Assembly (NCBI GenBank): GCA_963700315.1
Contig: CAVOXC010000011.1
Location: forward strand, 288,308 to 352,307
Direction: 5' to 3'
Origin: an uncultured Acidobacteriota bacterium
GTDB taxonomy: Bacteria; Acidobacteriota; Thermoanaerobaculia; Multivoradales; JAGPDF01
Length of the DNA stretch: 64,000 bases
Part shown: positions 1 through 64,000 of the stretch, one piece after another
How positions within the stretch are numbered: the stretch's first letter is position 1
Layout of the letters: every line of letters begins with the position of its first letter
The notes under the pieces: model-generated
Seen by the model: the letters and a program-made list of their open reading frames with translations, nothing else
What the model was told of the DNA's origin: nothing
Databases searched by the model: none
Position numbers and translations under genes: made by a program

Positions 1-865
1 CGCCCAGCTCGGCGAGCGTGATCGAACGCTCCGGATAGGTGCGCCGAGTCGAGTAGTGGACGACGAAGCTCCGGCGCGTCGACTCGGGGTCGGTGACGGG
101 TGCGCCGCCGTGGGTGAGCGAGGCGTGCCAGAGCAGCGCCTGTCCCTTCTTCGGCGTGAACCGCCGCGGCGCGAGACCCCGCTCGCGCTGGAGCCGGTCA
201 TTCCAGTCGAGTGCCGCGCGAACCTCGGCCTCGCCCATGCGCGAGCCGTCGAACTGCCACTCGCCCGGAGTGAACTCGAAGTAGGGGAGACGATGCGAGC
301 CGGGCACGTAGACCAGGGCGCCACAGTCGGGCGTGATCTCCTCGAGCGCGATCCAAGCCGCGACCATGTGCCCCGGGGCGCCCGTCGGCACCACCATCGG
401 ATCGCGATGGAGCGTCTGCTCGCTGCCGAACTCGAAGCAGAGCGACTGGATCGCGACCGCCTCCTCACCGAGGATCCGCTCGACCCAGCCGTGAAGCTGG
501 CGGTCGAGGTAGAGCGCGAGCGCCTCGGCGAGGTGCGAGTGCGGATCGTGGATCCGGTAGCGCCGCTTGCGCTCGCGCGCCTCGTCGGCCCGCGGCAGGC
601 GCCGCGCCGGTCCGTCGTAGGCGTAGGCGAGATCGTCGGGGCGATCGCTCCAGAGCCGAGCGACTCCGGCGACGAGGCCATCGAAGATGCTCTCGGGCGC
701 CTCGAGGTCGAGCACCAGGTAACCGTCGGTCGCGAAGCGGCGAAGGGACTCGGCGGCGGACGGATCGAGCTCGCCGGCGGCGCGCTGGGCCGCGATCGTC
801 TCGAGCACATCGGGGCGGTCGATCCAGAGCCCGGAGTCGAGGTGGATGCCTGCAGGCTCGCCCAT
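1..865 (-). CDS. Phytanoyl-CoA dioxygenase (PhyH)-family Fe(II)/2-oxoglutarate oxygenase; C-terminus cut by window edge
   Basis: Absent from the ORF track because it runs off the left edge. Manual reverse-strand translation from the ATG (complement of 863-865) gives MGEPAGIHLDSGLWIDRPDVLE...QTLHRDPMVV...ALVYVPGSHRL...LLWHASLTHGG, an HxD...H context typical of PhyH proteins. The + strand ORFs 56..928 and 93..284 are Arg/Pro-rich shadows. Confidence 0.6.
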   Translation of the reverse strand, partial: MGEPAGIHLDSGLWIDRPDVLETIAAQRAAGELDPSAAESLRRFATDGYLVLDLEAPESIFDGLVAGVARLWSDRPDDLAYAYDGPARRLPRADEARERKRRYRIHDPHSHLAEALALYLDRQLHGWVERILGEEAVAIQSLCFEFGSEQTLHRDPMVVPTGAPGHMVAAWIALEEITPDCGALVYVPGSHRLPYFEFTPGEWQFDGSRMGEAEVRAALDWNDRLQRERGLAPRRFTPKKGQALLWHASLTHGGAPVTDPESTRRSFVVHYSTRRTYPERSITLAELG

Positions 866-954
866 CGCGCCGGGAGCGTAGCAGGGTGGCGCCGCCCCGG
901 GGCGGACGTGGGCCCCGTCGTAGACTGAACTGTCGCAGCGCACGAGGAGGCCGC

Positions 955-2190
955 ATGAAGCCACTCCATCTCGCCATCGTCGGCGCCGGGCCGACCGGCC
1001 TCGAGGCCGCGCTCGCGGCGGCCGAGCACGGCTTTCCTTTCACCCTCTACGAGCGGGGCGACGCCGTCGCCGAGCACCTTCGCCGCTTCGGCCACGTTCG
1101 CCTCTTCACCCCCTGGTCGCTCTCGGTCTCGCCGCGCATGCGCCGCCTGCTCGAGCGGGCGAGCCGGCCCGCTCCCACTGCGACCGACTCGACGCCGACC
1201 GCCGGCGAGCTCTACGCCCGGGTCTTCGCGCCGATCGCCGAGCTGCCGGAGATCCAGGCGCACTTGGCGCTCGCGACGCGCGTCGTGGCGATCGGCCGCG
1301 CGGGTCTGACCAAGGAGCAGGAGATCGGCACGCCCGCGCGGGCGGGCCGCCCTTTCCGGCTGCTGCTCGCCGACGTTGCCGGCCACGAGCGGATCGAGCA
1401 TGCCGATGTCGTCATCGACGCCTCCGGCGCCTACGACCACCCCAACGCGCTCGGCGACGGCGGCATCCCCGCTCCGGGCGAGCGCGAGCTCGCGGCGCGA
1501 ATCGTGCGCTACCTCCCCGATTTCGGCGCCGAGCCCGAGACGTGGGCCGGCAAGACGACGCTGCTCGCGGGCTCGGGCCACTCGGCGCAGACGGCGGCGC
1601 GCGAGCTCGCGGCGCTCGCCGAACGCGCGCCGACAACGCGCGTCCTCTGGGTGCTGCGCGCGGCGAGCGCTCCCTTCGCACCGGTGGCGAACGACCCGCT
1701 CCCCGAGCGGGCGGCGCTGGTCGCGCGCGCGCGCGGCCTTGCCGCGGGCGTTTCCACCGCCATCGCGGCCCTGCCCGGCCGCCACGTCGAGGCGCTGGCT
1801 CGCGCCGGCGAACGGATCAGGGTGACGCTCGGAACGCTCGCGGGCGTCACGGAGCACGTCGAGGTCGACCGCATCCTCGCGCTCACCGGCACTGTCGGCG
1901 ACGCCGCGCTCCACCGGCAGCTGCAGTTTCACGAGTGCTACGCCACCCTGGGGCCGATGAAGCTCGCGGCCGCGCTGCTCGGTGCGGGCGCGAGCTCGGA
2001 CTGTCTCGACCAGTCCAGCCAGGGCGCCGACACCCTGGTCAACCCGGAACCGGGCTTCTTCGTGCTCGGCGCCAAGTCCTACGGGCGTACCACCAGCTTC
2101 CTGATGCGGGTCGGCTGGGAGCAGGTCGAGGACGTCTTCCGGCTGCTCGCCTCGACGCGCGCCGTCCCGGCCCGCGTCGGCTCGCTGTAG
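955..2190 (+). CDS. FAD/NAD(P)-binding oxidoreductase (flavoprotein, unknown substrate)
   Basis: Internal ATG at 955 preceded by GAGGAGG. N-terminus MKPLHLAIVGAGPTGLEAALAAAEHG is a Rossmann GxGxxG dinucleotide-binding fold. A second nucleotide-binding stretch is TTLLAGSGHSAQTAAREL. Confidence 0.7.
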   Translation: MKPLHLAIVGAGPTGLEAALAAAEHGFPFTLYERGDAVAEHLRRFGHVRLFTPWSLSVSPRMRRLLERASRPAPTATDSTPTAGELYARVFAPIAELPEIQAHLALATRVVAIGRAGLTKEQEIGTPARAGRPFRLLLADVAGHERIEHADVVIDASGAYDHPNALGDGGIPAPGERELAARIVRYLPDFGAEPETWAGKTTLLAGSGHSAQTAARELAALAERAPTTRVLWVLRAASAPFAPVANDPLPERAALVARARGLAAGVSTAIAALPGRHVEALARAGERIRVTLGTLAGVTEHVEVDRILALTGTVGDAALHRQLQFHECYATLGPMKLAAALLGAGASSDCLDQSSQGADTLVNPEPGFFVLGAKSYGRTTSFLMRVGWEQVEDVFRLLASTRAVPARVGSL

Positions 2191-2194
2191 CGGC

Positions 2195-4033
2195 TCAGGC
2201 GCTCTCGCGCCGCGCGGTCGGAGCGGGTGCCGGCGGGCGGTAGAGCGCGTCGATGCGCTCGGCGTGCTTGGCGGCGATCTCGGCGCGGCGCAGCTTCATC
2301 GTCGGTGTCAGCTCCCCCGCCTCGAGCGAGAGCTCCCGCGGCAGCACGTCGAAGCGCTTGATCGTCTGGTAGGAGGCGAGACGTGGGTTGACGTCATGCT
2401 CGATCCGCTCGGCGAGATGGGCCCGCAGCCGCGGCTCGTCGGCGAGCTCCGCGGGCGCGAGCGCGGCGAGACCGAGCGCCTCGGCGAGCGCTGGTGTCGC
2501 CGCGGGATCGAGGGTGAGCAGCGCCGAGAGATAGGGCCGGCCATCTCCGACCAGGACCGCTTGCGACACGCCTGCGATCTCCGTCAGCAGGGGCTCGACC
2601 TCGGCTGGCGCGACGTTCTTGCCGCCCGCCGTGATCAGCAGCTCCTTCTTGCGCCCGGTGACGCGCAAGCTGCCGTCGGCGTCGAGCCTGCCGAGGTCGC
2701 CGGTATGGAGCCAGCCGTCGGCATCGATCAGCTCGGCGGTTTCGGCGCGGTCGCCGCGGTATCCGCTCGTCAGGTTGGGGCCGCGGTAGAGGATCTCGCC
2801 GTCGGCGGCGATCGCGAGCTCGCCGCAGGGCAACGCGGGGCCGACCGTGCCCGGGCGGGGGAGCCCGGGTCGCACGTGCGAGATCACCGCGGCGCTCTCG
2901 GTCATGCCGTAGACCTCGAGGATGCGGATTCCGAGCGAGCCGAAGAAGCGCAGGGTCGCGAGGCCGATCGGCGCGGCGCCCGAGATCGCCAGGCGCACGC
3001 GGTCGAGCCCGAGCGTCGCGCGCAGCTTCGCAAGGACCAAGCGGTCGCCCAGCGCCCGCGCCGCCGTGCGCGGCGCCGGCTCGCCCCGGCTCTCCCGCTC
3101 GTAGGCGGAGCGCTCGGCGGCGACCGCCCAGCGCGCGAGACGTCCCCTGGCGCCCGTCGCCGCGTCGAGCCGCGCCGACACCGCGACTTCCACCTTCTCC
3201 CAAATGCGCGGCACGCCGAGGAAGACCGTCGGGCGCACCTCCGGCAGGAGCTCACGTAGCGCCTCGAGACGCGGGCAGAAGAAGACCTCGCCTTCGAGCC
3301 AGAGCGGTGACACCGCCGACATCATCTGCTCCGCGATGTGCGAGAGCGGCAGGTAGCTCACCACGCGGTAGCGGGTCCCTTCGAGCAGCGGTTGGATGAA
3401 CGCCACGACGTCGGTCGCGACCGCCGCGACCGCCGCGTGCGAGAGCTCGACCCCTTTGGGACGACCGGTCGTACCGGAGGTGTAGATCAACAGGCAGAGA
3501 TCGTCGGGCGCCACCGTTGCGGCGCGGCGCCGCGCCTGCTCGAGCCGGCCCGCGCCGCGCCGCGCGAGCTCGGCGAGCGTCAGCGCCCCGGACGCTGGCG
3601 CATCCGCCGCCGGCCCGAACGCGATCGTCGCGCCGATCTCGTGCCCGGCGCGCCGCGCCCCCTCCACTCCGCGCTCCAGCCGCTCGGCGCTATCGGCCGC
3701 CAGGACGCGCGCGCCCGCATGGGCTAGGACGTAGCCGGTCTGCTCGGCGGTGAGCGTCGTGTAGATCGGCACCGGCACGGCGCGCGCGAGCTGGATCGCG
3801 AGCTGCAAGAGCACCCACTCGGCGCGGTTGTCGCCGGCGAGAGCGACCGACTCGCCCGGCTCGACGCCGAGCTCGATCAGCCCGCCGGCGATACCGAGCG
3901 CTTGCTCACGCACTTCGCCCCAGGTTCGCGCGCTCCAGACCCCGGCGGCGTCGCGCTCGTGGAAGGCGGGCAGGTCGGGGCGGCGCTCGGCCAGGTCGAG
4001 CAGGCACTCCGTCACCGTCGTCGGTCCGGACAT
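2195..4033 (-). CDS. Long-chain acyl-CoA synthetase (AMP-forming), FadD-like
   Basis: AMP-binding signature LIYTSGTTGRPKGV, plus GWLHTGDLG and the C-terminal TPTMKLRR motif. The likely start is MSGPTT (ATG complement at 4031-4033), 33 codons inside the track ORF. Confidence 0.85.
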   Translation of the reverse strand: MSGPTTVTECLLDLAERRPDLPAFHERDAAGVWSARTWGEVREQALGIAGGLIELGVEPGESVALAGDNRAEWVLLQLAIQLARAVPVPIYTTLTAEQTGYVLAHAGARVLAADSAERLERGVEGARRAGHEIGATIAFGPAADAPASGALTLAELARRGAGRLEQARRRAATVAPDDLCLLIYTSGTTGRPKGVELSHAAVAAVATDVVAFIQPLLEGTRYRVVSYLPLSHIAEQMMSAVSPLWLEGEVFFCPRLEALRELLPEVRPTVFLGVPRIWEKVEVAVSARLDAATGARGRLARWAVAAERSAYERESRGEPAPRTAARALGDRLVLAKLRATLGLDRVRLAISGAAPIGLATLRFFGSLGIRILEVYGMTESAAVISHVRPGLPRPGTVGPALPCGELAIAADGEILYRGPNLTSGYRGDRAETAELIDADGWLHTGDLGRLDADGSLRVTGRKKELLITAGGKNVAPAEVEPLLTEIAGVSQAVLVGDGRPYLSALLTLDPAATPALAEALGLAALAPAELADEPRLRAHLAERIEHDVNPRLASYQTIKRFDVLPRELSLEAGELTPTMKLRRAEIAAKHAERIDALYRPPAPAPTARRESA

Positions 4034-4132
4034 CGCTCGGGCCCTCCGCTCCTCGTGCGCTTCGTTTCTTGCCGCGCATTCTCTACGACCGCGCGCCCGG
4101 AACCAAACTGCCGCCTCGCCCACTCCCTTCAT

Positions 4133-4232
4133 GTCGTCCTGAGCGTAGCGAAGGACCTGGCGTGGCGGGTGGGGAATCGCTGTCGGAGCTGCTTCAGGCG
4201 AGGGCGCAAGATCTTCACTTCGTTCAGATGAC
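4133..4232 (+). repeat. Copy A of a ~100-bp imperfect-palindrome (hairpin) element
   Basis: GTCGTCCTGAGCGtAGCGAAGGACC...GCGCAAGATCtTCACTTCGTTCAGATGAC. The arms are reverse complements of each other, and the same element recurs at 35578-35679 and 56338-56439 in the same orientation. Confidence 0.8.
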
Positions 4233-4461
4233 GGGGCGGCGTTCCGGCTGAGAGCGCGGGCCTGCGGAAGAAGTCAGCCGAACCGACGGCTGGCACCGGC
4301 GGGCGCGCCAGCTGACTCGGCCTGCGGCGCGCGTCGAGCGGATCTGGCTGCAGAGGCGAGGGCGCAAGATCATTCACTTCGTTCAAGATGACGGGGGCGG
4401 GCGTTCCGGGTGAGAGCGCGGGCCTGCGGAGAGACGTCGAGCCGAACCAATGGCTGGCACC
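4196..4461 (+). repeat. Two ~105-bp direct repeats (4196-4297 and 4354-4461)
   Basis: Each unit runs AGGCGAGGGCGCAAGATC.TTCACTTCGTTCA.GATGACGGGG..CGTTCCGG.TGAGAGCGCGGGCCTGCGGA...GCCGAACC..GGCTGGCACC. The second unit is the right arm of the hairpin element without its left arm. Confidence 0.8.
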
Positions 4462-5235
4462 GAGCGCTGTGTCCCGGGCGAGCGGCGGCTCTGCCTGCGC
4501 GACGGCCGCTTCGCGGTCGAGGGCGCCTGGCGCGACTTTGCCGGCCACGCCGGCGCGGCCAACGCGATCCCGCGTGGCGACGCCTCCGGCGCCTTCTGGT
4601 TCTTCGATTCGACCAACATTGAAGCGGTGATCAAAATCCTCGACGGCGGCCCGGTCAACGATCGCATCTGGCTCTACTACGCCGCGCTCTCGAACGTCGC
4701 CTACGACCTCCAGGTCACCGACACCGCGGCGCGCGTCACCAAGCGCTACTCGAACCCGGAGGGGCGCTTCGCGTCGGTCGGCGACGTCGAGGCCTTCGAG
4801 GTCGGAGCCGGCGCCCCGATGACGACGGCGACGCCGCCGGTGCTCGCGGGCGCGGCATCGAGCCTCGCGCCCGCCGCCACGAGCGAGACCTCGAGCGGCC
4901 TCTGCGCGCCGACGGCGATCCGCCTCTGCTTCCAGCAGGAGCGCTTCGCGGTCGAGGCGCGCTGGCGCGACTTCCTCGGCAACGAGGGCGTCGCGCAGGC
5001 GGCGCCCTGGACGGCGGACACCGGCCTGCTCTGGTTCTTCGACGCGGCCATCCCGGAGCTCGTCGTCAAGGTGCTCGACGGCGGCGCCGTCAACGGCCGC
5101 TTCTGGGTCCTCTCGGGCGCGCTGTCGAACGTCGAGTACACGATTACCGTCACCGATCTGCTGACCGGCGCTGTGCGCGAGTACTTCAACCCCGCCGGCA
5201 CGTACGCCTCCTTCGGCGACATCGACGCGTTCTGA
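4450..5235 (+). CDS. Uncharacterised protein made of two tandem ~105-aa repeats of a conserved beta-rich domain; no signal peptide
   Basis: Internal duplication: CLRDGRFAVEGAWRDFAGHAG..AFWFFDSTNIEAVIKILDGGPVNDRIWLYYAALSNVAYDLQVTDTAARVTKRYSNPEGRFASVGDVEAF versus CFQQERFAVEARWRDFLGNEG..LLWFFDAAIPELVVKVLDGGAVNGRFWVLSGALSNVEYTITVTDLLTGAVREYFNPAGTYASFGDIDAF. Third-position GC is high. The ATG lies inside the upstream repeat unit. Confidence 0.65.
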   Translation: MAGTERCVPGERRLCLRDGRFAVEGAWRDFAGHAGAANAIPRGDASGAFWFFDSTNIEAVIKILDGGPVNDRIWLYYAALSNVAYDLQVTDTAARVTKRYSNPEGRFASVGDVEAFEVGAGAPMTTATPPVLAGAASSLAPAATSETSSGLCAPTAIRLCFQQERFAVEARWRDFLGNEGVAQAAPWTADTGLLWFFDAAIPELVVKVLDGGAVNGRFWVLSGALSNVEYTITVTDLLTGAVREYFNPAGTYASFGDIDAF

Positions 5236-5316
5236 GTCGCGGCCTCAGGCGGCGCCTCGTCGATTGCTTTTGCCGGGGGGACCGGGGCGAATCGCGCCGG
5301 GTGGGAGAATGGCCCG

Positions 5317-7509
5317 ATGCCGTCTAGCGCACCGGCCCAACGCCCGCTCTCTCTTGCTGCTCGCTGTCGGCGCCCTTCTCGCTGGGTGCGGGCGACGCCG
5401 GAGCCGCTCCCCGCAGGGCGCGTCGAGCTCGTCGAGCTCGCGACGGTGGCGCGCCCGATCGTCGAGACCGTGCGCATCGACGTCGGCGACCCGGCAGACC
5501 GCGAGCATCTCGAGAGCGGTTGGGGTCCCGACGAGAGTGGCTCCGAGGGCACCTTCGCCTGGAGCGGCGGTGAGGCGGCGACGCTCCGCTTCGAGGTCGT
5601 CGACCCGCGCAACGCGACGCTGACGTTGCGCGGCTGGTCCTACCCGCTGCCCGGCGTCGACGAGCAGAGCGTCACCGTACGCTTGAACGGCGCCGAGCTC
5701 GAGACGTTTCCTCTCGGCACGGCGCCCGACACCGTGCGGCTGCCGGTCGCCGCACGGCGCTTCCGCGCTGGCGAGAACCGCCTGGAGCTGCGCCCGGCGC
5801 GGCGCCTGGCGCGCGCCGGCGAGCCGGCGTGGGCCACCGGCTGGGACTTCGTGAGCTTCCACGCCGGCGGGTCACCGGCGCCGCCGACGATCGGCGCCGC
5901 GGGCGAGATCCTGCTGCCCGCGCGCAGCGCGCTCGCCTGGACACTGGACCTGCCACCCGACAGCTGGCTCGCCTGGGACGGGCTCGGCCGCGCGGGCGAA
6001 GCCCGGCTCGAGATCGGCGTGCGCGCCGAGGGCGGGGTGGAGCGGGCGCAGCGCTTCGACGGATCGGGCCAGCTGCGCCTGACCGGAGCCGCTGGTGCCC
6101 TGGTCGAGCTCTCGCTGCGCTCGCGCGGCGGCTCGGGGCGGCTCCGTCTCGCGGGCGCGCGCTTGCACCAGTCGCTCGCGCCCGCGGCGGCCGCGGCGGC
6201 CGCGACTCCCGAGAGCCTGCGACCCAACCTGATCGTCTACCTGATCGATACGCTGCGCGCTGATCACCTCGGCTGCTACGGCTATCCGCTGCCCACCTCG
6301 CCGCGCATCGATGCCTTCGCGCGCGAGTCCGTGCTCTGGCGCGAGGCGCGCTCCCAGAGCTCGTGGACCAAGCCCGCGGTCGCGACGCTTTTGACCGGCC
6401 TCTACCCGATCACGCATGGCGCCGATCGGCGCGCGCGCGGGCTCGCGCCCGACGTCGTGACGCTCGCCGACAGGCTGGCGGCGGCTGGGTATCAGACCGC
6501 CTTCTTCACCACCAACCCGACGGTCACCGCCAAGTTCGGCTTCGACCGCGGCTTCGACGAGTTTCACTACCTCAGCCATCCGCGCGGGCGCGGGCGGGGA
6601 CGAGGACACGTCGACTCCGCGCAGATCCACCGCCAGGTCGTGGCCTGGCTCGAGCGGCGCGATCCCGCGCGCCCATTCTTCCTGGTCGTGCACACGCTCG
6701 ATCCGCACGATCCCTACAATCCACCGGAGCGCTTCAAGCGGCGCTTCGCGCCCGATGTCGACGCCACGGTCGCCTGCTGCATTCGCGCGCACGAGCTCGC
6801 CGCGCTCACGCCCGGCGCCGCTCGCGCGCGGGCGCAGGAGATGGTCGCGCTCTACGACGGCGAGATCGCGCAGAACGACGAGAGCTTCGGCGCGCTCTAC
6901 GACGAGCTCGCCCGGCGAGATCTGCTCGAGCGCTCGGCGCTGCTACTCACCGCCGATCATGGCGAGGAGTTCTACGACCATGGCGGCTGGCGCCACGCCT
7001 CGACGCTCTACGAGGAAGTGCTGCGGATTCCCCTGATCTTGAGGCTCCCGGGCGGCGCCGAGCGCGGGCGCGCGATCGACGCGCCGGCCGACCTGATCGA
7101 CATCGCACCGACCCTGCTGGCGCTGGTCGGCCTCGAGGTGCCCGCCACCCTGCCGGGTGAGAGCTGGTTGCCGGCGCTCGGCGGGCTCGCGCCGCCGGCC
7201 GGCGAGTCGTTCGCCTGGCTCGAGCACCCCTCCTTCTCGATCGCCTCGGTCCTGCGCGACTCGTGGAAGGGCGTACGCTCTCGCGGCGGGTGGCGCCTGC
7301 CGCTCGAGCGCGGGAGCGACGAGCTCTTCGAGCTCCGCGCCGACCCCGGCGAACGGCGCAACCTCACCGGCGCGAGCTCGCTGCGGCGCAACTGGCTGCT
7401 CGACCGTCTCGCCGCGACCGAGGCTCGCCAGAGTCGCGCGGCGCCCGCCGCCGACGTCGCCATCGAGCCGGAGCTCGAGCGCGAGCTCCGCGCGCTCGGC
7501 TACTTCTAG
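5317..7509 (+). CDS. Sulfatase-like / alkaline-phosphatase-superfamily hydrolase with ~300-aa N-terminal domain; probable frameshift near 5393
   Basis: Core PNLIVYLIDTLRADHLGCYGYP...SQSSWTKPAVATLLTGLYPITHG...LLTADHGEEF is typical of the sulfatase fold. A lipoprotein-type signal peptide (MARCRLAHRPNARSLLLLAVGALLAGCG, ATG 5309) is encoded in a different frame just upstream. Confidence 0.75.
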   Translation: MPSSAPAQRPLSLAARCRRPSRWVRATPEPLPAGRVELVELATVARPIVETVRIDVGDPADREHLESGWGPDESGSEGTFAWSGGEAATLRFEVVDPRNATLTLRGWSYPLPGVDEQSVTVRLNGAELETFPLGTAPDTVRLPVAARRFRAGENRLELRPARRLARAGEPAWATGWDFVSFHAGGSPAPPTIGAAGEILLPARSALAWTLDLPPDSWLAWDGLGRAGEARLEIGVRAEGGVERAQRFDGSGQLRLTGAAGALVELSLRSRGGSGRLRLAGARLHQSLAPAAAAAAATPESLRPNLIVYLIDTLRADHLGCYGYPLPTSPRIDAFARESVLWREARSQSSWTKPAVATLLTGLYPITHGADRRARGLAPDVVTLADRLAAAGYQTAFFTTNPTVTAKFGFDRGFDEFHYLSHPRGRGRGRGHVDSAQIHRQVVAWLERRDPARPFFLVVHTLDPHDPYNPPERFKRRFAPDVDATVACCIRAHELAALTPGAARARAQEMVALYDGEIAQNDESFGALYDELARRDLLERSALLLTADHGEEFYDHGGWRHASTLYEEVLRIPLILRLPGGAERGRAIDAPADLIDIAPTLLALVGLEVPATLPGESWLPALGGLAPPAGESFAWLEHPSFSIASVLRDSWKGVRSRGGWRLPLERGSDELFELRADPGERRNLTGASSLRRNWLLDRLAATEARQSRAAPAADVAIEPELERELRALGYF

Positions 7510-7526
7510 CGTGGCGGCAGGAGCCG

Positions 7527-8234
7527 TCAGCCGCCGGCGGCGGCCGGGATGCGGAGCTCGGCGAGAAAGAGCGGTAGCGCGGTGAGGTCGGGCAGGAGCG
7601 CGAGCGGCGCGCAGAGGGAGAGTCGATCGTGCGGCTGTGCTCCCGAAAGGACGCCGACCGCAGCACAGCCGGCATTGCGTGCCATGTCGAGATCCCACGA
7701 CGTGTCACCGATCATCAGCGCCGCGTCGGGCGCGACGCCGAGCTCCTCGAAGAGTCCTTCGAGCATCCCGGGGTGCGGCTTCGACGGCGCCTCGTCGACG
7801 GTGCGGCTCGCAGCGAACAGCTCGCCCAGCCCGGAGCGCTCGAAGTCGCGCACCAGGCCGCGGCGGCTCTTGGCGGTCGCGACTCCGAGCAGGTAGCCCT
7901 CGGCGGCGAGCGCCTCGAGCGTCTCCCGCGCGCCCGCGAACAGGTGGAAGCGATCCTTGAAGATCTCGACCCATTGCTGCCGGTACGCCTCGAGCACCCG
8001 TGCGTGGAGCTCGGGGCCGGCGTCGGGGAAGAAGTCGTGCATCGTCTCGAGCAAGCCCATGCCGATGGCGTAACGGACCTTCTCGCGCGGCGGCCGCTCG
8101 AGCCCGGGCAGATCGCCGAGCGCGTCGAGCGCGGCGAAGGTGCAGTCGACGATCGCGCCGATCGAGTCCATCACCGTGCCATCCCAGTCGAAAACCAGGA
8201 GCTCGTAGGGTCTCTGTCGCGCGGTGGTCGTCAT
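7527..8234 (-). CDS. HAD-superfamily phosphatase (phosphoglycolate phosphatase-like)
   Basis: The last 235 codons of the 1106-aa track ORF give MTTTARQRPYELLVFDWDGTVMDS (DxDxT motif I), ...GVATAKSRR (motif II) and ...MIGDTSWDLDMARNAG (motif III/IV). The ATG complement is at 8232-8234. Confidence 0.8.
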   Translation of the reverse strand: MTTTARQRPYELLVFDWDGTVMDSIGAIVDCTFAALDALGDLPGLERPPREKVRYAIGMGLLETMHDFFPDAGPELHARVLEAYRQQWVEIFKDRFHLFAGARETLEALAAEGYLLGVATAKSRRGLVRDFERSGLGELFAASRTVDEAPSKPHPGMLEGLFEELGVAPDAALMIGDTSWDLDMARNAGCAAVGVLSGAQPHDRLSLCAPLALLPDLTALPLFLAELRIPAAAGG

Positions 8235-8360
8235 TTCGGGCGAGGGCTCGGGCGCGGGAGCGCGACCCGGAAGCCGGCATGCTATCAGCGCGTCGCGGGG
8301 CGCTCGGGGGTCCGCCGCGGCGCCTGTTGCGCCGGCGCCCGCGCCTCGTAGACTCGCGCC

Positions 8361-10016
8361 ATGTCCACTCCGCGCCGCTGGCCCCGCCGCCTTGCCATCG
8401 CGCTCGGCGTCCTCGTGCTTCTTGTCGCCGTCGTGCTCCTCGGCGGCTGGCTCTGGCTCAAGGGTCAGATGCTCCCCTCGGGCGGTCCGCTCTCGGCGCA
8501 CCAAGCCGCTTACGACGTGCGGCGCTACGACCTCGAGATCGCGCTCGATCCGGCGACGAGGCGGCTCTCCGGCAAGGGCGTCGCGACCGTCGCGGCGACC
8601 GCTCCGCTCGAGCGCTTCGACATCCAGCTCGACGGGCGCCTGGCGGTCGCGAGCGTCGCCGTCGACGGCGCCACCGCCGGCTTCGCCCACCAGGACGGCC
8701 TGGTCAGCGTGCCGCTCGCTCCCGCCTGGCGCGCCGGCGAACGCCACGCCGTCGAGATCGTCTACGCCGGCAAGCCCAAAGTCGCCGCGCGCCCGCCCTG
8801 GATCGACGGGCTGGTCTGGCGCGAGACGCCCTCCGGCGCCCCCTGGCTCGGCGTCACCGTGCAGAGCGACGGCGCCGACGACTGGTGGCCCGCCAAGGAC
8901 CACCCCTCCGACGAGCCCGACGAGGGGCTCGCGCTCGCCCTCACCCTCCCCTCCACCCTGGTCGGCCTGTCGAACGGCAAGCAGACCGGCACGCGCGACA
9001 ACGGCGACGGCACCACGACGACCTTCTGGGAGGTCTCCTACCCGATCAACAACTACCTCGTCACCTTCAACGCCGCGCCCTACCTGCCGGTCGAGGCGAT
9101 CTACCGGGGAATCGACGGCGACCTCGAAGTGCCGATCCTCTTCTGGACGATCCCCGAGCACCTCGAGCAGGCGCGCGAGCTCTGGAAGTGGGCGCCCAAG
9201 ATGCTCACCGTGCTCGGCCGCCGCTTCGGCGAGTACCCCTTCCTCGACGACAAGTTCTGGGTCGCCGAGGCGCCCTATCTCGGCATGGAGCACCAGACGC
9301 TGATCGCATACGGCGCCAAGTTCGAGATGAACCGCTTCGACTTCGACTGGCTGCTGCTGCACGAAACCGCGCACGAGTGGTGGGGCAACAAGATCTCGGT
9401 CGCCGACTGGGCCGATTTCTGGATCCAGGAAGGCTTCGCCGTCTACGCCGAGGCCGTCTACGTGCTCGATACCGCGGGCGACGAGCGCTACCTCGAGTAC
9501 ATGCGCCAAGTGATGCGGCGCATCCGCAACCGGGAGCCGATCGTCGCCGGCCGGGACCTGACGGCCGCCAAGGCCTACAAGGGAGACATCTATCCGAAGG
9601 GCGCGGCCACGCTCCACTCGCTCAAGTGGCTCCTCGGCGACGACGCCTTCTTCGATCTGCTCTACCGCTTCGCCAACGATCCGCGCTTCGCCTACAAGAC
9701 GGTCTCGACCGCCGACTTCGAGCGGCTGGTCGGCGAGGTGACCGGCACCGCGGTTCCCTGGTTCTTCGATCTCTACCTGCGCCGCGCCGCGCCGCCGCGC
9801 TGGACGCTCGCGCGCGCGCCCGCGAGCGCCGGCCTGGAACGAATCGACTTCGCCTGGGACGACCCCGCCTTCCAGCTGCCACTGCCGGTCGCGGTGGCGG
9901 GCGAGGCCCGACGCGTGCCGATGCCGCGCGGCCACGGCTCGATCGAGGTCGCCGCCGGCGCCGAGGTCGAGGTCGATCCCGACGGCCGGATCTACGCCAA
10001 GCCCGCCGCGGAGTAG
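8361..10016 (+). CDS. M1-family zinc metallopeptidase (aminopeptidase N-like), N-terminal membrane anchor
   Basis: HETAHEWWGN-x-WIQEGFAVY gives HExxH-x18-E. A GxMEN-like YLGMEHQT motif lies upstream. The N-terminal hydrophobic segment is LAIALGVLVLLVAVVLLGGWLWL. Confidence 0.85.
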   Translation: MSTPRRWPRRLAIALGVLVLLVAVVLLGGWLWLKGQMLPSGGPLSAHQAAYDVRRYDLEIALDPATRRLSGKGVATVAATAPLERFDIQLDGRLAVASVAVDGATAGFAHQDGLVSVPLAPAWRAGERHAVEIVYAGKPKVAARPPWIDGLVWRETPSGAPWLGVTVQSDGADDWWPAKDHPSDEPDEGLALALTLPSTLVGLSNGKQTGTRDNGDGTTTTFWEVSYPINNYLVTFNAAPYLPVEAIYRGIDGDLEVPILFWTIPEHLEQARELWKWAPKMLTVLGRRFGEYPFLDDKFWVAEAPYLGMEHQTLIAYGAKFEMNRFDFDWLLLHETAHEWWGNKISVADWADFWIQEGFAVYAEAVYVLDTAGDERYLEYMRQVMRRIRNREPIVAGRDLTAAKAYKGDIYPKGAATLHSLKWLLGDDAFFDLLYRFANDPRFAYKTVSTADFERLVGEVTGTAVPWFFDLYLRRAAPPRWTLARAPASAGLERIDFAWDDPAFQLPLPVAVAGEARRVPMPRGHGSIEVAAGAEVEVDPDGRIYAKPAAE

Positions 10017-10032
10017 GTCCGCCGCTGCCGGC

Positions 10033-11028
10033 TCAGCGCTCGATCGGTCGGTCCTCGGCGCCGACGACCCGCAGCAGTCCCTCGAGACGCTCGCCCGCGC
10101 CCGCTTCGGCGCCCGGACCGAGAATCGCACCTCGCAGCGTCGCGCCCGCGCCCACCCGGGCGCCGGGCAGGACCAGCGTGTCGCGCAGACGCGCGCTCGC
10201 GCCGACCGCGGCGCCACTCTCGACGACCACGCGCGCAAGCTTGGCGGTCGGGTCGACAGCGGCTCTCGGCAGGATGCGCGCGCCCCGCGCCGGGAGCCGC
10301 TCGAGGGCCCAGTCGAGAGCGCCTTCGAGGTAGCGCGCGGGAGTGCCGAGGTCGTGCCAGGCCCGCGTGGTCTCGACTGCGGTGAGCGCTTCGCCTGCGG
10401 CGAGCAGCGGCTCGTAGAGCGCGGAGACGATCTCGGACGGCCCCGCGGGCAGGCGGGCGAGCAGCCCCGGAGCGAGCGCCGCCGCGCCGGCGAAGACTCG
10501 CTTCGTGCGGGCGGCGCTCCAGGCGAGGGCGCCCCGGCGGAAGGCGACGATCCGGCCCCGCTCGAGCGCGACGCCACCACCGAAGAAGCTCGGGTCGACA
10601 GTGCGGTGGCAGAGCAGCGTCGCGACGGCGCCGCGACGGCGCTCGCGCCAGTGCTGATCGAGCAGGCGCGCGAGCGGCCAACGGCAGAGGCTGTCGCCGT
10701 TGACGAGCAGGACGATGTCGGCCGCGGCGAAGAACTCCGCGAGGGGCGGCAGCGCGCCGCCGGTCCCCAGCAGCTCCGGTTCCTCCGAGTAGGTGAGCGG
10801 CAGGCCACGGAAGCTCGCGCCGAGCGCCGCACGAATGCGCTCGCCACGGTGGTGGAGGTTGAGCGCCACCCCCTCGACGCCGGCGCGCCGGAGCCGCTCG
10901 AGCGACCACGCGACGAGCGGGCGCCCGGCGACTGGCAGCAGGGGTTTCGGCAGCTCTTCGGTCAGCGGCAGCAGCCGCTCGCCGCGCCCCGCCGCGAGCA
11001 CCAGCGCGCGCACGCGGGGGGGCGCCAT
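10033..11028 (-). CDS. Sugar-phosphate nucleotidyltransferase with C-terminal left-handed beta-helix
   Basis: N-terminus ALVLAAGRGERLLPLTEELPKPLLPVAGRPLV is the NTP-transferase signature. The C-terminus has hexapeptide-like repeats. Confidence 0.75.
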   Translation of the reverse strand: MAPPRVRALVLAAGRGERLLPLTEELPKPLLPVAGRPLVAWSLERLRRAGVEGVALNLHHRGERIRAALGASFRGLPLTYSEEPELLGTGGALPPLAEFFAAADIVLLVNGDSLCRWPLARLLDQHWRERRRGAVATLLCHRTVDPSFFGGGVALERGRIVAFRRGALAWSAARTKRVFAGAAALAPGLLARLPAGPSEIVSALYEPLLAAGEALTAVETTRAWHDLGTPARYLEGALDWALERLPARGARILPRAAVDPTAKLARVVVESGAAVGASARLRDTLVLPGARVGAGATLRGAILGPGAEAGAGERLEGLLRVVGAEDRPIER

Positions 11029-11035
11029 GGTCCCG

Positions 11036-11605
11036 CTACTCCTCGTCGCGGAAGATCATGTCGCGCGGCGCGTCCGGGTGCTCGGCAATGTAGTCCTCAT
11101 AGAGCATCAGGTAGGACTTGCGCACCGCTGTCGCCGGGTCGAAGCCGCAGCGCTTGGCGACCGCCTCGGCCTTCTCCCCCTCGAACTCGACGAAATCGCC
11201 GATCGGTGTGTGGTCGAGGCAGATCGTCTCGGCGCCGAGGCGCCATTCCTCGCGGATCTTCTGGTAGCGCCGCTCGATCTCGTAGCCGAGGGCGCGGAAG
11301 AGCTCGAGCGCGCGCTCGGCGCCCTCGACCCGCATCTCGAGCTCGGCGCGCAGCTTGGCCGCGCCGTCGAAGCTCGCCGGGCCCTTGAACGTGACGACGG
11401 CGTTACGGCCATCCTGGCGGACGCGCAGCACCGACTCGCGCTTGCCGAGCTCGGCCTTGCGGTCGAGCAGCCAATTGTCCTCGTCGGCCGGCGGGCCGAC
11501 CCGCTCGGCCTCGAGCTCGAGCAGGCGGCCGCGCAAAGTGTCGAGATCGACCCCGGCGAACTTGAGCTCACGCTCGATCGCAGGTTTCTTGGGTGACGCT
11601 TTCAC
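11036..11605 (-). CDS. CYTH-domain protein (class IV adenylyl cyclase / triphosphatase family)
   Basis: N-terminal ExExK motif (IERELKF) and a size of ~190 aa. Alternating charged beta-strand pattern VLRVRQDGRNAVVTFKG...ELEMRVE...EIERRYQKIREEWRL. Confidence 0.7.
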   Translation of the reverse strand: MKASPKKPAIERELKFAGVDLDTLRGRLLELEAERVGPPADEDNWLLDRKAELGKRESVLRVRQDGRNAVVTFKGPASFDGAAKLRAELEMRVEGAERALELFRALGYEIERRYQKIREEWRLGAETICLDHTPIGDFVEFEGEKAEAVAKRCGFDPATAVRKSYLMLYEDYIAEHPDAPRDMIFRDEE

Positions 11606-12988
11606 TCAGGCACCGAGCCGATCGAACAGGCGGACGACAGCGCGCGCGCCATCGTGAAAGTTGACGAGATCGAACTTCTCGTTGGGCGAATGCAGACCGT
11701 CGTCCTCGAGACCGAAGCCCATGAGCAGGACCGGCACCTCGAGCACGTCCGCGAAGGTGCCGACGATCGGAATCGATCCGCCGGTGCGGATCCGCACCGC
11801 CTTGGTCCCCCAGACATCCTCCATCGCCGCGAGCGCCGTCTCGGCGATCTCGCCGGTGGCGTCGACGGTGATCGGCTCGGCGCCGTGGAGCGCTTCGACG
11901 CTGACAGTGACTCCGGGCGGCGCGACCTTGGCGACGTGCGCCTTGACGAGCTCGGCGATTCTCGCCGGGCTCTGGCCGGCGACCAGGCGGAAGGAGACCT
12001 TGCAGCCGGCGGCGGCGGGCAGCACGGTCTTCGCCCCACGCCCCTGATAGCCGCTCCAGAGGCCGTTGACGTCGCAAGTCGGCCGCGCCCAGGTGCGTTC
12101 GACGTAGCTGTAGCCGGCCTCCCCGGCGAGCGCCGGCACCTTGAGGTCGGCACGGGTCTCCTCCTCATCCCAACCGAGCGCGGCGAACTCCTGGCGCTCC
12201 CAGTCGGCGAGCGGCTCGACGTCGGCGTAGAAGCCGTCGACCAGGATTCGCCCGCTCTTCGGGTCGCGCAACGACGCGACGATGGTCGCGAGCGCGTTGC
12301 CTGGATTCTCGACGCCGCCCCCGAAGACGCCCGAGTGCAGGTCCCGGTTGGGCCCCTGGACGCGGATCTCGAAGTAGGCGAGGCCTTTGAGGCCATAGGT
12401 GAGCGCCGGCACGCCGGGCGCCCACATCGAGGTGTCGGAGACGACCACGCAGTCGCAACCGAGCTTCTTGCCACGGTCGGCGCGGACGTAGCTGTCGATC
12501 GAGACGCCGCCCGACTCCTCCTCGCCTTCGATCAGGAACTTGACGTTGACCGGGAGCTTGCCGCGCTCGGCCAGCATCGCGGCGACCGCGACGACGTGGG
12601 CATAGCTCTGCCCCTTGTCGTCGGTGGCGCCGCGGGCGACCAGCCGCCCCTCCTCGATCGTCGGCTCGAACGGCGGGTTGCGCCATTCGTCGAGCGGATC
12701 GGGGGGTTGGACGTCGTAGTGGCCATAGACGAGCACTGTCGGCTTGTCGGGGCCGGCGCCGGTCCACTCGGCGTAGACCAGCGGGTGGCCCTCGGTCGCG
12801 AGCTTCTCGGTCGCGAGCCCGGCCTCGCCGAGGCGGGCGAGCAGCCAGTCGGCGGCGCGACCGACCTCCTTCGCATAGGCCGGGTCGGTCGAAATCGAGG
12901 GAATCCGCAGGAAATCGCAAAGGTCGGCAACGGCCTTGGCGCGGCCGCGCTCGAGCCGCGCGAAAACATCTTGGGAATCGGCAGTCAT
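11606..12988 (-). CDS. M20-family dipeptidase (ArgE/DapE/CPG2-like)
   Basis: YGHYDVQPPDPLDEWRNPPFEPTIEEGRLVARGATDDKGQ and FLIEGEEESGG are classic M20 metal-ligand motifs. Confidence 0.85.
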   Translation of the reverse strand: MTADSQDVFARLERGRAKAVADLCDFLRIPSISTDPAYAKEVGRAADWLLARLGEAGLATEKLATEGHPLVYAEWTGAGPDKPTVLVYGHYDVQPPDPLDEWRNPPFEPTIEEGRLVARGATDDKGQSYAHVVAVAAMLAERGKLPVNVKFLIEGEEESGGVSIDSYVRADRGKKLGCDCVVVSDTSMWAPGVPALTYGLKGLAYFEIRVQGPNRDLHSGVFGGGVENPGNALATIVASLRDPKSGRILVDGFYADVEPLADWERQEFAALGWDEEETRADLKVPALAGEAGYSYVERTWARPTCDVNGLWSGYQGRGAKTVLPAAAGCKVSFRLVAGQSPARIAELVKAHVAKVAPPGVTVSVEALHGAEPITVDATGEIAETALAAMEDVWGTKAVRIRTGGSIPIVGTFADVLEVPVLLMGFGLEDDGLHSPNEKFDLVNFHDGARAVVRLFDRLGA

Positions 12989-13109
12989 GGAGTGTCCTCG
13001 GAGTGTGATCCCCGCTCAGCGGGGACGCGCAGTCTAGCAAAGTGGGGCGGCCGGGCGGCCGTCGCGACCGCTTCGGTCACCCGCCGCGGGACGCTGGCCG
13101 GGGCCCGGG

Positions 13110-13772
13110 TCAGGTGCTCGGGTCGGCAGCTGCGGTAGCGGCCCGGGCCGAGCGGAGCATCGCGAGGAACTCTTCGCGCGCGGCAGCGAGCGTCGCGGCC
13201 GGTCCGGTCGCCTTGAAGAACCAGGGGCCCCCGGCGCCCTCGATCACCGCGCCGACGAGCTTCGAGTCGGGCTCGGGCTCGCTGGGGCCGCCCATGCCGG
13301 TCGGCAGCAGCGTGCCCGAGACATCGATCCAGGTGACGCGGAGGGGACCGGCCTCGAAGGCGCCGCGCTCCGGCTCGACGCCCGCCGCGACCTCGACCTG
13401 CCCTACCCAGCGCTCGAGGTTGGCCTCGACCGATCCGCCGCCGCCGGCGCCGAAGTGGAAGACCGAGAGCAGCGCCGGGCCCGCTTCGCCCGGAATCTCG
13501 GCCTGGGCGATCCGCATCGCCGAGTTCGGTGCCTGGCGCACCCAGCGTTCGGGCAGGTCGAAAGCGACGCCGAGCGCCTCGACCCGTCGCCCCTCGGGCG
13601 CCGGTGCCAACTCTCCGGCGCCCCCGTGGGGGGAGAGCATTCCGGGCGATCCGCCGGGCGCGGGGGCGGCCGGCCCGGGCGTGGCGACGGCGAGCGCGGG
13701 GGGTTCCGAAGAGCCGCCACAGGCGACGGCGACGAGCAGTGCGGCGGCTAGGGCGAGCGGTCGTCGGATCAT
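13110..13772 (-). CDS. Hypothetical lipoprotein
   Basis: Signal peptide with lipobox MIRRPLALAAALLVAVAC, followed by a Pro/Gly-rich linker. I recognise no domain. Confidence 0.55.
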   Translation of the reverse strand: MIRRPLALAAALLVAVACGGSSEPPALAVATPGPAAPAPGGSPGMLSPHGGAGELAPAPEGRRVEALGVAFDLPERWVRQAPNSAMRIAQAEIPGEAGPALLSVFHFGAGGGGSVEANLERWVGQVEVAAGVEPERGAFEAGPLRVTWIDVSGTLLPTGMGGPSEPEPDSKLVGAVIEGAGGPWFFKATGPAATLAAAREEFLAMLRSARAATAAADPST

Positions 13773-13816
13773 GGGTTGATGCTATACGCCCGCGCTCCCG
13801 ACCGCCGGCGCCGGGC

Positions 13817-15400
13817 TCAAGCGGCCTCCTTGACGGCCTGGATGATGTCCTGGATCGCCTTCTTGCCGTCCGCGAAGAACATCAGCGTGTTGTCCGCGGC
13901 GAAGAGCGGATTGGGGATGCCGGCGAAGCCGGGCGCGAGGCTCCGCTTGATCACGATCACCGTGCGCGCCTTGTCGACGTCGATGATCGGCATGCCGGCG
14001 ATCGGGCTCTGCGGGTCGGTGCGCGCCACCGGATTGACCACGTCGTTGGCGCCGAGAACGATCGCCACGTCGATCTGCTGCATCTCGCCGTTGATGTCGT
14101 CCATCTCCCGCAGCTTCTCGTACGGCACGTTCGCCTCGGCCAGCAGCACGTTCATGTGCCCCGGCATCCGCCCGGCGACAGGGTGGACGGCGAACTCGAC
14201 GTTGACGCCCTTCTCCTCGAGCAGCTGCGAGAGCTGACGGACGGTGTGCTGCGCCTGCGCCACGGCCATGCCGTAACCCGGCACCACGACCACGCGCTGG
14301 ACGCCATCGAGCATCATGGCGATCTCCTCGGGCGAGGTCGCCTTGACCGTCCTGTAGACCTCCTCGGCGTCCGGGGTCGAGCCGGTCGGGCCCATCGTGC
14401 CGAAGAGCACGTTGGCGAGCGAGCGGTTCATCGCCTTGCACATGATCTTGGTGAGGATGATGCCGGAAGCACCGACAAGCGAGCCCGAGACGATCAGCAC
14501 GGTGTTGTCGATGACGAAGCCCGTGGACGCGGCGGCGAGGCCGGAGTAGGAGTTCAGGAGAGCGATCACCACCGGCATGTCGGCGCCGCCGATCGAGATC
14601 GTCAAGATCACACCGAGCACGCCCGCCACCCCGACCAGCAGCCAGAAGAGCAGGAAGTTGCCCGGGTCGAGCACGACGGCTACGCCCAGCGCGACGCTGC
14701 CGAGCGCCGAGAGCGCCTTGAAGATGTCCATGCCCGGGAAGCGGTCTTTCTTGATCAGCAGGATCCCGGCGATGGCGAGCGTCGAAACGACGATGCCCGC
14801 CGCCAGGGCGCGATCGCTGCCGGCGGTCTCGGCGTCGAGTATTCCCGCGCGCCAGGCGTAGACCAGCCCGCCGGCGAGCGTGACCAGCGAGAAGCCATAC
14901 TTCAGGACCTTCTGGCCCGTACGCAGCTTCCACTTGACGGCGAGGAACTCGGCGAGCTTGCCGAACGCCACCCAGCTGCCGAAGAAGGTGACGGAGCCGA
15001 TCAGGCCCGAGAGGACCGTGGCGACTTTCATCTGCATGCCGGCCGCTTCGCCACGCGCCTGGAGCGCGAGGTAGGCCTCGATCAGCGCGGCGCCGGCGAC
15101 GAGCACCGAAGCCGCGCCGCCGAAGCCGTTGAACAGACCGACCATCTCCGGCATCGAGGTCATCTGCACGCGTACGGCGGCGACGTAGCCGACCAGGGCG
15201 CCGACCGCGACGCCGCCCAGGATGTAGGTCCAGTCGAGCGGCTGGCCGATCAGGGTGGCGGCGATCGCGATCGCCATGCCGAGGGCGCCGATGTAGTTGC
15301 CGCGCACGGCGGTGCGCGGATGGGCCATCCACTTCAGATCGAGGATGAAAAGGACGGCCGCGATGAGATACGCGATGTTGCGCAGATCGTCGACGTGCAT
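13817..15400 (-). CDS. pntB: NAD(P) transhydrogenase subunit beta
   Basis: Multi-TM N-terminal half and a C-terminal dIII domain: VVVPGYGMAVAQAQH...GRMPGHMNVLLAEA...LGANDVVNP. Confidence 0.9.
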   Translation of the reverse strand: MHVDDLRNIAYLIAAVLFILDLKWMAHPRTAVRGNYIGALGMAIAIAATLIGQPLDWTYILGGVAVGALVGYVAAVRVQMTSMPEMVGLFNGFGGAASVLVAGAALIEAYLALQARGEAAGMQMKVATVLSGLIGSVTFFGSWVAFGKLAEFLAVKWKLRTGQKVLKYGFSLVTLAGGLVYAWRAGILDAETAGSDRALAAGIVVSTLAIAGILLIKKDRFPGMDIFKALSALGSVALGVAVVLDPGNFLLFWLLVGVAGVLGVILTISIGGADMPVVIALLNSYSGLAAASTGFVIDNTVLIVSGSLVGASGIILTKIMCKAMNRSLANVLFGTMGPTGSTPDAEEVYRTVKATSPEEIAMMLDGVQRVVVVPGYGMAVAQAQHTVRQLSQLLEEKGVNVEFAVHPVAGRMPGHMNVLLAEANVPYEKLREMDDINGEMQQIDVAIVLGANDVVNPVARTDPQSPIAGMPIIDVDKARTVIVIKRSLAPGFAGIPNPLFAADNTLMFFADGKKAIQDIIQAVKEAA

Positions 15401-15411
15401 GGCCGCTCCCC

Positions 15412-15696
15412 TCAGTCCTTCTTTCGGAACATCTGGAGCATGCGGTGCGTGACGACGAAGCCGCCGACCACGTTGATCGTGGCGAAGGCGACGGCGAAGC
15501 CCGCGATCATCTGGGCCGCGCGCGAGTCGGTGAGCGTGCCGGCGAGAATCAGAGCGCCGATCAACGTGATCCCCGAGATCGCGTTCGAGCCCGACATGAG
15601 CGGGGTGTGCAGGGTCGGAGGCACCTTGGTGATGACCTCGAACCCGATGAAGATGGCCAGTACGAAGACTGTCAGCAGTGCGACGAAACCCATCAT
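15412..15696 (-). CDS. pntAB: NAD(P) transhydrogenase subunit alpha part 2 (membrane dII piece)
   Basis: A 94-aa, 3-TM protein: FIGFEVITKVPPTLHTPLMSGSNAISGITLIGAL. It lies immediately upstream of pntB. Confidence 0.85.
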   Translation of the reverse strand: MMGFVALLTVFVLAIFIGFEVITKVPPTLHTPLMSGSNAISGITLIGALILAGTLTDSRAAQMIAGFAVAFATINVVGGFVVTHRMLQMFRKKD

Positions 15697-15819
15697 CCCT
15701 CCGGTTTGCCGGGACGGCGCGAGAGTGTGGCCCCGGAGCGCGCGCGACGCCGCTCGACGCGGCCCGCGCGGGAAGCTACCACAGGGGTTGCGGGCGCTCG
15801 CCGCCCGCCGGGGCGGGGG

Positions 15820-18318
15820 TCAGTGGATGGTGCCCTGCGGCTCCTCGGCGATCTCGCTCTCGGCCTCGTCGTCGCGCTCGAGGACCTTGGCGATCGCGAC
15901 CAGGTGGTCCTCCGGGTCGAGTCCGATCAGCTTGACGCCCTGGGTCGAGCGGCCGATCTCGCGGATGCCGTCAACGGCGGTGCGAATGATCATGCCGTCG
16001 TGGGTGATCAGCATGACCTGGTCGCCCGGCAGCACCTGGGCGACGCCGACGACCTTGCCGGTCTTCGCCGACACCTTGAGGTTGATCACCCCCTGGCCGC
16101 CACGACCCTGCTCGCGGTACTCGGCGATCGGCGTGCGCTTGCCGATGCCGCGGGCCGCGGCGGTCAGGAGCGCCCCCTCGCGCTCGAGCGCCTCGAGACC
16201 GACGACGCGGTCCCCTTTGCGCAACCTGATCCCGCGCACACCCGCGGTGGCCCGGCCCATCGGCCGGCAGTCGCTCTCCGGGAAGCGGATCGACTTGCCC
16301 TCGAGGGTCGCGAGGAAGATGTGCTTCTCGCCGTCGGTGACCCGAACCGAGAGCAGCCGGTCCTTGTCGGCGAGGTTGATCGCGATGATGCCGCCCGCGC
16401 GCGGGTTGCCGTACTCGGCGAGCGCGGTCTTCTTGATCTTCCCCTTCTCGGTCGCGAACACGAGGTAGCGGTCGGCCGGAAAGTCACGCACGGCGATGGT
16501 GGTCGCAATCCGCTCGTCGGCGTCGAGGTTGAGCAGGTTGACGATCGCCTTGCCCTTGGCGGCGGGACCGGCCTGCGGGATCTCGTGCACCTTGACCCAG
16601 TAGACCCGGCCGCTCTTCTGGGTGAAGACCAGCAGGTAGCTGTGGGCGGAAGCGACGAACAGGTGCTCGATGAAGTCGCCATCCTTGGTGGTCATGCCGG
16701 TGCGCCCCTTGCCGCCGCGGATCTGCGCCCGGTAGAGCGACAGCGGCGAGCGCTTGACGTAGCCCGAGGAGGTCACCGTGATCACCATGTCCTCGTCGGC
16801 GATCATGTCCTCGATCGTGATCTCGTGGGTCTCGGGGATGATCTCGGTGCGCCGGGCGTCGCCGTAGCGCTCCTTGATCTCGAGCAACTCCTTGCGGATC
16901 TCATCGAGCACCAGCTGGTCGGAGCCCAGAATCGCGCGCAGGCGGTTGATTTCCTGCAGCAGCTCCGAGAACTCGTCGACGATCTTCTGGCGCTCGAGCC
17001 CGGTCAGCCGCTGCAGGCGCATGTCGAGGATCGCCTCGGCCTGCACCTGGGTGAAGCCGAAGCGCTGCATCAGGCGCTCCTTGGCCTCGGGCGGCGTCTG
17101 GCTGGCGCGGATGGTCGTGATCACCTCGTCGAGGTGGTCGAGAGCCTTGAGCAGGCCTTCGAGGATGTGGGCGCGCTCCTCGGCCTTGCGCAGGTCGTAG
17201 CGGGTGCGCCGGATCACCACGGTCTTCCGGTGATCGAGGAAGTGGCCGAGCGCCTCCTTGAGCTTCAGGACCTTGGGCTGGTTGTCGACGATGGCGAGCA
17301 GGATGATGCCGAAGGTCGACTGCATCTGGGTCAGCTTGTAGAGCTGATTGAGGACGATCTCCGGCATCTCGCCGCGCTTGACCTCGATGACGATGCGGAT
17401 GCCGTCGCGATCGCTCTCGTCGCGCAGATCCGAGATGCCGTCGATGCGCTTGTCGCGCACGAGGTCGGCGATCTTCTCGATCAGCCGCGCTTTGTTGACC
17501 TGGTAGGGGATCTCGGTGACGATGATCGCCTGCTTCTCGCCGCGGCGCTGGGTTTCGATGGCGGCGCGCGCGCGCATCTGAATGATCCCGCGCCCGGTCG
17601 AGTAGGCCTGGCGGATCCCCTGCAGGCCATGGATGAAGCCGGCGGTCGGAAAATCGGGGCCGGGCAGCACCGCCATCAACTTCTCGAGCGGCGTCTCGGC
17701 GTCGTCGATCAGCAGGCAGAGCGCGTCGCAGACCTCGCCCAGGTTGTGGGGCGGGATGTTGGTCGCCATGCCGACGGCGATACCGCCGGAGCCGTTGACC
17801 AGGAGGTTGGGGACTTTCGACGGCAGCACGACCGGCTCGGTCTCGGTGCCGTCGTAGTTCGGCACCCAGTCGACGGTCTCCCTGCCGATCTCGTCCTTGA
17901 TCATCTCCTCGGCGAGCTTCGCCAGGCGCACCTCGGTGTAGCGCATCGCCGCGGGGTTGTCGCCGTCGATCGAGCCGAAGTTGCCCTGGCCGTCGACCAG
18001 CGTGTAGCGCATCGAGAAGGGCTGCGCCAGGCGCACGACGGTGTCGTAGATCGCCGAGTCGCCGTGCGGGTGGTACTTGCCCATGACGTCGCCGACGATG
18101 CGCGCCGATTTCTTGTACGGCTTGTTCGAAGTGTTGCCCGCATCGAACATGCCGTAGAGCACGCGCCGGTGCACCGGCTTCAACCCGTCGCGCACGTCCG
18201 GCAACGCCCGCCCGATGATCACGCTCATCGCGTAATCGAGATAACTCCGCTTCATCTCCTCTTCGATATCGACCACAATCGGCCGATCGAAGGGCAACAT
18301 CGTGTTCTGGTCGGTCAT
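15820..18318 (-). CDS. gyrA: DNA gyrase subunit A
   Basis: [27 protein letters not shown] and the active-site region [10 protein letters not shown], plus C-terminal beta-pinwheel repeats. Confidence 0.97.
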
Positions 18319-18340
18319 TTCGGCTGTCGTTCTCCGGAGA

Positions 18341-18517
18341 TCAGACGTCGAGGTTGCGGACGTTGAGGGCGTTGGTTTCGATGAACTCGCGGCGGGGTTG
18401 CACCACGTCGCCCATCAGGATGGTGGTGATGTTGTTGGCTTCGACCTCGTCCTGGACCTTGACCTGGAGCAAGCGGCGCTTGGTGGTCCCTTTTGTGGTC
18501 TCCCAAGACTGCTCGGC
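18341..18517 (-). pseudogene. Orphan duplicate of the gyrB 3' end (last ~58 codons plus stop)
   Basis: A 177-nt direct repeat of 19053-19229, with about 22 mismatches by hand alignment. It encodes ...[47 protein letters not shown] and lies 22 nt upstream of gyrA. Confidence 0.85.
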
Positions 18518-18537
18518 AAGCCTGCAGGCTGGGCGCG

Positions 18538-18822
18538 TCATGGTTCGGCGACCTCGGAGGCGTGGCGGCCGCGGGGGGCGGGGGCGCCGCGGAGGAGGCC
18601 TTCGGTCGAGAGGTCTTCGTCGACCTCCGGCCAGTGGATGCCGTAGCCCGCGCCGGCGAGCTCCCAGCGCGCGCGCTGTTCCGGGGTCGCTTGGAAGAGG
18701 CGCGGATACCAGGAGAGCGGCACGCTGATCGTGCGGCCGTCCATCAGGTCGACGATCAGGGAGTCCGCGTCGAAGCGCACGTTGCGCACCCGTTCGTCAG
18801 CGCTGGTAGCCAAAATACCCAT
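18538..18822 (-). CDS. DUF2442-family small protein
   Basis: [61 protein letters not shown] matches the DUF2442 pattern as I remember it. It overlaps the upstream DUF4160 gene by 26 nt. Confidence 0.7.
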
Positions 18823-19039
18823 GCCAGGCCTCCATCAGTTCCTCTCGCCGGCCCTCGACCAGCCGACCGATCTCGTTGAGCTCGTGCGCCGAGAAGCCGC
18901 GGTTCGCCGCGAGCCCCACCGGCGAGAGCCAGAACTTCGCCGAGAAGCGCTCGCGGTCGACGTGGACGTGCGGCGGCTCCGTTCCCTCGTGGCTGTAGAA
19001 GAAGATCCGGTACGGACCACTCCGCAGAAGCGTCGGCAT
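18797..19039 (-). CDS. DUF4160-family small protein
   Basis: MPTLLRSGPYRIFFYSHEGTEPPHVHVDRE...[24 protein letters not shown] shows the typical N-terminal MP..., the PPHxH core and the C-terminal helix of DUF4160. It starts 13 nt after the gyrB stop. Confidence 0.7.
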   Translation of the reverse strand: MPTLLRSGPYRIFFYSHEGTEPPHVHVDRERFSAKFWLSPVGLAANRGFSAHELNEIGRLVEGRREELMEAWHGYFGYQR

Positions 19040-19052
19040 GTTGGCCCGCCCA

Positions 19053-22822
<3,770 letters not shown>

Positions 22823-23850
22823 TGGCTGTTCTCGTCCTTGAGCTCGAGCAACACGTCGTCGGTCTCGACCGCCGCGAGGAACTGTCCGAGGTAGTCGGGG
22901 TTCAGCCCGATCTTGATCGCCGCGCCGCCGAACTGGCAGGAGATGGTCTCCGAAGCCTCGCCCAGGTCGGGGTTGGCGGCCGCGATCGAGATCTCGCCGT
23001 CGGCGAACTCGAGCTTGACGCCCCGGTTGCGCTCGCCGGTCATCAGCGCCACGCGCTGCACGGCTTCGGCCAGGAGGCGGCGGCCGACCGTCACCTTCTT
23101 GTCGTTGCCGCGCGCGATCACCCGTTCGTAGTCCGGGAACGTGCCATCGAGCAGACGACAGATCATCTCCCGCTCGCCGCAGCGGAACGAGAGGTGGTGC
23201 TCGCCACGGCGCAACTCGACCGTCCCCTCGCCCTCGAAGCGCAGCAGCTCTTGCAGCGCCTTGCGCGGCACCAGGATCGAGTCCTCCGCCGCCGCGGCCG
23301 GCAGCGCGACATCGATCAGCGCCAACCGGTGCCCGTCGGTCGCGACCAGCTCGGCGCGCTCTCCTTTGAGGTGCAGGAGCGCTCCCGACAGCTGGAAGCG
23401 CGACTCCTCCGAGGAGACCGCGAACAGGATCTTGCTCACCAGGCGCCGGCAGGTCGCGAGCGGCAGCGTCAGCCGTGGCTTGCCTTCGACCGTCGGCAGC
23501 GTCGGAAAATCGGCCGACGGCAAGCCATGAATGCGAAAGCGTGAACGCCCAGCCGCCACCTTGAGCGAGCGTTCGTCCTCGAACGCCAGGTCGATCTCCT
23601 CGGCCGAGACGGCGCGGACGATTTCGCCGAACTTCTTGGCCTGCACCGCGAGCGCGCCCTCGCCCGTCACCTCGGCCGGAATCGAGGACGTCAACGACAC
23701 GTCGAGATCGGTCGCCGCGATGTGCAGCCGGCCGCCCTTGGCTTCGAGCAGCAGGTGCGAGAGCACCGGAATCGTCGTGCGGCGCTCGACGATCCCCTGC
23801 ATCGGCGCCAGCTCGGCCAGGAGGTCCTCACGCTTCAGGCGAAGTTCCAT

Positions 23851-24093
23851 CGGCTACTCCGATCGCTTGTCGAGACGGAAAAATAACATAGCAGTAGATA
23901 GTCGTAGATGCCTGCGGACAATTCGGAAAAGCGCCTTCGCGTTCGCTTCGACCGGGTCGCTGGCGTTCCGCAATGTGCGGAAAAGCACTGCGGAGAAGGC
24001 CCGGACGAACTGTGGAAAAGCGGGTCGGGAGAGGTTATCAACAAGTTGTCCACAACCGTTTTAGGCAGGGTTTTCCACACCTCGCGACCCACC
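23851..24093. other. Candidate chromosomal origin (oriC): DnaA-box cluster plus AT-rich patch in the dnaA-dnaN spacer
   Basis: DnaA-box-like 9-mers are TGTGGAAAA (24011-24019), TTATCAACA (24035-24043), TTGTCCACA (24046-24054) and TTTTCCACA (24071-24079), with degenerate ones near 23921-23930 and 23974-23984. The stretch GGAAAAATAACATAGCAGTAGATAGTCGTAGATG (23877-23910) is AT-rich in an otherwise ~70% GC sequence. Confidence 0.6.
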
Positions 24094-25392
24094 TCAAGAG
24101 AGGTGCTTGGTCATGTTCTCGAGCGTGCGCGCGAGCTCGGCGTTGCTGGCGCGCAGCTGCTCGATCTTCTCGACCGAGTACATCACCGTGGAGTGGTGCT
24201 TGTCGTTGAACTGCCGCCCGATCTCGGGATACGACAGCTCGGTGAGCTGCTTGCAGAGAAACATTGCGACCTGCCGCGGAAAGGCGATCTGCTTCGAGTT
24301 CGAGCGCGACTTGATCTCGCCGACCTTCAGTCCATAGTGACGCGCGACGAATTTGATGATCTCGGCCGCGCTGGCGCGCCGGCCGTTCTCGGGCAGGATG
24401 TCGCGCAGCGTTTCCTTGGCGAGATCGAGCGAGAGCGGCTTCGCGGTCAAGGAAGCGAATGCGGCCACACGGTTGAGCATCCCTTCTAGCTCGCGCACGT
24501 TCGACTTGACCTGATTCGCGATGAACAGCGCGACGTCGTCGGGCACACCGACACCGTCGAGGTCGGCCTTGCGCCGAAGGATCGCGATCTTGGTCTCGAG
24601 ATCGGGCGCCTGAATGTCGGCGATGAGCCCCCACTCGAAGCGCGAGCGCAAGCGCTCCTCGATCGACGGGATGTTGCGCGGCGAAGAGTCGGACGAAAGG
24701 ATGATCTGCCGCTGGCTGGTATAGAGCGTGTTGAAGGTGTGGAAGAACTCCTCCTGCGTCCGCTCTTTGTTGGCGAGGAACTGGATGTCGTCGACCAGCA
24801 GCACGTCGATCGAACGGTAGCGGTCGCGAAAGGACGGCATCGACTTGAAGCGCAGCGAGTTGATCAACTGATTGACGAACTGCTCGGCGGTCAGATACTG
24901 CACCTTGAGGCCGCGATGCTTGGCGAGAACCTGGTGGCCGATGGCGTGGAGCAGATGGGTCTTGCCCAGCCCCACCGGCCCATAGAGGAAGAGCGGGTTG
25001 TAGCTGCGCGACGGACTCTCGGCGACAGCGCGCGCGGCGGCGTGGGCGAACTGGTTCGAGCTGCCGACGACAAACGTCTCGAAGGTGTATTTTGGGTTGA
25101 GCCGCTCGAGGGTCCGCGGTTCGGCCGCGATGTCGCGCTCCTCGAGGCCGTCGTCGGCGGTGAGGAAAACCTGCAGGAGCTCGTCGGCGACCGCCGCGGC
25201 TTCGCGATCGATGAGGTGCCGGTAGCTCTCTTCGATGGTGTGGACGAAGCGGGCGTTGGGCGCGACCAGGACGAGCTCCTCGGGGGACTCGCTCTTGACC
25301 GCGAGCGGCGCGATCCAGGCCGAGTACTCCTCCGGCGGCAGCGCGCTGCGCAGCCCCTCGGCGATGCGCGGCCAGATGCGAGCTTCCGTCAC
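24094..25392 (-). CDS. dnaA: Chromosomal replication initiator protein DnaA
   Basis: AAA+ core LFLYGPVGLGKTHLLHAIG and DDIQFLANKERTQEEFFHTFN, and a C-terminal DNA-binding domain ELSYPEIGRQFNDKHHSTVMYSVEKI. GTG start. Confidence 0.97.
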   Translation of the reverse strand: MTEARIWPRIAEGLRSALPPEEYSAWIAPLAVKSESPEELVLVAPNARFVHTIEESYRHLIDREAAAVADELLQVFLTADDGLEERDIAAEPRTLERLNPKYTFETFVVGSSNQFAHAAARAVAESPSRSYNPLFLYGPVGLGKTHLLHAIGHQVLAKHRGLKVQYLTAEQFVNQLINSLRFKSMPSFRDRYRSIDVLLVDDIQFLANKERTQEEFFHTFNTLYTSQRQIILSSDSSPRNIPSIEERLRSRFEWGLIADIQAPDLETKIAILRRKADLDGVGVPDDVALFIANQVKSNVRELEGMLNRVAAFASLTAKPLSLDLAKETLRDILPENGRRASAAEIIKFVARHYGLKVGEIKSRSNSKQIAFPRQVAMFLCKQLTELSYPEIGRQFNDKHHSTVMYSVEKIEQLRASNAELARTLENMTKHLS

Positions 25393-25425
25393 GTCGAGTG
25401 CGACCTCAGAGGGCAGTTCAACAAC

Positions 25426-25446
25426 ATTTCCACAGCTTGTGGAAAT
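25426..25446. promoter_or_regulatory. Perfect inverted pair of DnaA boxes upstream of dnaA (probable autoregulatory operator)
   Basis: ATTTCCACA-GCT-TGTGGAAAT, located 34 nt upstream of the dnaA GTG. Confidence 0.55.
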
Positions 25447-25508
25447 CTCCTGGTGGGCGCCCTAGCGGGAGAACCGCGGGAGCCGGAACTATAGCACGCG
25501 GGTGGGGC

Positions 25509-27230
25509 TCAGAACGGGCGCGCCAGCGCCGCCAGCTCGGGCGGCAGTTCGAGCTCGAGAGGGGCACGTGGCGTGGCGAGCCGCTCGAGCGCGGCGCGAA
25601 GGTCCATCGCGAGGCGCGGGCGTGTCGGGCCGGTGAGCCACTCCAACAGGCCCGGCGCCTTCGGCAGCAGCTCGATCTCGCCCGCGCCGGCGTCGAGCCC
25701 GGCCGCCGCCCGCGCCGCCGCGACTGCGTCGTCGAGGCCGCCGAGGCGGTCGACGAGGCCGGCGCCGAGGGCGTCCGCGCCGGTCCAGACGCGTCCCTGG
25801 GCGACCGCCTCGACAGCCACGCGGTCGAGGTCGCGACCGGCGGCGACGTGGTCGACGAAACGGCCATAGGTGGCGTCGAGGCGGCGTTGCATCAGCGCGC
25901 GCTCGCCGTCGTCGAACGGCCGCAGCCCTGAGTAGAGCCCGGCGTGGGCGCCGCGTCGAAGCGGATCGTGGGTCGCGCCGAGCAGCTCGCGCTGGAAGCG
26001 CTCGGTGGCAAGCTTGCCGGCGACGACACCGATCGAGCCGGTGAGGGTGCCCGCTTCGGCAAGGATCTGCTGCGCGCGCGCCGCGATGTAGTAGCCACCC
26101 GAGGCGGCGACGTCAGACATCGAGACGATGACCGGCTTGGCGCGCGCGAGGAGCTCGACCCGGCGCAAGATGAGATCCGAGGCGAGCGCCGATCCGCCCG
26201 GGCTGTCGACGCGCAGGACCACCGCCTTGACGTCGGTGTCCTCGGCGAGGTCCTCGAGTGTCTCGACGAGATCGTCCGAGCCGAGATAGAGCTCGCGGCT
26301 CCAGGGGTCGACGCCGGAGGCGCCGCGCACGATCGTGCCCTGGGCGAAGACGACGGCAACGCGCTCGCCCGAGCCTCCGCGCCGGCGCTCGGCACGTCGC
26401 CCGTAGGTGAGCAGGGACAAGCGCCGCGGGTCGTCTGCCAAACTCGCGAGGCGCTCTTCGAACTCGTCCGGGTAGGCGATCTGATCGATCAGGCCGGCGG
26501 CGACCGCTTCGTCGGCCGAGAGCGGGCCCCGATCGAACAGGGCGCGAACGCTCTCCCCGGGCAGGTGGCGGCTCGCGGCGATACCCGCGACCAGCGCGTC
26601 GAAGTAGCCGTCGAGGACGCTATCGAGCGCTTCGCGCGCGGCGACAGAGTGGCGCTCCTCGGTATAGGTCTCGGCCGCACTCTTGAACTTGCCGGCGGTC
26701 AAGAAGCTCGGTTCGATCTTCAACTTGTCGAGCGAGCCGCGCAGGAAAGCCTGGTCGAAAAAGAGACCGAGGAGGGCAACCTCGCCGGCGGGCGCCAGCG
26801 AGAGCACGGAGCAGGCCGACGCCACGAAGTACTCGAGCGTGCCGTTCGAGCCCTCTCCCGTGGACTCCAGGTAGCACTCGACCGGCTTGCCCGAGGCGGC
26901 GAAACGCTCGAGCAGGCGCCGCAGCTCCTGGGCCTTGGCGAGCCCGAAGCGGGCGTCGCGCACGTGCAGGGCGAGGCCGACCACCCGGTCGTCGTCGCGG
27001 GCGGCCGCGAGCGCCGTCCAGAGGCCGGCGAGACTCGGCTCGGGCTCGAGGCCGGGCAGCGGCAGTGGCGACGCGAGCGGAAAATCGGGCAACGGCGCAT
27101 CCAGCCGGTAGGTGAGCAGCGTCTCGCCCCCGGGCAGACCGCCCCGGCCGGCGGCGCCCACGAGGCCGAAGCCGGCGATGAGGGCGCCGACGAGAACGGT
27201 GGCGAGGAAGAGGAGAAATAAGCGGCGCAT
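25509..27230 (-). CDS. sppA: Signal peptide peptidase SppA (two S49 domains, 67K type)
   Basis: Start MRRLFLLFLATVLVGALIAG (ATG complement 27228-27230, GGAGG upstream). The S49 motifs are VVLRVDSPGGSALASD and a degenerate first copy. The 81 codons upstream in the track ORF cross a low-GC noncoding region. Confidence 0.85.
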   Translation of the reverse strand: MRRLFLLFLATVLVGALIAGFGLVGAAGRGGLPGGETLLTYRLDAPLPDFPLASPLPLPGLEPEPSLAGLWTALAAARDDDRVVGLALHVRDARFGLAKAQELRRLLERFAASGKPVECYLESTGEGSNGTLEYFVASACSVLSLAPAGEVALLGLFFDQAFLRGSLDKLKIEPSFLTAGKFKSAAETYTEERHSVAAREALDSVLDGYFDALVAGIAASRHLPGESVRALFDRGPLSADEAVAAGLIDQIAYPDEFEERLASLADDPRRLSLLTYGRRAERRRGGSGERVAVVFAQGTIVRGASGVDPWSRELYLGSDDLVETLEDLAEDTDVKAVVLRVDSPGGSALASDLILRRVELLARAKPVIVSMSDVAASGGYYIAARAQQILAEAGTLTGSIGVVAGKLATERFQRELLGATHDPLRRGAHAGLYSGLRPFDDGERALMQRRLDATYGRFVDHVAAGRDLDRVAVEAVAQGRVWTGADALGAGLVDRLGGLDDAVAAARAAAGLDAGAGEIELLPKAPGLLEWLTGPTRPRLAMDLRAALERLATPRAPLELELPPELAALARPF

Positions 27231-27300
27231 CGTGAGCCTCCGGACCGCAAAGATACCCTGCCCGGCGGGGTGGCGCGGGCGGCGACGGGGAATGAGACCC

Positions 27301-27318
27301 TTGGCACAGGCGTTGCTA
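27301..27318 (+). promoter_or_regulatory. Sigma-54 (-24/-12) promoter-like element
   Basis: T-TGGCAC-AGGCG-TTGC-TA. The GG at 27303-27304 and the GC at 27315-27316 are exactly 12 nt apart, matching the TGGCAC-N5-TTGC consensus. Confidence 0.5.
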
Positions 27319-27327
27319 CTGACAGTT

Positions 27328-27542
27328 GCAGGTAGAACGACTGCGTATGTGGGGAGGTTCCGCACTCCAGAACGTTTCCTACCTGAAGTAGGGGATCCGA
27401 GAGGATCCCAGCCCACTGACAACTCGCCAACCCCCCCTAACTTACAGGGGTAGAGCCACAGATCCCAACCCAAAGAAGGAACCTCCCCCCTACGGATTTT
27501 TCAAGATCGGCCCCGGGCATGTCCCGGGGCCGATCCTTGTTT
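27328..27542 (+). ncRNA. Candidate structured small RNA (~215 nt), family unknown
   Basis: A lower-GC noncoding island between divergent sppA and mutY. An 11-bp closing stem GGGGAGGTTCC (27351-27361) / GGAACCTCCCC (27478-27488) can be extended by CGTA/TACG. Internal hairpins lie at 27378-27392 and 27393-27408. The segment ends in an intrinsic-terminator-like hairpin. Confidence 0.4.
27505..27542 (+). terminator. Intrinsic-terminator-like hairpin
   Basis: GATCGGCCCCGGG-catgt-CCCGGGGCCGATC (13-bp perfect stem) followed by CTTGTTT. On the opposite strand the hairpin is followed by only TTGAAAAA. Confidence 0.55.
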
Positions 27543-27623
27543 GGGGCGCGGTTTGGGGCGGTCGCTCTGGCGCCGCGGGCAGCGCAGCGGCGCCAGAACG
27601 ACCCGATCTAGACTCCCAGCGCG

Positions 27624-28742
27624 ATGACGACGACCCTCGAGCCGGCCCCGAGCGGCAACGAGACCACGCCCCGGCTGCTCGCCTGGTATGACTGCGCCCG
27701 CCGGGACTTGCCGTGGCGGCGTCGGCGCGACCCCTGGGCGATCTGGGTCTCGGAGGTGATGCTGCAGCAGACCCGCGTCGAGGTGGTCGTCCCCTACTTC
27801 GAGCGGTTCCTGGACCGGTTTCCAGATTGCGCATGCCTCGCCGCCGCTCCGGTCGAGGAGGCGCTCGCGCTCTGGTCCGGTCTCGGCTACTACCGGCGCT
27901 GCCGGCAGCTGCACGCGGCGGCGGAGCGGGTCGTCGCCCTCGGCGGGGCGCTTCCGCAGCGCGCGGCGGCGCTCGAGCGGCTGCCGGGAGTGGGTCCGTA
28001 CACCGCCGCGGCGATCGCCTCGATCGCGTTCGGAGAGTCGGTGCCGGTGCTCGACGGCAACGTCGCGCGGGTGATGGCGCGGCGGCTGGCGCTCGACGCG
28101 GAGGTCGCGAGCGCGGCCGCGCGCCGTGAGCTCGCGGCCGCCGCCGCGACGCTGCTCGATCCGCGGCGCCCGGGCGATTCGAACCAGGCGTTGATGGAGC
28201 TCGGAGCGACGCTGTGTACGCCGCGCGCGCCGCGTTGCGAGGCCTGTCCGCTCGCCGAGGGCTGCCGCGGCCACGAAGCCGGGGAACCCGAGCGCTACCC
28301 CCGGCCGCGTCGCCGGCCGGCCGAAGTGGCGGTCACCCAGACCGCAGCGTTGGTGGAGCGCGGCGGGCGCCTGCTCTTCGTCCGCCGCGGCGCCGGCGAA
28401 GCTCAGCTTGCCGGGCTCTGGGAGTTGCCGACCGTCGAGGCGGAGAACGTGGCGGCGGAGCAGGCCTTTGCCGCCGCCTTCGGCGGGCGCTGGCGGCTCT
28501 CAAGCGAGCGGGTGCGGATGGCGCACGCGATTACCTTCCGCCGCATCTCGCTGTCAGCGCGCGGCGCCAGCTTCGAAGGAGAGGGGGTCGGCGAGGGGCG
28601 CGAGGCCGCGTGGCTGACACCGGCCGAGGCGCGCTCACGCCCGCTGACCGGGGCGAGCCGCAAACTGCTCGACCGGTTGGCGCCGCTCGCGCCGATCAGA
28701 GCGCGAAGCCGCCCGCGGGCCAGTTCCCGCCGGCGAGGATGA
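27624..28742 (+). CDS. mutY: A/G-specific adenine DNA glycosylase
   Basis: LLAWYDCARRDLPWRRRRDPWAIWVSEVMLQQTRV, an HhH-GPD region LPGVGPYTAAAI, an Fe-S cluster CTPRAPRCEACPLAEGC, and a C-terminal NUDIX-like domain. Confidence 0.92.
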   Translation: MTTTLEPAPSGNETTPRLLAWYDCARRDLPWRRRRDPWAIWVSEVMLQQTRVEVVVPYFERFLDRFPDCACLAAAPVEEALALWSGLGYYRRCRQLHAAAERVVALGGALPQRAAALERLPGVGPYTAAAIASIAFGESVPVLDGNVARVMARRLALDAEVASAAARRELAAAAATLLDPRRPGDSNQALMELGATLCTPRAPRCEACPLAEGCRGHEAGEPERYPRPRRRPAEVAVTQTAALVERGGRLLFVRRGAGEAQLAGLWELPTVEAENVAAEQAFAAAFGGRWRLSSERVRMAHAITFRRISLSARGASFEGEGVGEGREAAWLTPAEARSRPLTGASRKLLDRLAPLAPIRARSRPRASSRRRG

Positions 28743-29745
28743 ACCAGCCGACCAGCTTGTCGTCGATCTCACGCAGCCGCTTGGCGACCAGCCCGCAGAG
28801 TATGTGGAGGAGGCGCATCGAGGAGACCTTGCGCATGTCGAGCAGACCCTCGACGACGTCCTGGGGAATCGCGAGCACCACGGCGCCGCCGTCGTGCGCC
28901 TTGGCGAGGGCCGAGCGGGGCTGCCGGTCGATCAGCGCCATCTCACCGAAGTAGTCGCCACGTTCGAGGATAGCGAGCGCCTCTTCGCCGGCGCCCGGGA
29001 TCATCTTGCTGATCCGCACCCGCCCATCGAGCACGACGTACATCGCATCGCCCGGGTCGCCCTCGCGAAAGAGCACCTCGCCTGGCTTGAGCTTCTTCTC
29101 GCGCGACAGCGAGGTCAGGAAGTTGATCTCGAGCGAGGAGAGTTTCTGTTCGGTGAACAGATTGCGCTTGGCCGACAGATCGATGCGGAACTCGCCGCTC
29201 GGCGGCCGATCGCCCGGCCCGCCGGTGCGGGCCTCGGGGGGGCCCTGCGCGAAGAAGCGGACGAGCTTCTCGTTGGTGCGCCGCAGCTTGATCGAAAGCG
29301 CGCGCCAGAAGGCCCAGTAGAGCGCCATCGCCAGGCGCGGATCGCGCTCGAGGGCCTCGGCGATGGCTTCGTAGCCGAGAACGAGGAGCGTGCAGCGAGT
29401 CGTCGCCACCGCATTGCCGGCGCGTGCGGCGGCGTCGACGAAGCCGGCCTCGCCGAACAGATCGCCGGCGTCGAGCTGGGCGAGCGGAAAGAGACCGTAG
29501 GGGGTCGAACGCTGGATGCGCACGTGGCCGCTCTCGACGATGTAGGCCTCGCGGCCGGTCTCGCCGTGGCGCAGCACCAGCTCGCCCGAGGCGACCTCGC
29601 GGACGTCGAGGGCGGCCGCGAGCCGCTCGAGCTGCTGCGGGGCGAAATGCGAGAAGAGCGGGAAGCGAGAGATGCGATCAGGATCGACCACGGGAGGGGA
29701 GTCTAACGCCACTCTGGGGTGGACGGCGTCGCGCTCGCGTAGCAT
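28696..29745 (-). CDS. Protein with two cyclic-nucleotide-binding (CAP-effector) domains and no recognisable output domain
   Basis: The motifs GDLFGEAGFVD...RAGNAVA and GDYFGEMALIDRQPRSALAKA are two FGE...R(S/A)A phosphate-binding cassettes. The likely start is MLRERD (ATG complement 29743-29745). The upstream 74 codons of the track ORF would overlap truA. Confidence 0.75.
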   Translation of the reverse strand: MLRERDAVHPRVALDSPPVVDPDRISRFPLFSHFAPQQLERLAAALDVREVASGELVLRHGETGREAYIVESGHVRIQRSTPYGLFPLAQLDAGDLFGEAGFVDAAARAGNAVATTRCTLLVLGYEAIAEALERDPRLAMALYWAFWRALSIKLRRTNEKLVRFFAQGPPEARTGGPGDRPPSGEFRIDLSAKRNLFTEQKLSSLEINFLTSLSREKKLKPGEVLFREGDPGDAMYVVLDGRVRISKMIPGAGEEALAILERGDYFGEMALIDRQPRSALAKAHDGGAVVLAIPQDVVEGLLDMRKVSSMRLLHILCGLVAKRLREIDDKLVGWFILAGGNWPAGGFAL

Positions 29746-29778
29746 GCCGGCCGGCGAGCGAGGACAAGGGGGGCCGGC

Positions 29779-30699
29779 ATGCCCAGCTATCGGCTGACCG
29801 TGGAGTACGAGGGGACGCGCTACAGTGGCTGGCAGGAGCAAAAGAACGCGCGCACCGTAGCGGGCGAGCTGCGCCGCGCGCTCGAGGCGGCGGCGGGCGA
29901 GGCGGTCGAGCTCGGCGGTGCCGGCCGCACCGACGCCGGCGTTCATGCCGTCGCGCAAGTCGCGCATCTACGCGCGACGCGCCGCCTCGACGTCGACCGG
30001 GTCCGCTGCGCGACCAACGACGCCCTGCCTCCGGATATCCACCTGCTCTCGATCGCCCCGGCCGACGAGCGCTTTCACGCGCGCCACGGCGCCGCGTCGC
30101 GCGCCTATCTCTACCAGGTGGCGCGCCGCCGCACCGCCTTCGGCAAGCGCTTCGTCTGGTGGGTCGAGCGGCCGCTCGACCCCGGCGCGATGGCGGCAGC
30201 GGCCGCGCGCCTGCCGGGCCGCCACGACTTCGCGCGCTTCGCCGACAAGCGTGGCGAGGGCTCGACTCTCGTGGTAGTCGAGAGTGCCGAGATCGCCGCG
30301 GCGGGAGATCTCATCCTCTTCCGTATCGTCGCGTCGCACTTCCTCTGGAAGATGGTGCGACGCCTGGTCGGCGCGCTCGTCGAGGTCGGCGCCGGCGCGC
30401 TCGAGGTGGCGGCCTTCGGCGCGCTCGTCGAGGAGCCCGACGCCACGCACGGCTTCGAGCCGGCGCGCTCGACGGCGCCGCCGTCGGGACTCTTCCTCGA
30501 GCGCGTGCTCTATCCGGACGAGGACGCTCTCGGCGCGCTGGCGCCGGTGGTGCCGGTCGTCACGCCGGCGGGAGCAGCTCGAGCTGCGGCGAGCCCACCC
30601 GCTCCCAGGCGGCCGCCTCGACCCGGTCGAGCCAACCGTCGCGGTGCGCGGGGTCGAGGTGCAGGACCGGCAGGTCGCGCGCCGCGAGCTCGGCGCTGA
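29779..30699 (+). CDS. truA: tRNA pseudouridine(38-40) synthase
   Basis: YRLTVEYEGTRYSGWQEQ...GAGRTDAGVHAVAQVAHL contains the catalytic Asp motif RTDAGVH. The last ~45 codons are Arg/Pro-rich and run antisense to the next gene. Confidence 0.88.
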   Translation: MPSYRLTVEYEGTRYSGWQEQKNARTVAGELRRALEAAAGEAVELGGAGRTDAGVHAVAQVAHLRATRRLDVDRVRCATNDALPPDIHLLSIAPADERFHARHGAASRAYLYQVARRRTAFGKRFVWWVERPLDPGAMAAAAARLPGRHDFARFADKRGEGSTLVVVESAEIAAAGDLILFRIVASHFLWKMVRRLVGALVEVGAGALEVAAFGALVEEPDATHGFEPARSTAPPSGLFLERVLYPDEDALGALAPVVPVVTPAGAARAAASPPAPRRPPRPGRANRRGARGRGAGPAGRAPRARR

Positions 30700-31135
30700 G
30701 CCGCAGGTCGACGGCGCGCTGGAAGCCGGGATCGGCGGCGCGCACGCCGTCGGGCGACGGCGTCTCCAGCACCGGAACGTGAACGAGCAGGTCGTAGCTC
30801 GCGAGCCAGCCCTCGACCAGCGGTTCGAACTGCGGATCGCGCCCGGCGGCGAGCAGTAGGTAGACATAGTTGTCGAGCACGCTCCGATCGGTGAGCACGA
30901 CCGGATAGCGCGCCGCGGCGACAAGCTCCTCGGCGATTTGCGCCAGGAGGATCCAGCGCTGCGCCGCCACGGTGGTCGCTTCGTTGATTGGCAGCGGTGA
31001 TCGCCGGGCGACTTCGTGGACGATCTCGAGCGCGACGTCACGCCGCTTGAGGCGCGAGGCGAGGCCATAGCAGAGCGTGGTCTTGCCGACGCCGTGGCTG
31101 CCGACGAAAGCGATCTTGGCGCGGTTCTCAGGCAT
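30560..31135 (-). CDS. P-loop NTPase (AAA_28/NadR-C-terminal-like small ATPase)
   Basis: MPENRAKIAFVGSHGVGKTTLCYGLA carries a Walker A motif and VVLTDRSVLD is Walker B-like. The ATG complement is at 31133-31135, 8 nt inside the upstream aminotransferase gene. Confidence 0.65.
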   Translation of the reverse strand: MPENRAKIAFVGSHGVGKTTLCYGLASRLKRRDVALEIVHEVARRSPLPINEATTVAAQRWILLAQIAEELVAAARYPVVLTDRSVLDNYVYLLLAAGRDPQFEPLVEGWLASYDLLVHVPVLETPSPDGVRAADPGFQRAVDLRLSAELAARDLPVLHLDPAHRDGWLDRVEAAAWERVGSPQLELLPPA

Positions 31136-32444
31136 CGGCTTCTGGCCTCGTTGGGGAGTCGAGCCGGGCGAGCTCGTCCGCGACCAGGGCGAGCGCCGTG
31201 GCGAGCTGCGCCCGGTCGATCGTGAGCGGCGGCGCGATCTGCACGACATCGCCTCGAGCGCCGCCGGCGAGCGCGAGAATGCCGCGCCGGGCGAGGCGCT
31301 GCGCGAGTTGCCGGGCGCGCGGGCGCGCCCCCAATGCCAGCCCCCAGAGCGCGCCGCGACCGCGCAGCGCGGCCGGCGGCACGAGCGCGGCAACGGCCGG
31401 CGCGAGCGCCGCGTCGATCTGCGCGCCGAGCGCCAGCGCACGCTGGTCGAGCCGTTCTCGCTCCAAGAGCTCGAGGGTCGCGAGCGCGGCGGCGCAGGCG
31501 AGCGGGTGGGCGACGAAGGTGCCGGTATGGAGCGCCTCGCCGTCGACCCGGAAGGGCTCGAACAGCTCGGCGCGACCGATCGTCGCCGCGATCGGCAGGC
31601 CGCCGCCGAGCGCCTTGCCGCAGCAGAGCAGGTCGGGCCGAACGCCCTCGGCCTCGATCGCGAAGCGCGTCCCGGTGCGGCCGAAACCGGTCAAGATCTC
31701 GTCGACGACAAGCGCCGCACCATGGGCGCGACAGAGCTCGGCGAGCTCGGCGAGCCACCCCGGCGGCGGCAGCAACACGCCTTCGCGGCCGACGATCGGC
31801 TCGACGATCGCCGCGCCGATCGCGGCGCGGTCGAGCACCGCGGCGATCCGTTCGGCGGGGGCGCCGAACGGCAAGCGCACGACGCCCGGGCGCAGCGCCG
31901 CCGCGAAAGGCGCGCGGAAGGCGTGGCGCGAGGTCACGGCGAGCGCTCCCAGCGTCAGTCCGTGATAGGCGGGATCAAAGGCGAGGATTCCGGCGCGGCG
32001 GGTCGCAGCGAGCGCGGCCTTGAGCGCGATCTCAACGGCGTCGGCGCCTGAGACGGCGAAGTGGACGCGGGCGTCGTCGACCGGCGCGAGCGCGGCGAGG
32101 CGCTCGGCGAGCTCGACCCGCGCCGGATGCGCGGCGACGTCGCCCAAGCCATGCACGAGGCATTCGGCCTGATGCGCCACCGCGGCGAGGACCGCGGCGG
32201 GGCGGTGGCCGACCGCAGCGGCGCCGAAACCGGAGGTCAGATCGACGTAGACGTTGCCGTCAACGTCGAGGACGTTGGCGCCCAGCGCTTCGCGCCAGAC
32301 GATGGCCGGCTCGCCACGCGGACCGACGGTGGAGATTCCGGGCGCCTCCGCGCTCTCGAGCCGCGCCGAGAGGCGCCGGCTCTCCGGACCCGGTGGCGGG
32401 GCGAGGATGCGGGGTGGCAGGTCCCCGCGCACGAGTGTCTCCAT
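31128..32444 (-). CDS. Class-III PLP-dependent aminotransferase (acetylornithine/GABA aminotransferase-like)
   Basis: VDLTSGFGAAAVGH, DEILTGFGRTGTRFA and CCGKALGGGLP (PLP lysine). Confidence 0.85.
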   Translation of the reverse strand: METLVRGDLPPRILAPPPGPESRRLSARLESAEAPGISTVGPRGEPAIVWREALGANVLDVDGNVYVDLTSGFGAAAVGHRPAAVLAAVAHQAECLVHGLGDVAAHPARVELAERLAALAPVDDARVHFAVSGADAVEIALKAALAATRRAGILAFDPAYHGLTLGALAVTSRHAFRAPFAAALRPGVVRLPFGAPAERIAAVLDRAAIGAAIVEPIVGREGVLLPPPGWLAELAELCRAHGAALVVDEILTGFGRTGTRFAIEAEGVRPDLLCCGKALGGGLPIAATIGRAELFEPFRVDGEALHTGTFVAHPLACAAALATLELLERERLDQRALALGAQIDAALAPAVAALVPPAALRGRGALWGLALGARPRARQLAQRLARRGILALAGGARGDVVQIAPPLTIDRAQLATALALVADELARLDSPTRPEADA

Positions 32445-32461
32445 CGGCTCGCGGCGCCGGG

Positions 32462-33052
32462 TCAGCCGCCGATTTCGCGGCGGCCGGCGAGCGAGCGGCC
32501 GAGAGTGACCTCGTCCGTGTACTCGATGTCGCCGCCGACCGGCATGCCGAAGGCGAGGCGGGTCAGGGTGAGGCCGCGGCCGCCGAGCAGCCGGGCGAGG
32601 TAGAGCGCGGTGGCTTCCCCCTCGACGTTGGGGTTGGTCGCGAGCACGACCTCGGTCACCCCTTCGAGCCGCGCCAGCAGGCCGTCGATCGCAAGCTCGT
32701 CGGGGCTGATGCCCCGGTGCGGCGACAGTGCGCCGAGCAGCACGTGGTAGAGGCCGTGGTACTCGCTGGTGCGCTCGAGCGGCTGGATGTTGAAAGGTTC
32801 CTCGACGACACAGATTCGCGTTCGGTCGCGTGCCGGGTCGGCGCAGATCGCGCAGGGGTCGACGTCGGTGATCGCGTTGCAGGTCGTGCAGTGGAAGAGC
32901 TTCTCCTTGACCTCGACGATCGCGCTCGCGAGCTCCTCGGCGTCGCGTTTCGAGACGCGCAGCAGGTGGTGGGCGAGACGGGTCGCGGTCTTCGGGCCCA
33001 CGCCCGGCAGCCGCGCGAGCTCGGTGGTCAGTCGGCGCAGCGGATCGGGCAT
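32462..33052 (-). CDS. recR: Recombination protein RecR
   Basis: LARLPGVGPKTATRLAHHLL (HhH), a C4 zinc finger CTTCNAITDVDPCAIC, and a Toprim domain. Confidence 0.95.
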   Translation of the reverse strand: MPDPLRRLTTELARLPGVGPKTATRLAHHLLRVSKRDAEELASAIVEVKEKLFHCTTCNAITDVDPCAICADPARDRTRICVVEEPFNIQPLERTSEYHGLYHVLLGALSPHRGISPDELAIDGLLARLEGVTEVVLATNPNVEGEATALYLARLLGGRGLTLTRLAFGMPVGGDIEYTDEVTLGRSLAGRREIGG

Positions 33053-33062
33053 CGCGGCGGCG

Positions 33063-33356
33063 TCAGCCCAGGCCGGGCAGGCCGCCGGCCATCGAGCCGA
33101 GGCGGCTCTGGAGCGCTTCGTCGACCTTGCGGCAGGCCTCGTTGACGGCGGCGAGAACGAGATCCTGGAGCATCGCCGGGTCGCTCGGATCGATGGCCTC
33201 GGGGTCGATCTCGACCGAGAGCAGATGCTTGTGGCCGCTCATCGAGACCTTGACCATGCCGCCGCCAGCGGCGGCGTCGACCACCAGGTCGCCGAGCTCG
33301 CGCTGCATACGCTCCTGCATCTGCTGCGCTTCTCGCATCAGTTTCTGAATGTTCAT
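33063..33356 (-). CDS. ybaB: Nucleoid-associated protein YbaB/EbfC
   Basis: [24 protein letters not shown]...[29 protein letters not shown]. Lies between dnaX and recR, as is usual. Confidence 0.9.
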
Positions 33357-33366
33357 TCGGGCTCCC

Positions 33367-35106
33367 TCAACCGGCAGGTTCCTCTTCTTCGTCGACCGCG
33401 GCGACGTCGCCACCGAAGATCTCGAGCACCGCTTGGACGCGCGGATGCTCACGCGCGGCGACCTTGGCCCGCTCGGCCGCCTTGGCCGACGCCGCGCTCA
33501 CTTCCTCGGCCGGCGCCGCGACAACGGCGGCCCGGCTCTCCCGGGCGAGCCAGGTCGCGGTGGGGCCGAAGGCGGCCGCCACCGCGCCGTCGATCACGTC
33601 ACGGTTGGCGGGGCGAGCGAGCGAGGCGTTGAAATACTCGGCGTCGGCGGTGTAGACGATCTCGAGCCGGTCGCCGTCGAAGGTCAGCTCGGCCGCATCG
33701 AAGTGGCCCGCGAGCGCGGGCCGGCGCAGGGCGAGCTCTTCGCGAAAGCGCTCGATCGAACCGGCCGGCGCGCGTGACTCGGGGACGGCTGCCGGGGTCG
33801 GCGCGGGCGCGCTGGGCGGGGCCGACGCGTGGCGCTCCGGGGCCAAGTCGGCTACCGCGCGCTCGGTTCGGGCGGGCCTCTTCGCCGTGACGCCGACGAC
33901 CGGCGCGACCGGCGGCGTCTGGGCGGGAACGGTCCGGTCCGCGACCAGGGGCGCAGCGGGCCGCCGGCGCGTCGCGTCGCTCGCCGCGCCGCCTTCGAGC
34001 AGCGTTTCGATGCGGAGCAGCTTCGGCAGCTCGGCGGCGCGCAGCCAGGCGATTTCGAGGGCGAGCGCGGCGGCGTCGCTGCGGCGCACCGCGGCCTCGC
34101 TCGCGAGCAGGTGATGAAGCAGGCGCAGGAGCGTCTCGTAGCCCGAGGCGCCGACGCGTGCCGCCAGGGCGCCGCGCTCTTCTTCGGGCAGCTCGAGCGC
34201 CGCGCTCTCGCCGCCGAGCACGAGGTGGAGAGCATCGCGGCAGTAGGCGAGGAAGTGGGCGTGGACCTGGCGCGGATCCCAGCCGTTCTCCTCGACCTCG
34301 CGCGCGAGGGTCGAGACCGTGGCGGCGTCGCCGCCCAGGATGGCGCCGAGCAGGCGATCGAACAGCGCGAGGTCGAGCCCGCCCAGCAGCCGCGTGGCCT
34401 CGGCCTCGTCGACCCGGCCGTTGCCGAAAGTGGCGAGCTGATCGAGCAGGGCGACGGCGTCGCGCACGCTGCCCTCGCCGGCTCGCGCGACCAGAGCGAG
34501 CGCGCGCGGCGTCGCCGCGATCGACTCGGCCTGGCAGATCTCGGCCAGGTGCGCCGCGAGCTCGACGCTCGAGACGCGGCGGAAGTGGTACTCCTGGCAC
34601 CGCGAGAGGATGGTCGCCGGGACGGCGTCGATCTCGGTCGTGGCGAAGATGAAGACGAGCCGTGGCGGCGGCTCCTCGACCAGCTTGAGCAGGGCGTCGA
34701 AGGCCTGGCGCGAGAGGCGGTGGACTTCGTCGAGCACCACGACTTTGTAGCGGTCGTGCGCGGGGCCGTACTTGAGGCTCTCGACGAGCTCGCGCACCTG
34801 CTCGACCTTCGAGTAGGTCGCGGCGTCGATCTCGAGCACGTCCAAGTCGGAACCGGCGGTGATCTCGGCGCAGGCCGCGCAGTCGTTACAGGGGCCGAGC
34901 TCGGGCCCCTGCTCGCAGTTGAGCGCCTTGGCGAAGATGCGCGCGGCGGAGGTCTTGCCGACGCCGCGGATCCCGGAGAAGAGATAGGCCTGGGCGACGC
35001 GCCCGTCGCGGAGCGCGTTGGTGAGCGCGGTCACCACCGCCTGCTGGCCGACCAGGGTCGAGAAATCCTGGGGTCGCCACTTGCGTGCGAGGACTTGGTA
35101 GGTCAT
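33367..35106 (-). CDS. dnaX: DNA polymerase III subunits gamma/tau
   Basis: [65 protein letters not shown]. The ATG complement is at 35104-35106. The 186 upstream codons of the track ORF read through the repeat region. Confidence 0.93.
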
Positions 35107-35118
35107 CTCTGGAAACGG

Positions 35119-35246
35119 CGAGCCGAGAACGAAGGGCTCCGGCACCCCTGCGGCACCCGGAGCGAGGACCTTATCGCTGCTCCCTTCCGGGCCTGACGAG
35201 GTTCGGAACCGTCCGATGCACAGGACCCGAGCCCTTCGTTCGCGGC
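35119..35246. repeat. Long-range inverted repeat (about 18-bp arms, ~85-nt loop) upstream of dnaX
   Basis: GCCGAGAACGAAGGGCTCCGG pairs with CCGAGCCCTTCGTTCGCGGC. Confidence 0.55.
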
Positions 35247-35293
35247 TCGCGCTCGGGGCATCGTATCGCGCTCTGGCGCCGTCGTGGACTGTC

Positions 35294-35543
35294 GGGCTCG
35301 CTCCGCTCGTTTTGGTTCGTGCTGATTCGGTTGTTGGGCGTCTCTGGTGGCGGGGCGGTGTGGGTGGGTCCCTTGCCTGCGGAACCGCCGTCCGCCTGGA
35401 GTCTCTTGGAGCGGCCGGCTGCGTTCGGTCTCGCGGCTCGCGCCTGCGGCGCTCGCATCGTTTCGCATGCGAGCCCTCAAGCTTCCTCCGGCAAGGGACC
35501 CACCCACGCCGCGTCTCGTTCCTGCCAGGGACCGACACAAGCC
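35294..35543 (+). repeat. X element, forward copy (~250 bp, contains a long internal stem-loop)
   Basis: About 90% identical by eye to the reverse complement of 56539-56788. The internal arms GTGGGTGGGTCCCTTGCC / GGCAAGGGACCCACCCAC enclose ~115 nt. Confidence 0.8.
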
Positions 35544-35577
35544 ACGAGGACTTGCGAGCTGGCCCTGCAACCCCCCT

Positions 35578-35679
35578 GTCGTCCTGAGCGCAGCGAAGGA
35601 CCTTGCGTGAGCGGCGAGGAACCGCCCTCCTCGCTTCTTCAGGCGAGGGCGCAAGATCCTTCACTTCGTTCAGGATGAC
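35578..35679 (+). repeat. Copy B of the ~100-bp hairpin element
   Basis: GTCGTCCTGAGCGCAGCGAAGGACCTTGCG...CGCAAGATCCTTCACTTCGTTCAGGATGAC with an inner hairpin GCGAGGA/TCCTCGC. Nearly identical to 56338-56439. Confidence 0.85.
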
Positions 35680-35712
35680 ACGCGAAGGCGCTCACGCTGA
35701 CAAGGCACGGTG

Positions 35713-35937
35713 AGCCTGTGTCGCTCCCTGGCACGAACGAGACGCGTGGAGCGGTCCCTTCTCTGCGGAGGAAGCTTCGTAGCCCGCCCCCCAGGCAAGA
35801 CGAAGCGAGCGCCAGCGAGCTTCGCGGGCGGGCGGAGCGCAGGCCCGAGCAGTCCCGCCCAACCGAGGGCCGGTTCCTGCGCAGAGAAGGGAGCGCTCCA
35901 CGCACCGCCACCAGAGACGCCCACCAGAGAATCAGCA
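35713..35937 (-). repeat. X-family element, diverged copy in inverted orientation relative to 35294-35543
   Basis: It shares both termini with the 56.5-kb copy (TGTGTC.C.CCCTGGCA.GAACGAGACGCG ... CCGCCACCAGAG.CGCCCA.CA...GAATCAGC). Its internal stem uses different, mutually complementary arms (GTGGAGCGGTCCCTTCTCTGCG / CGCAGAGAAGGGAGCGCTCCAC). Confidence 0.7.
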
Positions 35938-36049
35938 CGAACCGGGAAATCGCGGAGCGAGTCGCCCACCCGGGGGCCGGTTCCTGCGCAGAGAAGGGAA
36001 CGCTTCTCGCATCGCCACCGGAGACTCCCGGCGGCTGAATTCGCAGGAC

Positions 36050-36592
36050 GTGGACAAGCGGGTGCCACAGCGTTGGCAGAGTCGGCTAGAATGCGGCGCC
36101 TTGGTGGGCCGGGGTGCCGATTCGGAGGTCGATCGGCGGTGGATGGAGGCCGCCCTCGAGGAGGCGCGCGCCGCTGCCGCCAAGGGCGAAGTGCCGGTCG
36201 GCGCCGTCGTGGTTTCGGCCGAAGGTGAGTTGCTCGGCCGCGGCCGCAACCGGCGCGAGACGGATCAGGACCCGCTGGCGCATGCAGAGTTGCTTGCGAT
36301 TGCCGCGGCCGCGCGCCGCCTCGGCAGCTGGCGGCTGGTCGGCGCGACGCTCTATGTGACGCTCGAGCCCTGCGCGATGTGCGCGGGGGCGCTGGTTTCG
36401 AGTCGAGTCGAGCGGCTGGTCTACGGCGCCGCGGACCCGAAAGCGGGGTTCTGTGGCTCGTTGGGCGACCTGGTGCGGGACCCGCGGCTGAATCACCGGT
36501 TGGCGGTGACCGCGGGGGTCGCGGAGGAGGAAGCCGCGGCGCTGCTTCGGGAGTTCTTCGCGGGGCTCCGGCGCGGCGGTGGAGTTCTTTGA
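36050..36592 (+). CDS. tadA: tRNA-specific adenosine deaminase
   Basis: WMEAALEEARAAAAKGEVPVGAVVV, HAELLAI and TLEPCAMCAGAL form the CDA zinc motif. The true start is probably TTG 36101, GTG 36104 or ATG 36143 rather than GTG 36050. Confidence 0.88.
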   Translation: MDKRVPQRWQSRLECGALVGRGADSEVDRRWMEAALEEARAAAAKGEVPVGAVVVSAEGELLGRGRNRRETDQDPLAHAELLAIAAAARRLGSWRLVGATLYVTLEPCAMCAGALVSSRVERLVYGAADPKAGFCGSLGDLVRDPRLNHRLAVTAGVAEEEAAALLREFFAGLRRGGGVL

Positions 36593-36604
36593 GAATCTCG
36601 TCGT

Positions 36605-36696
<92 letters not shown>

Positions 36697-36733
36697 AATC
36701 GCAGTCTGAGTTGGTCGCGGGGTGCCGGGCGAC

Positions 36734-36823
<90 letters not shown>

Positions 36824-36946
36824 ATACCCCCGCTTTGACGGCGTCTCGACCAGTCGGCTAGAATTCGCTGCTCGGCCGGATCCCGGCTCGCTGCGTGCGA
36901 CCGGGCCAAGGCCCTCCGGAATCAACCGAAGGAAAGGCGGACCGAA

Positions 36947-37081
36947 GTGAAGCGGACTTTCCAGCCGAACAATCGTCGGCGCAAGAAGACTCACGGTTTT
37001 CGTGAGCGGATGAGCACGAAGAATGGTCGCAAGGTGCTCTCGCGGCGTCGGCGCAAAGGGCGCAAGCGCCTGACCGTCTGA
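36947..37081 (+). CDS. rpmH: 50S ribosomal protein L34
   Basis: Not in the track (44 aa, GTG start). Manual translation gives [51 protein letters not shown] lies upstream. Confidence 0.92.
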
Positions 37082-37092
37082 GCGCTGCTGCC

Positions 37093-37479
37093 GTGCCTCC
37101 GGCGCCTCCAGCCGACCAGCGGCTGCCGCGGCAAGAAACGCTGCGGAGGAGCGCCGACTATCGACTTTGTTACCGCACCGGCCGGCGTCGCTCCGGCTCG
37201 TTCGCCCAGCTGCACGTCCGGCCCAACGACGCCGGCGGGCCGCGGCTCGGCATCACCGCGAGCCGCAAGGTGGGTGGCGCGGTCGTTCGCAACCGGCTGA
37301 AGCGTTGGGTGCGCGAATGCTACCGTCGCTCCGCGACGCGCGCGGCGCTGCCACCGGTCGATCTCGTCGTGCACCTGAAAAACGAGGCGGCTCGCGCCGC
37401 GTTCGCTTCGCTTTGCGCCGAGCTCGAACGCGAGCTCGCGCGGCTGGCGCAAGTGCAGCAAGAAGGCGTGCCGCGATGA
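37093..37479 (+). CDS. rnpA: Ribonuclease P protein component
   Basis: [23 protein letters not shown] is the RNR-type motif. Lies directly after rpmH. Confidence 0.88.
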
Positions 37480-37682
37480 AGCGGCTCCTGGTTGCCGCGC
37501 TCGCCACCTACAAGCGATATCTTTCACCGCTCCTGCCTCCGGCCTGTCGATTCACCCCGACCTGTTCGGAGTACGCTCGTCTCGCCCTGCTCAAGCATGG
37601 CGTCGCCCGCGGCGGCGCTCTGGCGCTCTGGCGCCTGGCGCGATGTCAGCCGTTCGGGCTGGGCGGCGTCGACGTGCCCTAG
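37476..37682 (+). CDS. yidD: Membrane protein insertion efficiency factor YidD
   Basis: [42 protein letters not shown]. Its ATG overlaps the rnpA TGA (ATGA). Confidence 0.88.
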
Positions 37683-37718
37683 TCACCCAGCGCTCGTAGC
37701 GATCCCAGCGGAGGCTTC

Positions 37719-39455
37719 CTGGACAACCGCAGACTCTTTCTCGCCGCCGCCCTCTCCCTGGGCATCCTGCTCGGCTGGCAGATTCTTTTTCCGCCGGCCG
37801 AGCCGCCGCAGAACCGCCCGGCGCCGCTTGCGGCGAGCGAGGCGCCGCCGCCAGCCGCGACCCCGACCGCCACCGCGGAGCCCGCGGCGCCGGCCCCGCC
37901 TCCCGAGCTCGAGGCGCTGCCAGCCGTCGAGGGAGTCGCGGAAGAGCTTTTCGTTCTCGAGAACAACTCGGCCCGCGCGCGCTTCTCGAACCGTGGCGGC
38001 GTGATTGTCTCCTATGTCTTCAAAGGGCAGGTGGGGGCCGTGGGGGGCGAGCTCGAGCTCATTCAGGCGCGCGTGGCGTCCGCCTACCCGTTCACCCTGG
38101 TCGACGAGCGGCTCGCCCCGATTGCGACCGAAGGCGCGCTGTTTGCCGTCCAGCCGGAGGACGATCCGGCCGGTCGGGCGTTGCGCTTCACCTATCGCGG
38201 GCCGCAGGGCAGCGTCGAGAAGTGGTTCCGCCTGCGTGCCGACGGTCGCCTCGATGTCGAAGTGAAGGGCCCCGCCGGCTGCGGTCTACTGTTCGGACCC
38301 GGCATTCGCTCGCGCACGCGCGAGGAGTTCGACAACCGGTTCGATCGGCGCTCGGGCGTCTACCTGGCGGCGGGCGAAGCCGAGACCGTCGATCCGGTCA
38401 AGACCAAGGACCCGCTGGTCCTGCCGGGACCAGGTCTCGGCTGGGTCGCGCTCGAGGACACCTACTTCCTGGCCGCCGCGGTGCCGACAAAGCCGGTCGA
38501 GCGAGCGGTCTTCGAGCCGGTGCTGCTCGATCCGGCCGACGAGGCGCACGGCTTCGACGCGCGCCCGGTGCCGCTGGGCGGGGAGCTGGCCGAGGGGGAC
38601 AAGAAGCTCGCGCGATCGCTGCGGGTCTATCTGTTTGCCCGCGACGGGGAGCTCGAAGTGACCACGGTGTGGGGCGCCAAACAGTACGATCGGCTCGCCG
38701 CGCTCCCCTACGGCCTCGAGAAGACCGTCGCTTGGGGCTTCCTGGGCTTCCTCGCGTTGCCGCTGCTGGGCGCGCTGCAGTGGATCCACGGCAACATCGT
38801 CGCCAACTACGGATGGGCGATCGTGCTGTTGACGACCGGGCTCAAGGTGCTGCTGCTGCCGCTGTCGCTCGCCGGTTTCAAATCGATGCGCAAGATGCAG
38901 AAGCTGGCGCCGCGGATGCAAGCGATCCGCGAGCGCTACCGGCCGAAGCTGCGCGGCAAGGACGGCAAACCGAACCTCGACGTGCAGCGACAGATGAACG
39001 AAGAGGTGATGGGGCTCTACAAGAGCGAGGGGGTCAACCCGGCGGGCGGCTGCTTGCCGCTGCTCGTGCAGCTGCCGATCTTTCTCGCCTTCTACCACAT
39101 GCTCGCCAAGGCGGTGGAGCTGAAGTGGGCGGGCTGGGAGCTTTGGATCCACGACCTGGCGTCACCCGATCCCTACTACGTGCTGCCGATCGTGATGGGC
39201 ATCTCGCAGCTGGTCCAGCAGCGCATGACGCCACCGCCACCCGACCCGGTGCAACGGCGCATGATGCAGCTGCTGCCGATCGTCTTCACCGCCTTCTCGC
39301 TCGGCTTCCCGAGCGGGCTGGTGCTCTACTGGATGACGAACAACATCCTGACCATCGGTCAGCAGATGTTCTACAACTCGATGCGGGACAAGGCCGAAGC
39401 GCAAGAGGCGGCGGCCGCCGCGCCCGCGAAGAGCAAGCGGGGTAAGAAGCGATGA
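37719..39455 (+). CDS. yidC: Membrane protein insertase YidC (start codon uncertain; CTG 37719 proposed)
   Basis: The conserved C-terminal core is ...GWAIVLLTTGLKVLLLPLS...NPAGGCLPLLVQLPIFLAFY...LYWMTNNILTIGQQ. The N-terminal TM (DNRRLFLAAALSLGILLGWQILF) is encoded upstream of the first ATG/GTG/TTG (GTG 38001), in frame and with no stop back to the yidD TAG. GGAGG lies at 37710-37714. Confidence 0.85.
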   Translation: MDNRRLFLAAALSLGILLGWQILFPPAEPPQNRPAPLAASEAPPPAATPTATAEPAAPAPPPELEALPAVEGVAEELFVLENNSARARFSNRGGVIVSYVFKGQVGAVGGELELIQARVASAYPFTLVDERLAPIATEGALFAVQPEDDPAGRALRFTYRGPQGSVEKWFRLRADGRLDVEVKGPAGCGLLFGPGIRSRTREEFDNRFDRRSGVYLAAGEAETVDPVKTKDPLVLPGPGLGWVALEDTYFLAAAVPTKPVERAVFEPVLLDPADEAHGFDARPVPLGGELAEGDKKLARSLRVYLFARDGELEVTTVWGAKQYDRLAALPYGLEKTVAWGFLGFLALPLLGALQWIHGNIVANYGWAIVLLTTGLKVLLLPLSLAGFKSMRKMQKLAPRMQAIRERYRPKLRGKDGKPNLDVQRQMNEEVMGLYKSEGVNPAGGCLPLLVQLPIFLAFYHMLAKAVELKWAGWELWIHDLASPDPYYVLPIVMGISQLVQQRMTPPPPDPVQRRMMQLLPIVFTAFSLGFPSGLVLYWMTNNILTIGQQMFYNSMRDKAEAQEAAAAAPAKSKRGKKR

Positions 39456-40312
39456 GCGCGCCGCGACGGTTCTTCTCTGGCAACAGCCTCGCCCAGGCGA
39501 TGATGGCGGCGACCCGCCACTATGGCCTTCCGCCCGAGCAACTCGCCTATGCGATCCACGAGAAGCGTCACGGCTTCGTCCGGCGCACGCGCAACGTCGT
39601 TATCGAGGTCGATCCGGCGGCGCCCCGCCGCGCGGCCGGGGTCGAGGCGGCCACCACTGTCGCCGAAGCGCGGCGAGCGCCGGCGCCAGACGCCCCAGCG
39701 CGCCCACAGCCTGGCCGCACCGGCCAGGGCGCACGTCCGGGGCGCCGCGGTTCGTCGCCGCCGGAAGAGCCGCGTGGAAAGGGAGCGGCGGGGGCAGAGA
39801 AGCGGCCGGCGCGCCGGCCGCACGAGCGGCGCGAGATCTGGTCCGAGCCGGACGAGGAGGCGCTTCTGGCGACCGCGGAGGCGGCGCGCGCGGTCGTCGC
39901 GCTCTCGGGCCTGGAGCTCGAGGTCGAGGTGCGCGCGGGCGAGGGGCGGGTCGAGGTGGAGCTCTCCGGGGCCGCCGAGGCCGAGGTTCGCCGCCACGGG
40001 CTGCCACTGCTCGGTCAGATGGAGTTGCTGATTCCGCGGGCCGCGCATGGCCTGTCCGGCCGGATGGCGCGCTGCCGGGTCGATTGCGGGGGTCTGCACG
40101 GGGCGCGCGAAGCGCGGCTGCGCGAGCTGGCGCGGATCGAGGTGGACGCGGTGCGGGCCACCGGCGAGGCGAGGCTCACCGAACCCCTCTCGCCCGGCGA
40201 CCGGCGGATCATTCACCTCGAGCTCGCAGACGTACCGGACGTCGAGACCGCGAGCCTTGGCGACGGGCTCGAGAAGCGGGTGCGGATCTCGCCTCGCCTC
40301 GCCCCCACCTGA
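39452..40312 (+). CDS. jag: Jag/KhpB-type RNA-binding protein (Jag_N, KH, R3H)
   Basis: N-terminus FSGNSLAQAMMAATRHYGLPPEQLAY and C-terminal R3H region LSPGDRRIIHLELADVPDVETASLGDG. Its ATG overlaps the yidC stop. Confidence 0.8.
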   Translation: MSAPRRFFSGNSLAQAMMAATRHYGLPPEQLAYAIHEKRHGFVRRTRNVVIEVDPAAPRRAAGVEAATTVAEARRAPAPDAPARPQPGRTGQGARPGRRGSSPPEEPRGKGAAGAEKRPARRPHERREIWSEPDEEALLATAEAARAVVALSGLELEVEVRAGEGRVEVELSGAAEAEVRRHGLPLLGQMELLIPRAAHGLSGRMARCRVDCGGLHGAREARLRELARIEVDAVRATGEARLTEPLSPGDRRIIHLELADVPDVETASLGDGLEKRVRISPRLAPT

Positions 40313-40318
40313 GCGGGA

Positions 40319-40334
40319 CGTTTCACGTGAAACC
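40319..40334. other. parS centromere-like site
   Basis: CGTTTCACGTGAAACC matches 14/16 of the consensus TGTTTCACGTGAAACA, and the 14-bp core is a perfect palindrome. It lies just upstream of parAB and overlaps the proposed rsmG GTG start. Confidence 0.7.
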
Positions 40335-41007
40335 CGAGGGGCGGCAGGGCGCTCGGGGGGTCGGTGGCGGCATCGCTCCAATCGACCTGGACAGATTCGC
40401 CGCGCGGCTGCTCGGGGCGGCGCCCGGGGCCGGTCTCGAGCCTCGCGCCATCGCCGCCCTGCACGCCCACTACCTGGAGCTCGGCCACTGGAGCGCGCGT
40501 ATCGACCTGATCGGGCCGGGCGCGGCCGCGGAGCTGTTCGAGCGGCACTACGCCGAGTCGCTGGCGGCGCTGCCGTTCCTGCCCGGCGCGCCCGCGCGCC
40601 TGGTCGATCTCGGCAGCGGCGCCGGTTTCCCCGGCTTCGTCCTGGCGGCCGCCCGCCCCGACCTCGAGGTCATACTGGTGGAACCCCGGCAGAAGCGGCG
40701 GGCTTTTCTCGCTGCCGCCGCCCGCCGGGCCGCGTTGTCGTGCCGCTGCCTCGATGCTAGAGTCTCGCCGAACGCCCCCCCGGAGCTTCCCGATGGCATC
40801 GACATGGTGACAATGCGAGCGTTGCGCCTCGAACGGCCCGCGCTGGAGCGGCTTCTGCCGCACCTCTTGCCCGGCGGCCGGATTCTCGCCTGGTGTGGCC
40901 GGGACGGCCTCGATCTTCCCACCGGCCTGCGCGCCGGGCGAGTTCTCCCGCTCCCCCGGAGCGACCACCGATCGATCCGAGAGTACGAACGGACCGACGC
41001 GCGATGA
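40327..41007 (+). CDS. rsmG: 16S rRNA (guanine527-N7)-methyltransferase
   Basis: ELFERHYAESLAALPFLPGAPARLVDLGSGAGFPGFVLAAARPDLEVILVEPRQKRRAFL. GTG 40327 is the first start after the jag stop. The track ORF from 40084 overlaps jag. Confidence 0.85.
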   Translation: MKPEGRQGARGVGGGIAPIDLDRFAARLLGAAPGAGLEPRAIAALHAHYLELGHWSARIDLIGPGAAAELFERHYAESLAALPFLPGAPARLVDLGSGAGFPGFVLAAARPDLEVILVEPRQKRRAFLAAAARRAALSCRCLDARVSPNAPPELPDGIDMVTMRALRLERPALERLLPHLLPGGRILAWCGRDGLDLPTGLRAGRVLPLPRSDHRSIREYERTDAR

Positions 41008-41762
41008 GCCGAATCCTGGCGATCGCCAACCAGAAGGGCGGGGTGGGCAAGACGACCAGCGCGATCAATCTCGGGGCGGCGCTCGCCGCGCTGGAGCGCC
41101 GGGTACTCCTCGTCGACTGCGACCCCCAAGGCAACGCCACGCGAGGGCTCGGGCAGGAGGCGACCCCGCCCCATCTCTACCAGGTGCTCACCGGCCAGGC
41201 CGACGCGGGCGCCGCGGTTCGGGCGAGTGGCTTTCCCAACCTGGACTTGCTGCCGGCAAACCGCGAGCTTGTCGGTGTCGAGATCGAATTCGTCGGCCTG
41301 GAGCGGTGGCAGACCCGCCTCGCCGAGGCCCTGGAACCGGTCGCCGCCGCCTACGACTGGGTCCTTCTCGACTGTCCGCCATCGCTCGGGCACCTCACCG
41401 TCCTCGCGCTGGTGGCGGCTGGCGGCGTCCTGGTGCCGCTCCAGTGCGAATACTTCGCGCTCGAAGGCGTCAGCGAGCTCGTTTCGACAGTCGGTAGGGT
41501 GGGTGCGAGTCTCAATCCCGGGCTCGAGATCGTGGGGATCCTGCTGACCATGTACGACGACCGCATGAACCTGACCAAGGACGTCGAGCGCGAGATCCGC
41601 CGACATTTCGGCCCCAAGGCGCTCGAGACGGTCGTGCCGCGCAACGTGCGCCTGGCCGAAGCCCCGAGCCATGGCCTGCCGATCCTGGGCTACGACATCC
41701 GGAGCCGCGGCGCCGAGGCCTACCTCGCCCTCGCGCGTGAGCTCGACGGAGGCTCGTCATGA
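41004..41762 (+). CDS. parA: Chromosome partitioning ATPase ParA (Soj)
   Basis: MSRILAIANQKGGVGKTTSAINLGAALA carries the deviant Walker A motif. Its ATG overlaps the rsmG TGA. Confidence 0.93.
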   Translation: MSRILAIANQKGGVGKTTSAINLGAALAALERRVLLVDCDPQGNATRGLGQEATPPHLYQVLTGQADAGAAVRASGFPNLDLLPANRELVGVEIEFVGLERWQTRLAEALEPVAAAYDWVLLDCPPSLGHLTVLALVAAGGVLVPLQCEYFALEGVSELVSTVGRVGASLNPGLEIVGILLTMYDDRMNLTKDVEREIRRHFGPKALETVVPRNVRLAEAPSHGLPILGYDIRSRGAEAYLALARELDGGSS

Positions 41763-42619
41763 CCGACAAGCGCCGGGGCCTCGGTCGCGGGCTCTCCGCG
41801 CTGCTGCCCGCCGACGAGGGCGTGCGCGCGCTGCCCATCGACAAGCTCCAACCGAGCCGGCAACAGCCCCGCTCCAGTTTCGACGACGGTGGCCTCGACG
41901 ACCTCGCGGCGTCGATCCGCGCCCAAGGAGTCATCCAGCCGCTGATCGTCACCCCTTCCGGCGCCGGGGGCTACACGATCGTCGCCGGGGAGCGCCGCTG
42001 GCGGGCGGCGCGGCGCGCCGGGCTCAAGGTTGTCCCGGTCGTCGTGCGCCAGGTGCGCGACGACCGCCAGCAGCTCGAGCTGGCGCTTGTCGAGAACCTC
42101 CAGCGAGCGGACCTCAATCCAATGGAAGAGGCCGAGGCGTTTCGATCGCTTCAGGAGAGCTTTGGCCTCTCCCACGAGGAGATCGCCGAGAGGGTCGGGC
42201 GTGCGCGGCCGGCGGTGACCAACACACTGCGCTTGCTCAAGCTGCCGTCCGCGGTCCAGGACATGCTTCGGTCGGGCCAACTGACCGCCGGTCAGGCCCG
42301 CCCCATGCTTGCTCTTGACGATCCCGAAGCGATCCTCCGGATGGCTGAGCGTGCGGTTACCGAGGGGCTCTCGGCGCGAGCGCTCGAGGCGCTCGCCGGC
42401 GCTGCGCTGGCGCGGACCGGCGTGCGCAAGAAGCGCAAGCCGAAACCGGCGGAGCCGCACGCTGCGGCCGCCGCCGAGCGCCTGACCCAGCTGCTCCAGA
42501 CCAAGGTCGCGATCGACCGCCGGCGCAGAGGCGGCCAGATCCGTATCCAGTTCCACTCCGAGGAGGAGTTGATGCGCCTCTACGACCTCCTCGCCGCAAC
42601 CGGAGAGCACCGACGATGA
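41759..42619 (+). CDS. parB: Chromosome partitioning protein ParB (Spo0J)
   Basis: [13 protein letters not shown], the GERRWRAA box and an HTH region. Confidence 0.93.
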
Positions 42620-43044
42620 GCTTCCGAATCAAAGGCAGCGCAGGAGAGCTGAACGGGATCCTCGACTCCGGCAGCCACCTGACCGGCGAGCTCCACTTCG
42701 AGCAGACTTTCCGCGTCGACGGCCGCATCACCGGCAAGGTGATCTCGAACGGCGACCTGGTGGTGGGCGAGAGGGGGGAGATCGAGGGTGAGATCCTGGT
42801 CGGCCGGGCTTTCATCGCGGGCACGGTACGGGGCCGGATCGAAACCCGGCGCCGACTCGAGATCTCCGCCGGGGGCAGGGTCTTTGCCGACCTCGTGACG
42901 CCCGCGCTGCTGATCGAGGACGGTGCGCGCTTCGAAGGCAAGTGCGCGATGGAGCGCCCGGAAGAGACCGCGCCTTCCGCCGCGATGGCCGAAGAGCCGG
43001 GGGCGAAAGTCGTCGGTAGGATCGCCGCGGTCAAGGAGCGCTAG
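42616..43044 (+). CDS. Bactofilin-family cytoskeletal protein
   Basis: Repetitive beta-helix pattern FRVDGRITGKVISNGDLVVGERGEIEGEILVGRAFIAGTVRGRIETRRRLEISAGGRVFADLVTPALLIEDGARFEG. Its ATG overlaps the parB TGA. Confidence 0.8.
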   Translation: MSFRIKGSAGELNGILDSGSHLTGELHFEQTFRVDGRITGKVISNGDLVVGERGEIEGEILVGRAFIAGTVRGRIETRRRLEISAGGRVFADLVTPALLIEDGARFEGKCAMERPEETAPSAAMAEEPGAKVVGRIAAVKER

Positions 43045-44698
43045 CGGCGGCCGGTCCCGGCAGTCCGTCGTACGAGGGTACGAAGGTGAGCGGCCGGCGC
43101 TGCAATAGCGCTGGCTCGAAGGCTCCCGCCAGCACCTTGCCATCCGCGTCGCGCGGCACCGGCAGAGCCAGCGCGTAGAGCAGGGTCGGCGCGACATCCG
43201 AGATCGAGCCTCCCTGCAGCTGCACGCCGGGCCGGATGCCTTCGCCGCGCAGGAGCAGGAAGCCGTCGGCCGCGCCGCCGATGCGTCCCCTCAACCGCGG
43301 CCGGCCGGCGAGATCGAGCAAGATCCGCTCGAGCCTGCTCGGCGCCGAGACCCCATAGGCCGAGGCCACCGCCAAGAGCCGCGGCTCGGGCAGCTCCGCC
43401 CAGAGCTCGGCGATTGCCTCGTCGAGGCCGGCGTAGTAGGCGATCAGGGCGTCGGCGGCACGGCGCGCCGCCGACGAGCGCTCCCCTTCGAATTGAGCCG
43501 CCTGGAAACCGCCGTAGAGCTCGAGCGAGGCGCGCTCGAGGCCATCGAGGCGAACGAACAACAGTCGATCGTCGGCCGCGAGCTGCGCGTTCGCAGCGGC
43601 GAGTCGCGCACGGTCCGCCGCGAGCGGCGCCGCGAGCTCTTCGGCGCCGACGAGCTCGAGCTCCCGCTCCGCGTTGGAGCGAGGCAGCGCGACCCCAGGC
43701 CCTGCGGGGGGCGGGCCGAGCGGCGGTCGAAAACCGACGGCCAAAGCGCCGCGGCCGAGCCGGAGCAGCAGCGTCCAGAGCGGCAGAGCGGCAAGGTCCT
43801 CCGGCGACTCCGCACGGGAGCGTCCGCCCGGAACGCCCCAGCTGCGGAAGCCGAGACCGATCGGAAGGAGTCGCAGAGGCTCGGTCCGGTCCTGCCAGGG
43901 AGCGACCACGACGTCGGTGCCGACCAAGCGGTGCCGGAACGGCAGCTTGCCGGTGGCGAGGGTCGCCTCCAGCGCGGTCGGCCGGGCCGGCGCGAATACG
44001 GCGAGGCGTCCGCGCGCGCCGCGCGCGAGCGAGTCGGCGAAGAACGGGAGCCGCCCCTGCTGCGCCAACGGCAAGATCACGTCGAGCGTCGCGGTCGGCA
44101 GCACCACGACCACGAGCCGCGGCGACCCCTCGCTCGCCAACCCGATGAAGCGTGGCAGCGCCGGCGCGATCGGCCGGAAGCTCGTCCGCCGATCGAAGAG
44201 CGCATAGACAGTGCCGAGCGCGACCAGCAGGAGCAGCACTCGGCTGCGCAAGCCATAGCGGCGGCGGTGCAGCGTGTGGAGCAGCGCCGTGTAGAAGAAC
44301 AGGAGAGCGCCCAGCGTCAGCCAGAGGGCGGTCTTGATCAGCTGGACGTTGATGCCCGGCGGCAGGTAGTAGGTGTAGTACGAGGCGTGCACCCAGTCGC
44401 CGAGCGCGCCCAGGATGGCGACCAGCGAAAGGCTCCACGGCACCAGTCGGCGCACCTCGACGCGGCGCCAGCGCGCGATTCCCAGGTGGGCGGCGAGCGC
44501 CAACGGAGCGAGCAGCAGGCTGTAGATCGCGGTGCCTGAGAGCAGCGCGGTGATCGTCAGCGGCAACTCGGGGTTGAGGAAGAGCAGCAGCCCCTCGAGA
44601 TGCGCGCCGGCGAAAACCGCGGCGACAAGGGGAAGGCCCCAGGCCTCGAGGCGAGCCCAGCCGGCACGACCGAGGCCGAAGCGTCTGTTAGAGTCCAC
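43031..44698 (-). CDS. Polytopic membrane protein with C-terminal alkaline-phosphatase-superfamily (nucleotide pyrophosphatase-like) domain
   Basis: About 5 N-terminal TM segments, then LVVVVLPTATLDVILP... and the C-terminal ...GGSISDVAPTLLYALALPVPRDADGKVL typical of type-I phosphodiesterase/sulfatase folds. Confidence 0.6.
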   Translation of the reverse strand: MDSNRRFGLGRAGWARLEAWGLPLVAAVFAGAHLEGLLLFLNPELPLTITALLSGTAIYSLLLAPLALAAHLGIARWRRVEVRRLVPWSLSLVAILGALGDWVHASYYTYYLPPGINVQLIKTALWLTLGALLFFYTALLHTLHRRRYGLRSRVLLLLVALGTVYALFDRRTSFRPIAPALPRFIGLASEGSPRLVVVVLPTATLDVILPLAQQGRLPFFADSLARGARGRLAVFAPARPTALEATLATGKLPFRHRLVGTDVVVAPWQDRTEPLRLLPIGLGFRSWGVPGGRSRAESPEDLAALPLWTLLLRLGRGALAVGFRPPLGPPPAGPGVALPRSNAERELELVGAEELAAPLAADRARLAAANAQLAADDRLLFVRLDGLERASLELYGGFQAAQFEGERSSAARRAADALIAYYAGLDEAIAELWAELPEPRLLAVASAYGVSAPSRLERILLDLAGRPRLRGRIGGAADGFLLLRGEGIRPGVQLQGGSISDVAPTLLYALALPVPRDADGKVLAGAFEPALLQRRPLTFVPSYDGLPGPAAASAP

Positions 44699-44705
44699 GG
44701 CTCGA

Positions 44706-45500
44706 ATGGTCGCGCGAGACGGAGAGGCCCGGGTCGTCGCGGTCGTCGCGCGTCCGCTGCCCTACTACACGATCGAGCTCGAGGTTCCGGAGGCGTACGC
44801 CGCCACCGAGCCAGGTCATTTCGTCATGATCGAAACCCGGCCCGGGCTCGAGCCCTATCTGCGCCGCGCCTTCTCCATTCACGATGTTAGCAGAGGGCCG
44901 GAGGGCGTCCGGATCGAGCTCATGGCCAAGATCGTCGGCCGCGGCACCGCGGCGCTCGCCGTGGCGCGCCCGGGCGACCGGCTGGCGCTGCTCGGCCCCT
45001 TGGGGAATCCCTTCCCGAACCCGTTGGCCGGCACCGTGGCGCTCGTCGCCGGCGCTGTCGGCTCGGCGCCCCTGCTGCTCGATGCCCGTCGCCTGCTCGA
45101 CCGCGGCCAGCGCTTCGACCTCTTCTACGGCGGTCGCTCCGCCGTCGACCTGCCGCGCCTCGACGACTTCCGCGACCTCGCCGAGCGCTCGGGTGGCGAG
45201 ACGATCGCCACCACCGAGGACGGCAGCGCCGGCGCGCGCGGGCTGGTCACCGAGCCGCTCGCCGAACGGCTCGCCGCCGGCGGCTACGCGACGCTGCACG
45301 CTTGCGGACCGATGGGCCTGCTGGCGCGCCTCGCCGCGCTCACCGCCGATCGCGACATCGCCGCGTTCGGCGCGCTCGAGACCGAGATGGGCTGCGGCTT
45401 CGGCGCTTGTCTCGGCTGCGCGGTGCCGCATGTCTCGGGTCGCTTCGCGCTCTGCTGCAAGGAGGGCCCGGTCTTCGCGCTCGACGAGGTGCGTTGGTGA
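44706..45500 (+). CDS. pyrK: Dihydroorotate dehydrogenase B electron-transfer subunit
   Basis: FAD/NAD ferredoxin-reductase fold (RRAFSIHDV, LLGPLGNPF) and the C-terminal 2Fe-2S motif CGFGACLGCAV...CCKEGPVF. ATG 44706. Confidence 0.85.
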   Translation: MVARDGEARVVAVVARPLPYYTIELEVPEAYAATEPGHFVMIETRPGLEPYLRRAFSIHDVSRGPEGVRIELMAKIVGRGTAALAVARPGDRLALLGPLGNPFPNPLAGTVALVAGAVGSAPLLLDARRLLDRGQRFDLFYGGRSAVDLPRLDDFRDLAERSGGETIATTEDGSAGARGLVTEPLAERLAAGGYATLHACGPMGLLARLAALTADRDIAAFGALETEMGCGFGACLGCAVPHVSGRFALCCKEGPVFALDEVRW

Positions 45501-46429
45501 GCGCTGCCCCTTCGCTCGCGGTACGTCTCGGCCCGCTCGAGCTAACCAACCCGATCCTGACCGCGAGCGGCACGTTCGGCTACGGTCTCGAGTTCGCTCA
45601 CTTGGCGAACCTCGAGCTGCTCGGCGGGCTGGTGACCAAGGGCCTGTCGCTCGAGCCGCTGCCGGGCAATCCACCGCCGCGCATCGGCGAGACGCGCGGC
45701 GGCGTACTGAACTCGATCGGCCTTCAAAACATCGGCATCGAGCGCTTCCTCGCCGATGTGTTGCCCGGCCTCGCGCATCTGCCCGGGCGCATCGTCGTGA
45801 ACCTTTTCGGCTACGAGCTCGACGACTACCCGCGCCTGGCGGAGAGGGTCGAGTCGTCCGCCGGCATCGCTGCGGTCGAGCTGAATGTCTCCTGCCCCAA
45901 CGTCAAGAGAGGGGGGATCGAGTTCGGCCACGACCCGGAGGTGCTCCACCGCCTGGTCGCCGCGGTGCGCGCCGCGACCTCGAAGCCTGTCATCGTCAAG
46001 CTCTCGCCCAACGTCGCGCGCCCGTGGGAGCTCGGCGAAGCGGCCAAAGCCGGCGGCGCCGACATCCTCTCGGCGATCAACACCGTGCTCGCCATGTCGA
46101 TCGATCCCTGGACCCGGCGGCCCCGCCTCCACACCGGGCGCGGCGGACTGTCGGGCCCGGCGATCCGGCCGATCGCCGTGCGCGTGGTCTATGACGTTGC
46201 TCGCCGCGTCGGCTTGCCGGTGATCGGCATCGGCGGCGTCGAGACGGTGGACGACGTCGTCGAGTTCCTGCTCGCCGGCGCCTCGGCGGTTCAAGTCGGC
46301 ACGGCGCTCTTTCGTGATCCACGCGCCGCCGAACGGCTGGTCGCCGGGCTCGGCGAGCGACTGATCGCGCTCGGTTGCGAGCGCGTCAGCGACCTCGTCG
46401 GGGCGGTGCGCCCCTGGGAGGAGGGATGA
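45497..46429 (+). CDS. pyrD: Dihydroorotate dehydrogenase B catalytic subunit
   Basis: LTNPILTASGTFGYG, ELNVSCPNV, GGLSGPAIRPIA and IGIGGV. Its GTG overlaps the pyrK TGA. Confidence 0.9.
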   Translation: MSAAPSLAVRLGPLELTNPILTASGTFGYGLEFAHLANLELLGGLVTKGLSLEPLPGNPPPRIGETRGGVLNSIGLQNIGIERFLADVLPGLAHLPGRIVVNLFGYELDDYPRLAERVESSAGIAAVELNVSCPNVKRGGIEFGHDPEVLHRLVAAVRAATSKPVIVKLSPNVARPWELGEAAKAGGADILSAINTVLAMSIDPWTRRPRLHTGRGGLSGPAIRPIAVRVVYDVARRVGLPVIGIGGVETVDDVVEFLLAGASAVQVGTALFRDPRAAERLVAGLGERLIALGCERVSDLVGAVRPWEEG

Positions 46430-47124
46430 GCGCGCTCGAGCGCGTCGCGGTGGCGCTCGATACCGCCGACCGCCGTGAGTTCGGCGCGTGGGCCGAGCGC
46501 TTCGGCCCGCGGGTCGGCGCGCTCAAGGTCGGCCTCGAGGCCTTCGTGCGCTGGGGGCCCGACGCGGTGGTCGAGGCGCGTCGTCACGCGCGCGCCCTCT
46601 TTCTCGATCTCAAGCTCCACGACATTCCCAACACCGTCGCCGGCGCGGTCGCCGCGGCGCGCGATCTCGGGGTCGACCTGCTGACGATCCACGCCGGCGG
46701 TGGAGCGGCGACGATCGAAGCCGCCGCGCGCGCGGCCGAGGGGGGCCCGACGATCCTCGCCGTGACGGTCTTGACCCACCTCGATGAGGACGAGCTAGCT
46801 CGACTGGGGCTGCCCGGCTCGCCCGCCGAGCGGGCTCTCGCCTGGGTCCGGTTGGCGCGCGCGGCGGGAGCCGGCGGCGCCGTCTGCTCGCCACGCGAGC
46901 TCGCCACGCTGCGCGCCGAAGCGCCCTCGCCGTTCCTCCTGGTGACGCCCGGGATCCGCCCCGCGGGGGCCTCGGCCGACGACCAGCGCCGCACCGCGAC
47001 CCCGGCTGCGGCGATCGCGGCGGGCGCGGACCTGCTCGTCGTCGGGCGGCCGCTGACGCGTGCCGCCGACCCGGACGCGGCGCTGGCGGCGCTCGAATCC
47101 GAGCTCGCGGGCGCGGTCCGCTAG
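46426..47124 (+). CDS. pyrF: Orotidine 5'-phosphate decarboxylase
   Basis: VALDTAD..., ALFLDLKLHDIPNTV and LLVVGRPLT. Its ATG overlaps the pyrD TGA. Confidence 0.9.
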   Translation: MSALERVAVALDTADRREFGAWAERFGPRVGALKVGLEAFVRWGPDAVVEARRHARALFLDLKLHDIPNTVAGAVAAARDLGVDLLTIHAGGGAATIEAAARAAEGGPTILAVTVLTHLDEDELARLGLPGSPAERALAWVRLARAAGAGGAVCSPRELATLRAEAPSPFLLVTPGIRPAGASADDQRRTATPAAAIAAGADLLVVGRPLTRAADPDAALAALESELAGAVR

Positions 47125-47137
47125 AACGACAAGTCCG

Positions 47138-47506
47138 CTAGAAGATGTAGATCGGTCTCTCGACCTGCAGGTCGAAGTCCCAGTTGTAGGTGTAGCCGGG
47201 GAATTCGAGCGGCACGGTGAAGGTGGCGCGCATGCGCAGCCGCCCGCCGCCCTTGGTCGCTTCGACTTTACGCCGGTCGACCGGCAGGTTGAGCTCCGTC
47301 GCCTTGCTGAAGATGCGATTCTCGATCGTCTTGGCGTCGGTGCCTCCCGCCCACTTCGCCTGCTCGACCATGAAGTCGTAGAGCTCGGAGGTCGCGATCT
47401 TGACCGGGATCGCTTTCCAGCCGATCAGAATGCCGATCGCGAGCAGGAGGCCCCAGAGGATGCATCCGAGCTTGCTGTCGCCCGCTTCGCCCCGCCGTCT
47501 CCTCAT
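47138..47506 (-). CDS. Hypothetical single-pass membrane protein
   Basis: The N-terminal anchor is LGCILWGLLLAIGILIGW. Lower-GC codons and a plausible coding pattern. No domain recognised. Confidence 0.5.
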   Translation of the reverse strand: MRRRRGEAGDSKLGCILWGLLLAIGILIGWKAIPVKIATSELYDFMVEQAKWAGGTDAKTIENRIFSKATELNLPVDRRKVEATKGGGRLRMRATFTVPLEFPGYTYNWDFDLQVERPIYIF

Positions 47507-47541
47507 AGCGCCCCCACAATCGGTTCCGATGACGAGAGAGT

Positions 47542-48057
47542 CTAGCGCAACGGCTGCAGCCAGCGCGTGAACCGCGCCCCACCGCCCGGGGCGCGCGACC
47601 AGAGCACCAGCGCGGCGCGGCCGGCGAGAGCACTCCGCTCGACCGGACCGAAGGCGCGCGAGTCGTGCGAGCGTGCGGGCGCGTCGCCGACGAGGGCGAG
47701 AGTGCCGGCGGGCACCCAGGCCTCACCGAAGCGCTCGCCGCCGAGCGCGACGCAGCGCTTGACCAGCAGGCGTCGCCGATCCTCGGGCGAGCGGAAGACG
47801 AAGATGTCGCCGACTGCCGGCGCGCGCACGGGCAGGAGCGCCGCGAGCGGACGGGGCAGGCCGCGCGGGTCGAGCCAGCGGGTCACCAGCACCTGGTCGC
47901 CGGCCAGCAGCGCGGGCGCCATCGAGTCGCTCGAAATCGCAATCAGTCGCAGCGCGAAAGTGCGGATGAAGAGACCGGCGAGAGCGGCGACGAGCGCGAT
48001 CACCAGCGCCCGCCGCGCCGCCGGAATCAGCGCGGCAGATGAAAGGTGCGCGCCCAC
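47542..48057 (-). CDS. Signal peptidase I-like (S26), short divergent paralog
   Basis: SSDSMAPALLAGDQVLV (Ser box), LLVKRCVALGG (Lys box) and GDAPARSHDSRAFGPV. Confidence 0.7.
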   Translation of the reverse strand: MGAHLSSAALIPAARRALVIALVAALAGLFIRTFALRLIAISSDSMAPALLAGDQVLVTRWLDPRGLPRPLAALLPVRAPAVGDIFVFRSPEDRRRLLVKRCVALGGERFGEAWVPAGTLALVGDAPARSHDSRAFGPVERSALAGRAALVLWSRAPGGGARFTRWLQPLR

Positions 48058-48734
48058 CGGGTCTCGGTGGCGAAGCCCACGACCGTATTCAGGATCTCAC
48101 CCGCTTTCTGCCGCAAGCCGCGCCAGGTGCCGTCCGAAGTGCCGCCACCGAACGACCAATAGACGACCGATGCCCGACCCTTGAGATAGCGCGCTGGCAC
48201 CGTGCCCCAAAAGCGCGAATCGTAGGAGAAGTCCCGGTTGTCGCCCATGCAGAAGTACTCCCCTTGCGGCACCGTGAAGGGGCCGAAATTGTCGCGCAGC
48301 CGCCGCTGCTGATCGAGGAAGGGGAGGTTGGGATAGGTCCGCGGGTCTTTGTGCACGACGTAGTCGTCGTCCGAGACCTTCTGGCCGTTGACGTAGAGCT
48401 TCTTGTTGACGATCTGCAACGTGTCGCCGGGCAGACCGATCAACCTCTTGACCAGATCGACGGTCGGCCGCTCGACCGAGCGGAAGACGACGATGTCGCC
48501 GCGCCGCGGCTCGCGCAGCGGCAAGACCGCGCGCTCGAGGCCGCTTTCGGCCGCGCCGAAGATGAAGCGGTTGACGAACAGGTGGTCGCCGACCAGGAGC
48601 GTGTCCTCCATCGATCCGCTCGGGATGAAGAAGGTCTTGATGACGAAAGTATTCGAGAACCCGAGGAAGAGCGCGGCGATCAGCAGCGCTTCGAGGTACT
48701 CGCGGGCGGTGGAACGGGCGGGAGCCTCCGACAT
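48027..48734 (-). CDS. lepB: Signal peptidase I
   Basis: IPSGSMEDTLLVGDHLFVNRF, DLVKRLIGLPGD and GDNRDFSYDSRFWG. Confidence 0.9.
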   Translation of the reverse strand: MSEAPARSTAREYLEALLIAALFLGFSNTFVIKTFFIPSGSMEDTLLVGDHLFVNRFIFGAAESGLERAVLPLREPRRGDIVVFRSVERPTVDLVKRLIGLPGDTLQIVNKKLYVNGQKVSDDDYVVHKDPRTYPNLPFLDQQRRLRDNFGPFTVPQGEYFCMGDNRDFSYDSRFWGTVPARYLKGRASVVYWSFGGGTSDGTWRGLRQKAGEILNTVVGFATETRWARTFHLPR

Positions 48735-49152
48735 GGCCGGCGGAGCTTAACGCACGCGGCGTGCCAGCGTCGGCGCAAAGAATTCTGCGCGCGTCGAGTT
48801 GATTGGACGTCGCAGGGCGCGCCCCTTTCGCCGTCGCCCCGCCACCAGCCGGGCTCGGCCGTCCCCGCGGACGTCCAATGCCTTTGCCCGCCGCGCCGCT
48901 GCGGCAAAGCCCTGCCGACAGCACAAAACCATTGTGTTCAGGCACTTACGCTAACGCTTCGGATTTGGCAGGGGTCTTGATCTCGGTTCGGGCAACAACC
49001 ACCGGAGAGGAGGTGGCGGCGCCCCAGAGAGAAGAGACCGCAGTGCCCCGTCGGAACCGCAGTGAAGAAGTCGCCGGATCGGCCCGCCCCGTGGGCGGGC
49101 CGCCCAAACGCACGGCGGGTCGCCCCGCCATCGAAAGGAAGAGGAGATTGCA

Positions 49153-49494
49153 ATGAAGAGTCACGTCCATCGCAAGACCGCGCTTGCCCTCGCGCTCGCT
49201 TTCGCCTTCGCCGCCCTGCCGGTGGCCGCGGCGGGCGCCCAGAGCGTCAACGTCAACACCGCGACCGTCGAGCAGCTGCAGCTGCTGCCCAACGTCGGCC
49301 CCGCCGTCGCCCAGCGCATCGTCGAGCACCGCGAAGCGAACGGCCAGTTCAAGGCGAGCGAGGACCTGATGCTGGTGCGCGGCATCGGCGAGAAGTCGTT
49401 CGAGAAGCTGCGCCCCTATGTCTCGATCTCGGGGCCGACGACGCTCACCGAGAAGGTGCGCCTGCCCAAGGCCGGCGCGGAGTCGAAGGACTGA
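49153..49494 (+). CDS. comEA: ComEA-like exported helix-hairpin-helix DNA-binding protein
   Basis: Signal peptide ALALALAFAFAALPVAAAGA, then VNVNTATVEQLQLLPNVGPAVAQRIVEHREANGQFKASEDLMLVRGIGEKSFEKL. Confidence 0.8.
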   Translation: MKSHVHRKTALALALAFAFAALPVAAAGAQSVNVNTATVEQLQLLPNVGPAVAQRIVEHREANGQFKASEDLMLVRGIGEKSFEKLRPYVSISGPTTLTEKVRLPKAGAESKD

Positions 49495-49560
49495 GCGGAT
49501 GGGCCGGGGCGGGGGCGTCGAGTCCCCGCCCCGCCCGTCCCTTCGGTCCGGAGAGAGCCC

Positions 49561-50157
49561 ATGACCGCTTCCGAGCGAGGGATCACGCTCGTCGAGCTGT
49601 TGGTCGTCGTCGCGCTCGCCGGGTTGCTGCTGGCGATCGGCTTGCCGCGCTTGTTCGCCGCGGCCGGCGGCGTCACGGTGCGACTCGCCGCCGACGAGGT
49701 GATGATGGCGCTGCGCGAGACACGCATCGTCGGCCTGCGTCTCGGCACGTATGTCGGTGTCAAGTTCCGCACGGCCGCCGACGGCACGGTGACCTACACG
49801 CTCCATCGCGACGGCGATGGCGACGGCATCCGCACCGCCGACATCGAGTCGGGCGTCGACCCGGCGCTCGGATTGCCGCGCCAGCTCCAGCACTTCGGCG
49901 CGACGGTGCGCTTCGGCTTCCCCCCTGGTCCACCGCCGCGCGACCCGGGAGATCCGAGCCGCCGGCTCGATCGCCTCGACGACCCGATCCGTTTCAATCG
50001 TTCGGACATCGCCTCGTTCTCGCCGCTCGAAGGCGCGACGCCGGGCACTGTCTATCTCACCGATGGCGCGCGGCGCCTCGCCGCCGTGCGGGTCACCGGG
50101 CGCACCGGGCGGGTCCGCATCCTCGTCTACGATCCGGACCGGCAGACCTGGCGCTAG
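49561..50157 (+). CDS. Prepilin-type N-terminal methylation-domain protein (GspH/FimT-like minor pseudopilin)
   Basis: ERGITLVELLVVVALAGLLLAIGLP is a class III signal and hydrophobic helix. The size and the C-terminus ...RVTGRTGRVRI resemble GspH/FimT. Confidence 0.7.
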   Translation: MTASERGITLVELLVVVALAGLLLAIGLPRLFAAAGGVTVRLAADEVMMALRETRIVGLRLGTYVGVKFRTAADGTVTYTLHRDGDGDGIRTADIESGVDPALGLPRQLQHFGATVRFGFPPGPPPRDPGDPSRRLDRLDDPIRFNRSDIASFSPLEGATPGTVYLTDGARRLAAVRVTGRTGRVRILVYDPDRQTWR

Positions 50158-50237
50158 CAGCCTGCGGCGTGGGCGCCGCACCGGCCGGCCCGGCAGCCGT
50201 TTGACTCGCGCCGCCCGCCTCCAGTACTTTTCGCGCC

Positions 50238-50609
50238 GTGGGCGGTCTCGTCGTGGTCACCACCGTCGGAAACGAGGAGCAGGCCAACCTGCTCGCCTCG
50301 GAGCTCGTCTCGCGCCGTCATGCCGCCTGCGTCAATATCGTCCCGGGTCTGCGCTCGGTCTACCGCTGGCAGGGCAAGATCTGCCGCGACACCGAGTTCA
50401 TGTTGATCGTCAAGACCAGCGAGCGCGAGTACCCGCTGGTCGAGCAGGCGATCCAAGAGCTGCACAACTACGAGCTCCCCGAGATCCTCGCCTTCAAGGT
50501 CTGCAAGGGGGAGAAGAACTTCCTCGCCTGGATCGAGGGCTCGCTCGACAAGGACGCCCCCTTCTCCGACGAAGAAGAGCGCGACGGCCTCGACGAGACG
50601 AATTACTGA
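50238..50609 (+). CDS. cutA: Divalent-cation tolerance protein CutA
   Basis: VVVTTVGNEEQANLLASELVSRRHAACVNIVPGLRSVYRWQGKI...YELPEILAF. GTG start. Confidence 0.88.
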   Translation: MGGLVVVTTVGNEEQANLLASELVSRRHAACVNIVPGLRSVYRWQGKICRDTEFMLIVKTSEREYPLVEQAIQELHNYELPEILAFKVCKGEKNFLAWIEGSLDKDAPFSDEEERDGLDETNY

Positions 50610-51166
50610 AGCGCCCTGCCCCGTAATCGCAGCCGAAGCCTCGCGAGCGCACGCGTGAGGATCTTCTTGGCGTTGGCGTGCGAGATACCCATCCGGGTCG
50701 CAACCTCGAGCACTGTGCAGCCATCGATGTAGCGCAACCGAAGAGCTAGCGCGGCGGTAGGCGTCAGCAAACGGATCGCTCCTTGGGCGGCGATGCGAGA
50801 AACGATGGGAGTGTCGCGCCCCCGCAGGCGATGGAGCAAAGCGGCATCGAGAGCCAGCTCGCGCCGCCGAGCCACCGCTGCGCGCACTAGCTTCCTGCGC
50901 ACCACGGCGACAAACCAAGCGACCGGGTTCTCGATTCCGGCCTGTCGTTCGATCCAGAGAAGGTAGGTCGACTGGACAGCGTCTTCGAAATCGGGATCGG
51001 AGGCCGAGATCCCGAATCCACGGATCGAGGCGGCGCAGCGGGCGACGACATCGGCGCAGCCGGTCCGGTCGATCGACTCGAGCGCGCACTCGAGCGAGCC
51101 TCCTGCGCGCGGAGAGACCTCGCCGCTCGAGGCCAAGCAGTCGAGCTTCTCGTTCCTCCCCGTCAC
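50603..51166 (-). CDS. ECF-type sigma-70 family RNA polymerase sigma factor
   Basis: The region 2-like segment is DFEDAVQSTYLLWIERQAGIENPVAWFVAVVRRKL and the region 4 HTH is LRLRYIDGCTVLEVATRMGISHANAKKILTRALARLR. The proposed start is GTG 51166, with AGGAGGA about 9 nt upstream. The stop overlaps the cutA stop. Confidence 0.75.
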   Translation of the reverse strand: MTGRNEKLDCLASSGEVSPRAGGSLECALESIDRTGCADVVARCAASIRGFGISASDPDFEDAVQSTYLLWIERQAGIENPVAWFVAVVRRKLVRAAVARRRELALDAALLHRLRGRDTPIVSRIAAQGAIRLLTPTAALALRLRYIDGCTVLEVATRMGISHANAKKILTRALARLRLRLRGRALQ

Positions 51167-51357
51167 GCCGGAGCATCCTCCTGTCCCCGAAAGGTCCGCT
51201 GCCGGCACTATAAGTACGGGTGGCCGGAGTTGTCTATCGAGAGCGTCTTCTCGGTCCGGCCTGGAGAGTCGATCGTCACAGGTTCGCTTCGTCACGCCGG
51301 TGCCTTTCGGGAGCTTGCTGAGAAACTGAAGCAGAGAAACTAGAAAGGAGAGCAAGG

Positions 51358-51552
51358 ATGAGAGTCAAGTTGAGCTGGTCGGGTATCGCTTTGACGTTGC
51401 TCGCGTTGGCGAGTTTGGTCCTCGGGGCGCCGTCGGGTGCGAAGCCACCGAGCTGTGGTTCGTGCCGCGACGGCACGCTGAACATGCAGCAGCAGAGTTG
51501 TCCGGGGTCGGCTTCCGACTGCACGGAGTGCACGGTCTGCGAGCCGGGTTGA
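51358..51552 (+). CDS. Small exported Cys-rich peptide (64 aa precursor, 7 Cys in ~37-aa mature part)
   Basis: AAGGAG lies 7 nt upstream of the ATG. The Sec-type signal is MRVKLSWSGIALTLLALASLVLGAPSGA and the mature part is KPPSCGSCRDGTLNMQQQSCPGSASDCTECTVCEPG. The codons have clearly lower GC than the flanks. Confidence 0.6.
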   Translation: MRVKLSWSGIALTLLALASLVLGAPSGAKPPSCGSCRDGTLNMQQQSCPGSASDCTECTVCEPG

Positions 51553-51593
51553 GGATGACGTAGCGGAGCTCGCGACGGCTACAGGGTATCGGT

Positions 51594-52736
51594 GTGACGA
51601 GCCGAATTCTGCTTGTGATCCTCGCGTGGGGAGCCCATGCGGCGTGGCTGCCCGCCACCTGTGCGGGCTCCCGGCGCGCGGCGGCCGCACCCTGCCGTGG
51701 GGCGAACCTCGACCCGCCACCGGGTTACTTCTTCACGGGCGCCTGGCTGAGCGATGGCGAGGCGCTGGTCCTTCCGGACGTGGCGGATGGAGCGCTCGCG
51801 ATCTACGCGGCCCCGACCGGGGTGCGCACCGAGCGGAGGATCCGGCCCGGCCGGAAGCTCTTCGACTACTCCCGTCCGGGCAGGATCGCTCCGCGTCCGG
51901 GGGGGTACTTGCTGGAGGACGGCAACCTGCGCTTCCTGAAGCTCGACCCGAGACTGGAGCCCGGAGGCCTATTGGATCTCGCGACGACGTTGGAGCGGGG
52001 AGTGGACTGGGAGGCCGCGCCGTTCGCGTGGGCACCGTACCGTGGCGCTCTGGCCGGCTTCGGGGATTTCCGCAGCGCCGGCGGAGAGTGGAAGACGGGG
52101 GTCTTCGTCGTCCGAGATGGACCGCGGCTCGAGCTCGACGTGCTTCTCGAGACGCCCTCGACGCGTGCCCGGATCGTCCCGTACCTGAGCGATACGCCGC
52201 TCCTCGCCTCGGATGGCAAGACCCTCTACTTCCTCGACCTGCTGGATCGGCGAGCCATCCTCCGCTTCGAAGACGGCACGGTCGAAGAGACCTTCCGACT
52301 CGACCCCGCCTTCGCGGATTCCAGCCGCCTGCCCCCCCCGGGGGGAAGAGCCGCGATCGAGCAGATCTACGCGGCGCTCTCGCGCTCGAACCTCGCCGTT
52401 CAGCTCCATGCCGCGGACGGGCTCCTCTTCCTTCTGCTACGCGCGCAGGGATCGCTAGGCGAGCGGCTCTGGTTCCTCGAAGTCGTCGATCCCGCGCTCC
52501 GCCGAAGCCTCGGCCGCCTCAGGCTCCCCACCGACGCGGACCACCTCACGATCGTGCCCGGGCGCAACGCTTGGGCGCTGCTCGAGAAGGGCCCGGTTCG
52601 ACCCGGTCCGCGCTTCGAGTGGGCGCGTCTCCGTCTTGTTCCCGGGAGCCGGATCCAGGGCGCGCTCAGCGAGCTCCGTAGAGGAAAGGGCGGCGAGCTC
52701 GCGCCGTGCGACGCGCAGTCGCTTACTTCGCGCTGA
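51594..52736 (+). CDS. Exported hypothetical protein (~380 aa), beta-rich
   Basis: N-terminal signal-like MTSRILLVILAWGAHAA. Repeated short beta-strand/turn pattern (LVLPDVADGALAIY, YLLEDGNLRFLKLD, LLASDGKTLYFLDL, LLFLLLRAQG). No motif recognised. Confidence 0.55.
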   Translation: MTSRILLVILAWGAHAAWLPATCAGSRRAAAAPCRGANLDPPPGYFFTGAWLSDGEALVLPDVADGALAIYAAPTGVRTERRIRPGRKLFDYSRPGRIAPRPGGYLLEDGNLRFLKLDPRLEPGGLLDLATTLERGVDWEAAPFAWAPYRGALAGFGDFRSAGGEWKTGVFVVRDGPRLELDVLLETPSTRARIVPYLSDTPLLASDGKTLYFLDLLDRRAILRFEDGTVEETFRLDPAFADSSRLPPPGGRAAIEQIYAALSRSNLAVQLHAADGLLFLLLRAQGSLGERLWFLEVVDPALRRSLGRLRLPTDADHLTIVPGRNAWALLEKGPVRPGPRFEWARLRLVPGSRIQGALSELRRGKGGELAPCDAQSLTSR

Positions 52737-53206
52737 CGGTCTCATGGGTCGCCGTAGGCGCCTGTTCCGGGCCCGCGACGCGATCCACGAGAGCCGGTCT
52801 CTTTCCTGACTCGCATTCCGCCGAGCTCGAAGCGAGGCTGACGCTGGACGAAGAGCTCGCGGTCTTCTATTGGCCCGCGGTCGAGCTATGCGATCCCGCG
52901 GCGGTCGCGGCGGCAGTCGCGCTCGAGAAGCTCGCCCGCGAGGAGCAGACCATTCGCGTAACCACCATAGTGCCGAAGGGCACGAGAAATGCGATCGAGC
53001 GCCTCGGCGTCCCCTACCCGGGGGAGACCCTCGAAGTTCCTCCGCGCCAATACCACGCGGCGGGTTGGCTCGTGCCGCTTCCTCGGGTTGAGGTTTGGAG
53101 TCGCGACGGAAGATTGATGCTGCTGAAGGCGATTCCGCCCAACCCGAATCAAGCCACGCAGCTCGGGGAGGAGATCCGATGGTTTCTCGCCATTCCCGTC
53201 ATGTGA
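52706..53206 (+). CDS. Lipoprotein, possibly a degenerate thioredoxin-like fold
   Basis: Lipobox ALTVSWVAVGAC. VFYWPAVELCDP sits where redoxins carry WCxxC, and only one Cys is present. It overlaps the neighbouring genes at both ends. Confidence 0.45.
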   Translation: MRRAVAYFALTVSWVAVGACSGPATRSTRAGLFPDSHSAELEARLTLDEELAVFYWPAVELCDPAAVAAAVALEKLAREEQTIRVTTIVPKGTRNAIERLGVPYPGETLEVPPRQYHAAGWLVPLPRVEVWSRDGRLMLLKAIPPNPNQATQLGEEIRWFLAIPVM

Positions 53207-55962
53207 AGCGAATCCACCGTGCCCTCCTGTGGTTCGCTCTTGGTCTCGCACCTCCGCTGGTCCCGGGAGCCGATGCGCTCGGAGGTCCCGTCTTCGTGGA
53301 CCGTCGTGGCGATCCGGTCGCTGGCGCTCGGATATTCTTGTTCGACCGAGTGGAGGAGAACGCAAGCCTGATGGCACGTTCCGAGGCCTACTTCGAGACT
53401 CGAACCGGATTCGACGGACGCCCCGTCGATCGACTCCCGATCTCGGAGGGCGTCCTCGTCGTGGTGGATGACGGGCGACACGCACCCTGGGAATGGCGCG
53501 AGCGCGAGGATCTGCCGGAACGGGTCGTCTTCCGCGAAGGAGCATCTCTATCGGGTACCTTTCGGCTCGTCGCCGGTCCAGAAGGCTCGATCCCGCTGCT
53601 CGCGGCCTGCGCGAGCTGGGAGAAGTCCTATGAAGAGTGGCGGAGAACGGTCAGGTTCGAGCGCTGTCGTTTCGAACAGGAGAAGAATCGGTTTCGATTG
53701 TCCGGAATACCCGAGACGCCAGTCATGGTCGAGCTGCGCGCACCGCTGGCGTTACCGTGGCGACGCGAAGCGCGAGCCAACGAAGACCTCCAGGCTCTGC
53801 TGGAGCCTGGAATCCTGATTCAAGGCCAAGTCGAGGACGGTCGTGGGGCGCCCATCGCCGGAGCCGAGATACGCGCGGCCAGCGGAGAGGCCGATGGCAC
53901 CGCAATCTCGAATCACAACGGCGCTTTTGCGCTCGCCGTGCGCAGCCTGCCGATAGAGATGGTTGCTCAGGCGGATGGGTATCGCCGCCTGAGCCTGGTT
54001 GCCCAGGCCGAGCGCCTCGACCGCGAGAAGAAGATCCGGATTCGACTCGATCCCGCATTCGTGGTCCGGGGCGAGCTGCGGGCAACGTGCGGCCACTTAC
54101 CCGACCCCATTCGGCTCGACCTGGGCTCGGTCGAGGGGGGTACGAGCCCGAAGTCCCAGGCGCTGTCGCTGACGGCCGAGCAGGGGAAGCTTCGCCTCGA
54201 GGTCGAGCGCCCCGGCCGCTACACGGTCAGAGTCGGCGGAAGAGGGGTTCGCTGGAGCGACCCGATTCCATTCGAGGCGGAAATGCAAGGGGTCTGGGAT
54301 CTCGGACTCATCGAGCTCGGATGTGGTGCCGGGGTTCGCGGCCGCGTCGTCTCGGCCGCATCCGGCGAGGCGTTGCCGCGAGTACGTCTCCTTCTTCGCC
54401 CGAAGGGAACAGGCATCCTGGAGCAGCTGCGATTTCACGAGGCCCATCGGACCTCGACGGGCGCGAGCGGCGAATTCGAGATCCTCGGCGCGCGCTCGGG
54501 AGCGTATGTCCTCAGAGCGGCCGGGCCGGGAGGTCTCCGGCGCGACGAGCCTATCGAGCTGGAGCAGGACGAAGTCGTCGATCTGGGAACGCTCCGCTTG
54601 GCACCCCCGGTCCTCGTCTTGGGGCGGGTCGAGTCCAGGTCCGGGAAACCAAGATCCGGCGTCCTCGTCGAAGCGCTGGATTCTCAAGGGACGCTCCTTG
54701 AGCCCTTGGCCCTTGCGACGAGCACCGACGACGGGAGCTTCGAGTTTCCCTTGTCCGCCGGAAGATACCTCCTGCGAGCGCGAAGAGGGCGAACCCTGGT
54801 GGCCCAGGAGGTCGATGTCCCCGAGGGCGAGGAATCGATCGAGGTCGCCCTGACTACCCGGGAGGTACGCCTGCTCGGAATTGTCCGGTCGGCGGGCGAA
54901 GCGGTACCCGGTGGCTGGGTGGAATGGGTGGATGCCGCCGATCCGGGCCTGCGCCGGGGGAAGCTCGTCCTGCAGTCCGATTCCGCCGCCGCGGGCGGAT
55001 CGTCAATTCACGGTCTGCCGGAATCTCGGACGGGAACCGAAGTTCGGGCGGACGGGACATTCGAGATCGAAGAGGCCGCCGCGGGCCGCGGGTGGCTCGA
55101 CTACGAGAGCCGGGCGGGGAGGAGACACCGACAGCCGGTCGACCTTCTGGACGTGACCGAGACATTCGTCGTCGTGGACCTCGACGCCCCGCCCCTCGAG
55201 GGCCTCGTCGTGGAGGAAAGCTCGGACTCAGGAATCGAGGCGACCGTTGCCCTTCTGTCGGAAAGCGGCGGGCGCGTTGCCGCATCGCCCTCGAGCCCGT
55301 TGTCGGGCTTCTCGTTCGAGAATGTGGAGTCGGGAAAGTATCGAATCGAGGCGCGCGCGGAGGACTATGCAACGGGCTCTTGGCCGATCGAGCTCGCCGA
55401 CGAGAGGTCGCCGCTCCGGCTGGCTCTCGAGAGGGCAGAGAGCGCGTCGATTCGAGTCCGTTTGCGACGAGAGGGAGGGGAGCCCGTCTCCTGGGCGGCG
55501 GTCGCACTGCTGACCGAGTCCGGCGCGGTCGTGCGGTCGCTCCACACCAATCCCGCGGGGGAGATCAAGTTCGTTGAGCTCGCGGCTGGACGCTACCTTG
55601 TGGCGTGGTCGGATGCCCTAGCCGGTGCCGGTGCGTCGGGGCCGTTTGCGGTGACCGCCGGGGAGCCCGCAGAGGCGGACCTTCTCCTGGGGCGAGGAAG
55701 TGACCTCTTCGTCGAGTGTCCGGCCGAAAGTTGTGGAGGCCACCTACTGCAGTGGGCTCAGGTGCTGACGAGCTCCGGAGTGGACATCGGCTTTCTCCTG
55801 AGTGGCCTGGGCTCGGCGCGAAGCGTGTCGTCCAACGGGGCGTTGCGGCTCGGGAGGCTCTCTCCTGGTGCCCCCTACCGGGTGAGGCTCTCTATCGGGG
55901 ACTACCAGGGCGATTTCACGGTGATGCCGGGCGGCGGCGCGATCACGCTTCATCTTCCGTGA
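53179..55962 (+). CDS. Large exported protein built from ~8 carboxypeptidase-regulatory-like (Ig-like beta-sandwich) repeats
   Basis: ATG 53179 after GGGGAGGAG. Signal-like ALLWFALGLAPPLVPGADA. Recurrent G.V.D..G.P..GA.V...........G.F.L..L..G.Y.L repeats (for example IQGQVEDGRGAPIAGAEIRA, VRGRVVSAASGEALPRVRLLL, VLGRVESRSGKPRSGVLVEAL). Confidence 0.7.
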   Translation: MVSRHSRHVKRIHRALLWFALGLAPPLVPGADALGGPVFVDRRGDPVAGARIFLFDRVEENASLMARSEAYFETRTGFDGRPVDRLPISEGVLVVVDDGRHAPWEWREREDLPERVVFREGASLSGTFRLVAGPEGSIPLLAACASWEKSYEEWRRTVRFERCRFEQEKNRFRLSGIPETPVMVELRAPLALPWRREARANEDLQALLEPGILIQGQVEDGRGAPIAGAEIRAASGEADGTAISNHNGAFALAVRSLPIEMVAQADGYRRLSLVAQAERLDREKKIRIRLDPAFVVRGELRATCGHLPDPIRLDLGSVEGGTSPKSQALSLTAEQGKLRLEVERPGRYTVRVGGRGVRWSDPIPFEAEMQGVWDLGLIELGCGAGVRGRVVSAASGEALPRVRLLLRPKGTGILEQLRFHEAHRTSTGASGEFEILGARSGAYVLRAAGPGGLRRDEPIELEQDEVVDLGTLRLAPPVLVLGRVESRSGKPRSGVLVEALDSQGTLLEPLALATSTDDGSFEFPLSAGRYLLRARRGRTLVAQEVDVPEGEESIEVALTTREVRLLGIVRSAGEAVPGGWVEWVDAADPGLRRGKLVLQSDSAAAGGSSIHGLPESRTGTEVRADGTFEIEEAAAGRGWLDYESRAGRRHRQPVDLLDVTETFVVVDLDAPPLEGLVVEESSDSGIEATVALLSESGGRVAASPSSPLSGFSFENVESGKYRIEARAEDYATGSWPIELADERSPLRLALERAESASIRVRLRREGGEPVSWAAVALLTESGAVVRSLHTNPAGEIKFVELAAGRYLVAWSDALAGAGASGPFAVTAGEPAEADLLLGRGSDLFVECPAESCGGHLLQWAQVLTSSGVDIGFLLSGLGSARSVSSNGALRLGRLSPGAPYRVRLSIGDYQGDFTVMPGGGAITLHLP

Positions 55963-56064
55963 CAAGCGGACGTGTTCCAGTTGAACAGAAGCAACGACTA
56001 AAGGTGGCCGAGGCGCTCTCCCATCTCGTGGCACTGGCGCAATGCCGCGCGGAGGCGACTCGAG

Positions 56065-56254
56065 CGAGCCCGAGCGCGAGGCGATCGGGCCGGCGATCCA
56101 CGAGCCGCGCGTCCACGAGCTCCCCGAGATCCTCGCCTTCAAGGTCTGCAAGGGGGAGAAGAACTTCCTCGCCTGGATCGAGGGCTCGCTCGACAAAGAC
56201 GCCCCCTTCTCCGACGAAGAAGAACGCGACGGCCTCGACGAGACGAACTACTAG
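56065..56254 (+). pseudogene. Orphan duplicate of the cutA 3' end
   Basis: 56115-56254 equals 50470-50609 with 5 mismatches (the stop changes from TGA to TAG). More diverged homology continues upstream to about 56065. The N-terminal two thirds of CutA are missing. Confidence 0.85.
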
Positions 56255-56337
56255 AGCGCCTGCTCGCCGATCGTGGGTGCCCCCGCGCCAGCTTGCCTGG
56301 CGTTCTGCCGGCGGCGCCCTCTCCGCGCCCCATTCAT

Positions 56338-56439
56338 GTCGTCCTGAGCGCAGCGAAGGACCTTGCGTGATCGGCGAGGAGCCACCGTCCTCGCTTCTTC
56401 AGGCGAGGGCGCGAGATCCTTCACTTCGTTCAGGATGAC
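56338..56439 (+). repeat. Copy C of the ~100-bp hairpin element
   Basis: Nearly identical to 35578-35679. Confidence 0.85.
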
Positions 56440-56535
56440 AGTGGGCAGGCGTTCAGGGTGACAACGGGCGCAGTTCCGGCTGACATCGGGGGGCGTTCAG
56501 GCTGACGTCGGAGGGCAATCAGGCCGACATCGAGC
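56440..56535 (+). repeat. Four tandem ~23-bp units
   Basis: The units GGCGTTCAGGGTGACAACGG, GCAGTTCCGGCTGACATCGG, GGCGTTCAGGCTGACGTCGG and GCAATCAGGCCGACATCGAG. Single related units follow hairpin copies A and B. Confidence 0.65.
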
Positions 56536-56538
56536 AGG

Positions 56539-56788
56539 GGCTTGTGTCTCGCCCTGGCAGGAACGAGACGCGGTGTGCGTGGGTGCCTTGCCGGAGGAAG
56601 CTTGAGGGCTCGCATGCTGAAGGATGCGAGCGCCTGAGTAGCGGCCGCGAGACCGAACGCAGCCGGCCGCTCCAAGAGACTCCAGGCGGACGGCGGTTCC
56701 GCAGGCAAGGGACCCACGCACGCCGCCCCGCCACCAGAGGCGCCCAACAACCGAATCAGCGTGTATTCAGAACGAGCGCAGCGAATCC
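56539..56788 (-). repeat. X element, inverted copy
   Basis: Reverse complement of 35294-35543 at about 90% identity by eye. Confidence 0.8.
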
Positions 56789-56806
56789 GCAGCGCCCCCC
56801 TTCGGC

Positions 56807-57367
56807 TTACTTCTCCGCGGTCCTCGAATCGCTGTCCGCTGCGTGGGGCGGAGTCACCGTGCCGGTCTGCGCGTCGAGCGTCTTGGTGTCGTAGTAGACG
56901 TGCTCCTCGGCGAGCTTGCCGCCGGCGATGCGCCACATCGTGGCGCCCGAGACGTCGACCTTCGCCGGCTCCGCGCCTTCGGCCGTGAAGGTGCCCGTGA
57001 CCGTCCACTCGGCGAATGCGACGTCCTTGCCGTAGGCGGCCTGGTTCATGACGATGTGGAAGTCGGGATAGGTGGCGTGGACCTGCTGCATGAACGCCTT
57101 CAGCTCGTCGATGCTGTCGGCGTTCTGGTCGGGGGCGCGGCGGACGTAGTTCGCGGCCAGCAGGCCGTCGAGCTTGGCGTAGTCTCTCGCGTCCCAGACC
57201 TCGAACATGGTGTCCATCATGGGCGCGTACTCGGCGGCGTAGTCGGGAGCGGCCGGAGCGGCGGGCGCCGGCGCCTGGGCCTGGCAGGCGGCGAGCGACG
57301 AGAAAGCGACGGCAAGTACGGCGAGACGGGCGATGCGTGAGCCATTGCGCATGCGTTGCTCCTTCAC
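56807..57367 (-). CDS. SnoaL/NTF2-like lipoprotein (ester-cyclase-like fold)
   Basis: Lipobox LAVAFSSLAAC. FEVWDARDYAKLDGLLAANYVRRAP...FMQQVHATYPDFHIVMNQ...VAFAEWTVTGT resembles SnoaL-like domains. Confidence 0.55.
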   Translation of the reverse strand: MKEQRMRNGSRIARLAVLAVAFSSLAACQAQAPAPAAPAAPDYAAEYAPMMDTMFEVWDARDYAKLDGLLAANYVRRAPDQNADSIDELKAFMQQVHATYPDFHIVMNQAAYGKDVAFAEWTVTGTFTAEGAEPAKVDVSGATMWRIAGGKLAEEHVYYDTKTLDAQTGTVTPPHAADSDSRTAEK

Positions 57368-57546
57368 TGGGTTGCTGGAGAGAGGGGTTCACTCCCGGCG
57401 CGCGGAGCGCTGGGCGGAACTCGAGACGCCTGGAATCAGAGGTGCAGAAATCAGGGTATCACGGCGAGCGGCGAGCGGGCGGGCGGGCCTGCCGTTCCGG
57501 CGCGAGCGGTGACAGGTGCAGAGCGGCAGCTGTCACCGGCGCAATC

Positions 57547-58707
57547 TCAGACCGCGGCGAGCGCCTGCTCGACGTCGGCGAGGAGGTCCTCGACGTCCTC
57601 GATGCCGACCGAGATGCGCACCAACCCGTCGGTCAAGCCGAGCTCGGCGCGGCGGTCGGCGGGGACCGAGGCGTGGGTCATCGACGCCGGGTGGCAGGTC
57701 AGCGTCTCGACGCCGCCCAGGCTCTCGGCGAGCGAGAGCACCTCGACCCTGTCGAGGAAGCGCTTCGCCGCGTCGTAGCTGCCGAGCTCGAAGGCGACCA
57801 GTGCGCCGAAGCCCGAAGCCTGGCGCTTCTGCATCGCGTGTCCCGGGGAATCCGGCAGCCCAGGATAGAAGACCTTCTCGACCTTGGCGTGCCCGTCGAG
57901 CAGCGCGACCAGCGCATGCGCGTTGGTCTCGTGCCGTTCCATGCGCACGCCGAGCGTCTTGATGCCCCGCAGCGTCAGGAACGAATCGAAGGGCGAGAGG
58001 ATCGCCCCTTCCGACTTCTGCAAGAAGTAGAACCACTCCCCCTGCTCGGCCGACTTCGCGATGAGCGCGCCGCCGATCGAATCCGAGTGGCCGTTGAGGA
58101 ACTTCGTCGTCGAGTGGATGACGACGTCCGCACCGAGCTCGAGCGGGCGCTGGAAATAGGGTGACAGGAACGTGTTGTCGACCGCGAGCAGCAAGCCGCG
58201 CGCGTGCGCGAGCTCGGCGGCGCCCGCGAGGTCGGTCACCTCCATCATCGGATTGGTCGGTGTCTCGACATAGATCATCCGCGTCGTCGACCGGATCGCC
58301 GCGCGGACGTCGTCGAGCTTCGTCGAGTCGACCCAGCTCGACTCGACCCCGTAGCGGTCGAGCACCTGCGTCATGAAGCGAAAGGTGCCGCCGTAGACGT
58401 TGCGCGAGAAAACCACGTGCTCGCCGGTCTTGACCAGCGTCATCAGCGTCGCGATCGCCGACATGCCCGAGGCGAAGGCGTGCCCCGAAGAGCCGCCTTC
58501 GATCGCCGCCAGATTCTCCTCGAGCGCGAAGCGCGTGGGGTTCTGCACCCGCGCGTACTCGAAGCCCTTGTGCACGCCGAGCTCGTCGAGGACGTAAGTC
58601 GACGTCGCGTAGATCGGCACCGTGACCGAGCCGGTGGTCGGATCGGGGTGCTGCCCGGCATGAATCGCGCGGGTCGAGAATCCTCGGGACTTCCAATCGC
58701 CTTTCAC
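57547..58707 (-). CDS. Cys/Met-metabolism PLP enzyme (cystathionine gamma-synthase/gamma-lyase family)
   Basis: The last 386 codons of the 973-aa track ORF give FSTRAIHAGQHPDPTTGSVTVPIYATSTY, ASGMSAI and IHSTTKFLNGHSD (PLP lysine). GTG 58707 has GAGGAG 7 nt upstream. Confidence 0.88.
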   Translation of the reverse strand: MKGDWKSRGFSTRAIHAGQHPDPTTGSVTVPIYATSTYVLDELGVHKGFEYARVQNPTRFALEENLAAIEGGSSGHAFASGMSAIATLMTLVKTGEHVVFSRNVYGGTFRFMTQVLDRYGVESSWVDSTKLDDVRAAIRSTTRMIYVETPTNPMMEVTDLAGAAELAHARGLLLAVDNTFLSPYFQRPLELGADVVIHSTTKFLNGHSDSIGGALIAKSAEQGEWFYFLQKSEGAILSPFDSFLTLRGIKTLGVRMERHETNAHALVALLDGHAKVEKVFYPGLPDSPGHAMQKRQASGFGALVAFELGSYDAAKRFLDRVEVLSLAESLGGVETLTCHPASMTHASVPADRRAELGLTDGLVRISVGIEDVEDLLADVEQALAAV

Positions 58708-59004
58708 GCGGGAGCTCCTCGCTCGAACGGTCCCGAAGGACCCCGGAAAGCGGGCAGTGTAGCAAGGGCGCGCCCAGTCTCCAGCCGAAGGAGCGCACGA
58801 TGCCGGCGCGCAACCCCACCCAGAACCTGGATCGCGACCTCGGGCGGTGCGTGGGGTTCGATGCGCAGACGGCGGGGGGTCCCCATTCCCTGATTGGCTG
58901 CGATCATCATGGGGTTCCCCGCAAGCAGCGAGCCCCACGTGCCGCACGAGGCCAGCGCCGCGGCGTGGCAACGGGGCCACCGCCGTGAGCGCTAGGATCG
59001 ACCC

Positions 59005-60081
59005 ATGACGGCGACGAAGGAGTTCACCCCCCTCGAATGGCGCGACGATGGCCTCGCCCTGCTCGACCAGACGAAGCTCCCGGCCGAAGAGGTCTGGCTG
59101 CATCCGACGCGCGTCGAGGAGGTCGCCGACGCGATCCGCCGCCTCGCCGTCCGCGGCGCCCCGGCGATCGGCGTCGCCGCCGCCTACGGCCTGGTCGTCG
59201 CGCTGCAAGACGAGCTCGACAGCGAGCCCGACCTCGATCGCCGCTTCGAGCGCGCGTCGCGCCTGCTGCTGGCGACCCGGCCGACCGCGGTCAACCTGCG
59301 CTGGGCGCTCGAGCAGGGCGCCCAGACCTGGCAGTTGCTCGCCGAGCGCCCGCGCGACCGGGCGATCGGTGCCCTGCTCGACTGGGCGCGCGCCCTCCAC
59401 GCCGACGACATGGATCGCAACCGGCGCATGGCCGAGCATGGCGCGGCGCTGTTCGAGCCCGGCGATCGCGCCCTCACCCACTGCAACGCCGGTGCGCTCG
59501 CCACCGGCGGCATCGGCACCGCCGTCGGCGTGCTCGGCGCCGCCTTCCGCCAGGGCCGCCTGGCGCAGGTCTGGGTCGACGAGACGCGCCCGCTGCTCCA
59601 GGGGGCGCGCTTGACCGCCTGGGAGATGGGGCGGCTCGGCATCCCGCACCGGGTCGTCACCGACTCGATGGTCGGCGCGCTGATGAGCCGAGGGTGGGTC
59701 GACCGCGTCGTCGTCGGCTCCGACCGGATCGCCGCCAACGGCGACGTCGCCAACAAGATCGGCACCTACACGGTCGCCGTTCTCGCCCACCGCCATGGCG
59801 TCCCCTTCTACGTCGCGGCGCCGCTGTCGACGGTCGACCCGCGCACCGCGAGCGGCGCCGACATTCCGATCGAGGAACGTGCGAGCGACGAGGTCATCCG
59901 CTTCTCGGGCGTCCGCACCACCCCCACGGGCTCGGAGGGATTCAACCTCGCCTTCGACGTGACGCCCGCCGAGCTCGTCGCCGCCATCGTCACCGAGGCG
60001 GGAGTGCACCGTCCTCCCTACGGCCCGGCGCTCGCCGCCGCGCTCGGCGGACCGGCGGGTGAGCCCGAAGCCGAGCCCTGA
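59005..60081 (+). CDS. mtnA: S-methyl-5-thioribose-1-phosphate isomerase
   Basis: LALLDQTKLP...VRGAPAIGVAAAYG...THCNAGALAT...VGSDRIAANGDVANKIGTY (eIF-2B alpha/beta/delta family). Confidence 0.88.
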   Translation: MTATKEFTPLEWRDDGLALLDQTKLPAEEVWLHPTRVEEVADAIRRLAVRGAPAIGVAAAYGLVVALQDELDSEPDLDRRFERASRLLLATRPTAVNLRWALEQGAQTWQLLAERPRDRAIGALLDWARALHADDMDRNRRMAEHGAALFEPGDRALTHCNAGALATGGIGTAVGVLGAAFRQGRLAQVWVDETRPLLQGARLTAWEMGRLGIPHRVVTDSMVGALMSRGWVDRVVVGSDRIAANGDVANKIGTYTVAVLAHRHGVPFYVAAPLSTVDPRTASGADIPIEERASDEVIRFSGVRTTPTGSEGFNLAFDVTPAELVAAIVTEAGVHRPPYGPALAAALGGPAGEPEAEP

Positions 60082-60097
60082 GCGTCTTGCCGCCCGC

Positions 60098-61774
60098 TCA
60101 GCGCGGCGCGCGAGCGGCGTCGATCTCGCCGCGGTCGCCGAGCAGCTCCCAGCGCTGGAGCGACAGTGGCACGTTGCCGTTCTTCCAGAGCGAGTCGTGA
60201 AAGCCGCGCAGCGAGAAGGCGGCGCCCTGAGTGATCCTGGCGTCGGCGAGAAGCCGGAGGATCTGCAGCTTGCCGATCTGGTACGAGATCGCCTGCCCTG
60301 GCGCCGAGGCGAAGAAGGCGGCTTCGGCGAGCGCGGTCTCCCGGTCCATTGGCACCTGGGTGGCGAGCAGGTCGGCGGCCGCCGCGATCGAAAGGTCGCC
60401 AATCGCCAGGCGGACGTCGACCTCGACCCGAAGGGCGCGCAAGCGAGCGAAGTTGTAGATGACCTCACGCACCCGCGGCCGATCGTCGAAGAGCCCGGCC
60501 TGGAGCATCAGCTCCTCGTTGTAGAAGGCGATCCCCTCGTTGGCGCCCGAGTCGTAGTAGTGGCGGCGGATCCAGTCCTCGTGCGCCCAGGAGAGGACGA
60601 GCTGGAGGTAGTGGCCATGGCTCTCGTGCGCGATCTGGGTACGCGGGTCGGCCGCGTAGGCCCGATAGAAGTAGCCGGCTTCGGGCGAGGGCTCGTCGAT
60701 CCAGGCGGTGCCGTCCTCGCCGAGCCGGGCCGGACCGGTGAAGTCGTTGTTGACCCCGAGCGCGGCGAGCGGCGCGAGGTACCCGGGCTTCGGCCGCAGC
60801 CGATAGAATTTCACCCAGGCGGGCACCGTCTGGATCCCCTCTCGTTCGAGAAAGCGGCGCACGGCGACCATGTCGCGCGCCATCGTCGCGACCTGTTGGT
60901 CGCGGTTGTCGGGCAGCGCGAGCGCAGGACGGCTGCGGTCGCGGTTGGCTTCGAGCGCCTCGAAAGCGACGGCGCGGTCCCACTCTTGCCGGCCCATTGC
61001 GACGAGTTGCTCTGGCGAGAAGGGGTAGAGCGCCACTTCGTGGAGGAAGTAGAGATAGGCGTCGCGGCCGACCGCGGTCTCCGCGCGGAATCCGGGCGCG
61101 GCCTCCCGTAGCCACTCGCGGTAGCGGGCGAGCGCCTCCGCCGCCGCGCGCGCCGCGGCGGGGAGCAACGCGGCGCGCGCGGGCGGCAGCTCCGGCGCGA
61201 GCTCGTGCGCCACGGTCGCGAGCTGGGTCTCGACCTCGGCGAGAGCGTCGAGCGCGAGACGCGCGAACGGGGCGCGGCCGTCCTCGAGGTTGGCGCGTGC
61301 CGCCGCGACCGTCGCGGGCACGCTCGCCAAGCGCGCGAGCACGCTCTCGGCACGGGCGGTGTCGAACGGCGGCGGCGCGAGCAGCGTCTCGAACAGCGCG
61401 CCCAGCGTCTGATCGACGTAGAAGAGGGGGTTGGTGCGCCAGGTCGGAGCGACCACGAGCTCCCAGCGGGCGCGCGCCAGCGCCGAACCGATCAGTCGAT
61501 GGTCGACTCGTCGCGCAATCGAACCGCTCTCGGGGTCGAGCGCGCGGAAGCGCGCCGCGAGCGTCTCGAGCTCGACGATGCGCCCGTCGATTCGCGCGCG
61601 CGACCAGTCCGGCGTCCAACCCGCCGGCCGATCGAGGCGCGGGATGTCGTCGCCGGACACCGGCTGATTCGCCGCGCGCCAGATCCAGAAGTCCCGGGCC
61701 ACCGTCTCGAGGTCTTCGGCGGCCGCGGGTGGGGCAAGGAGCGCGGCGAGGGCGAGAAGCGCGAGTGCGCGCAT
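60098..61774 (-). CDS. DUF885-family exported protein (putative metallopeptidase-like)
   Basis: Signal peptide MRALALLALAALLAPPAAA. IAHESHGHYLQ matches the HE..PGHH.Q-type DUF885 motif. About 560 aa. Confidence 0.7.
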   Translation of the reverse strand: MRALALLALAALLAPPAAAEDLETVARDFWIWRAANQPVSGDDIPRLDRPAGWTPDWSRARIDGRIVELETLAARFRALDPESGSIARRVDHRLIGSALARARWELVVAPTWRTNPLFYVDQTLGALFETLLAPPPFDTARAESVLARLASVPATVAAARANLEDGRAPFARLALDALAEVETQLATVAHELAPELPPARAALLPAAARAAAEALARYREWLREAAPGFRAETAVGRDAYLYFLHEVALYPFSPEQLVAMGRQEWDRAVAFEALEANRDRSRPALALPDNRDQQVATMARDMVAVRRFLEREGIQTVPAWVKFYRLRPKPGYLAPLAALGVNNDFTGPARLGEDGTAWIDEPSPEAGYFYRAYAADPRTQIAHESHGHYLQLVLSWAHEDWIRRHYYDSGANEGIAFYNEELMLQAGLFDDRPRVREVIYNFARLRALRVEVDVRLAIGDLSIAAAADLLATQVPMDRETALAEAAFFASAPGQAISYQIGKLQILRLLADARITQGAAFSLRGFHDSLWKNGNVPLSLQRWELLGDRGEIDAARAPR

Positions 61775-61908
61775 GGGTAAACCTCCAAGAGTGTCGCGCG
61801 ATCCTCTCCGGGGTGGTCGCCCAGGGCAAGCGTGGCGTTCACCGGCCGCAGCCCGGCGTCGGCCGGTGGCGCAGGTCCGCCGCAGCAGCGGCGACGTAGG
61901 ATCCCTTT

Positions 61909-62826
61909 ATGAACGCCGTCGAGGTCGAGGGCCTCACCAAGCGCTTCGGCGAGCTGCGAGCGCTCGCCGGTGTCGACCTCACCGTCGCGACGGGCGAGGT
62001 GCTCGGCCTGCTCGGTCCCAACGGCGCGGGCAAGTCGACGCTGGTACGAGCCTTGGTCGGCCGCGTCCGCGCCGACGCCGGCGAGATCCGTCTGCTCGGG
62101 CGCCGTGCCGACGAGCCCGGCGCGCGCGCCGCGCTCGGCTACGTGCCGCAAGAGATCGCGCTCTACGGCGTGCTGACCGCGAAGCAGAACCTCGCGCTCT
62201 TCGGTCGCTTGATGGGACTCGGCGGCGAGGACCTGGATCGGGCAGTCGCCGCCGCGCTCGCTTTCGCCAACCTCTCGGACCGGTCCGGCGATGCGGTCGA
62301 GCCTTTCTCGGGGGGAATGAAGCGGCGGCTGAACCTCGCCATCGGCATCCTCGCCGAGCCGAAGATCCTGCTTCTCGACGAGCCGACGGTCGGCGTCGAT
62401 CCGCAATCGCGCGAGCGGATCTACGGCATGATCGTCGAGCTCGCTGCGCGCGGTGTCGCGATTCTCTACACCACGCACTACATGGAGGAGGCCGAGCGCC
62501 TCTGCGACCGGGTCGCGGTGATCGACCATGGCCAGGTGATCGCGACCGGCACCCAAGAGGAGCTGGTGCGGTCGACCATCGGCTCCGGGCGGCAGGTTGT
62601 CGTCCACGCCGCGCGCCCGATCGACGGCACCATCTCGGCGAGCTTTCCCGACGCCGAGATCGATGGTGCGACGCTGCGCCTCGCGACCGTCGAGCCGGCC
62701 GTCACGATTCCGCTGCTGCTGACCGCGCTCGAAGCCGCCGGGGTCGGCGTCGCCGACATGGAGCTCCAGAGCCCCGGGCTCGAGAGCGTCTTTCTCCATC
62801 TGACCGGAAGGGGGCTACGCGAGTGA
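61909..62826 (+). CDS. ABC transporter ATP-binding protein (ABC-2/NatA-like)
   Basis: Walker A GPNGAGKST, signature FSGGMKRRL and Walker B LLLDEPT. Confidence 0.9.
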   Translation: MNAVEVEGLTKRFGELRALAGVDLTVATGEVLGLLGPNGAGKSTLVRALVGRVRADAGEIRLLGRRADEPGARAALGYVPQEIALYGVLTAKQNLALFGRLMGLGGEDLDRAVAAALAFANLSDRSGDAVEPFSGGMKRRLNLAIGILAEPKILLLDEPTVGVDPQSRERIYGMIVELAARGVAILYTTHYMEEAERLCDRVAVIDHGQVIATGTQEELVRSTIGSGRQVVVHAARPIDGTISASFPDAEIDGATLRLATVEPAVTIPLLLTALEAAGVGVADMELQSPGLESVFLHLTGRGLRE

Positions 62827-64000
62827 TCGGTACGCTCGTCGCCGCCGGCTGGCGGCAGCTCTCGCGCGATCGCGCGGCGCTCGCGCTCTCGTTCGTCCTG
62901 CCGATCGTCTTCTTCACCATCTTTGCGCTGATCTTCGGCGGCAGCGGAAAGAGTGGCACCTCCAAGCTCCGGCTCTTGCTGGTCGACGAGGACGCGAGCG
63001 CGCGCTCCGCGCGCTTCGTCGCGGCGCTCGAGGCCGAGAGCGCCTTCGATCTGCGCCGCGCGCCGCGCACAAAGGCGGACGAGCCGCCCCCTGCGCCCTA
63101 CGACCGCGGCTCGGCCGAAGCGGCGATTCGCGCCGGCGACGCAGCGATCGCTCTCGTCATCCCGCGAGGATTCGGCGCGGCGGAGTTTTCCTTCGGCCCG
63201 AGCGGCGGTGCGAAGCCGCGAGTCGAGTTGCTGACCGACAGCTCCGATCCGATCGCCGCGCAAATGACCGCGGGGCTGTTGCAGAAGGTGATCTTCACCG
63301 GGCTCCAGGACCTTTTCCTCGAGGGGGGGATCGACTCGCTCGACCAGGTCGCCGCCTTCACGCCCGAGCAGCGCACGAGCCTGGACGCCCTGCTCGAGTC
63401 GGTCGGCGAGCAGAGCGGCGGGCCGATCGCCGGGAGCGCGGCGGGAACGGCAGCCGCGCAACCGATCGAGATCGAGACGCGCGACCTGATGGGCGAGGGC
63501 AAGAAGAATCCGCTGGTCGCCTTCTACGCGGCGGGCCTCGGCGTGATGTTCCTCCTCTTCACCGCGGCTGGCGCTGGCGGAGCGCTGATCGAGGAGCGCG
63601 AGAGCGGCACGCTCGACCGTCTGCTCTCGACGCGCGTGACGATGGGCCAACTCTTGGCCGGCAAGCTCCTCTACTTGGCCTCGCTCGGCTTCGTCCAGCT
63701 GGTGGTGATGTTCGTTTGGGGTTGGGCACTGTTCGGTCTCGAGCTGCCGAGCCACGTCGCGGGGTTCGTGCTGATGGCGATTCCGACGGCGCTCGTCTCG
63801 TCGGCCTTCGGTCTGTTGCTCGCGGCAGTTTGCAACACGCGCAAGCAACTCGTTGCTGTATCTAACTTGGTCATCCTCTCGATCTCGGCACTCGGCGGCT
63901 CGATGTTTCCCCGTTTCCTCATGCCGGAGGTGCTCCAGCAAGCGAGCCTGGCGATGTTCAATGCCTGGGCGCTCGAGGGCTTCCTCGATGTTTTCTGGCG
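62823..64000 (+). CDS. ABC-2 type transporter permease; C-terminus cut by window edge
   Basis: Not in the track because it runs off the right edge. Its GTG overlaps the ATPase TGA. Manual translation gives VIGTLVAAGWRQLSRDRAALALSFVLPIVFF, a large extracytoplasmic loop, then TM-rich ...GVMFLLFTAAGAGGALIEERESGTLDRLLSTRV... Confidence 0.75.
   Translation, partial: MIGTLVAAGWRQLSRDRAALALSFVLPIVFFTIFALIFGGSGKSGTSKLRLLLVDEDASARSARFVAALEAESAFDLRRAPRTKADEPPPAPYDRGSAEAAIRAGDAAIALVIPRGFGAAEFSFGPSGGAKPRVELLTDSSDPIAAQMTAGLLQKVIFTGLQDLFLEGGIDSLDQVAAFTPEQRTSLDALLESVGEQSGGPIAGSAAGTAAAQPIEIETRDLMGEGKKNPLVAFYAAGLGVMFLLFTAAGAGGALIEERESGTLDRLLSTRVTMGQLLAGKLLYLASLGFVQLVVMFVWGWALFGLELPSHVAGFVLMAIPTALVSSAFGLLLAAVCNTRKQLVAVSNLVILSISALGGSMFPRFLMPEVLQQASLAMFNAWALEGFLDVFW

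What the first reader, a model, noticed from the sequence alone, without database searches (positions are those of the whole stretch)
50470..56254. 5.6-kb integrase-less island inserted exactly at the cutA stop codon and bounded by a duplicated cutA 3' end
cutA (50238-50609) is intact. Exactly 5,645 bp downstream, its last 140 nt recur in the same orientation (56115-56254) with only 5 mismatches, including TGA to TAG. Weaker homology continues upstream to about 56065 (SSEPEREAIGPAIHEPRVHELPEILAF versus TSEREYPLVEQAIQELHNYELPEILAF in the intact gene). This gives an identity gradient, not a clean tandem duplication. The DNA between the copies begins at the cutA stop, which the convergent sigma-factor gene's stop overlaps. 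It encodes only an ECF sigma factor, a 64-aa Cys-rich exported peptide, and three exported or lipoproteins. There is no integrase, transposase, tRNA or obvious anti-sigma factor. After the remnant, the local hairpin-repeat family resumes, which looks like native cutA-downstream context. This is the clearest accessory segment in an otherwise core origin-proximal region, and none of the five products has a function I can name.
Basis: partly seen in the sequence, partly recalled or inferred. Interest (0 to 1): 0.8.

Follow-up and report, generated by a model that had tools for sequence, protein, structure and literature searches.

The report
Integrase-less gene islet in cutA's tail
A 5.5-kb block of foreign genes sits inside the tail of the housekeeping gene cutA in an uncultured acidobacterium, flanked by two copies of the gene's end; this is a familiar kind of acquired islet, notable mainly for lacking its own recombinase and for carrying an undescribed secreted-peptide operon.

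Summary
cutA (50238-50609) is intact. Its last 198 nt (50418-50615) recur at 56063-56260, 5,645 bp downstream. 140 nt are 96% identical; the 52 nt upstream are 69% identical. About 40 related Thermoanaerobaculia genomes show the empty site, with cutA converging directly on a cystathionine-gamma-synthase-like gene (cgs). None of 80 related loci carries the cassette. The cassette is compositionally foreign (GC3 0.75-0.83 against 0.886±0.033). The five differences between the 140-nt tracts are all silent, TGA>TAG included, so they look like two functional cutA alleles. The 52-nt stub shows unconstrained decay. This fits Campbell-type insertion of a circular element carrying its own cutA 3' end, crossing over within 50470-50551. 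No recombinase was detected in the island or in the parts of the window scanned. A lost or trans-acting integrase (CIME-like) cannot be told apart from RecA acting on the 146-nt homology. An independent short-read contig breaks exactly at the repeat's k-mer branch points, so the repeat exists in raw reads. It does not separate an integrated island from an empty site plus a circle. Cargo: a divergent ECF-like sigma factor and an operon conserved in five loci (secreted 6-Cys peptide, beta-propeller, thioredoxin-fold lipoprotein, 927-aa beta-sandwich repeat protein).

The parts
50238..50609 (+). Intact cutA (CutA1 divalent-ion tolerance family, 123 aa). Under the favoured model its last 140 nt came in with the element.
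   Evidence: Pfam PF03091 E = 8.4e-35. Synteny lepB-lepB-comEA-pilin-cutA is conserved in most of the related loci.
50418..50615 (+). Left (attL-like) repeat copy. 50418-50469 is native cutA sequence. 50470-50609 is tract A. The 82-nt run 50470-50551, identical in both copies, is the candidate crossover zone.
   Evidence: Tract A matches L001 at 133/140 and agrees with L001 at all 5 A/B-variable sites.
50603..51166 (-). Divergent sigma-70/ECF-like sigma factor (187 aa as called in an independent assembly; the maximal ORF runs to 51355). Its stop and last three codons lie inside the repeat.
   Evidence: Pfam Sigma70_r4 and r4_2, E about 1e-8. TIGR02937 scores 41.6 bits, just under its 42.9 cut-off. 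Gene call from the Logan contig. GC3 0.77.
51167..51357 (.). Divergent control region between the sigma gene and the operon. It holds a sigma-70-like promoter for the sigma gene (51236-51207, minus strand) and a strong Shine-Dalgarno sequence (AAAGGAG) before the peptide gene.
   Evidence: These are consensus matches only.
51358..51552 (+). pep64: a 64-aa precursor with a signal peptide and six invariant Cys (CxxCRxG...C...CxxCTxC at the C-terminus).
   Evidence: Homologous ORFs lie directly upstream of p380 homologues in L082, L085, L088 and L089. No Pfam or NCBIfam hit.
51594..52736 (+). p380: an exported beta-propeller from an unnamed family, with conserved Cys near both the N- and C-termini.
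   Evidence: 642 representatives at E <= 1e-3. AF2 pLDDT 91.6, all-beta. Foldseek finds only generic 6-7-bladed propellers at TM about 0.45. No Pfam hit.
52706..53206 (+). p166: a lipoprotein with a thioredoxin fold. The family motif is C-V-P-C; this copy has C-D-P-A, so the second Cys is lost.
   Evidence: 15-member family. AF2 pLDDT 83.9. The top 50 PDB matches are all thioredoxin-superfamily proteins, led by ResA, TlpA, DsbE and CcmG-type oxidoreductases. The lipobox VGAC is read from the sequence.
53179..55962 (+). p955/p927: a large exported protein made of CarboxypepD_reg (transthyretin-like beta-sandwich) repeats.
   Evidence: Pfam PF13620 E = 5.9e-46, 5 stretches. It follows the p166 homologue in L082, L085 and L088; the L089 contig ends first. 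GC3 0.75.
56063..56114 (+). E1: a decayed cutA-derived stub at the island's right end (36/52 identical to cutA; 6/17 aa identical; the conserved H-x-Y-E motif is destroyed).
   Evidence: Mismatches fall 5:9:1 by codon position, with 9 AT>GC against 2 GC>AT.
56115..56260 (+). Tract B: the displaced cutA 3' end (right, attR-like copy), inferred to be the resident allele's original end. Its stop is TAG.
   Evidence: 135/140 identical to tract A with all 5 differences silent (P = 0.0003-0.003 under neutrality). 128/140 to L001, close to the 92% of the native cutA 5' part. GC3 of the remnant ORF is 0.93.
56330..56784 (.). Copies of a dispersed hairpin-repeat family, including a 22-nt tandem array (x4.8) at 56427-56532. 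This is not part of the island.
56807..57367 (-). SnoaL-like gene. It is lineage-specific at this site but has native-like composition, and it lies outside the repeat-bounded island.
   Evidence: Pfam SnoaL_2 E = 3.9e-16. No homologue in the 80 loci. GC3 0.91.
57547..58800 (-). cgs (cystathionine gamma-synthase/lyase family), the ancestral convergent neighbour of cutA. The 5' coordinate is approximate.
   Evidence: NCBIfam E = 1e-155 to 1e-149. It lies within 170 bp of cutA in about 40 relatives.

Best explanation
A circular piece of foreign DNA carrying its own copy of the cutA 3' end inserted into the chromosome by one reciprocal crossover inside the last 140 nt of the resident cutA (Campbell-type integration). 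The left repeat is therefore resident cutA 5' sequence joined to the element-borne 3' end (tract A), which keeps cutA intact. The right repeat is the element's decayed cutA stub (E1, 56063-56114) joined to the displaced resident 3' end (tract B), followed by resident downstream DNA. What is shown: the repeat; the ancestral empty site; the foreign composition; the absence of a recognisable recombinase gene in the island; and the selected-versus-decayed contrast between the two parts of the remnant. What is inferred: the circular intermediate; which tract came in with the element; and the enzyme. I think a site-specific recombinase that was lost or acts in trans (a CIME-like state) is slightly more likely than host RecA acting on the 146-nt homology, because the step at 50469/50470 is sharp. 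The two cannot be separated here. The cargo is an envelope module. A divergent ECF-like sigma factor is transcribed away from an operon encoding a secreted 6-Cys peptide, an exported beta-propeller, a thioredoxin-fold lipoprotein and a 927-aa beta-sandwich-repeat protein. My inference is that the thioredoxin-like lipoprotein manages the disulfide state of the peptide and/or the propeller, which then act at the cell surface together with the large repeat protein.
For: Repeat: 198 nt, E = 2e-72, the only such pair in the window. Empty site: about 40 related loci have a cutA-cgs gap under 170 bp; none of 80 loci has a homologue of sigma, pep64, p380, p166, p955 or SnoaL; none has a cutA duplication. 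Foreign composition: tetranucleotide distance 0.0278 against 0.0141±0.0037, the highest of 96 same-size windows; GC3 0.75-0.83 against 0.886±0.033, while cutA, the remnant, SnoaL and cgs are 0.90-0.93. Two alleles: all 5 A/B differences are silent, including stop>stop, with P = 0.0003-0.003 under neutral change; both tracts share the same 7 differences from L001. Decayed stub: E1 mismatches fall 5:9:1 by codon position with an AT>GC bias and destroy a conserved motif. Independent reads: a Logan k=31 contig from ERR12037370 spans exactly 50522-56144, which are the two k-mer branch points of the repeat. A second assembly (L081) recovers 50602-55869 with A-type variants at its left end. No recombinase domain was found in the island or in the window gaps left by a GC3-based gene call. 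Cargo: the operon order is conserved in 5 loci at 30-50% identity; the folds come. Literature: integration into the 3' end of housekeeping genes leaves the gene intact because one repeat contains the gene's end, and CIMEs keep attL and attR but lack integration genes (PMC5704250).
Against: No recombinase, relaxase, or pseudogene of either is present, so nothing marks the segment as a former ICE or IME. The repeat (146-198 nt) is far longer than the 8-60 bp typical of tyrosine-recombinase direct repeats (PMC5704250). No second genome was found with this cassette at cutA, or with any element at cutA flanked by cutA repeats. No empty site was found in the same species: the nearest relative has 93% CutA identity and different cargo at the site. 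Which tract is incoming rests on a non-significant difference (7 against 12 mismatches to L001). The integrated topology rests on the submitted 556-kb contig alone. The short-read contig fits an empty site plus a circular element equally well. The functional model for the cargo is inferred from folds and gene order only, and this copy's thioredoxin-like protein lacks the second active-site Cys.
Confidence: 0.7

Rival explanations
1. The topology is the same but no site-specific enzyme is involved. Host RecA inserted, and can excise, the element by homologous recombination across the 146-nt cutA homology that the element carries. The tract is repeatedly refreshed from host alleles, while the stub never recombines and so decays.
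For: The near-identical homology is 146 nt with an 82-nt perfect run, long enough for RecA and much longer than typical att repeats of 8-60 bp (PMC5704250). No recombinase was found in the island or in the parts of the window that were scanned. Tract A is almost identical to the host lineage's allele, as expected if it is exchanged with host copies.
Against: The sharp identity step at 50469/50470 is more simply explained by a fixed crossover point. RecA crossovers over such short homology are inefficient. No case of reuse is documented. How the circular DNA would move between cells is unknown.
Confidence: 0.3
2. The remnant is an old, decaying in-situ duplicate (or the relic of a distant cutA carried by the island), and its 3' 146 nt were recently overwritten by gene conversion from the resident cutA.
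For: Gene-conversion tracts have sharp edges, which would explain a 69% block abutting a 96% block.
Against: After conversion, a non-functional copy should pick up random changes. Instead all 5 differences are B-derived relative to L001 and all are silent, including a two-step stop>stop change (P = 0.0003-0.003). The model still needs an earlier insertion event to create the remnant.
Confidence: 0.08
3. Assembly artefact. The real population holds an empty-site chromosome (cutA with a B-type end) plus a separate circular or other-strain molecule carrying the cassette with an A-type end. The assembler threaded them together through the shared 82-nt run.
For: The Logan contig ends exactly at the repeat's branch points, and the resulting graph is identical for both topologies. 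In another assembly the island is a stand-alone 5.3-kb contig (L081).
Against: The source contig is 556,615 bp. That size hints at long reads, which would span a 5.6-kb insert, but the sequencing platform was not checked here. The two copies differ at 5 sites, so they are not collapsed. A free circle with no replication or recombination gene is hard to maintain. Contigs breaking at repeat edges is also the expected behaviour for a truly integrated island.
Confidence: 0.07
4. 56042-56254 is the end of a functional second cutA paralog.
For: It is an in-frame ORF with an ATG start, and its last 46 residues are identical to CutA.
Against: It is only 70 aa and covers profile positions 63-97 of 99, at E = 0.0032 and below the Pfam cut-off. 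There is an in-frame stop and no cutA similarity upstream. The conserved LHxYELPE motif has become PRVHELPE.
Confidence: 0.01

Closest known systems
[quoted passage not shown]
   Same: Both are bounded by direct repeats, one of which contains the 3' end of a housekeeping protein gene, so the gene stays intact. Neither has an integrase or transfer genes. Both carry only cargo.
   Different: The repeats here are 146-198 nt rather than 8-60 bp. No relic of an integration or conjugation module is present. No cognate ICE or IME that targets cutA is known or was found. The phylum is different (Acidobacteriota) and mobility is untested.
Integrative mobilizable and genomic islands that target the 3' end of protein-coding genes (for example SGI1 in trmE, MGIs in yicC, guaA islands, rpsI/rplL/rpmG IMEs; Table 1 of PMC5704250)
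   Same: The target is the 3' end of a conserved gene. The element supplies a replacement gene end. Related genomes show an empty site. The composition is foreign.
   Different: Those elements encode their own tyrosine integrase at one end. This one encodes none.
Campbell-type single-crossover integration of circular DNA through cloned homology (suicide-plasmid integration; homology-facilitated recombination). This comparison rests on established knowledge.
   Same: The product is a direct duplication of the homologous segment flanking the inserted DNA. One hybrid copy completes the gene and the other is truncated.
   Different: This is a natural event. The source of the circle and its route between cells are unknown. 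The element-borne segment has a decayed 5' part, which implies a long history as part of the element.
Extracytoplasmic thioredoxin-like oxidoreductases (ResA, TlpA, CcmG/DsbE), and Cys-rich small subunit plus beta-propeller plus thioredoxin-like helper systems such as methylamine dehydrogenase MauA/MauB/MauD (the latter recalled from knowledge, not tested)
   Same: p166 has the ResA/TlpA-type fold and its family has a CxxC motif. The gene set pairs a small Cys-rich exported protein with a propeller and a thioredoxin-like helper.
   Different: There is no sequence membership in any named family. The mature peptide has no Trp, which the TTQ cofactor needs. There is no MauG or MauE. The window's p166 has only one active-site Cys. 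The large CarboxypepD_reg protein has no counterpart in those systems.

Membership tests
Site-specific integrative island at a gene 3' end (IME/GI type) | Flanking direct repeats, one of which includes the target gene's 3' end so the gene is not disrupted | tested here: met
   50418-50615 against 56063-56260; cutA is intact.
Site-specific integrative island at a gene 3' end (IME/GI type) | An unoccupied site in related genomes | tested here: met
   About 40 loci have a cutA-cgs gap under 170 bp, and no cassette gene occurs in 80 loci. No same-species empty site was found (one search found nothing).
Site-specific integrative island at a gene 3' end (IME/GI type) | Encodes its own integrase (tyrosine or serine recombinase), usually at one end | tested here: not met
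   No recombinase domain in any island ORF (Pfam, NCBIfam), nor in the window gaps.
Site-specific integrative island at a gene 3' end (IME/GI type) | Short direct repeats, 8-60 bp (PMC5704250) | tested here: not met
   146 nt near-identical, 198 nt in total.
Site-specific integrative island at a gene 3' end (IME/GI type) | Excision to a circular form and regeneration of attB | not testable with these tools
   The Logan contig fits both topologies.
CIME (cis-mobilizable element) | Retains attL and attR but lacks integration and transfer genes | tested here: met
   Repeats are present and there is no int, xis or relaxase gene.
CIME (cis-mobilizable element) | Derives from, and is mobilised by, a cognate ICE or IME with the same att specificity | tested here: inconclusive
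   No such element was seen in the parts of the 64-kb window scanned or in 80 related cutA loci. The rest of the genome was not available.
ECF (group 4) sigma-70 factor | Sigma-2 and sigma-4 domains only | tested here: inconclusive
   Sigma-4 is clear (PF04545, PF08281). Over the whole protein TIGR02937 scores 41.6 bits against a 42.9 cut-off, and there is no Pfam region-2 hit.
ECF (group 4) sigma-70 factor | An adjacent cognate anti-sigma factor | tested here: not met
   None of the neighbouring products has an anti-sigma domain. pep64 has essentially no cytoplasmic segment.
CutA1 | A full-length domain of about 100 aa | tested here: met
   The intact gene covers profile positions 2-97 of 99. 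The remnant covers only 63-97 and fails the cut-off.
Thioredoxin-like extracytoplasmic oxidoreductase (ResA/TlpA/DsbE type) | Thioredoxin fold | tested here: met
   AF2 pLDDT 83.9. The top 50 Foldseek PDB matches are all thioredoxin-superfamily members.
Thioredoxin-like extracytoplasmic oxidoreductase (ResA/TlpA/DsbE type) | CxxC active site | tested here: not met
   The window copy has C-D-P-A. Most of the family has C-V-P-C. There is no sequence-level Pfam or NCBIfam membership.
Methylamine-dehydrogenase-type system (MauA/B/D) | Light subunit with the two Trp that form TTQ, plus MauG and MauE | tested here: not met
   The mature pep64 has no Trp. No haem protein or MauE-like gene is in the cassette.

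The most novel reading that the evidence does not exclude
The element is a recombinase-free, homology-guided mobile cassette. It carries the last ~140 nt of a conserved housekeeping gene as a 'landing pad', so host recombination alone can insert and excise it in any close relative without damaging the gene. Its cargo is a previously undescribed system for making or displaying a secreted disulfide-rich peptide: the 6-Cys peptide, a dedicated thioredoxin-like lipoprotein, a propeller partner and a giant beta-sandwich surface protein, all under their own sigma factor.
Probability: 0.18. Interest if true: 0.65.

Novelty: new member of a known kind. Interest (0 to 1): 0.42.

Why it matters
Two things make it useful. 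First, it is a clean, datable case of gene acquisition in an uncultured class (Thermoanaerobaculia). It has a clear before-and-after picture: an empty site in about 40 relatives and an occupied site here. It also has a molecular signature, two functional alleles of a gene end next to a decayed stub, that shows where the crossover happened without any recombinase gene being present. Screens that require an integrase would miss islets like this one. Second, the cargo defines a conserved four-gene envelope operon with no annotated family. The operon itself was found in only five loci. Its propeller family has at least 642 representatives. The operon pairs a secreted 6-Cys peptide with its own thioredoxin-like lipoprotein, which gives a concrete and testable starting point for function. 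Neither point overturns current understanding.

Tried and rejected
Approaches that led nowhere:
- Exact-protein look-ups to find other contigs of the same strain all returned nothing: CutA with three start variants, the SnoaL-like protein and the pilin-like protein.
- A scan of JGI metagenomes for a 40-mer carrying two B-specific variants gave 0 hits, so the same-strain empty-site test failed.
With the p166 alignment it gave only two short contigs.
- PADLOC gave no defence-system hit.
- The p380 protein has no match in plasmids, phages or IMG/VR.
- A literature search found no report of cutA as an island integration site.

Readings considered and rejected:
- Transposon target-site duplication: 198 nt is far too long, and there are no terminal inverted repeats or transposase.
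- Tandem duplication followed by deletion: it does not explain the step in identity or the foreign composition.
- Functional cutA paralog: refuted.
- Methylamine-dehydrogenase-like system: the peptide has no Trp, and there is no MauG or MauE.
- pep64 as an anti-sigma factor: it has no cytoplasmic domain.
- The 25-nt inverted match between 56060-56084 and 56169-56193: treated as chance, since it is one of 58 such pairs in 8 kb of GC-rich DNA.

Not tested: a Xer/dif-type (IMEX) mechanism. The locus is about 25 kb from dnaA, so a dif site is unlikely here.

Full report
**Observation.** The window contains an intact cutA at 50238-50609 (Pfam CutA1, E = 8.4e-35). A direct repeat of its 3' part lies 5,645 bp downstream: 50418-50615 against 56063-56260, 198 nt, 89% identical, ungapped, blastn E = 2e-72. 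It is the only such pair in the 64 kb.

The repeat has two parts.
- The last 140 nt of the gene (50470-50609 / 56115-56254) differ at five positions and begin with an 82-nt perfect run.
- The preceding 52 nt match at only 36/52.

So the 'gradient' is really a step at 50469/50470. The remnant ORF (56042-56254, 70 aa) covers only the last third of the CutA1 profile. It is preceded by a stop and by DNA unrelated to cutA, so it is not the tail of a longer paralog. There is no tRNA nearby and no Rfam hit in the region.

**What lies between the copies.** Five genes:
- A sigma-70/ECF-like sigma factor on the minus strand, 50603-51166 as called in an independent assembly. Sigma-4 is clear. TIGR02937 scores 41.6 bits, just under its cut-off.
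- A 64-aa signal-peptide protein with six Cys (51358-51552).
- A 380-aa exported protein (51594-52736).
- A 166-aa lipoprotein (52706-53206).
- A 927-aa CarboxypepD_reg-repeat protein (53179-55962).

No island ORF has an integrase, transposase, relaxase or defence-system hit. The sigma gene's stop overlaps the end of cutA by 7 nt, and its last three codons lie inside the repeat.

**Empty sites.** The organism is a member of the Thermoanaerobaculia (Acidobacteriota). 80 related cutA loci were fetched from species-representative genomes, the closest (L001) at 93% CutA identity.
- The synteny lepB-lepB-comEA-pilin-cutA is conserved in most of them.
- In about 40 of the 52 loci where both genes were found within the fetched DNA, a convergent cystathionine-gamma-synthase-like gene (cgs) follows cutA within 170 bp.
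- In the window that gap is 6.9 kb.
- None of the 80 loci has a homologue of any cassette gene or of the SnoaL gene (tblastn 1e-3).
- None has a second cutA 3' end.
- About a dozen relatives carry other ordinary cargo at the same spot, with no recombinase: a CFA-synthase cluster, fumarate-reductase-like subunits, a PrsW protease, a glycosyltransferase, a sulfatase and an S10 peptidase.

The convergent cutA-cgs gap is therefore a general gene-content hotspot. The repeat-bounded structure, however, is unique to this genome.

**Composition.** The unique island DNA (50616-56062) has the largest tetranucleotide distance of any same-size stretch of the window: 0.0278 against 0.0141±0.0037 over 96 windows. 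Its GC is 0.670 against 0.707. Island genes have GC3 of 0.75-0.83 against a background of 0.886±0.033, and clearly different Gly and Arg codon choice. cutA, the remnant ORF, SnoaL and cgs have GC3 of 0.90-0.93. The cassette is foreign and its flanks look native.

**The two tracts are alleles; the stub is decayed.** All five differences between the 140-nt tracts are silent: AAG>AAA, GAG>GAA, AAT>AAC and TGA>TAG. At each site tract A carries the state seen in L001. Both tracts share the same seven differences from L001. In simulations of neutral change, five random substitutions are all silent, with the stop retained, in only 0.03-0.3% of trials. Tract B therefore diverged from tract A while it was part of a working cutA.

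The 52-nt stub shows the opposite pattern:
- 15 mismatches, distributed 5:9:1 over codon positions;
- 9 AT>GC against 2 GC>AT;
- 6 of 17 residues kept;
- the conserved LHxYELPE motif destroyed.

**Most likely history.** A selected tract abutting an unconstrained stub is what is expected of the attachment region of an element that integrates into a gene's 3' end and supplies a replacement end. The sequence 3' of the crossover becomes part of the host gene and stays under selection. The sequence 5' of it never does.

The resulting reading is as follows. The left copy is resident cutA 5' sequence plus the element-borne tract A. The right copy is the element's stub E1 plus the displaced resident tract B. 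The crossover lies in, or at the edge of, 50470-50551. The assignment of A as incoming is only weakly supported: the native cutA 5' part is 92% identical to L001, tract B 91.4% and tract A 95%.

**Which enzyme?** No recombinase domain was found in the island or in the stretches of the window that my GC3-based gene call left open. The remaining window ORFs look like origin-proximal housekeeping genes by eye and were not scanned formally: gyrA, gyrB, recF, dnaN, dnaA, recR, dnaX, yidC, parAB, pyrDF and lepB.

The literature describes exactly this state as a CIME, an element that keeps attL and attR but has lost its integration genes. It also notes that elements targeting gene 3' ends leave the gene intact because one repeat contains the gene's end. 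Typical repeats, however, are 8-60 bp (PMC5704250). Here the near-identical repeat is 146 nt, long enough for RecA. So a lost or trans-acting site-specific recombinase and RecA-mediated Campbell insertion both remain open. I slightly favour the former because the step is sharp.

**Independent support and the assembly question.** The exact p380 protein is on record on a 556,615-bp contig, the window's source. It is also on a 5,623-bp Logan contig from ERR12037370. From its gene coordinates that contig spans window 50522-56144. These are exactly the first k=31 word containing the first A/B mismatch and the last k=31 word containing the last unique base before the shared run. The repeat and its variants therefore exist in raw reads of an independent assembly.

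The same graph would also arise from an empty site plus a circular element, so the integrated topology rests on the long contig alone. A second assembly (L081) holds window 50602-55869 as a stand-alone contig with A-type variants at its left end. It differs by 123 substitutions and 50 indel columns, almost all within 51.8-53.3 kb. I could not decide whether that cluster is real mosaicism or long-read noise. Attempts to find a same-strain empty site failed.

**Cargo.**
- **p380.** It belongs to an unnamed family with 642 representatives at E <= 1e-3. It folds confidently (pLDDT 91.6) as a beta-propeller that resembles only generic 6-7-bladed propellers, at TM about 0.45. Cys residues are conserved near both termini.
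- **p166.** It belongs to a 15-member family of lipoproteins with a C-V-P-C motif and a cis-Pro-like TPLPRVE loop. Its model (pLDDT 83.9) matches only thioredoxin-superfamily proteins, led by ResA, TlpA, DsbE and CcmG-type oxidoreductases. The window copy has C-D-P-A.
- **pep64.** It has homologues with the same six Cys directly upstream of p380 homologues in L082, L085, L088 and L089.
- **Operon.** The order peptide-propeller-thioredoxin-like protein is conserved in five loci at 30-50% identity, with the big repeat protein following wherever the contig extends far enough. The regulator differs: a PAS histidine kinase in L085.
- **Mobility.** The propeller protein (p380), the only cassette gene searched, was not found on plasmids, phages or viral contigs.

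I infer an extracytoplasmic module in which the thioredoxin-like lipoprotein handles the disulfides of the peptide and/or the propeller. This is inference from folds and gene order, not a tested function. A methylamine-dehydrogenase-like reading was considered and rejected: the peptide has no Trp, and there is no MauG or MauE.

**Verdict.** The junction is a crossover inside the last 140 nt of cutA, not at the stop codon. The gradient is a step separating a selected allele from a decayed stub. The DNA after the remnant (hairpin repeats and SnoaL) is itself not ancestral.

This is a new member of a known kind: an integrase-less, att-flanked islet at a gene's 3' end. It is moderately interesting for the allele signature and for the undescribed envelope operon it carries.

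Noticed in passing
window 56330-56784; 35298-35936; 4125-4413: A dispersed non-coding repeat family at 80-90% identity, with parts in both orientations. It has ~25-nt inverted arms (GTCGTCCTGAGCGCAGCGAAGGACC ... GATCCTTCACTTCGTTCAGGATGAC) and, at 56427-56532, a 22-nt tandem array of 4.8 copies. It is absent from the 80 related cutA loci. One copy lies between dnaX/SRP RNA and the two tRNA-Ser genes.
   Followed up: partly
L081 (ENA ERZ25039603 contig_68429), equivalent to window 51800-53300: A second assembly of the same island is nearly identical, except for a dense cluster of 123 substitutions and 50 indel columns across the C-terminal half of p380, p166 and the start of p955. This is either strain-level mosaicism in the exported proteins or long-read noise.
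   Followed up: partly
related loci L001, L005, L064, L017, L011, L026, L030, L019 (DNA between cutA and cgs): The convergent cutA-cgs gap is a gene-content hotspot across Thermoanaerobaculia. At least six unrelated cargo types occur there: a CFA-synthase cluster, Frd/Sdh-like flavoprotein with an Fe-S subunit, a PrsW protease, a PMT glycosyltransferase, a sulfatase and an S10 peptidase. None has a recombinase or a cutA duplication.
   Followed up: yes
window 56807-57367 (minus strand): A SnoaL-like gene also sits between cutA and cgs and has no homologue in any relative's locus. Its GC3 (0.91) is native-like, which suggests a separate, older or intragenomic addition outside the repeat-bounded island.
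   Followed up: partly
window 18538-19039 (minus strand): A DUF2442/DUF4160 small-gene pair is wedged between gyrA and gyrB in an otherwise core origin-proximal block.
   Followed up: partly
window 52886-52897 (p166 residues 61-64): The window's thioredoxin-fold lipoprotein has C-D-P-A where most of its family has C-V-P-C, so the resolving Cys is lost. L082 (P0155) and P0167 also lack it.
   Followed up: partly
L083 and L084: Distant p380-family propellers occur in other contexts. In L083 there are two tandem paralogues next to a Reg_prop-like protein. In a TARA contig (L084) one follows an 85-aa ORF and precedes a TIR_2-domain protein.
   Followed up: no

What the first reader, a model, noticed from the sequence alone, without database searches (positions are those of the whole stretch)
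51167..51552. 64-aa exported Cys-rich peptide divergently paired with the island's ECF sigma factor, in the position usually held by an anti-sigma factor
The peptide has a strong RBS (AAGGAG, 7-nt spacer). It has a Sec-type signal (MRVKLSWSGIALTLLALASLVLGAPSGA) and a ~37-aa mature part with 7 cysteines arranged CxxC...C...CxxCxxC (KPPSCGSCRDGTLNMQQQSCPGSASDCTECTVCEPG). The 190-bp divergent spacer carries a direct repeat, GAGAAACT-N6-GAGAAACT (51320-51341), immediately upstream of the RBS. It also has an AT-richer patch (CACTATAAGTAC, about 51206-51217). ECF sigma genes are normally co-transcribed with a membrane anti-sigma factor, and none is recognisable here. The peptide could be a secreted signal or bacteriocin, a metal or redox sensor, or an unconventional sigma regulator. 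It is superficially similar to Cys-rich RiPP precursors such as SCIFF, but it has a Sec signal and no maturase nearby.
Basis: partly seen in the sequence, partly recalled or inferred. Interest (0 to 1): 0.6.

Follow-up and report, generated by a model that had tools for sequence, protein, structure and literature searches.

The report
Secreted six-cysteine peptide, propeller-operon partner
The 64-residue ORF is a real, conserved gene for a small exported, probably disulfide-bonded peptide that opens an undescribed four-gene envelope operon found only in Thermoanaerobaculia (Acidobacteriota), and nothing links it to the neighbouring sigma factor beyond its position in this one genome.

Summary
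The ORF (51358-51552, +), its AAGGAG ribosome-binding site, its signal-like N-terminus and the GAGAAACT repeat are all present. It has six cysteines, not seven.

It is a real gene. A profile of 17 relatives finds 39 further small proteins (61-99 aa) among 1.84 billion representatives. Of 53 unique members, 41 have six cysteines. Three have lost Cys36 and Cys58 together, which points to disulfides.

In 300 genomes of the order, the peptide occurs in 22 and lies directly upstream of a 380-aa protein in 19 of 21 hits outside the window. That protein models as a beta-propeller, belongs to no known family and occurs in 111 genomes.

A 166-aa lipoprotein with a thioredoxin (TlpA/ResA/DsbE-like) fold occurs in 15 genomes, 14 of which have the peptide. 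A roughly 930-aa CarboxypepD_reg-repeat protein completes the cassette.

The ECF-type sigma factor has no ortholog in those 300 genomes and is adjacent to no other cassette examined. The anti-sigma reading is therefore not supported.

Best reading: an exported, disulfide-knotted small partner of the propeller, matured by the thioredoxin-like lipoprotein. Its biochemical function is unknown. It is a new lineage-specific family of moderate interest.

The parts
51358..51552 (+). Gene for the 64-aa pre-peptide. Residues 1-28 form the signal peptide (51358-51441). The mature part is about 36 aa, KPPSCGSCRDGTLNMQQQSCPGSASDCTECTVCEPG, with six Cys.
   Evidence: GC3 is 0.80. Homologs appear. C33, C36, C48 and C55 are invariant in the 17-sequence alignment A6.
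51345..51350 (+). Shine-Dalgarno AAGGAG, 7 nt before the ATG.
   Evidence: GGAG-type sites stand at the same place upstream of most homologous peptides.
51320..51341 (+). Direct repeat GAGAAACT-N6-GAGAAACT in the 5' leader. Function unknown.
   Evidence: An equal repeat arises in 2.9% of shuffles. No Rfam match. No stable fold, z +1.5.
51186..51311 (.). 9-nt inverted repeat CCCGAAAGG (51186-51194) and CCTTTCGGG (51303-51311), placing the same word upstream of each divergent gene. Candidate operator, untested.
51207..51236 (-). Sigma-70-type promoter TAGACA-N18-TATAGT for the sigma gene.
   Evidence: 10 of 12 matches, 0.0 expected in shuffles.
50603..51166 (-). Divergent, monocistronic ECF-type sigma factor of 187 aa, with GTG start and AGGAGG at 51176-51181. 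A ~47-aa N-terminal extension carries C10, C27, C37 and C44. The gene is convergent with cutA.
   Evidence: No ortholog in 300 genomes of the order.
51594..52736 (+). 'p380': exported protein, probably a lipoprotein (C23), modelled as a beta-propeller of an undescribed family. C34 and C372 are conserved. Motif LPTxAxH..xPGxxxWxxxE.
   Evidence: No Pfam, NCBIfam or PDB sequence match. AF2 model pLDDT 89.9; best PDB folds are generic propellers with TM ~0.45. Found in 111 of 300 genomes. All 66 motif-scan loci are Thermoanaerobaculia-type Acidobacteriota.
52706..53206 (+). 166-aa lipoprotein (lipobox VGAC20) with a thioredoxin fold. C62 is invariant: C-D-P-A here, CxxC in one subgroup. PRxE motif at the usual cis-Pro place.
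   Evidence: Alignment A5. AF2 pLDDT 86.2. All listed Foldseek hits (best 50) are thioredoxin-superfamily folds: TlpA/ResA/DsbE/CcmG-type oxidoreductases, peroxiredoxins and Sco1, with 3gl3 at TMt 0.67 and rmsd 2.8 A. Found in 15 of 300 genomes, 14 with the peptide.
53179..55962 (+). About 927-aa exported protein made of repeated CarboxypepD_reg (transthyretin-like beta-sandwich) domains. The ATG at 53179 is the likely start; the ORF is open from 53095. Three Cys pairs, two of them conserved.
   Evidence: PF13620, 5.9e-46, 5 stretches.. It follows p380 in 58 of the 74 examined loci that carry p380.
50418..50615 (+). Left copy of the 198-nt direct repeat (3' end of intact cutA) that bounds the 5.6-kb island.
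56063..56260 (+). Right copy of the repeat (a cutA 3' fragment, 89% identical).
   Evidence: In the closest relatives cutA is followed directly by other genes.

Best explanation
The ORF encodes a Sec-exported pre-peptide. Its ~36-residue mature part probably folds into a compact module held by three disulfides, one of them most likely C36-C58.

It is the first gene of a four-gene envelope operon:
- the peptide;
- a lipoprotein beta-propeller (p380);
- a thioredoxin-fold lipoprotein;
- a CarboxypepD_reg-repeat protein.

The propeller plus repeat protein is the widespread core. The peptide and the thioredoxin-like lipoprotein are an accessory pair that travels with it.

The most likely mechanism is as follows. 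The thioredoxin-like lipoprotein forms or shuffles the peptide's disulfides through its invariant active-site cysteine. The folded peptide then acts in the envelope as a small subunit or ligand of the propeller and repeat-protein assembly. This layout resembles methylamine dehydrogenase, which has a propeller heavy chain, a disulfide-rich small chain and the thioredoxin-like MauD.

The ECF-type sigma factor next door came in with this genome's 5.6-kb island. It may transcribe the operon, but it is not part of the conserved system, and the peptide is not its anti-sigma factor.

Shown: the gene is real, the cysteine framework is conserved, the gene order is conserved, and the two folds are as stated.

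Inferred: export, disulfide pairing, the thioredoxin-peptide relationship and binding to the propeller.

Unknown: the biochemical activity.
For: Gene reality and family:
- An independent metagenome homolog has the same pattern, KPPGCGECREGRL...CLECTFCEPG, and the same three downstream genes.
- About 20 further peptides lie upstream of p380 homologs.
- The profile search gives 41 hits at E<=1e-3 in 1.84 billion representatives. Of these, 39 are 61-99 aa and match end to end.

Disulfides:
- Of 53 unique members, 47 have an even Cys count and 41 have six.
- P0025, P0042 and P0044 lack exactly C36 and C58 together.
- Spacing varies between subgroups.

Linkage:
- The peptide occurs in 22 of 300 genomes, single copy.
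- In 19 of the 21 hits outside the window, p380 lies directly downstream and co-oriented.
- The lipoprotein occurs in 15 of 300 genomes. All copies are adjacent to p380, and 14 of the 15 genomes have the peptide, against about 1 expected by chance. These genomes span six families of the order.
- Locus-level table: 10 cassettes have both peptide and lipoprotein, 22 have neither, and 1 has the lipoprotein only.

Folds:
- Propeller, pLDDT 89.9.
- Thioredoxin fold with the invariant Cys at the active-site position. It is CxxC in the subgroup whose peptides carry the CDxCGxxC pattern.

Sigma factor not conserved.

Operon layout: a 41-nt gap between the peptide gene and p380, then overlapping junctions.
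Against: - There is no direct evidence of transcription, translation, export, disulfides or any protein-protein contact.
- Co-folding could not be run.
- Operon co-inheritance among related genomes is not independent evidence of physical interaction.
- Most p380 and repeat-protein cassettes work without any peptide (22 of 41 arrays with adequate flanks), so the peptide is not needed for the core.
- In the window the thioredoxin-like protein has a single active-site Cys (CDPA), so it cannot complete a redox cycle alone.
- Eight peptide-positive genomes lack the lipoprotein: six with clear peptide hits (G071, G090, G146, G149, G183, G209) and two borderline ones (G177, G203).
- Six of 53 family members have odd Cys counts.
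Confidence: 0.55

Rival explanations
1. Unconventional sigma regulator. The peptide takes the place of an anti-sigma factor and controls the divergent ECF sigma factor, directly or through an envelope signal.
For: It is divergently adjacent to an ECF-type sigma factor that has no anti-sigma gene in its monocistronic unit. A 9-nt inverted repeat puts the same word upstream of both genes.
Against: - The sigma factor has no ortholog in 300 genomes of the order.
- No sigma-like ORF abuts the cassette in any other locus.
- The peptide is exported and lacks any anti-sigma domain.
- It is not co-transcribed with the sigma gene.
- ECF sigma factors that need no anti-sigma factor are known, for example CorE and CorE2 with Cys-rich extensions (PMC4937300). 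This sigma factor has its own N-terminal extension with four Cys.
Confidence: 0.05
2. Diffusible product: a Sec-secreted bacteriocin, toxin or signalling peptide. The downstream genes would serve immunity, reception or processing.
For: The peptide is small, exported, disulfide-rich and fast-evolving outside the cysteine frame. It has a patchy distribution and lies in an island. Bacterial secreted defensin-like peptides exist (PMC11561630).
Against: - It is always single copy and tied to one particular propeller gene.
- There is no exporter, immunity-type membrane protein or two-component sensor in the cassette.
- It lacks the CxxxC, GxC and CxC motif of cis-defensins (sequence).
- The mature window peptide is near-neutral to acidic: 2 K/R against 4 D/E.
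Confidence: 0.15
3. Metal- or cofactor-binding redox peptide. The cysteines (CxxC plus CP...CxxCxxC) stay reduced through the TlpA/ResA-like lipoprotein and bind Cu, Zn or an Fe-S-like centre.
For: TlpA, ResA and CcmG relatives are usually reductants that prepare cysteines for metal or haem attachment (established knowledge; fold match). The peptides give sub-threshold ferredoxin-motif matches, E 0.09-0.3.
Against: - C36 and C58 are lost as a pair in three members.
- The Cys count is even in 47 of 53 members.
- Cys spacing varies, and one Cys is relocated in subgroup D.
- The signal is Sec-type, not Tat-type.
- The window's thioredoxin-like protein has a single thiol.
Confidence: 0.15
4. RiPP precursor (SCIFF-, ranthipeptide- or methanobactin-like) that is heavily modified after translation.
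For: It is a short Cys-rich peptide. One relative gives a sub-threshold methanobactin match (E 0.32).
Against: None of the island's six ORFs matches a radical-SAM, MbnBC, cyclodehydratase or protease family in Pfam or NCBIfam. The Sec signal replaces a leader peptide. No NCBIfam SCIFF model matches.
Confidence: 0.03
5. Not a gene: a chance ORF in a GC-rich spacer.
For: A crude GC3-minus-GC2 gene caller preferred the antisense 85-aa ORF.
Against: Family-wide conservation of the signal peptide, the cysteine frame, the position and the RBS. GC3 is 0.80.
Confidence: 0.02

Closest known systems
Methylamine / aromatic amine dehydrogenase gene set (MauB propeller heavy chain, MauA disulfide-rich light chain, MauD thioredoxin-like accessory protein). 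Cited from my own knowledge.
   Same: It combines an exported beta-propeller, a small exported disulfide-rich partner and a dedicated TlpA/DsbE-like thioredoxin-fold protein in one operon.
   Different: The peptide is about 36 aa rather than about 125 aa, and the window's mature peptide has no Trp for a TTQ cofactor. There is no MauE, MauG or amicyanin. No Pfam or NCBIfam match to MauA, MauB or MauD. The resemblance is architectural only.
Extracytoplasmic thiol-disulfide oxidoreductases TlpA / ResA / CcmG / DsbE
   Same: The 166-aa lipoprotein has the same predicted fold and membrane anchoring. The conserved Cys sits at the active-site position, and one subgroup has CxxC.
   Different: No sequence-profile match to these families. 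The window protein is monothiol (CDPA). The client appears to be a private peptide rather than cytochromes or Sco.
YWTD propeller-EGF and sema-PSI-IPT modules of animal receptors. Cited from my own knowledge.
   Same: A beta-propeller is combined with a ~40-residue six-Cys knot and a stalk of Ig-like beta-sandwich domains.
   Different: Here they are three separate polypeptides, the Cys spacing differs, and there is no detectable homology. This is an analogy, not membership.
Bacterial cis-defensins (PMC11561630)
   Same: They are Sec-signal-bearing bacterial peptides with three disulfides and a patchy distribution.
   Different: The peptide lacks the CxxxC...GxC...CxC scaffold motif. It is genetically tied to a propeller operon, whereas defensin genes are described without such a set.
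ECF sigma / anti-sigma pairs, and anti-sigma-independent ECFs such as CorE and CorE2 (PMC4937300)
   Same: An ECF-type sigma factor lies next to envelope genes. The lack of an anti-sigma factor together with a Cys-bearing extension on the sigma factor recalls CorE-type self-regulation.
   Different: The extension is N-terminal, not a C-terminal CRD, and there is no CxC linker motif. The peptide shows none of the features of an anti-sigma factor.

Membership tests
[quoted passage not shown] | Co-transcribed with (usually downstream of) its sigma gene | tested here: not met
   The peptide is divergent from the sigma gene. The sigma gene is monocistronic and convergent with cutA.
[quoted passage not shown] | Cytoplasmic anti-sigma domain (zf-HC2, RskA or FecR type), with or without a membrane span | tested here: not met
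   No Pfam or NCBIfam match for the peptide or for 17 relatives. The only hydrophobic segment is a cleavable-type signal peptide.
[quoted passage not shown] | Co-conservation with orthologs of the sigma factor | tested here: not met
   No sigma ortholog in 300 genomes. The peptide is conserved next to p380 instead.
SCIFF / ranthipeptide-type RiPP precursor | Adjacent radical-SAM/SPASM maturase | tested here: not met
   None of the island ORFs matches a radical-SAM family.
SCIFF / ranthipeptide-type RiPP precursor | Match to the family model, and a leader peptide rather than a Sec signal | tested here: not met
   No NCBIfam hit at E<=10. The N-terminus is signal-peptide-like.
Bacterial cis-defensin (cysteine-stabilised alpha-beta) | CxxxC ... 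GxC ... CxC cysteine scaffold | tested here: not met
   The window peptide is C-x2-C-x11-C-x6-C-x2-C-x2-C, with no CxxxC and no CxC. The motif definition is from PMC11561630.
Methylamine dehydrogenase light chain (MauA) | Family-model match and two Trp residues for the TTQ cofactor | tested here: not met
   No Pfam hit. There is no Trp in the mature window peptide.
Thioredoxin-fold thiol-disulfide oxidoreductase (TlpA/ResA/DsbE-like), for the 166-aa lipoprotein | Thioredoxin fold | tested here: met
   AF2 pLDDT 86.2. All listed Foldseek PDB hits (best 50) are thioredoxin-superfamily folds, with 3gl3 at TMt 0.67 and rmsd 2.8 A.
Thioredoxin-fold thiol-disulfide oxidoreductase (TlpA/ResA/DsbE-like), for the 166-aa lipoprotein | CxxC active site | tested here: not met
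   The window has C62-D-P-A. Six of the 17 aligned relatives have CxxC (for example GCTVCD), and the first Cys is invariant.
ECF (group 4) sigma-70 factor, for the neighbouring gene | Sigma-2 and sigma-4 regions only, about 180-200 aa | tested here: met
   TIGR02937 scores 42.9 bits at a cut-off of 42.9. Sigma70_r4 gives 9.8e-9 and Sigma70_r2 is weak at 0.01. Length is 187 aa.
Sec-type signal peptide | n/h/c regions with a small-x-small cleavage site | tested here: inconclusive
   The layout is seen by eye in the window and across 53 relatives. No predictor was available and there is no experimental evidence.

The most novel reading that the evidence does not exclude
The peptide is the small, three-disulfide 'knot' subunit of a previously unknown envelope or surface complex restricted to Thermoanaerobaculia. 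The complex would comprise a lipoprotein beta-propeller, an Ig-like repeat stalk of ~900 aa and a private thioredoxin-like foldase. It would be a bacterial, multi-polypeptide counterpart of propeller-EGF or MADH-type assemblies, with a ligand-binding or catalytic role still to be found. In this genome it would be mobilised on an island with its own self-regulated, Cys-bearing ECF sigma factor.
Probability: 0.3. Interest if true: 0.65.

Novelty: new variant of a known kind. Interest (0 to 1): 0.45.

Why it matters
Three of the four proteins (the peptide, the propeller and the thioredoxin-like lipoprotein) belong to families with no Pfam, NCBIfam or PDB sequence relative. All three are confined to an uncultured but environmentally widespread acidobacterial class.

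The nested distribution gives a clean, testable case of a dedicated periplasmic oxidoreductase paired with one small disulfide-rich client. The propeller occurs in 111 genomes, the peptide in 22 and the thioredoxin-like protein in 15, with the last almost only where the peptide is.

It also adds a compact six-Cys scaffold to the few Sec-exported disulfide-rich peptides known from bacteria.

For annotation, it shows that a short ORF missing from the protein names available here is a real gene. It also shows that position next to an ECF sigma factor alone is a poor guide to function.

Tried and rejected
- The word-indexed protein search with the peptide found only the window's own protein, represented by the 61-aa copy on the noisy contig L017. 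Short divergent peptides share no 5-mers, so the family had to be reached through its neighbour gene.
- The six-frame search of 60 relatives with the single peptide gave mostly noise. One E 0.009 hit (G044) proved real through synteny.
- A second word-indexed search with a p380 alignment added nothing.
- The search for related loci failed on alignments A1 and A2, which had no conserved 7-10-column stretch. With A3 it found no relative in genome or metagenome contigs.
- These were replaced by a hand-built degenerate DNA pattern for the LPTxA...PG...W...E motif. It was specific on the loci already held and gave 66 loci.
- Pfam, NCBIfam and PDB sequence searches of p380, the lipoprotein and the peptides gave no significant match.
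- My first sigma query was one base out of frame and gave false negatives. This was corrected.
- Leader RNA: no Rfam family and no stable structure (z +1.5). A riboswitch or attenuator reading is rejected.
- I looked for an ECF-type promoter in the spacer by eye. None was convincing, and only a sigma-70-type promoter for the sigma gene was found.
- Conserved neighbours beyond the four genes: none are general. A PQQ-dehydrogenase-like gene recurs in 17 of the loci, judged by eye and not tested.
- Co-folding of the peptide with p380 could not be run with these tools.
Full report
**Observation**

- An ATG at 51358 opens a 64-codon frame that ends at TGA 51550-51552.
- AAGGAG (51345-51350) stands 7 nt upstream of the ATG.
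- GAGAAACT occurs twice (51320-51327 and 51334-51341).
- CACTATAAGTAC lies at 51206-51217.

There are three corrections.
- The peptide has six cysteines (C33, C36, C48, C55, C58, C61), not seven.
- The sigma gene on the minus strand starts at GTG 51166, preceded by AGGAGG at 51176-51181. The spacer is therefore 191 nt.
- The AT-richer patch is the -10 hexamer of a sigma-70-type promoter on the minus strand, TAGACA-N18-TATAGT. It matches 10 of 12 positions, with 0.0 such sites expected in shuffles. It therefore serves the sigma gene.

The 8-nt direct repeat is only marginally unusual: 2.9% of shuffled spacers contain an equal one. The leader matches no Rfam family and folds no better than shuffles (z +1.5).

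**Is it a gene?**

The frame has GC3 of 0.80. A word-indexed search of 5.8 billion proteins found only the window's own protein, represented by a 61-aa copy on a noisy contig of the same strain (L017). That contig is 97% identical over 5.3 kb with 58 gaps, so it is not independent.

Homologs were reached through the neighbouring gene. The 380-aa protein downstream (p380) has a 33%-identical relative on an independent metagenome contig (L018). Directly upstream of it lies a 67-aa ORF, MRFRSRVLW...EAKPPGCGECREGRLVWFVFECSNPLFPNCLECTFCEPG. It has the same signal-plus-six-Cys design and is followed by the same three genes. A weak six-frame hit in a genome of another family of the order (G044) likewise proved to sit in the same four-gene arrangement.

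**Extent of the family**

- A profile of p380 finds it in 111 of 300 genomes of the order.
- A degenerate DNA pattern for its LPTxA...PG...W...E motif was specific on the loci already held. Across one genome for each of 185,579 species it found 66 loci, all labelled as acidobacterial MAGs. Most are named Thermoanaerobaculia or Candidatus Multivorans, and the rest carry broader Acidobacteria/Acidobacteriota, Holophagales or Vicinamibacteraceae labels.
- Small signal-bearing Cys-rich ORFs lie directly upstream of p380 in about 20 of these loci. They align into one family in which C33, C36, C48 and C55 are invariant.
- That profile finds 41 proteins at E<=1e-3 among 1.84 billion representatives. 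Of these, 39 are 61-99 aa and match end to end.
- No member matches a Pfam family.
- In the 300 genomes of the order the peptide occurs in 22, always once. In 19 of the 21 hits outside the window, a p380 gene lies immediately downstream on the same strand.

**Disulfides rather than metal**

Of 53 unique members, 41 have six cysteines in the mature part, 3 have four and 3 have eight or ten. Only 6 have odd counts.

The three four-Cys members (P0025, P0042, P0044) have lost exactly the cysteines equivalent to C36 and C58, together. This is the signature of a disulfide pair. One subgroup (CDxCGxxC...GWxDCxGSPxxCxRxTVCG) lacks the C58 position and has an extra Cys four residues after C36. Spacing is otherwise variable.

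Together with the Sec-type signal, this favours a three-disulfide knot over a metal or Fe-S site.

**The neighbours**

- **p380.** It has no Pfam, NCBIfam or PDB sequence match. With a 60-sequence alignment it models confidently (pLDDT 89.9, pTM 0.87) as a beta-propeller. Its best PDB matches are generic propellers (xylonolactonase, YncE, SMP30; TM about 0.45). Many members start with a lipobox, and two cysteines (C34 and C372) are conserved near the two ends.
- **166-aa lipoprotein.** It has no sequence-family match either. Its model (pLDDT 86.2) has a thioredoxin fold. All 50 listed Foldseek hits belong to the thioredoxin superfamily: TlpA/ResA/DsbE/CcmG-type oxidoreductases, peroxiredoxins and Sco1. 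The best is DsbE 3gl3, with TMt 0.67 and rmsd 2.8 A. The alignment shows an invariant Cys at the active-site position. It is CxxC in six of the 17 aligned sequences and C-D-P-A in the window. A PRxE motif sits where the cis-proline is expected.
- **Last gene.** It encodes a protein of repeated CarboxypepD_reg beta-sandwich domains, 955 aa from the first possible start (TTG 53095) and about 927 aa from the likely ATG at 53179.

**Distribution logic**

p380 followed by the repeat protein is the common core: 58 of the 74 loci with p380 also hold the repeat protein. The peptide and the thioredoxin-like lipoprotein are an accessory pair.

Among 41 p380 arrays with adequate flanks:
- 10 have both;
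- 22 have neither;
- 4 were scored as peptide only;
- 1 has the lipoprotein only;
- the other 4 have no peptide, lipoprotein or repeat protein.

Genome-wide, the lipoprotein family occurs in 15 of 300 genomes, always next to p380. Fourteen of those 15 also have the peptide, against about one expected by chance. The exception sits at a contig end. The pair occurs in six families of the order. Related genomes are not independent samples, so this is strong co-inheritance and not proof of interaction.

**The sigma factor**

The minus-strand gene (50603-51166) is an ECF-type sigma factor on the threshold of recognition: TIGR02937 at 42.9 bits (cut-off 42.9), Sigma70_r4 at 9.8e-9 and Sigma70_r2 at 0.01. 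It has a ~47-residue N-terminal extension with four cysteines.

It is monocistronic and convergent with cutA. No island protein has an anti-sigma domain. In 300 genomes of the order its best relatives reach only 39% identity over the core (E 3e-14), so there is no ortholog. No sigma-like ORF abuts the cassette in any other locus.

It lies inside a 5.6-kb island bounded by a 198-nt duplication of the cutA 3' end. The island has lower GC3 (0.74-0.83) than cutA, which has 0.91 (flanking genes 0.88-0.95). The closest relatives have cutA followed directly by other genes. The pairing of sigma factor and peptide is thus a feature of this island only.

Anti-sigma-independent ECF factors regulated through their own Cys-rich extensions are known (CorE and CorE2, PMC4937300). 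This offers a simpler reason for the missing anti-sigma factor, though here the extension is N-terminal and untested.

**Mechanism proposed**

The steps shown are that the gene is real, that the Cys framework and gene order are conserved, and that the folds are a propeller and a thioredoxin fold.

The inferred steps are as follows.
- The pre-peptide is exported by Sec and cleaved after SGA28.
- The membrane-anchored thioredoxin-like lipoprotein forms or reshuffles its three disulfides, C36-C58 among them.
- The folded 36-residue knot acts as a small subunit or ligand of the lipoprotein propeller, which works with the repeat protein.

The closest architectural parallel is the methylamine dehydrogenase gene set (propeller MauB, disulfide-rich MauA, thioredoxin-like MauD; my own knowledge). 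No membership feature of that family is met. The biochemical activity of the module remains unknown.

**Rivals**

- Sigma regulator: about 0.05.
- Diffusible bacteriocin or signal: about 0.15.
- Metal or redox peptide kept reduced by the thioredoxin-like protein: about 0.15.
- RiPP precursor: about 0.03.
- Chance ORF: about 0.02.

**Limits**

- No signal-peptide predictor was available.
- No co-folding could be run.
- The structure models are predictions.

**Verdict**

What is there is the founding example, in this scan, of a lineage-specific six-Cys exported peptide family tied to a new propeller, thioredoxin-like and repeat-protein operon. It is of moderate interest. I confirmed the cutA duplication and tested the redoxin-like guess by fold prediction.

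Noticed in passing
window 50616-56260: A 5.6-kb island without an integrase lies between a 198-nt direct duplication of the cutA 3' end (89% identical). Its genes have GC3 of 0.74-0.83 against 0.88-0.95 in the flanks. In the closest same-genus genomes cutA is followed directly by unrelated genes.
   Followed up: partly
window 56321-56784: The stretch just right of the island belongs to a repeat family with more than 20 partial or whole copies (70-95% identity) on many contigs of the same genome, and short matches in one congener (G003). It looks like a MITE-like element.
   Followed up: no
window 50603-51166 (-), residues 1-47 of the product: The ECF-type sigma factor carries a unique N-terminal extension with four cysteines (C10, C27, C37, C44) and has no anti-sigma partner. 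It may be a self-regulated (redox or metal) sigma factor in the manner of CorE, but with the extension at the other end.
   Followed up: partly
L019 352-5456 and L020 4087-7639: Distant p380 homologs (about 28% identity) from other metagenomes are followed by large proteins with a repeat-rich N-terminal part (a faint Reg_prop match in L019). L020 ends in a TIR domain (PF13676). L019's C-terminal part was not identified. L020 has its own four-Cys small ORF upstream. This may be a signalling or defence-like offshoot of the family.
   Followed up: no
L058 2152-4719 (-) and L060 8969-11626 (+): Fusion proteins of 855-885 aa carry the p380 propeller at the C-terminus, behind an N-terminal region whose sequence looks helical-repeat-like. 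That region was not tested.
   Followed up: no
L094 1521-3491 and 16 other loci, most labelled Candidatus Multivorans: A ~656-aa lipoprotein lies upstream of peptide-less p380 arrays in 17 loci. Its N-terminus looks like a PQQ-dependent dehydrogenase (judged by eye). This may be no more than synteny among close relatives.
   Followed up: no
L073 5150-5335 and L117 5164-5355: Another kind of small exported ORF lies upstream of p380. It has a very dense Cys tail (for example ...VCCCMCAGYYCECCEVTP) that does not fit the six-Cys frame.
   Followed up: no
window 51186-51194 / 51303-51311: A 9-nt inverted repeat (CCCGAAAGG / CCTTTCGGG) places the same word upstream of both divergent genes. CCTTTC is also complementary to the GAAAGG of the peptide's ribosome-binding region.
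   Followed up: partly
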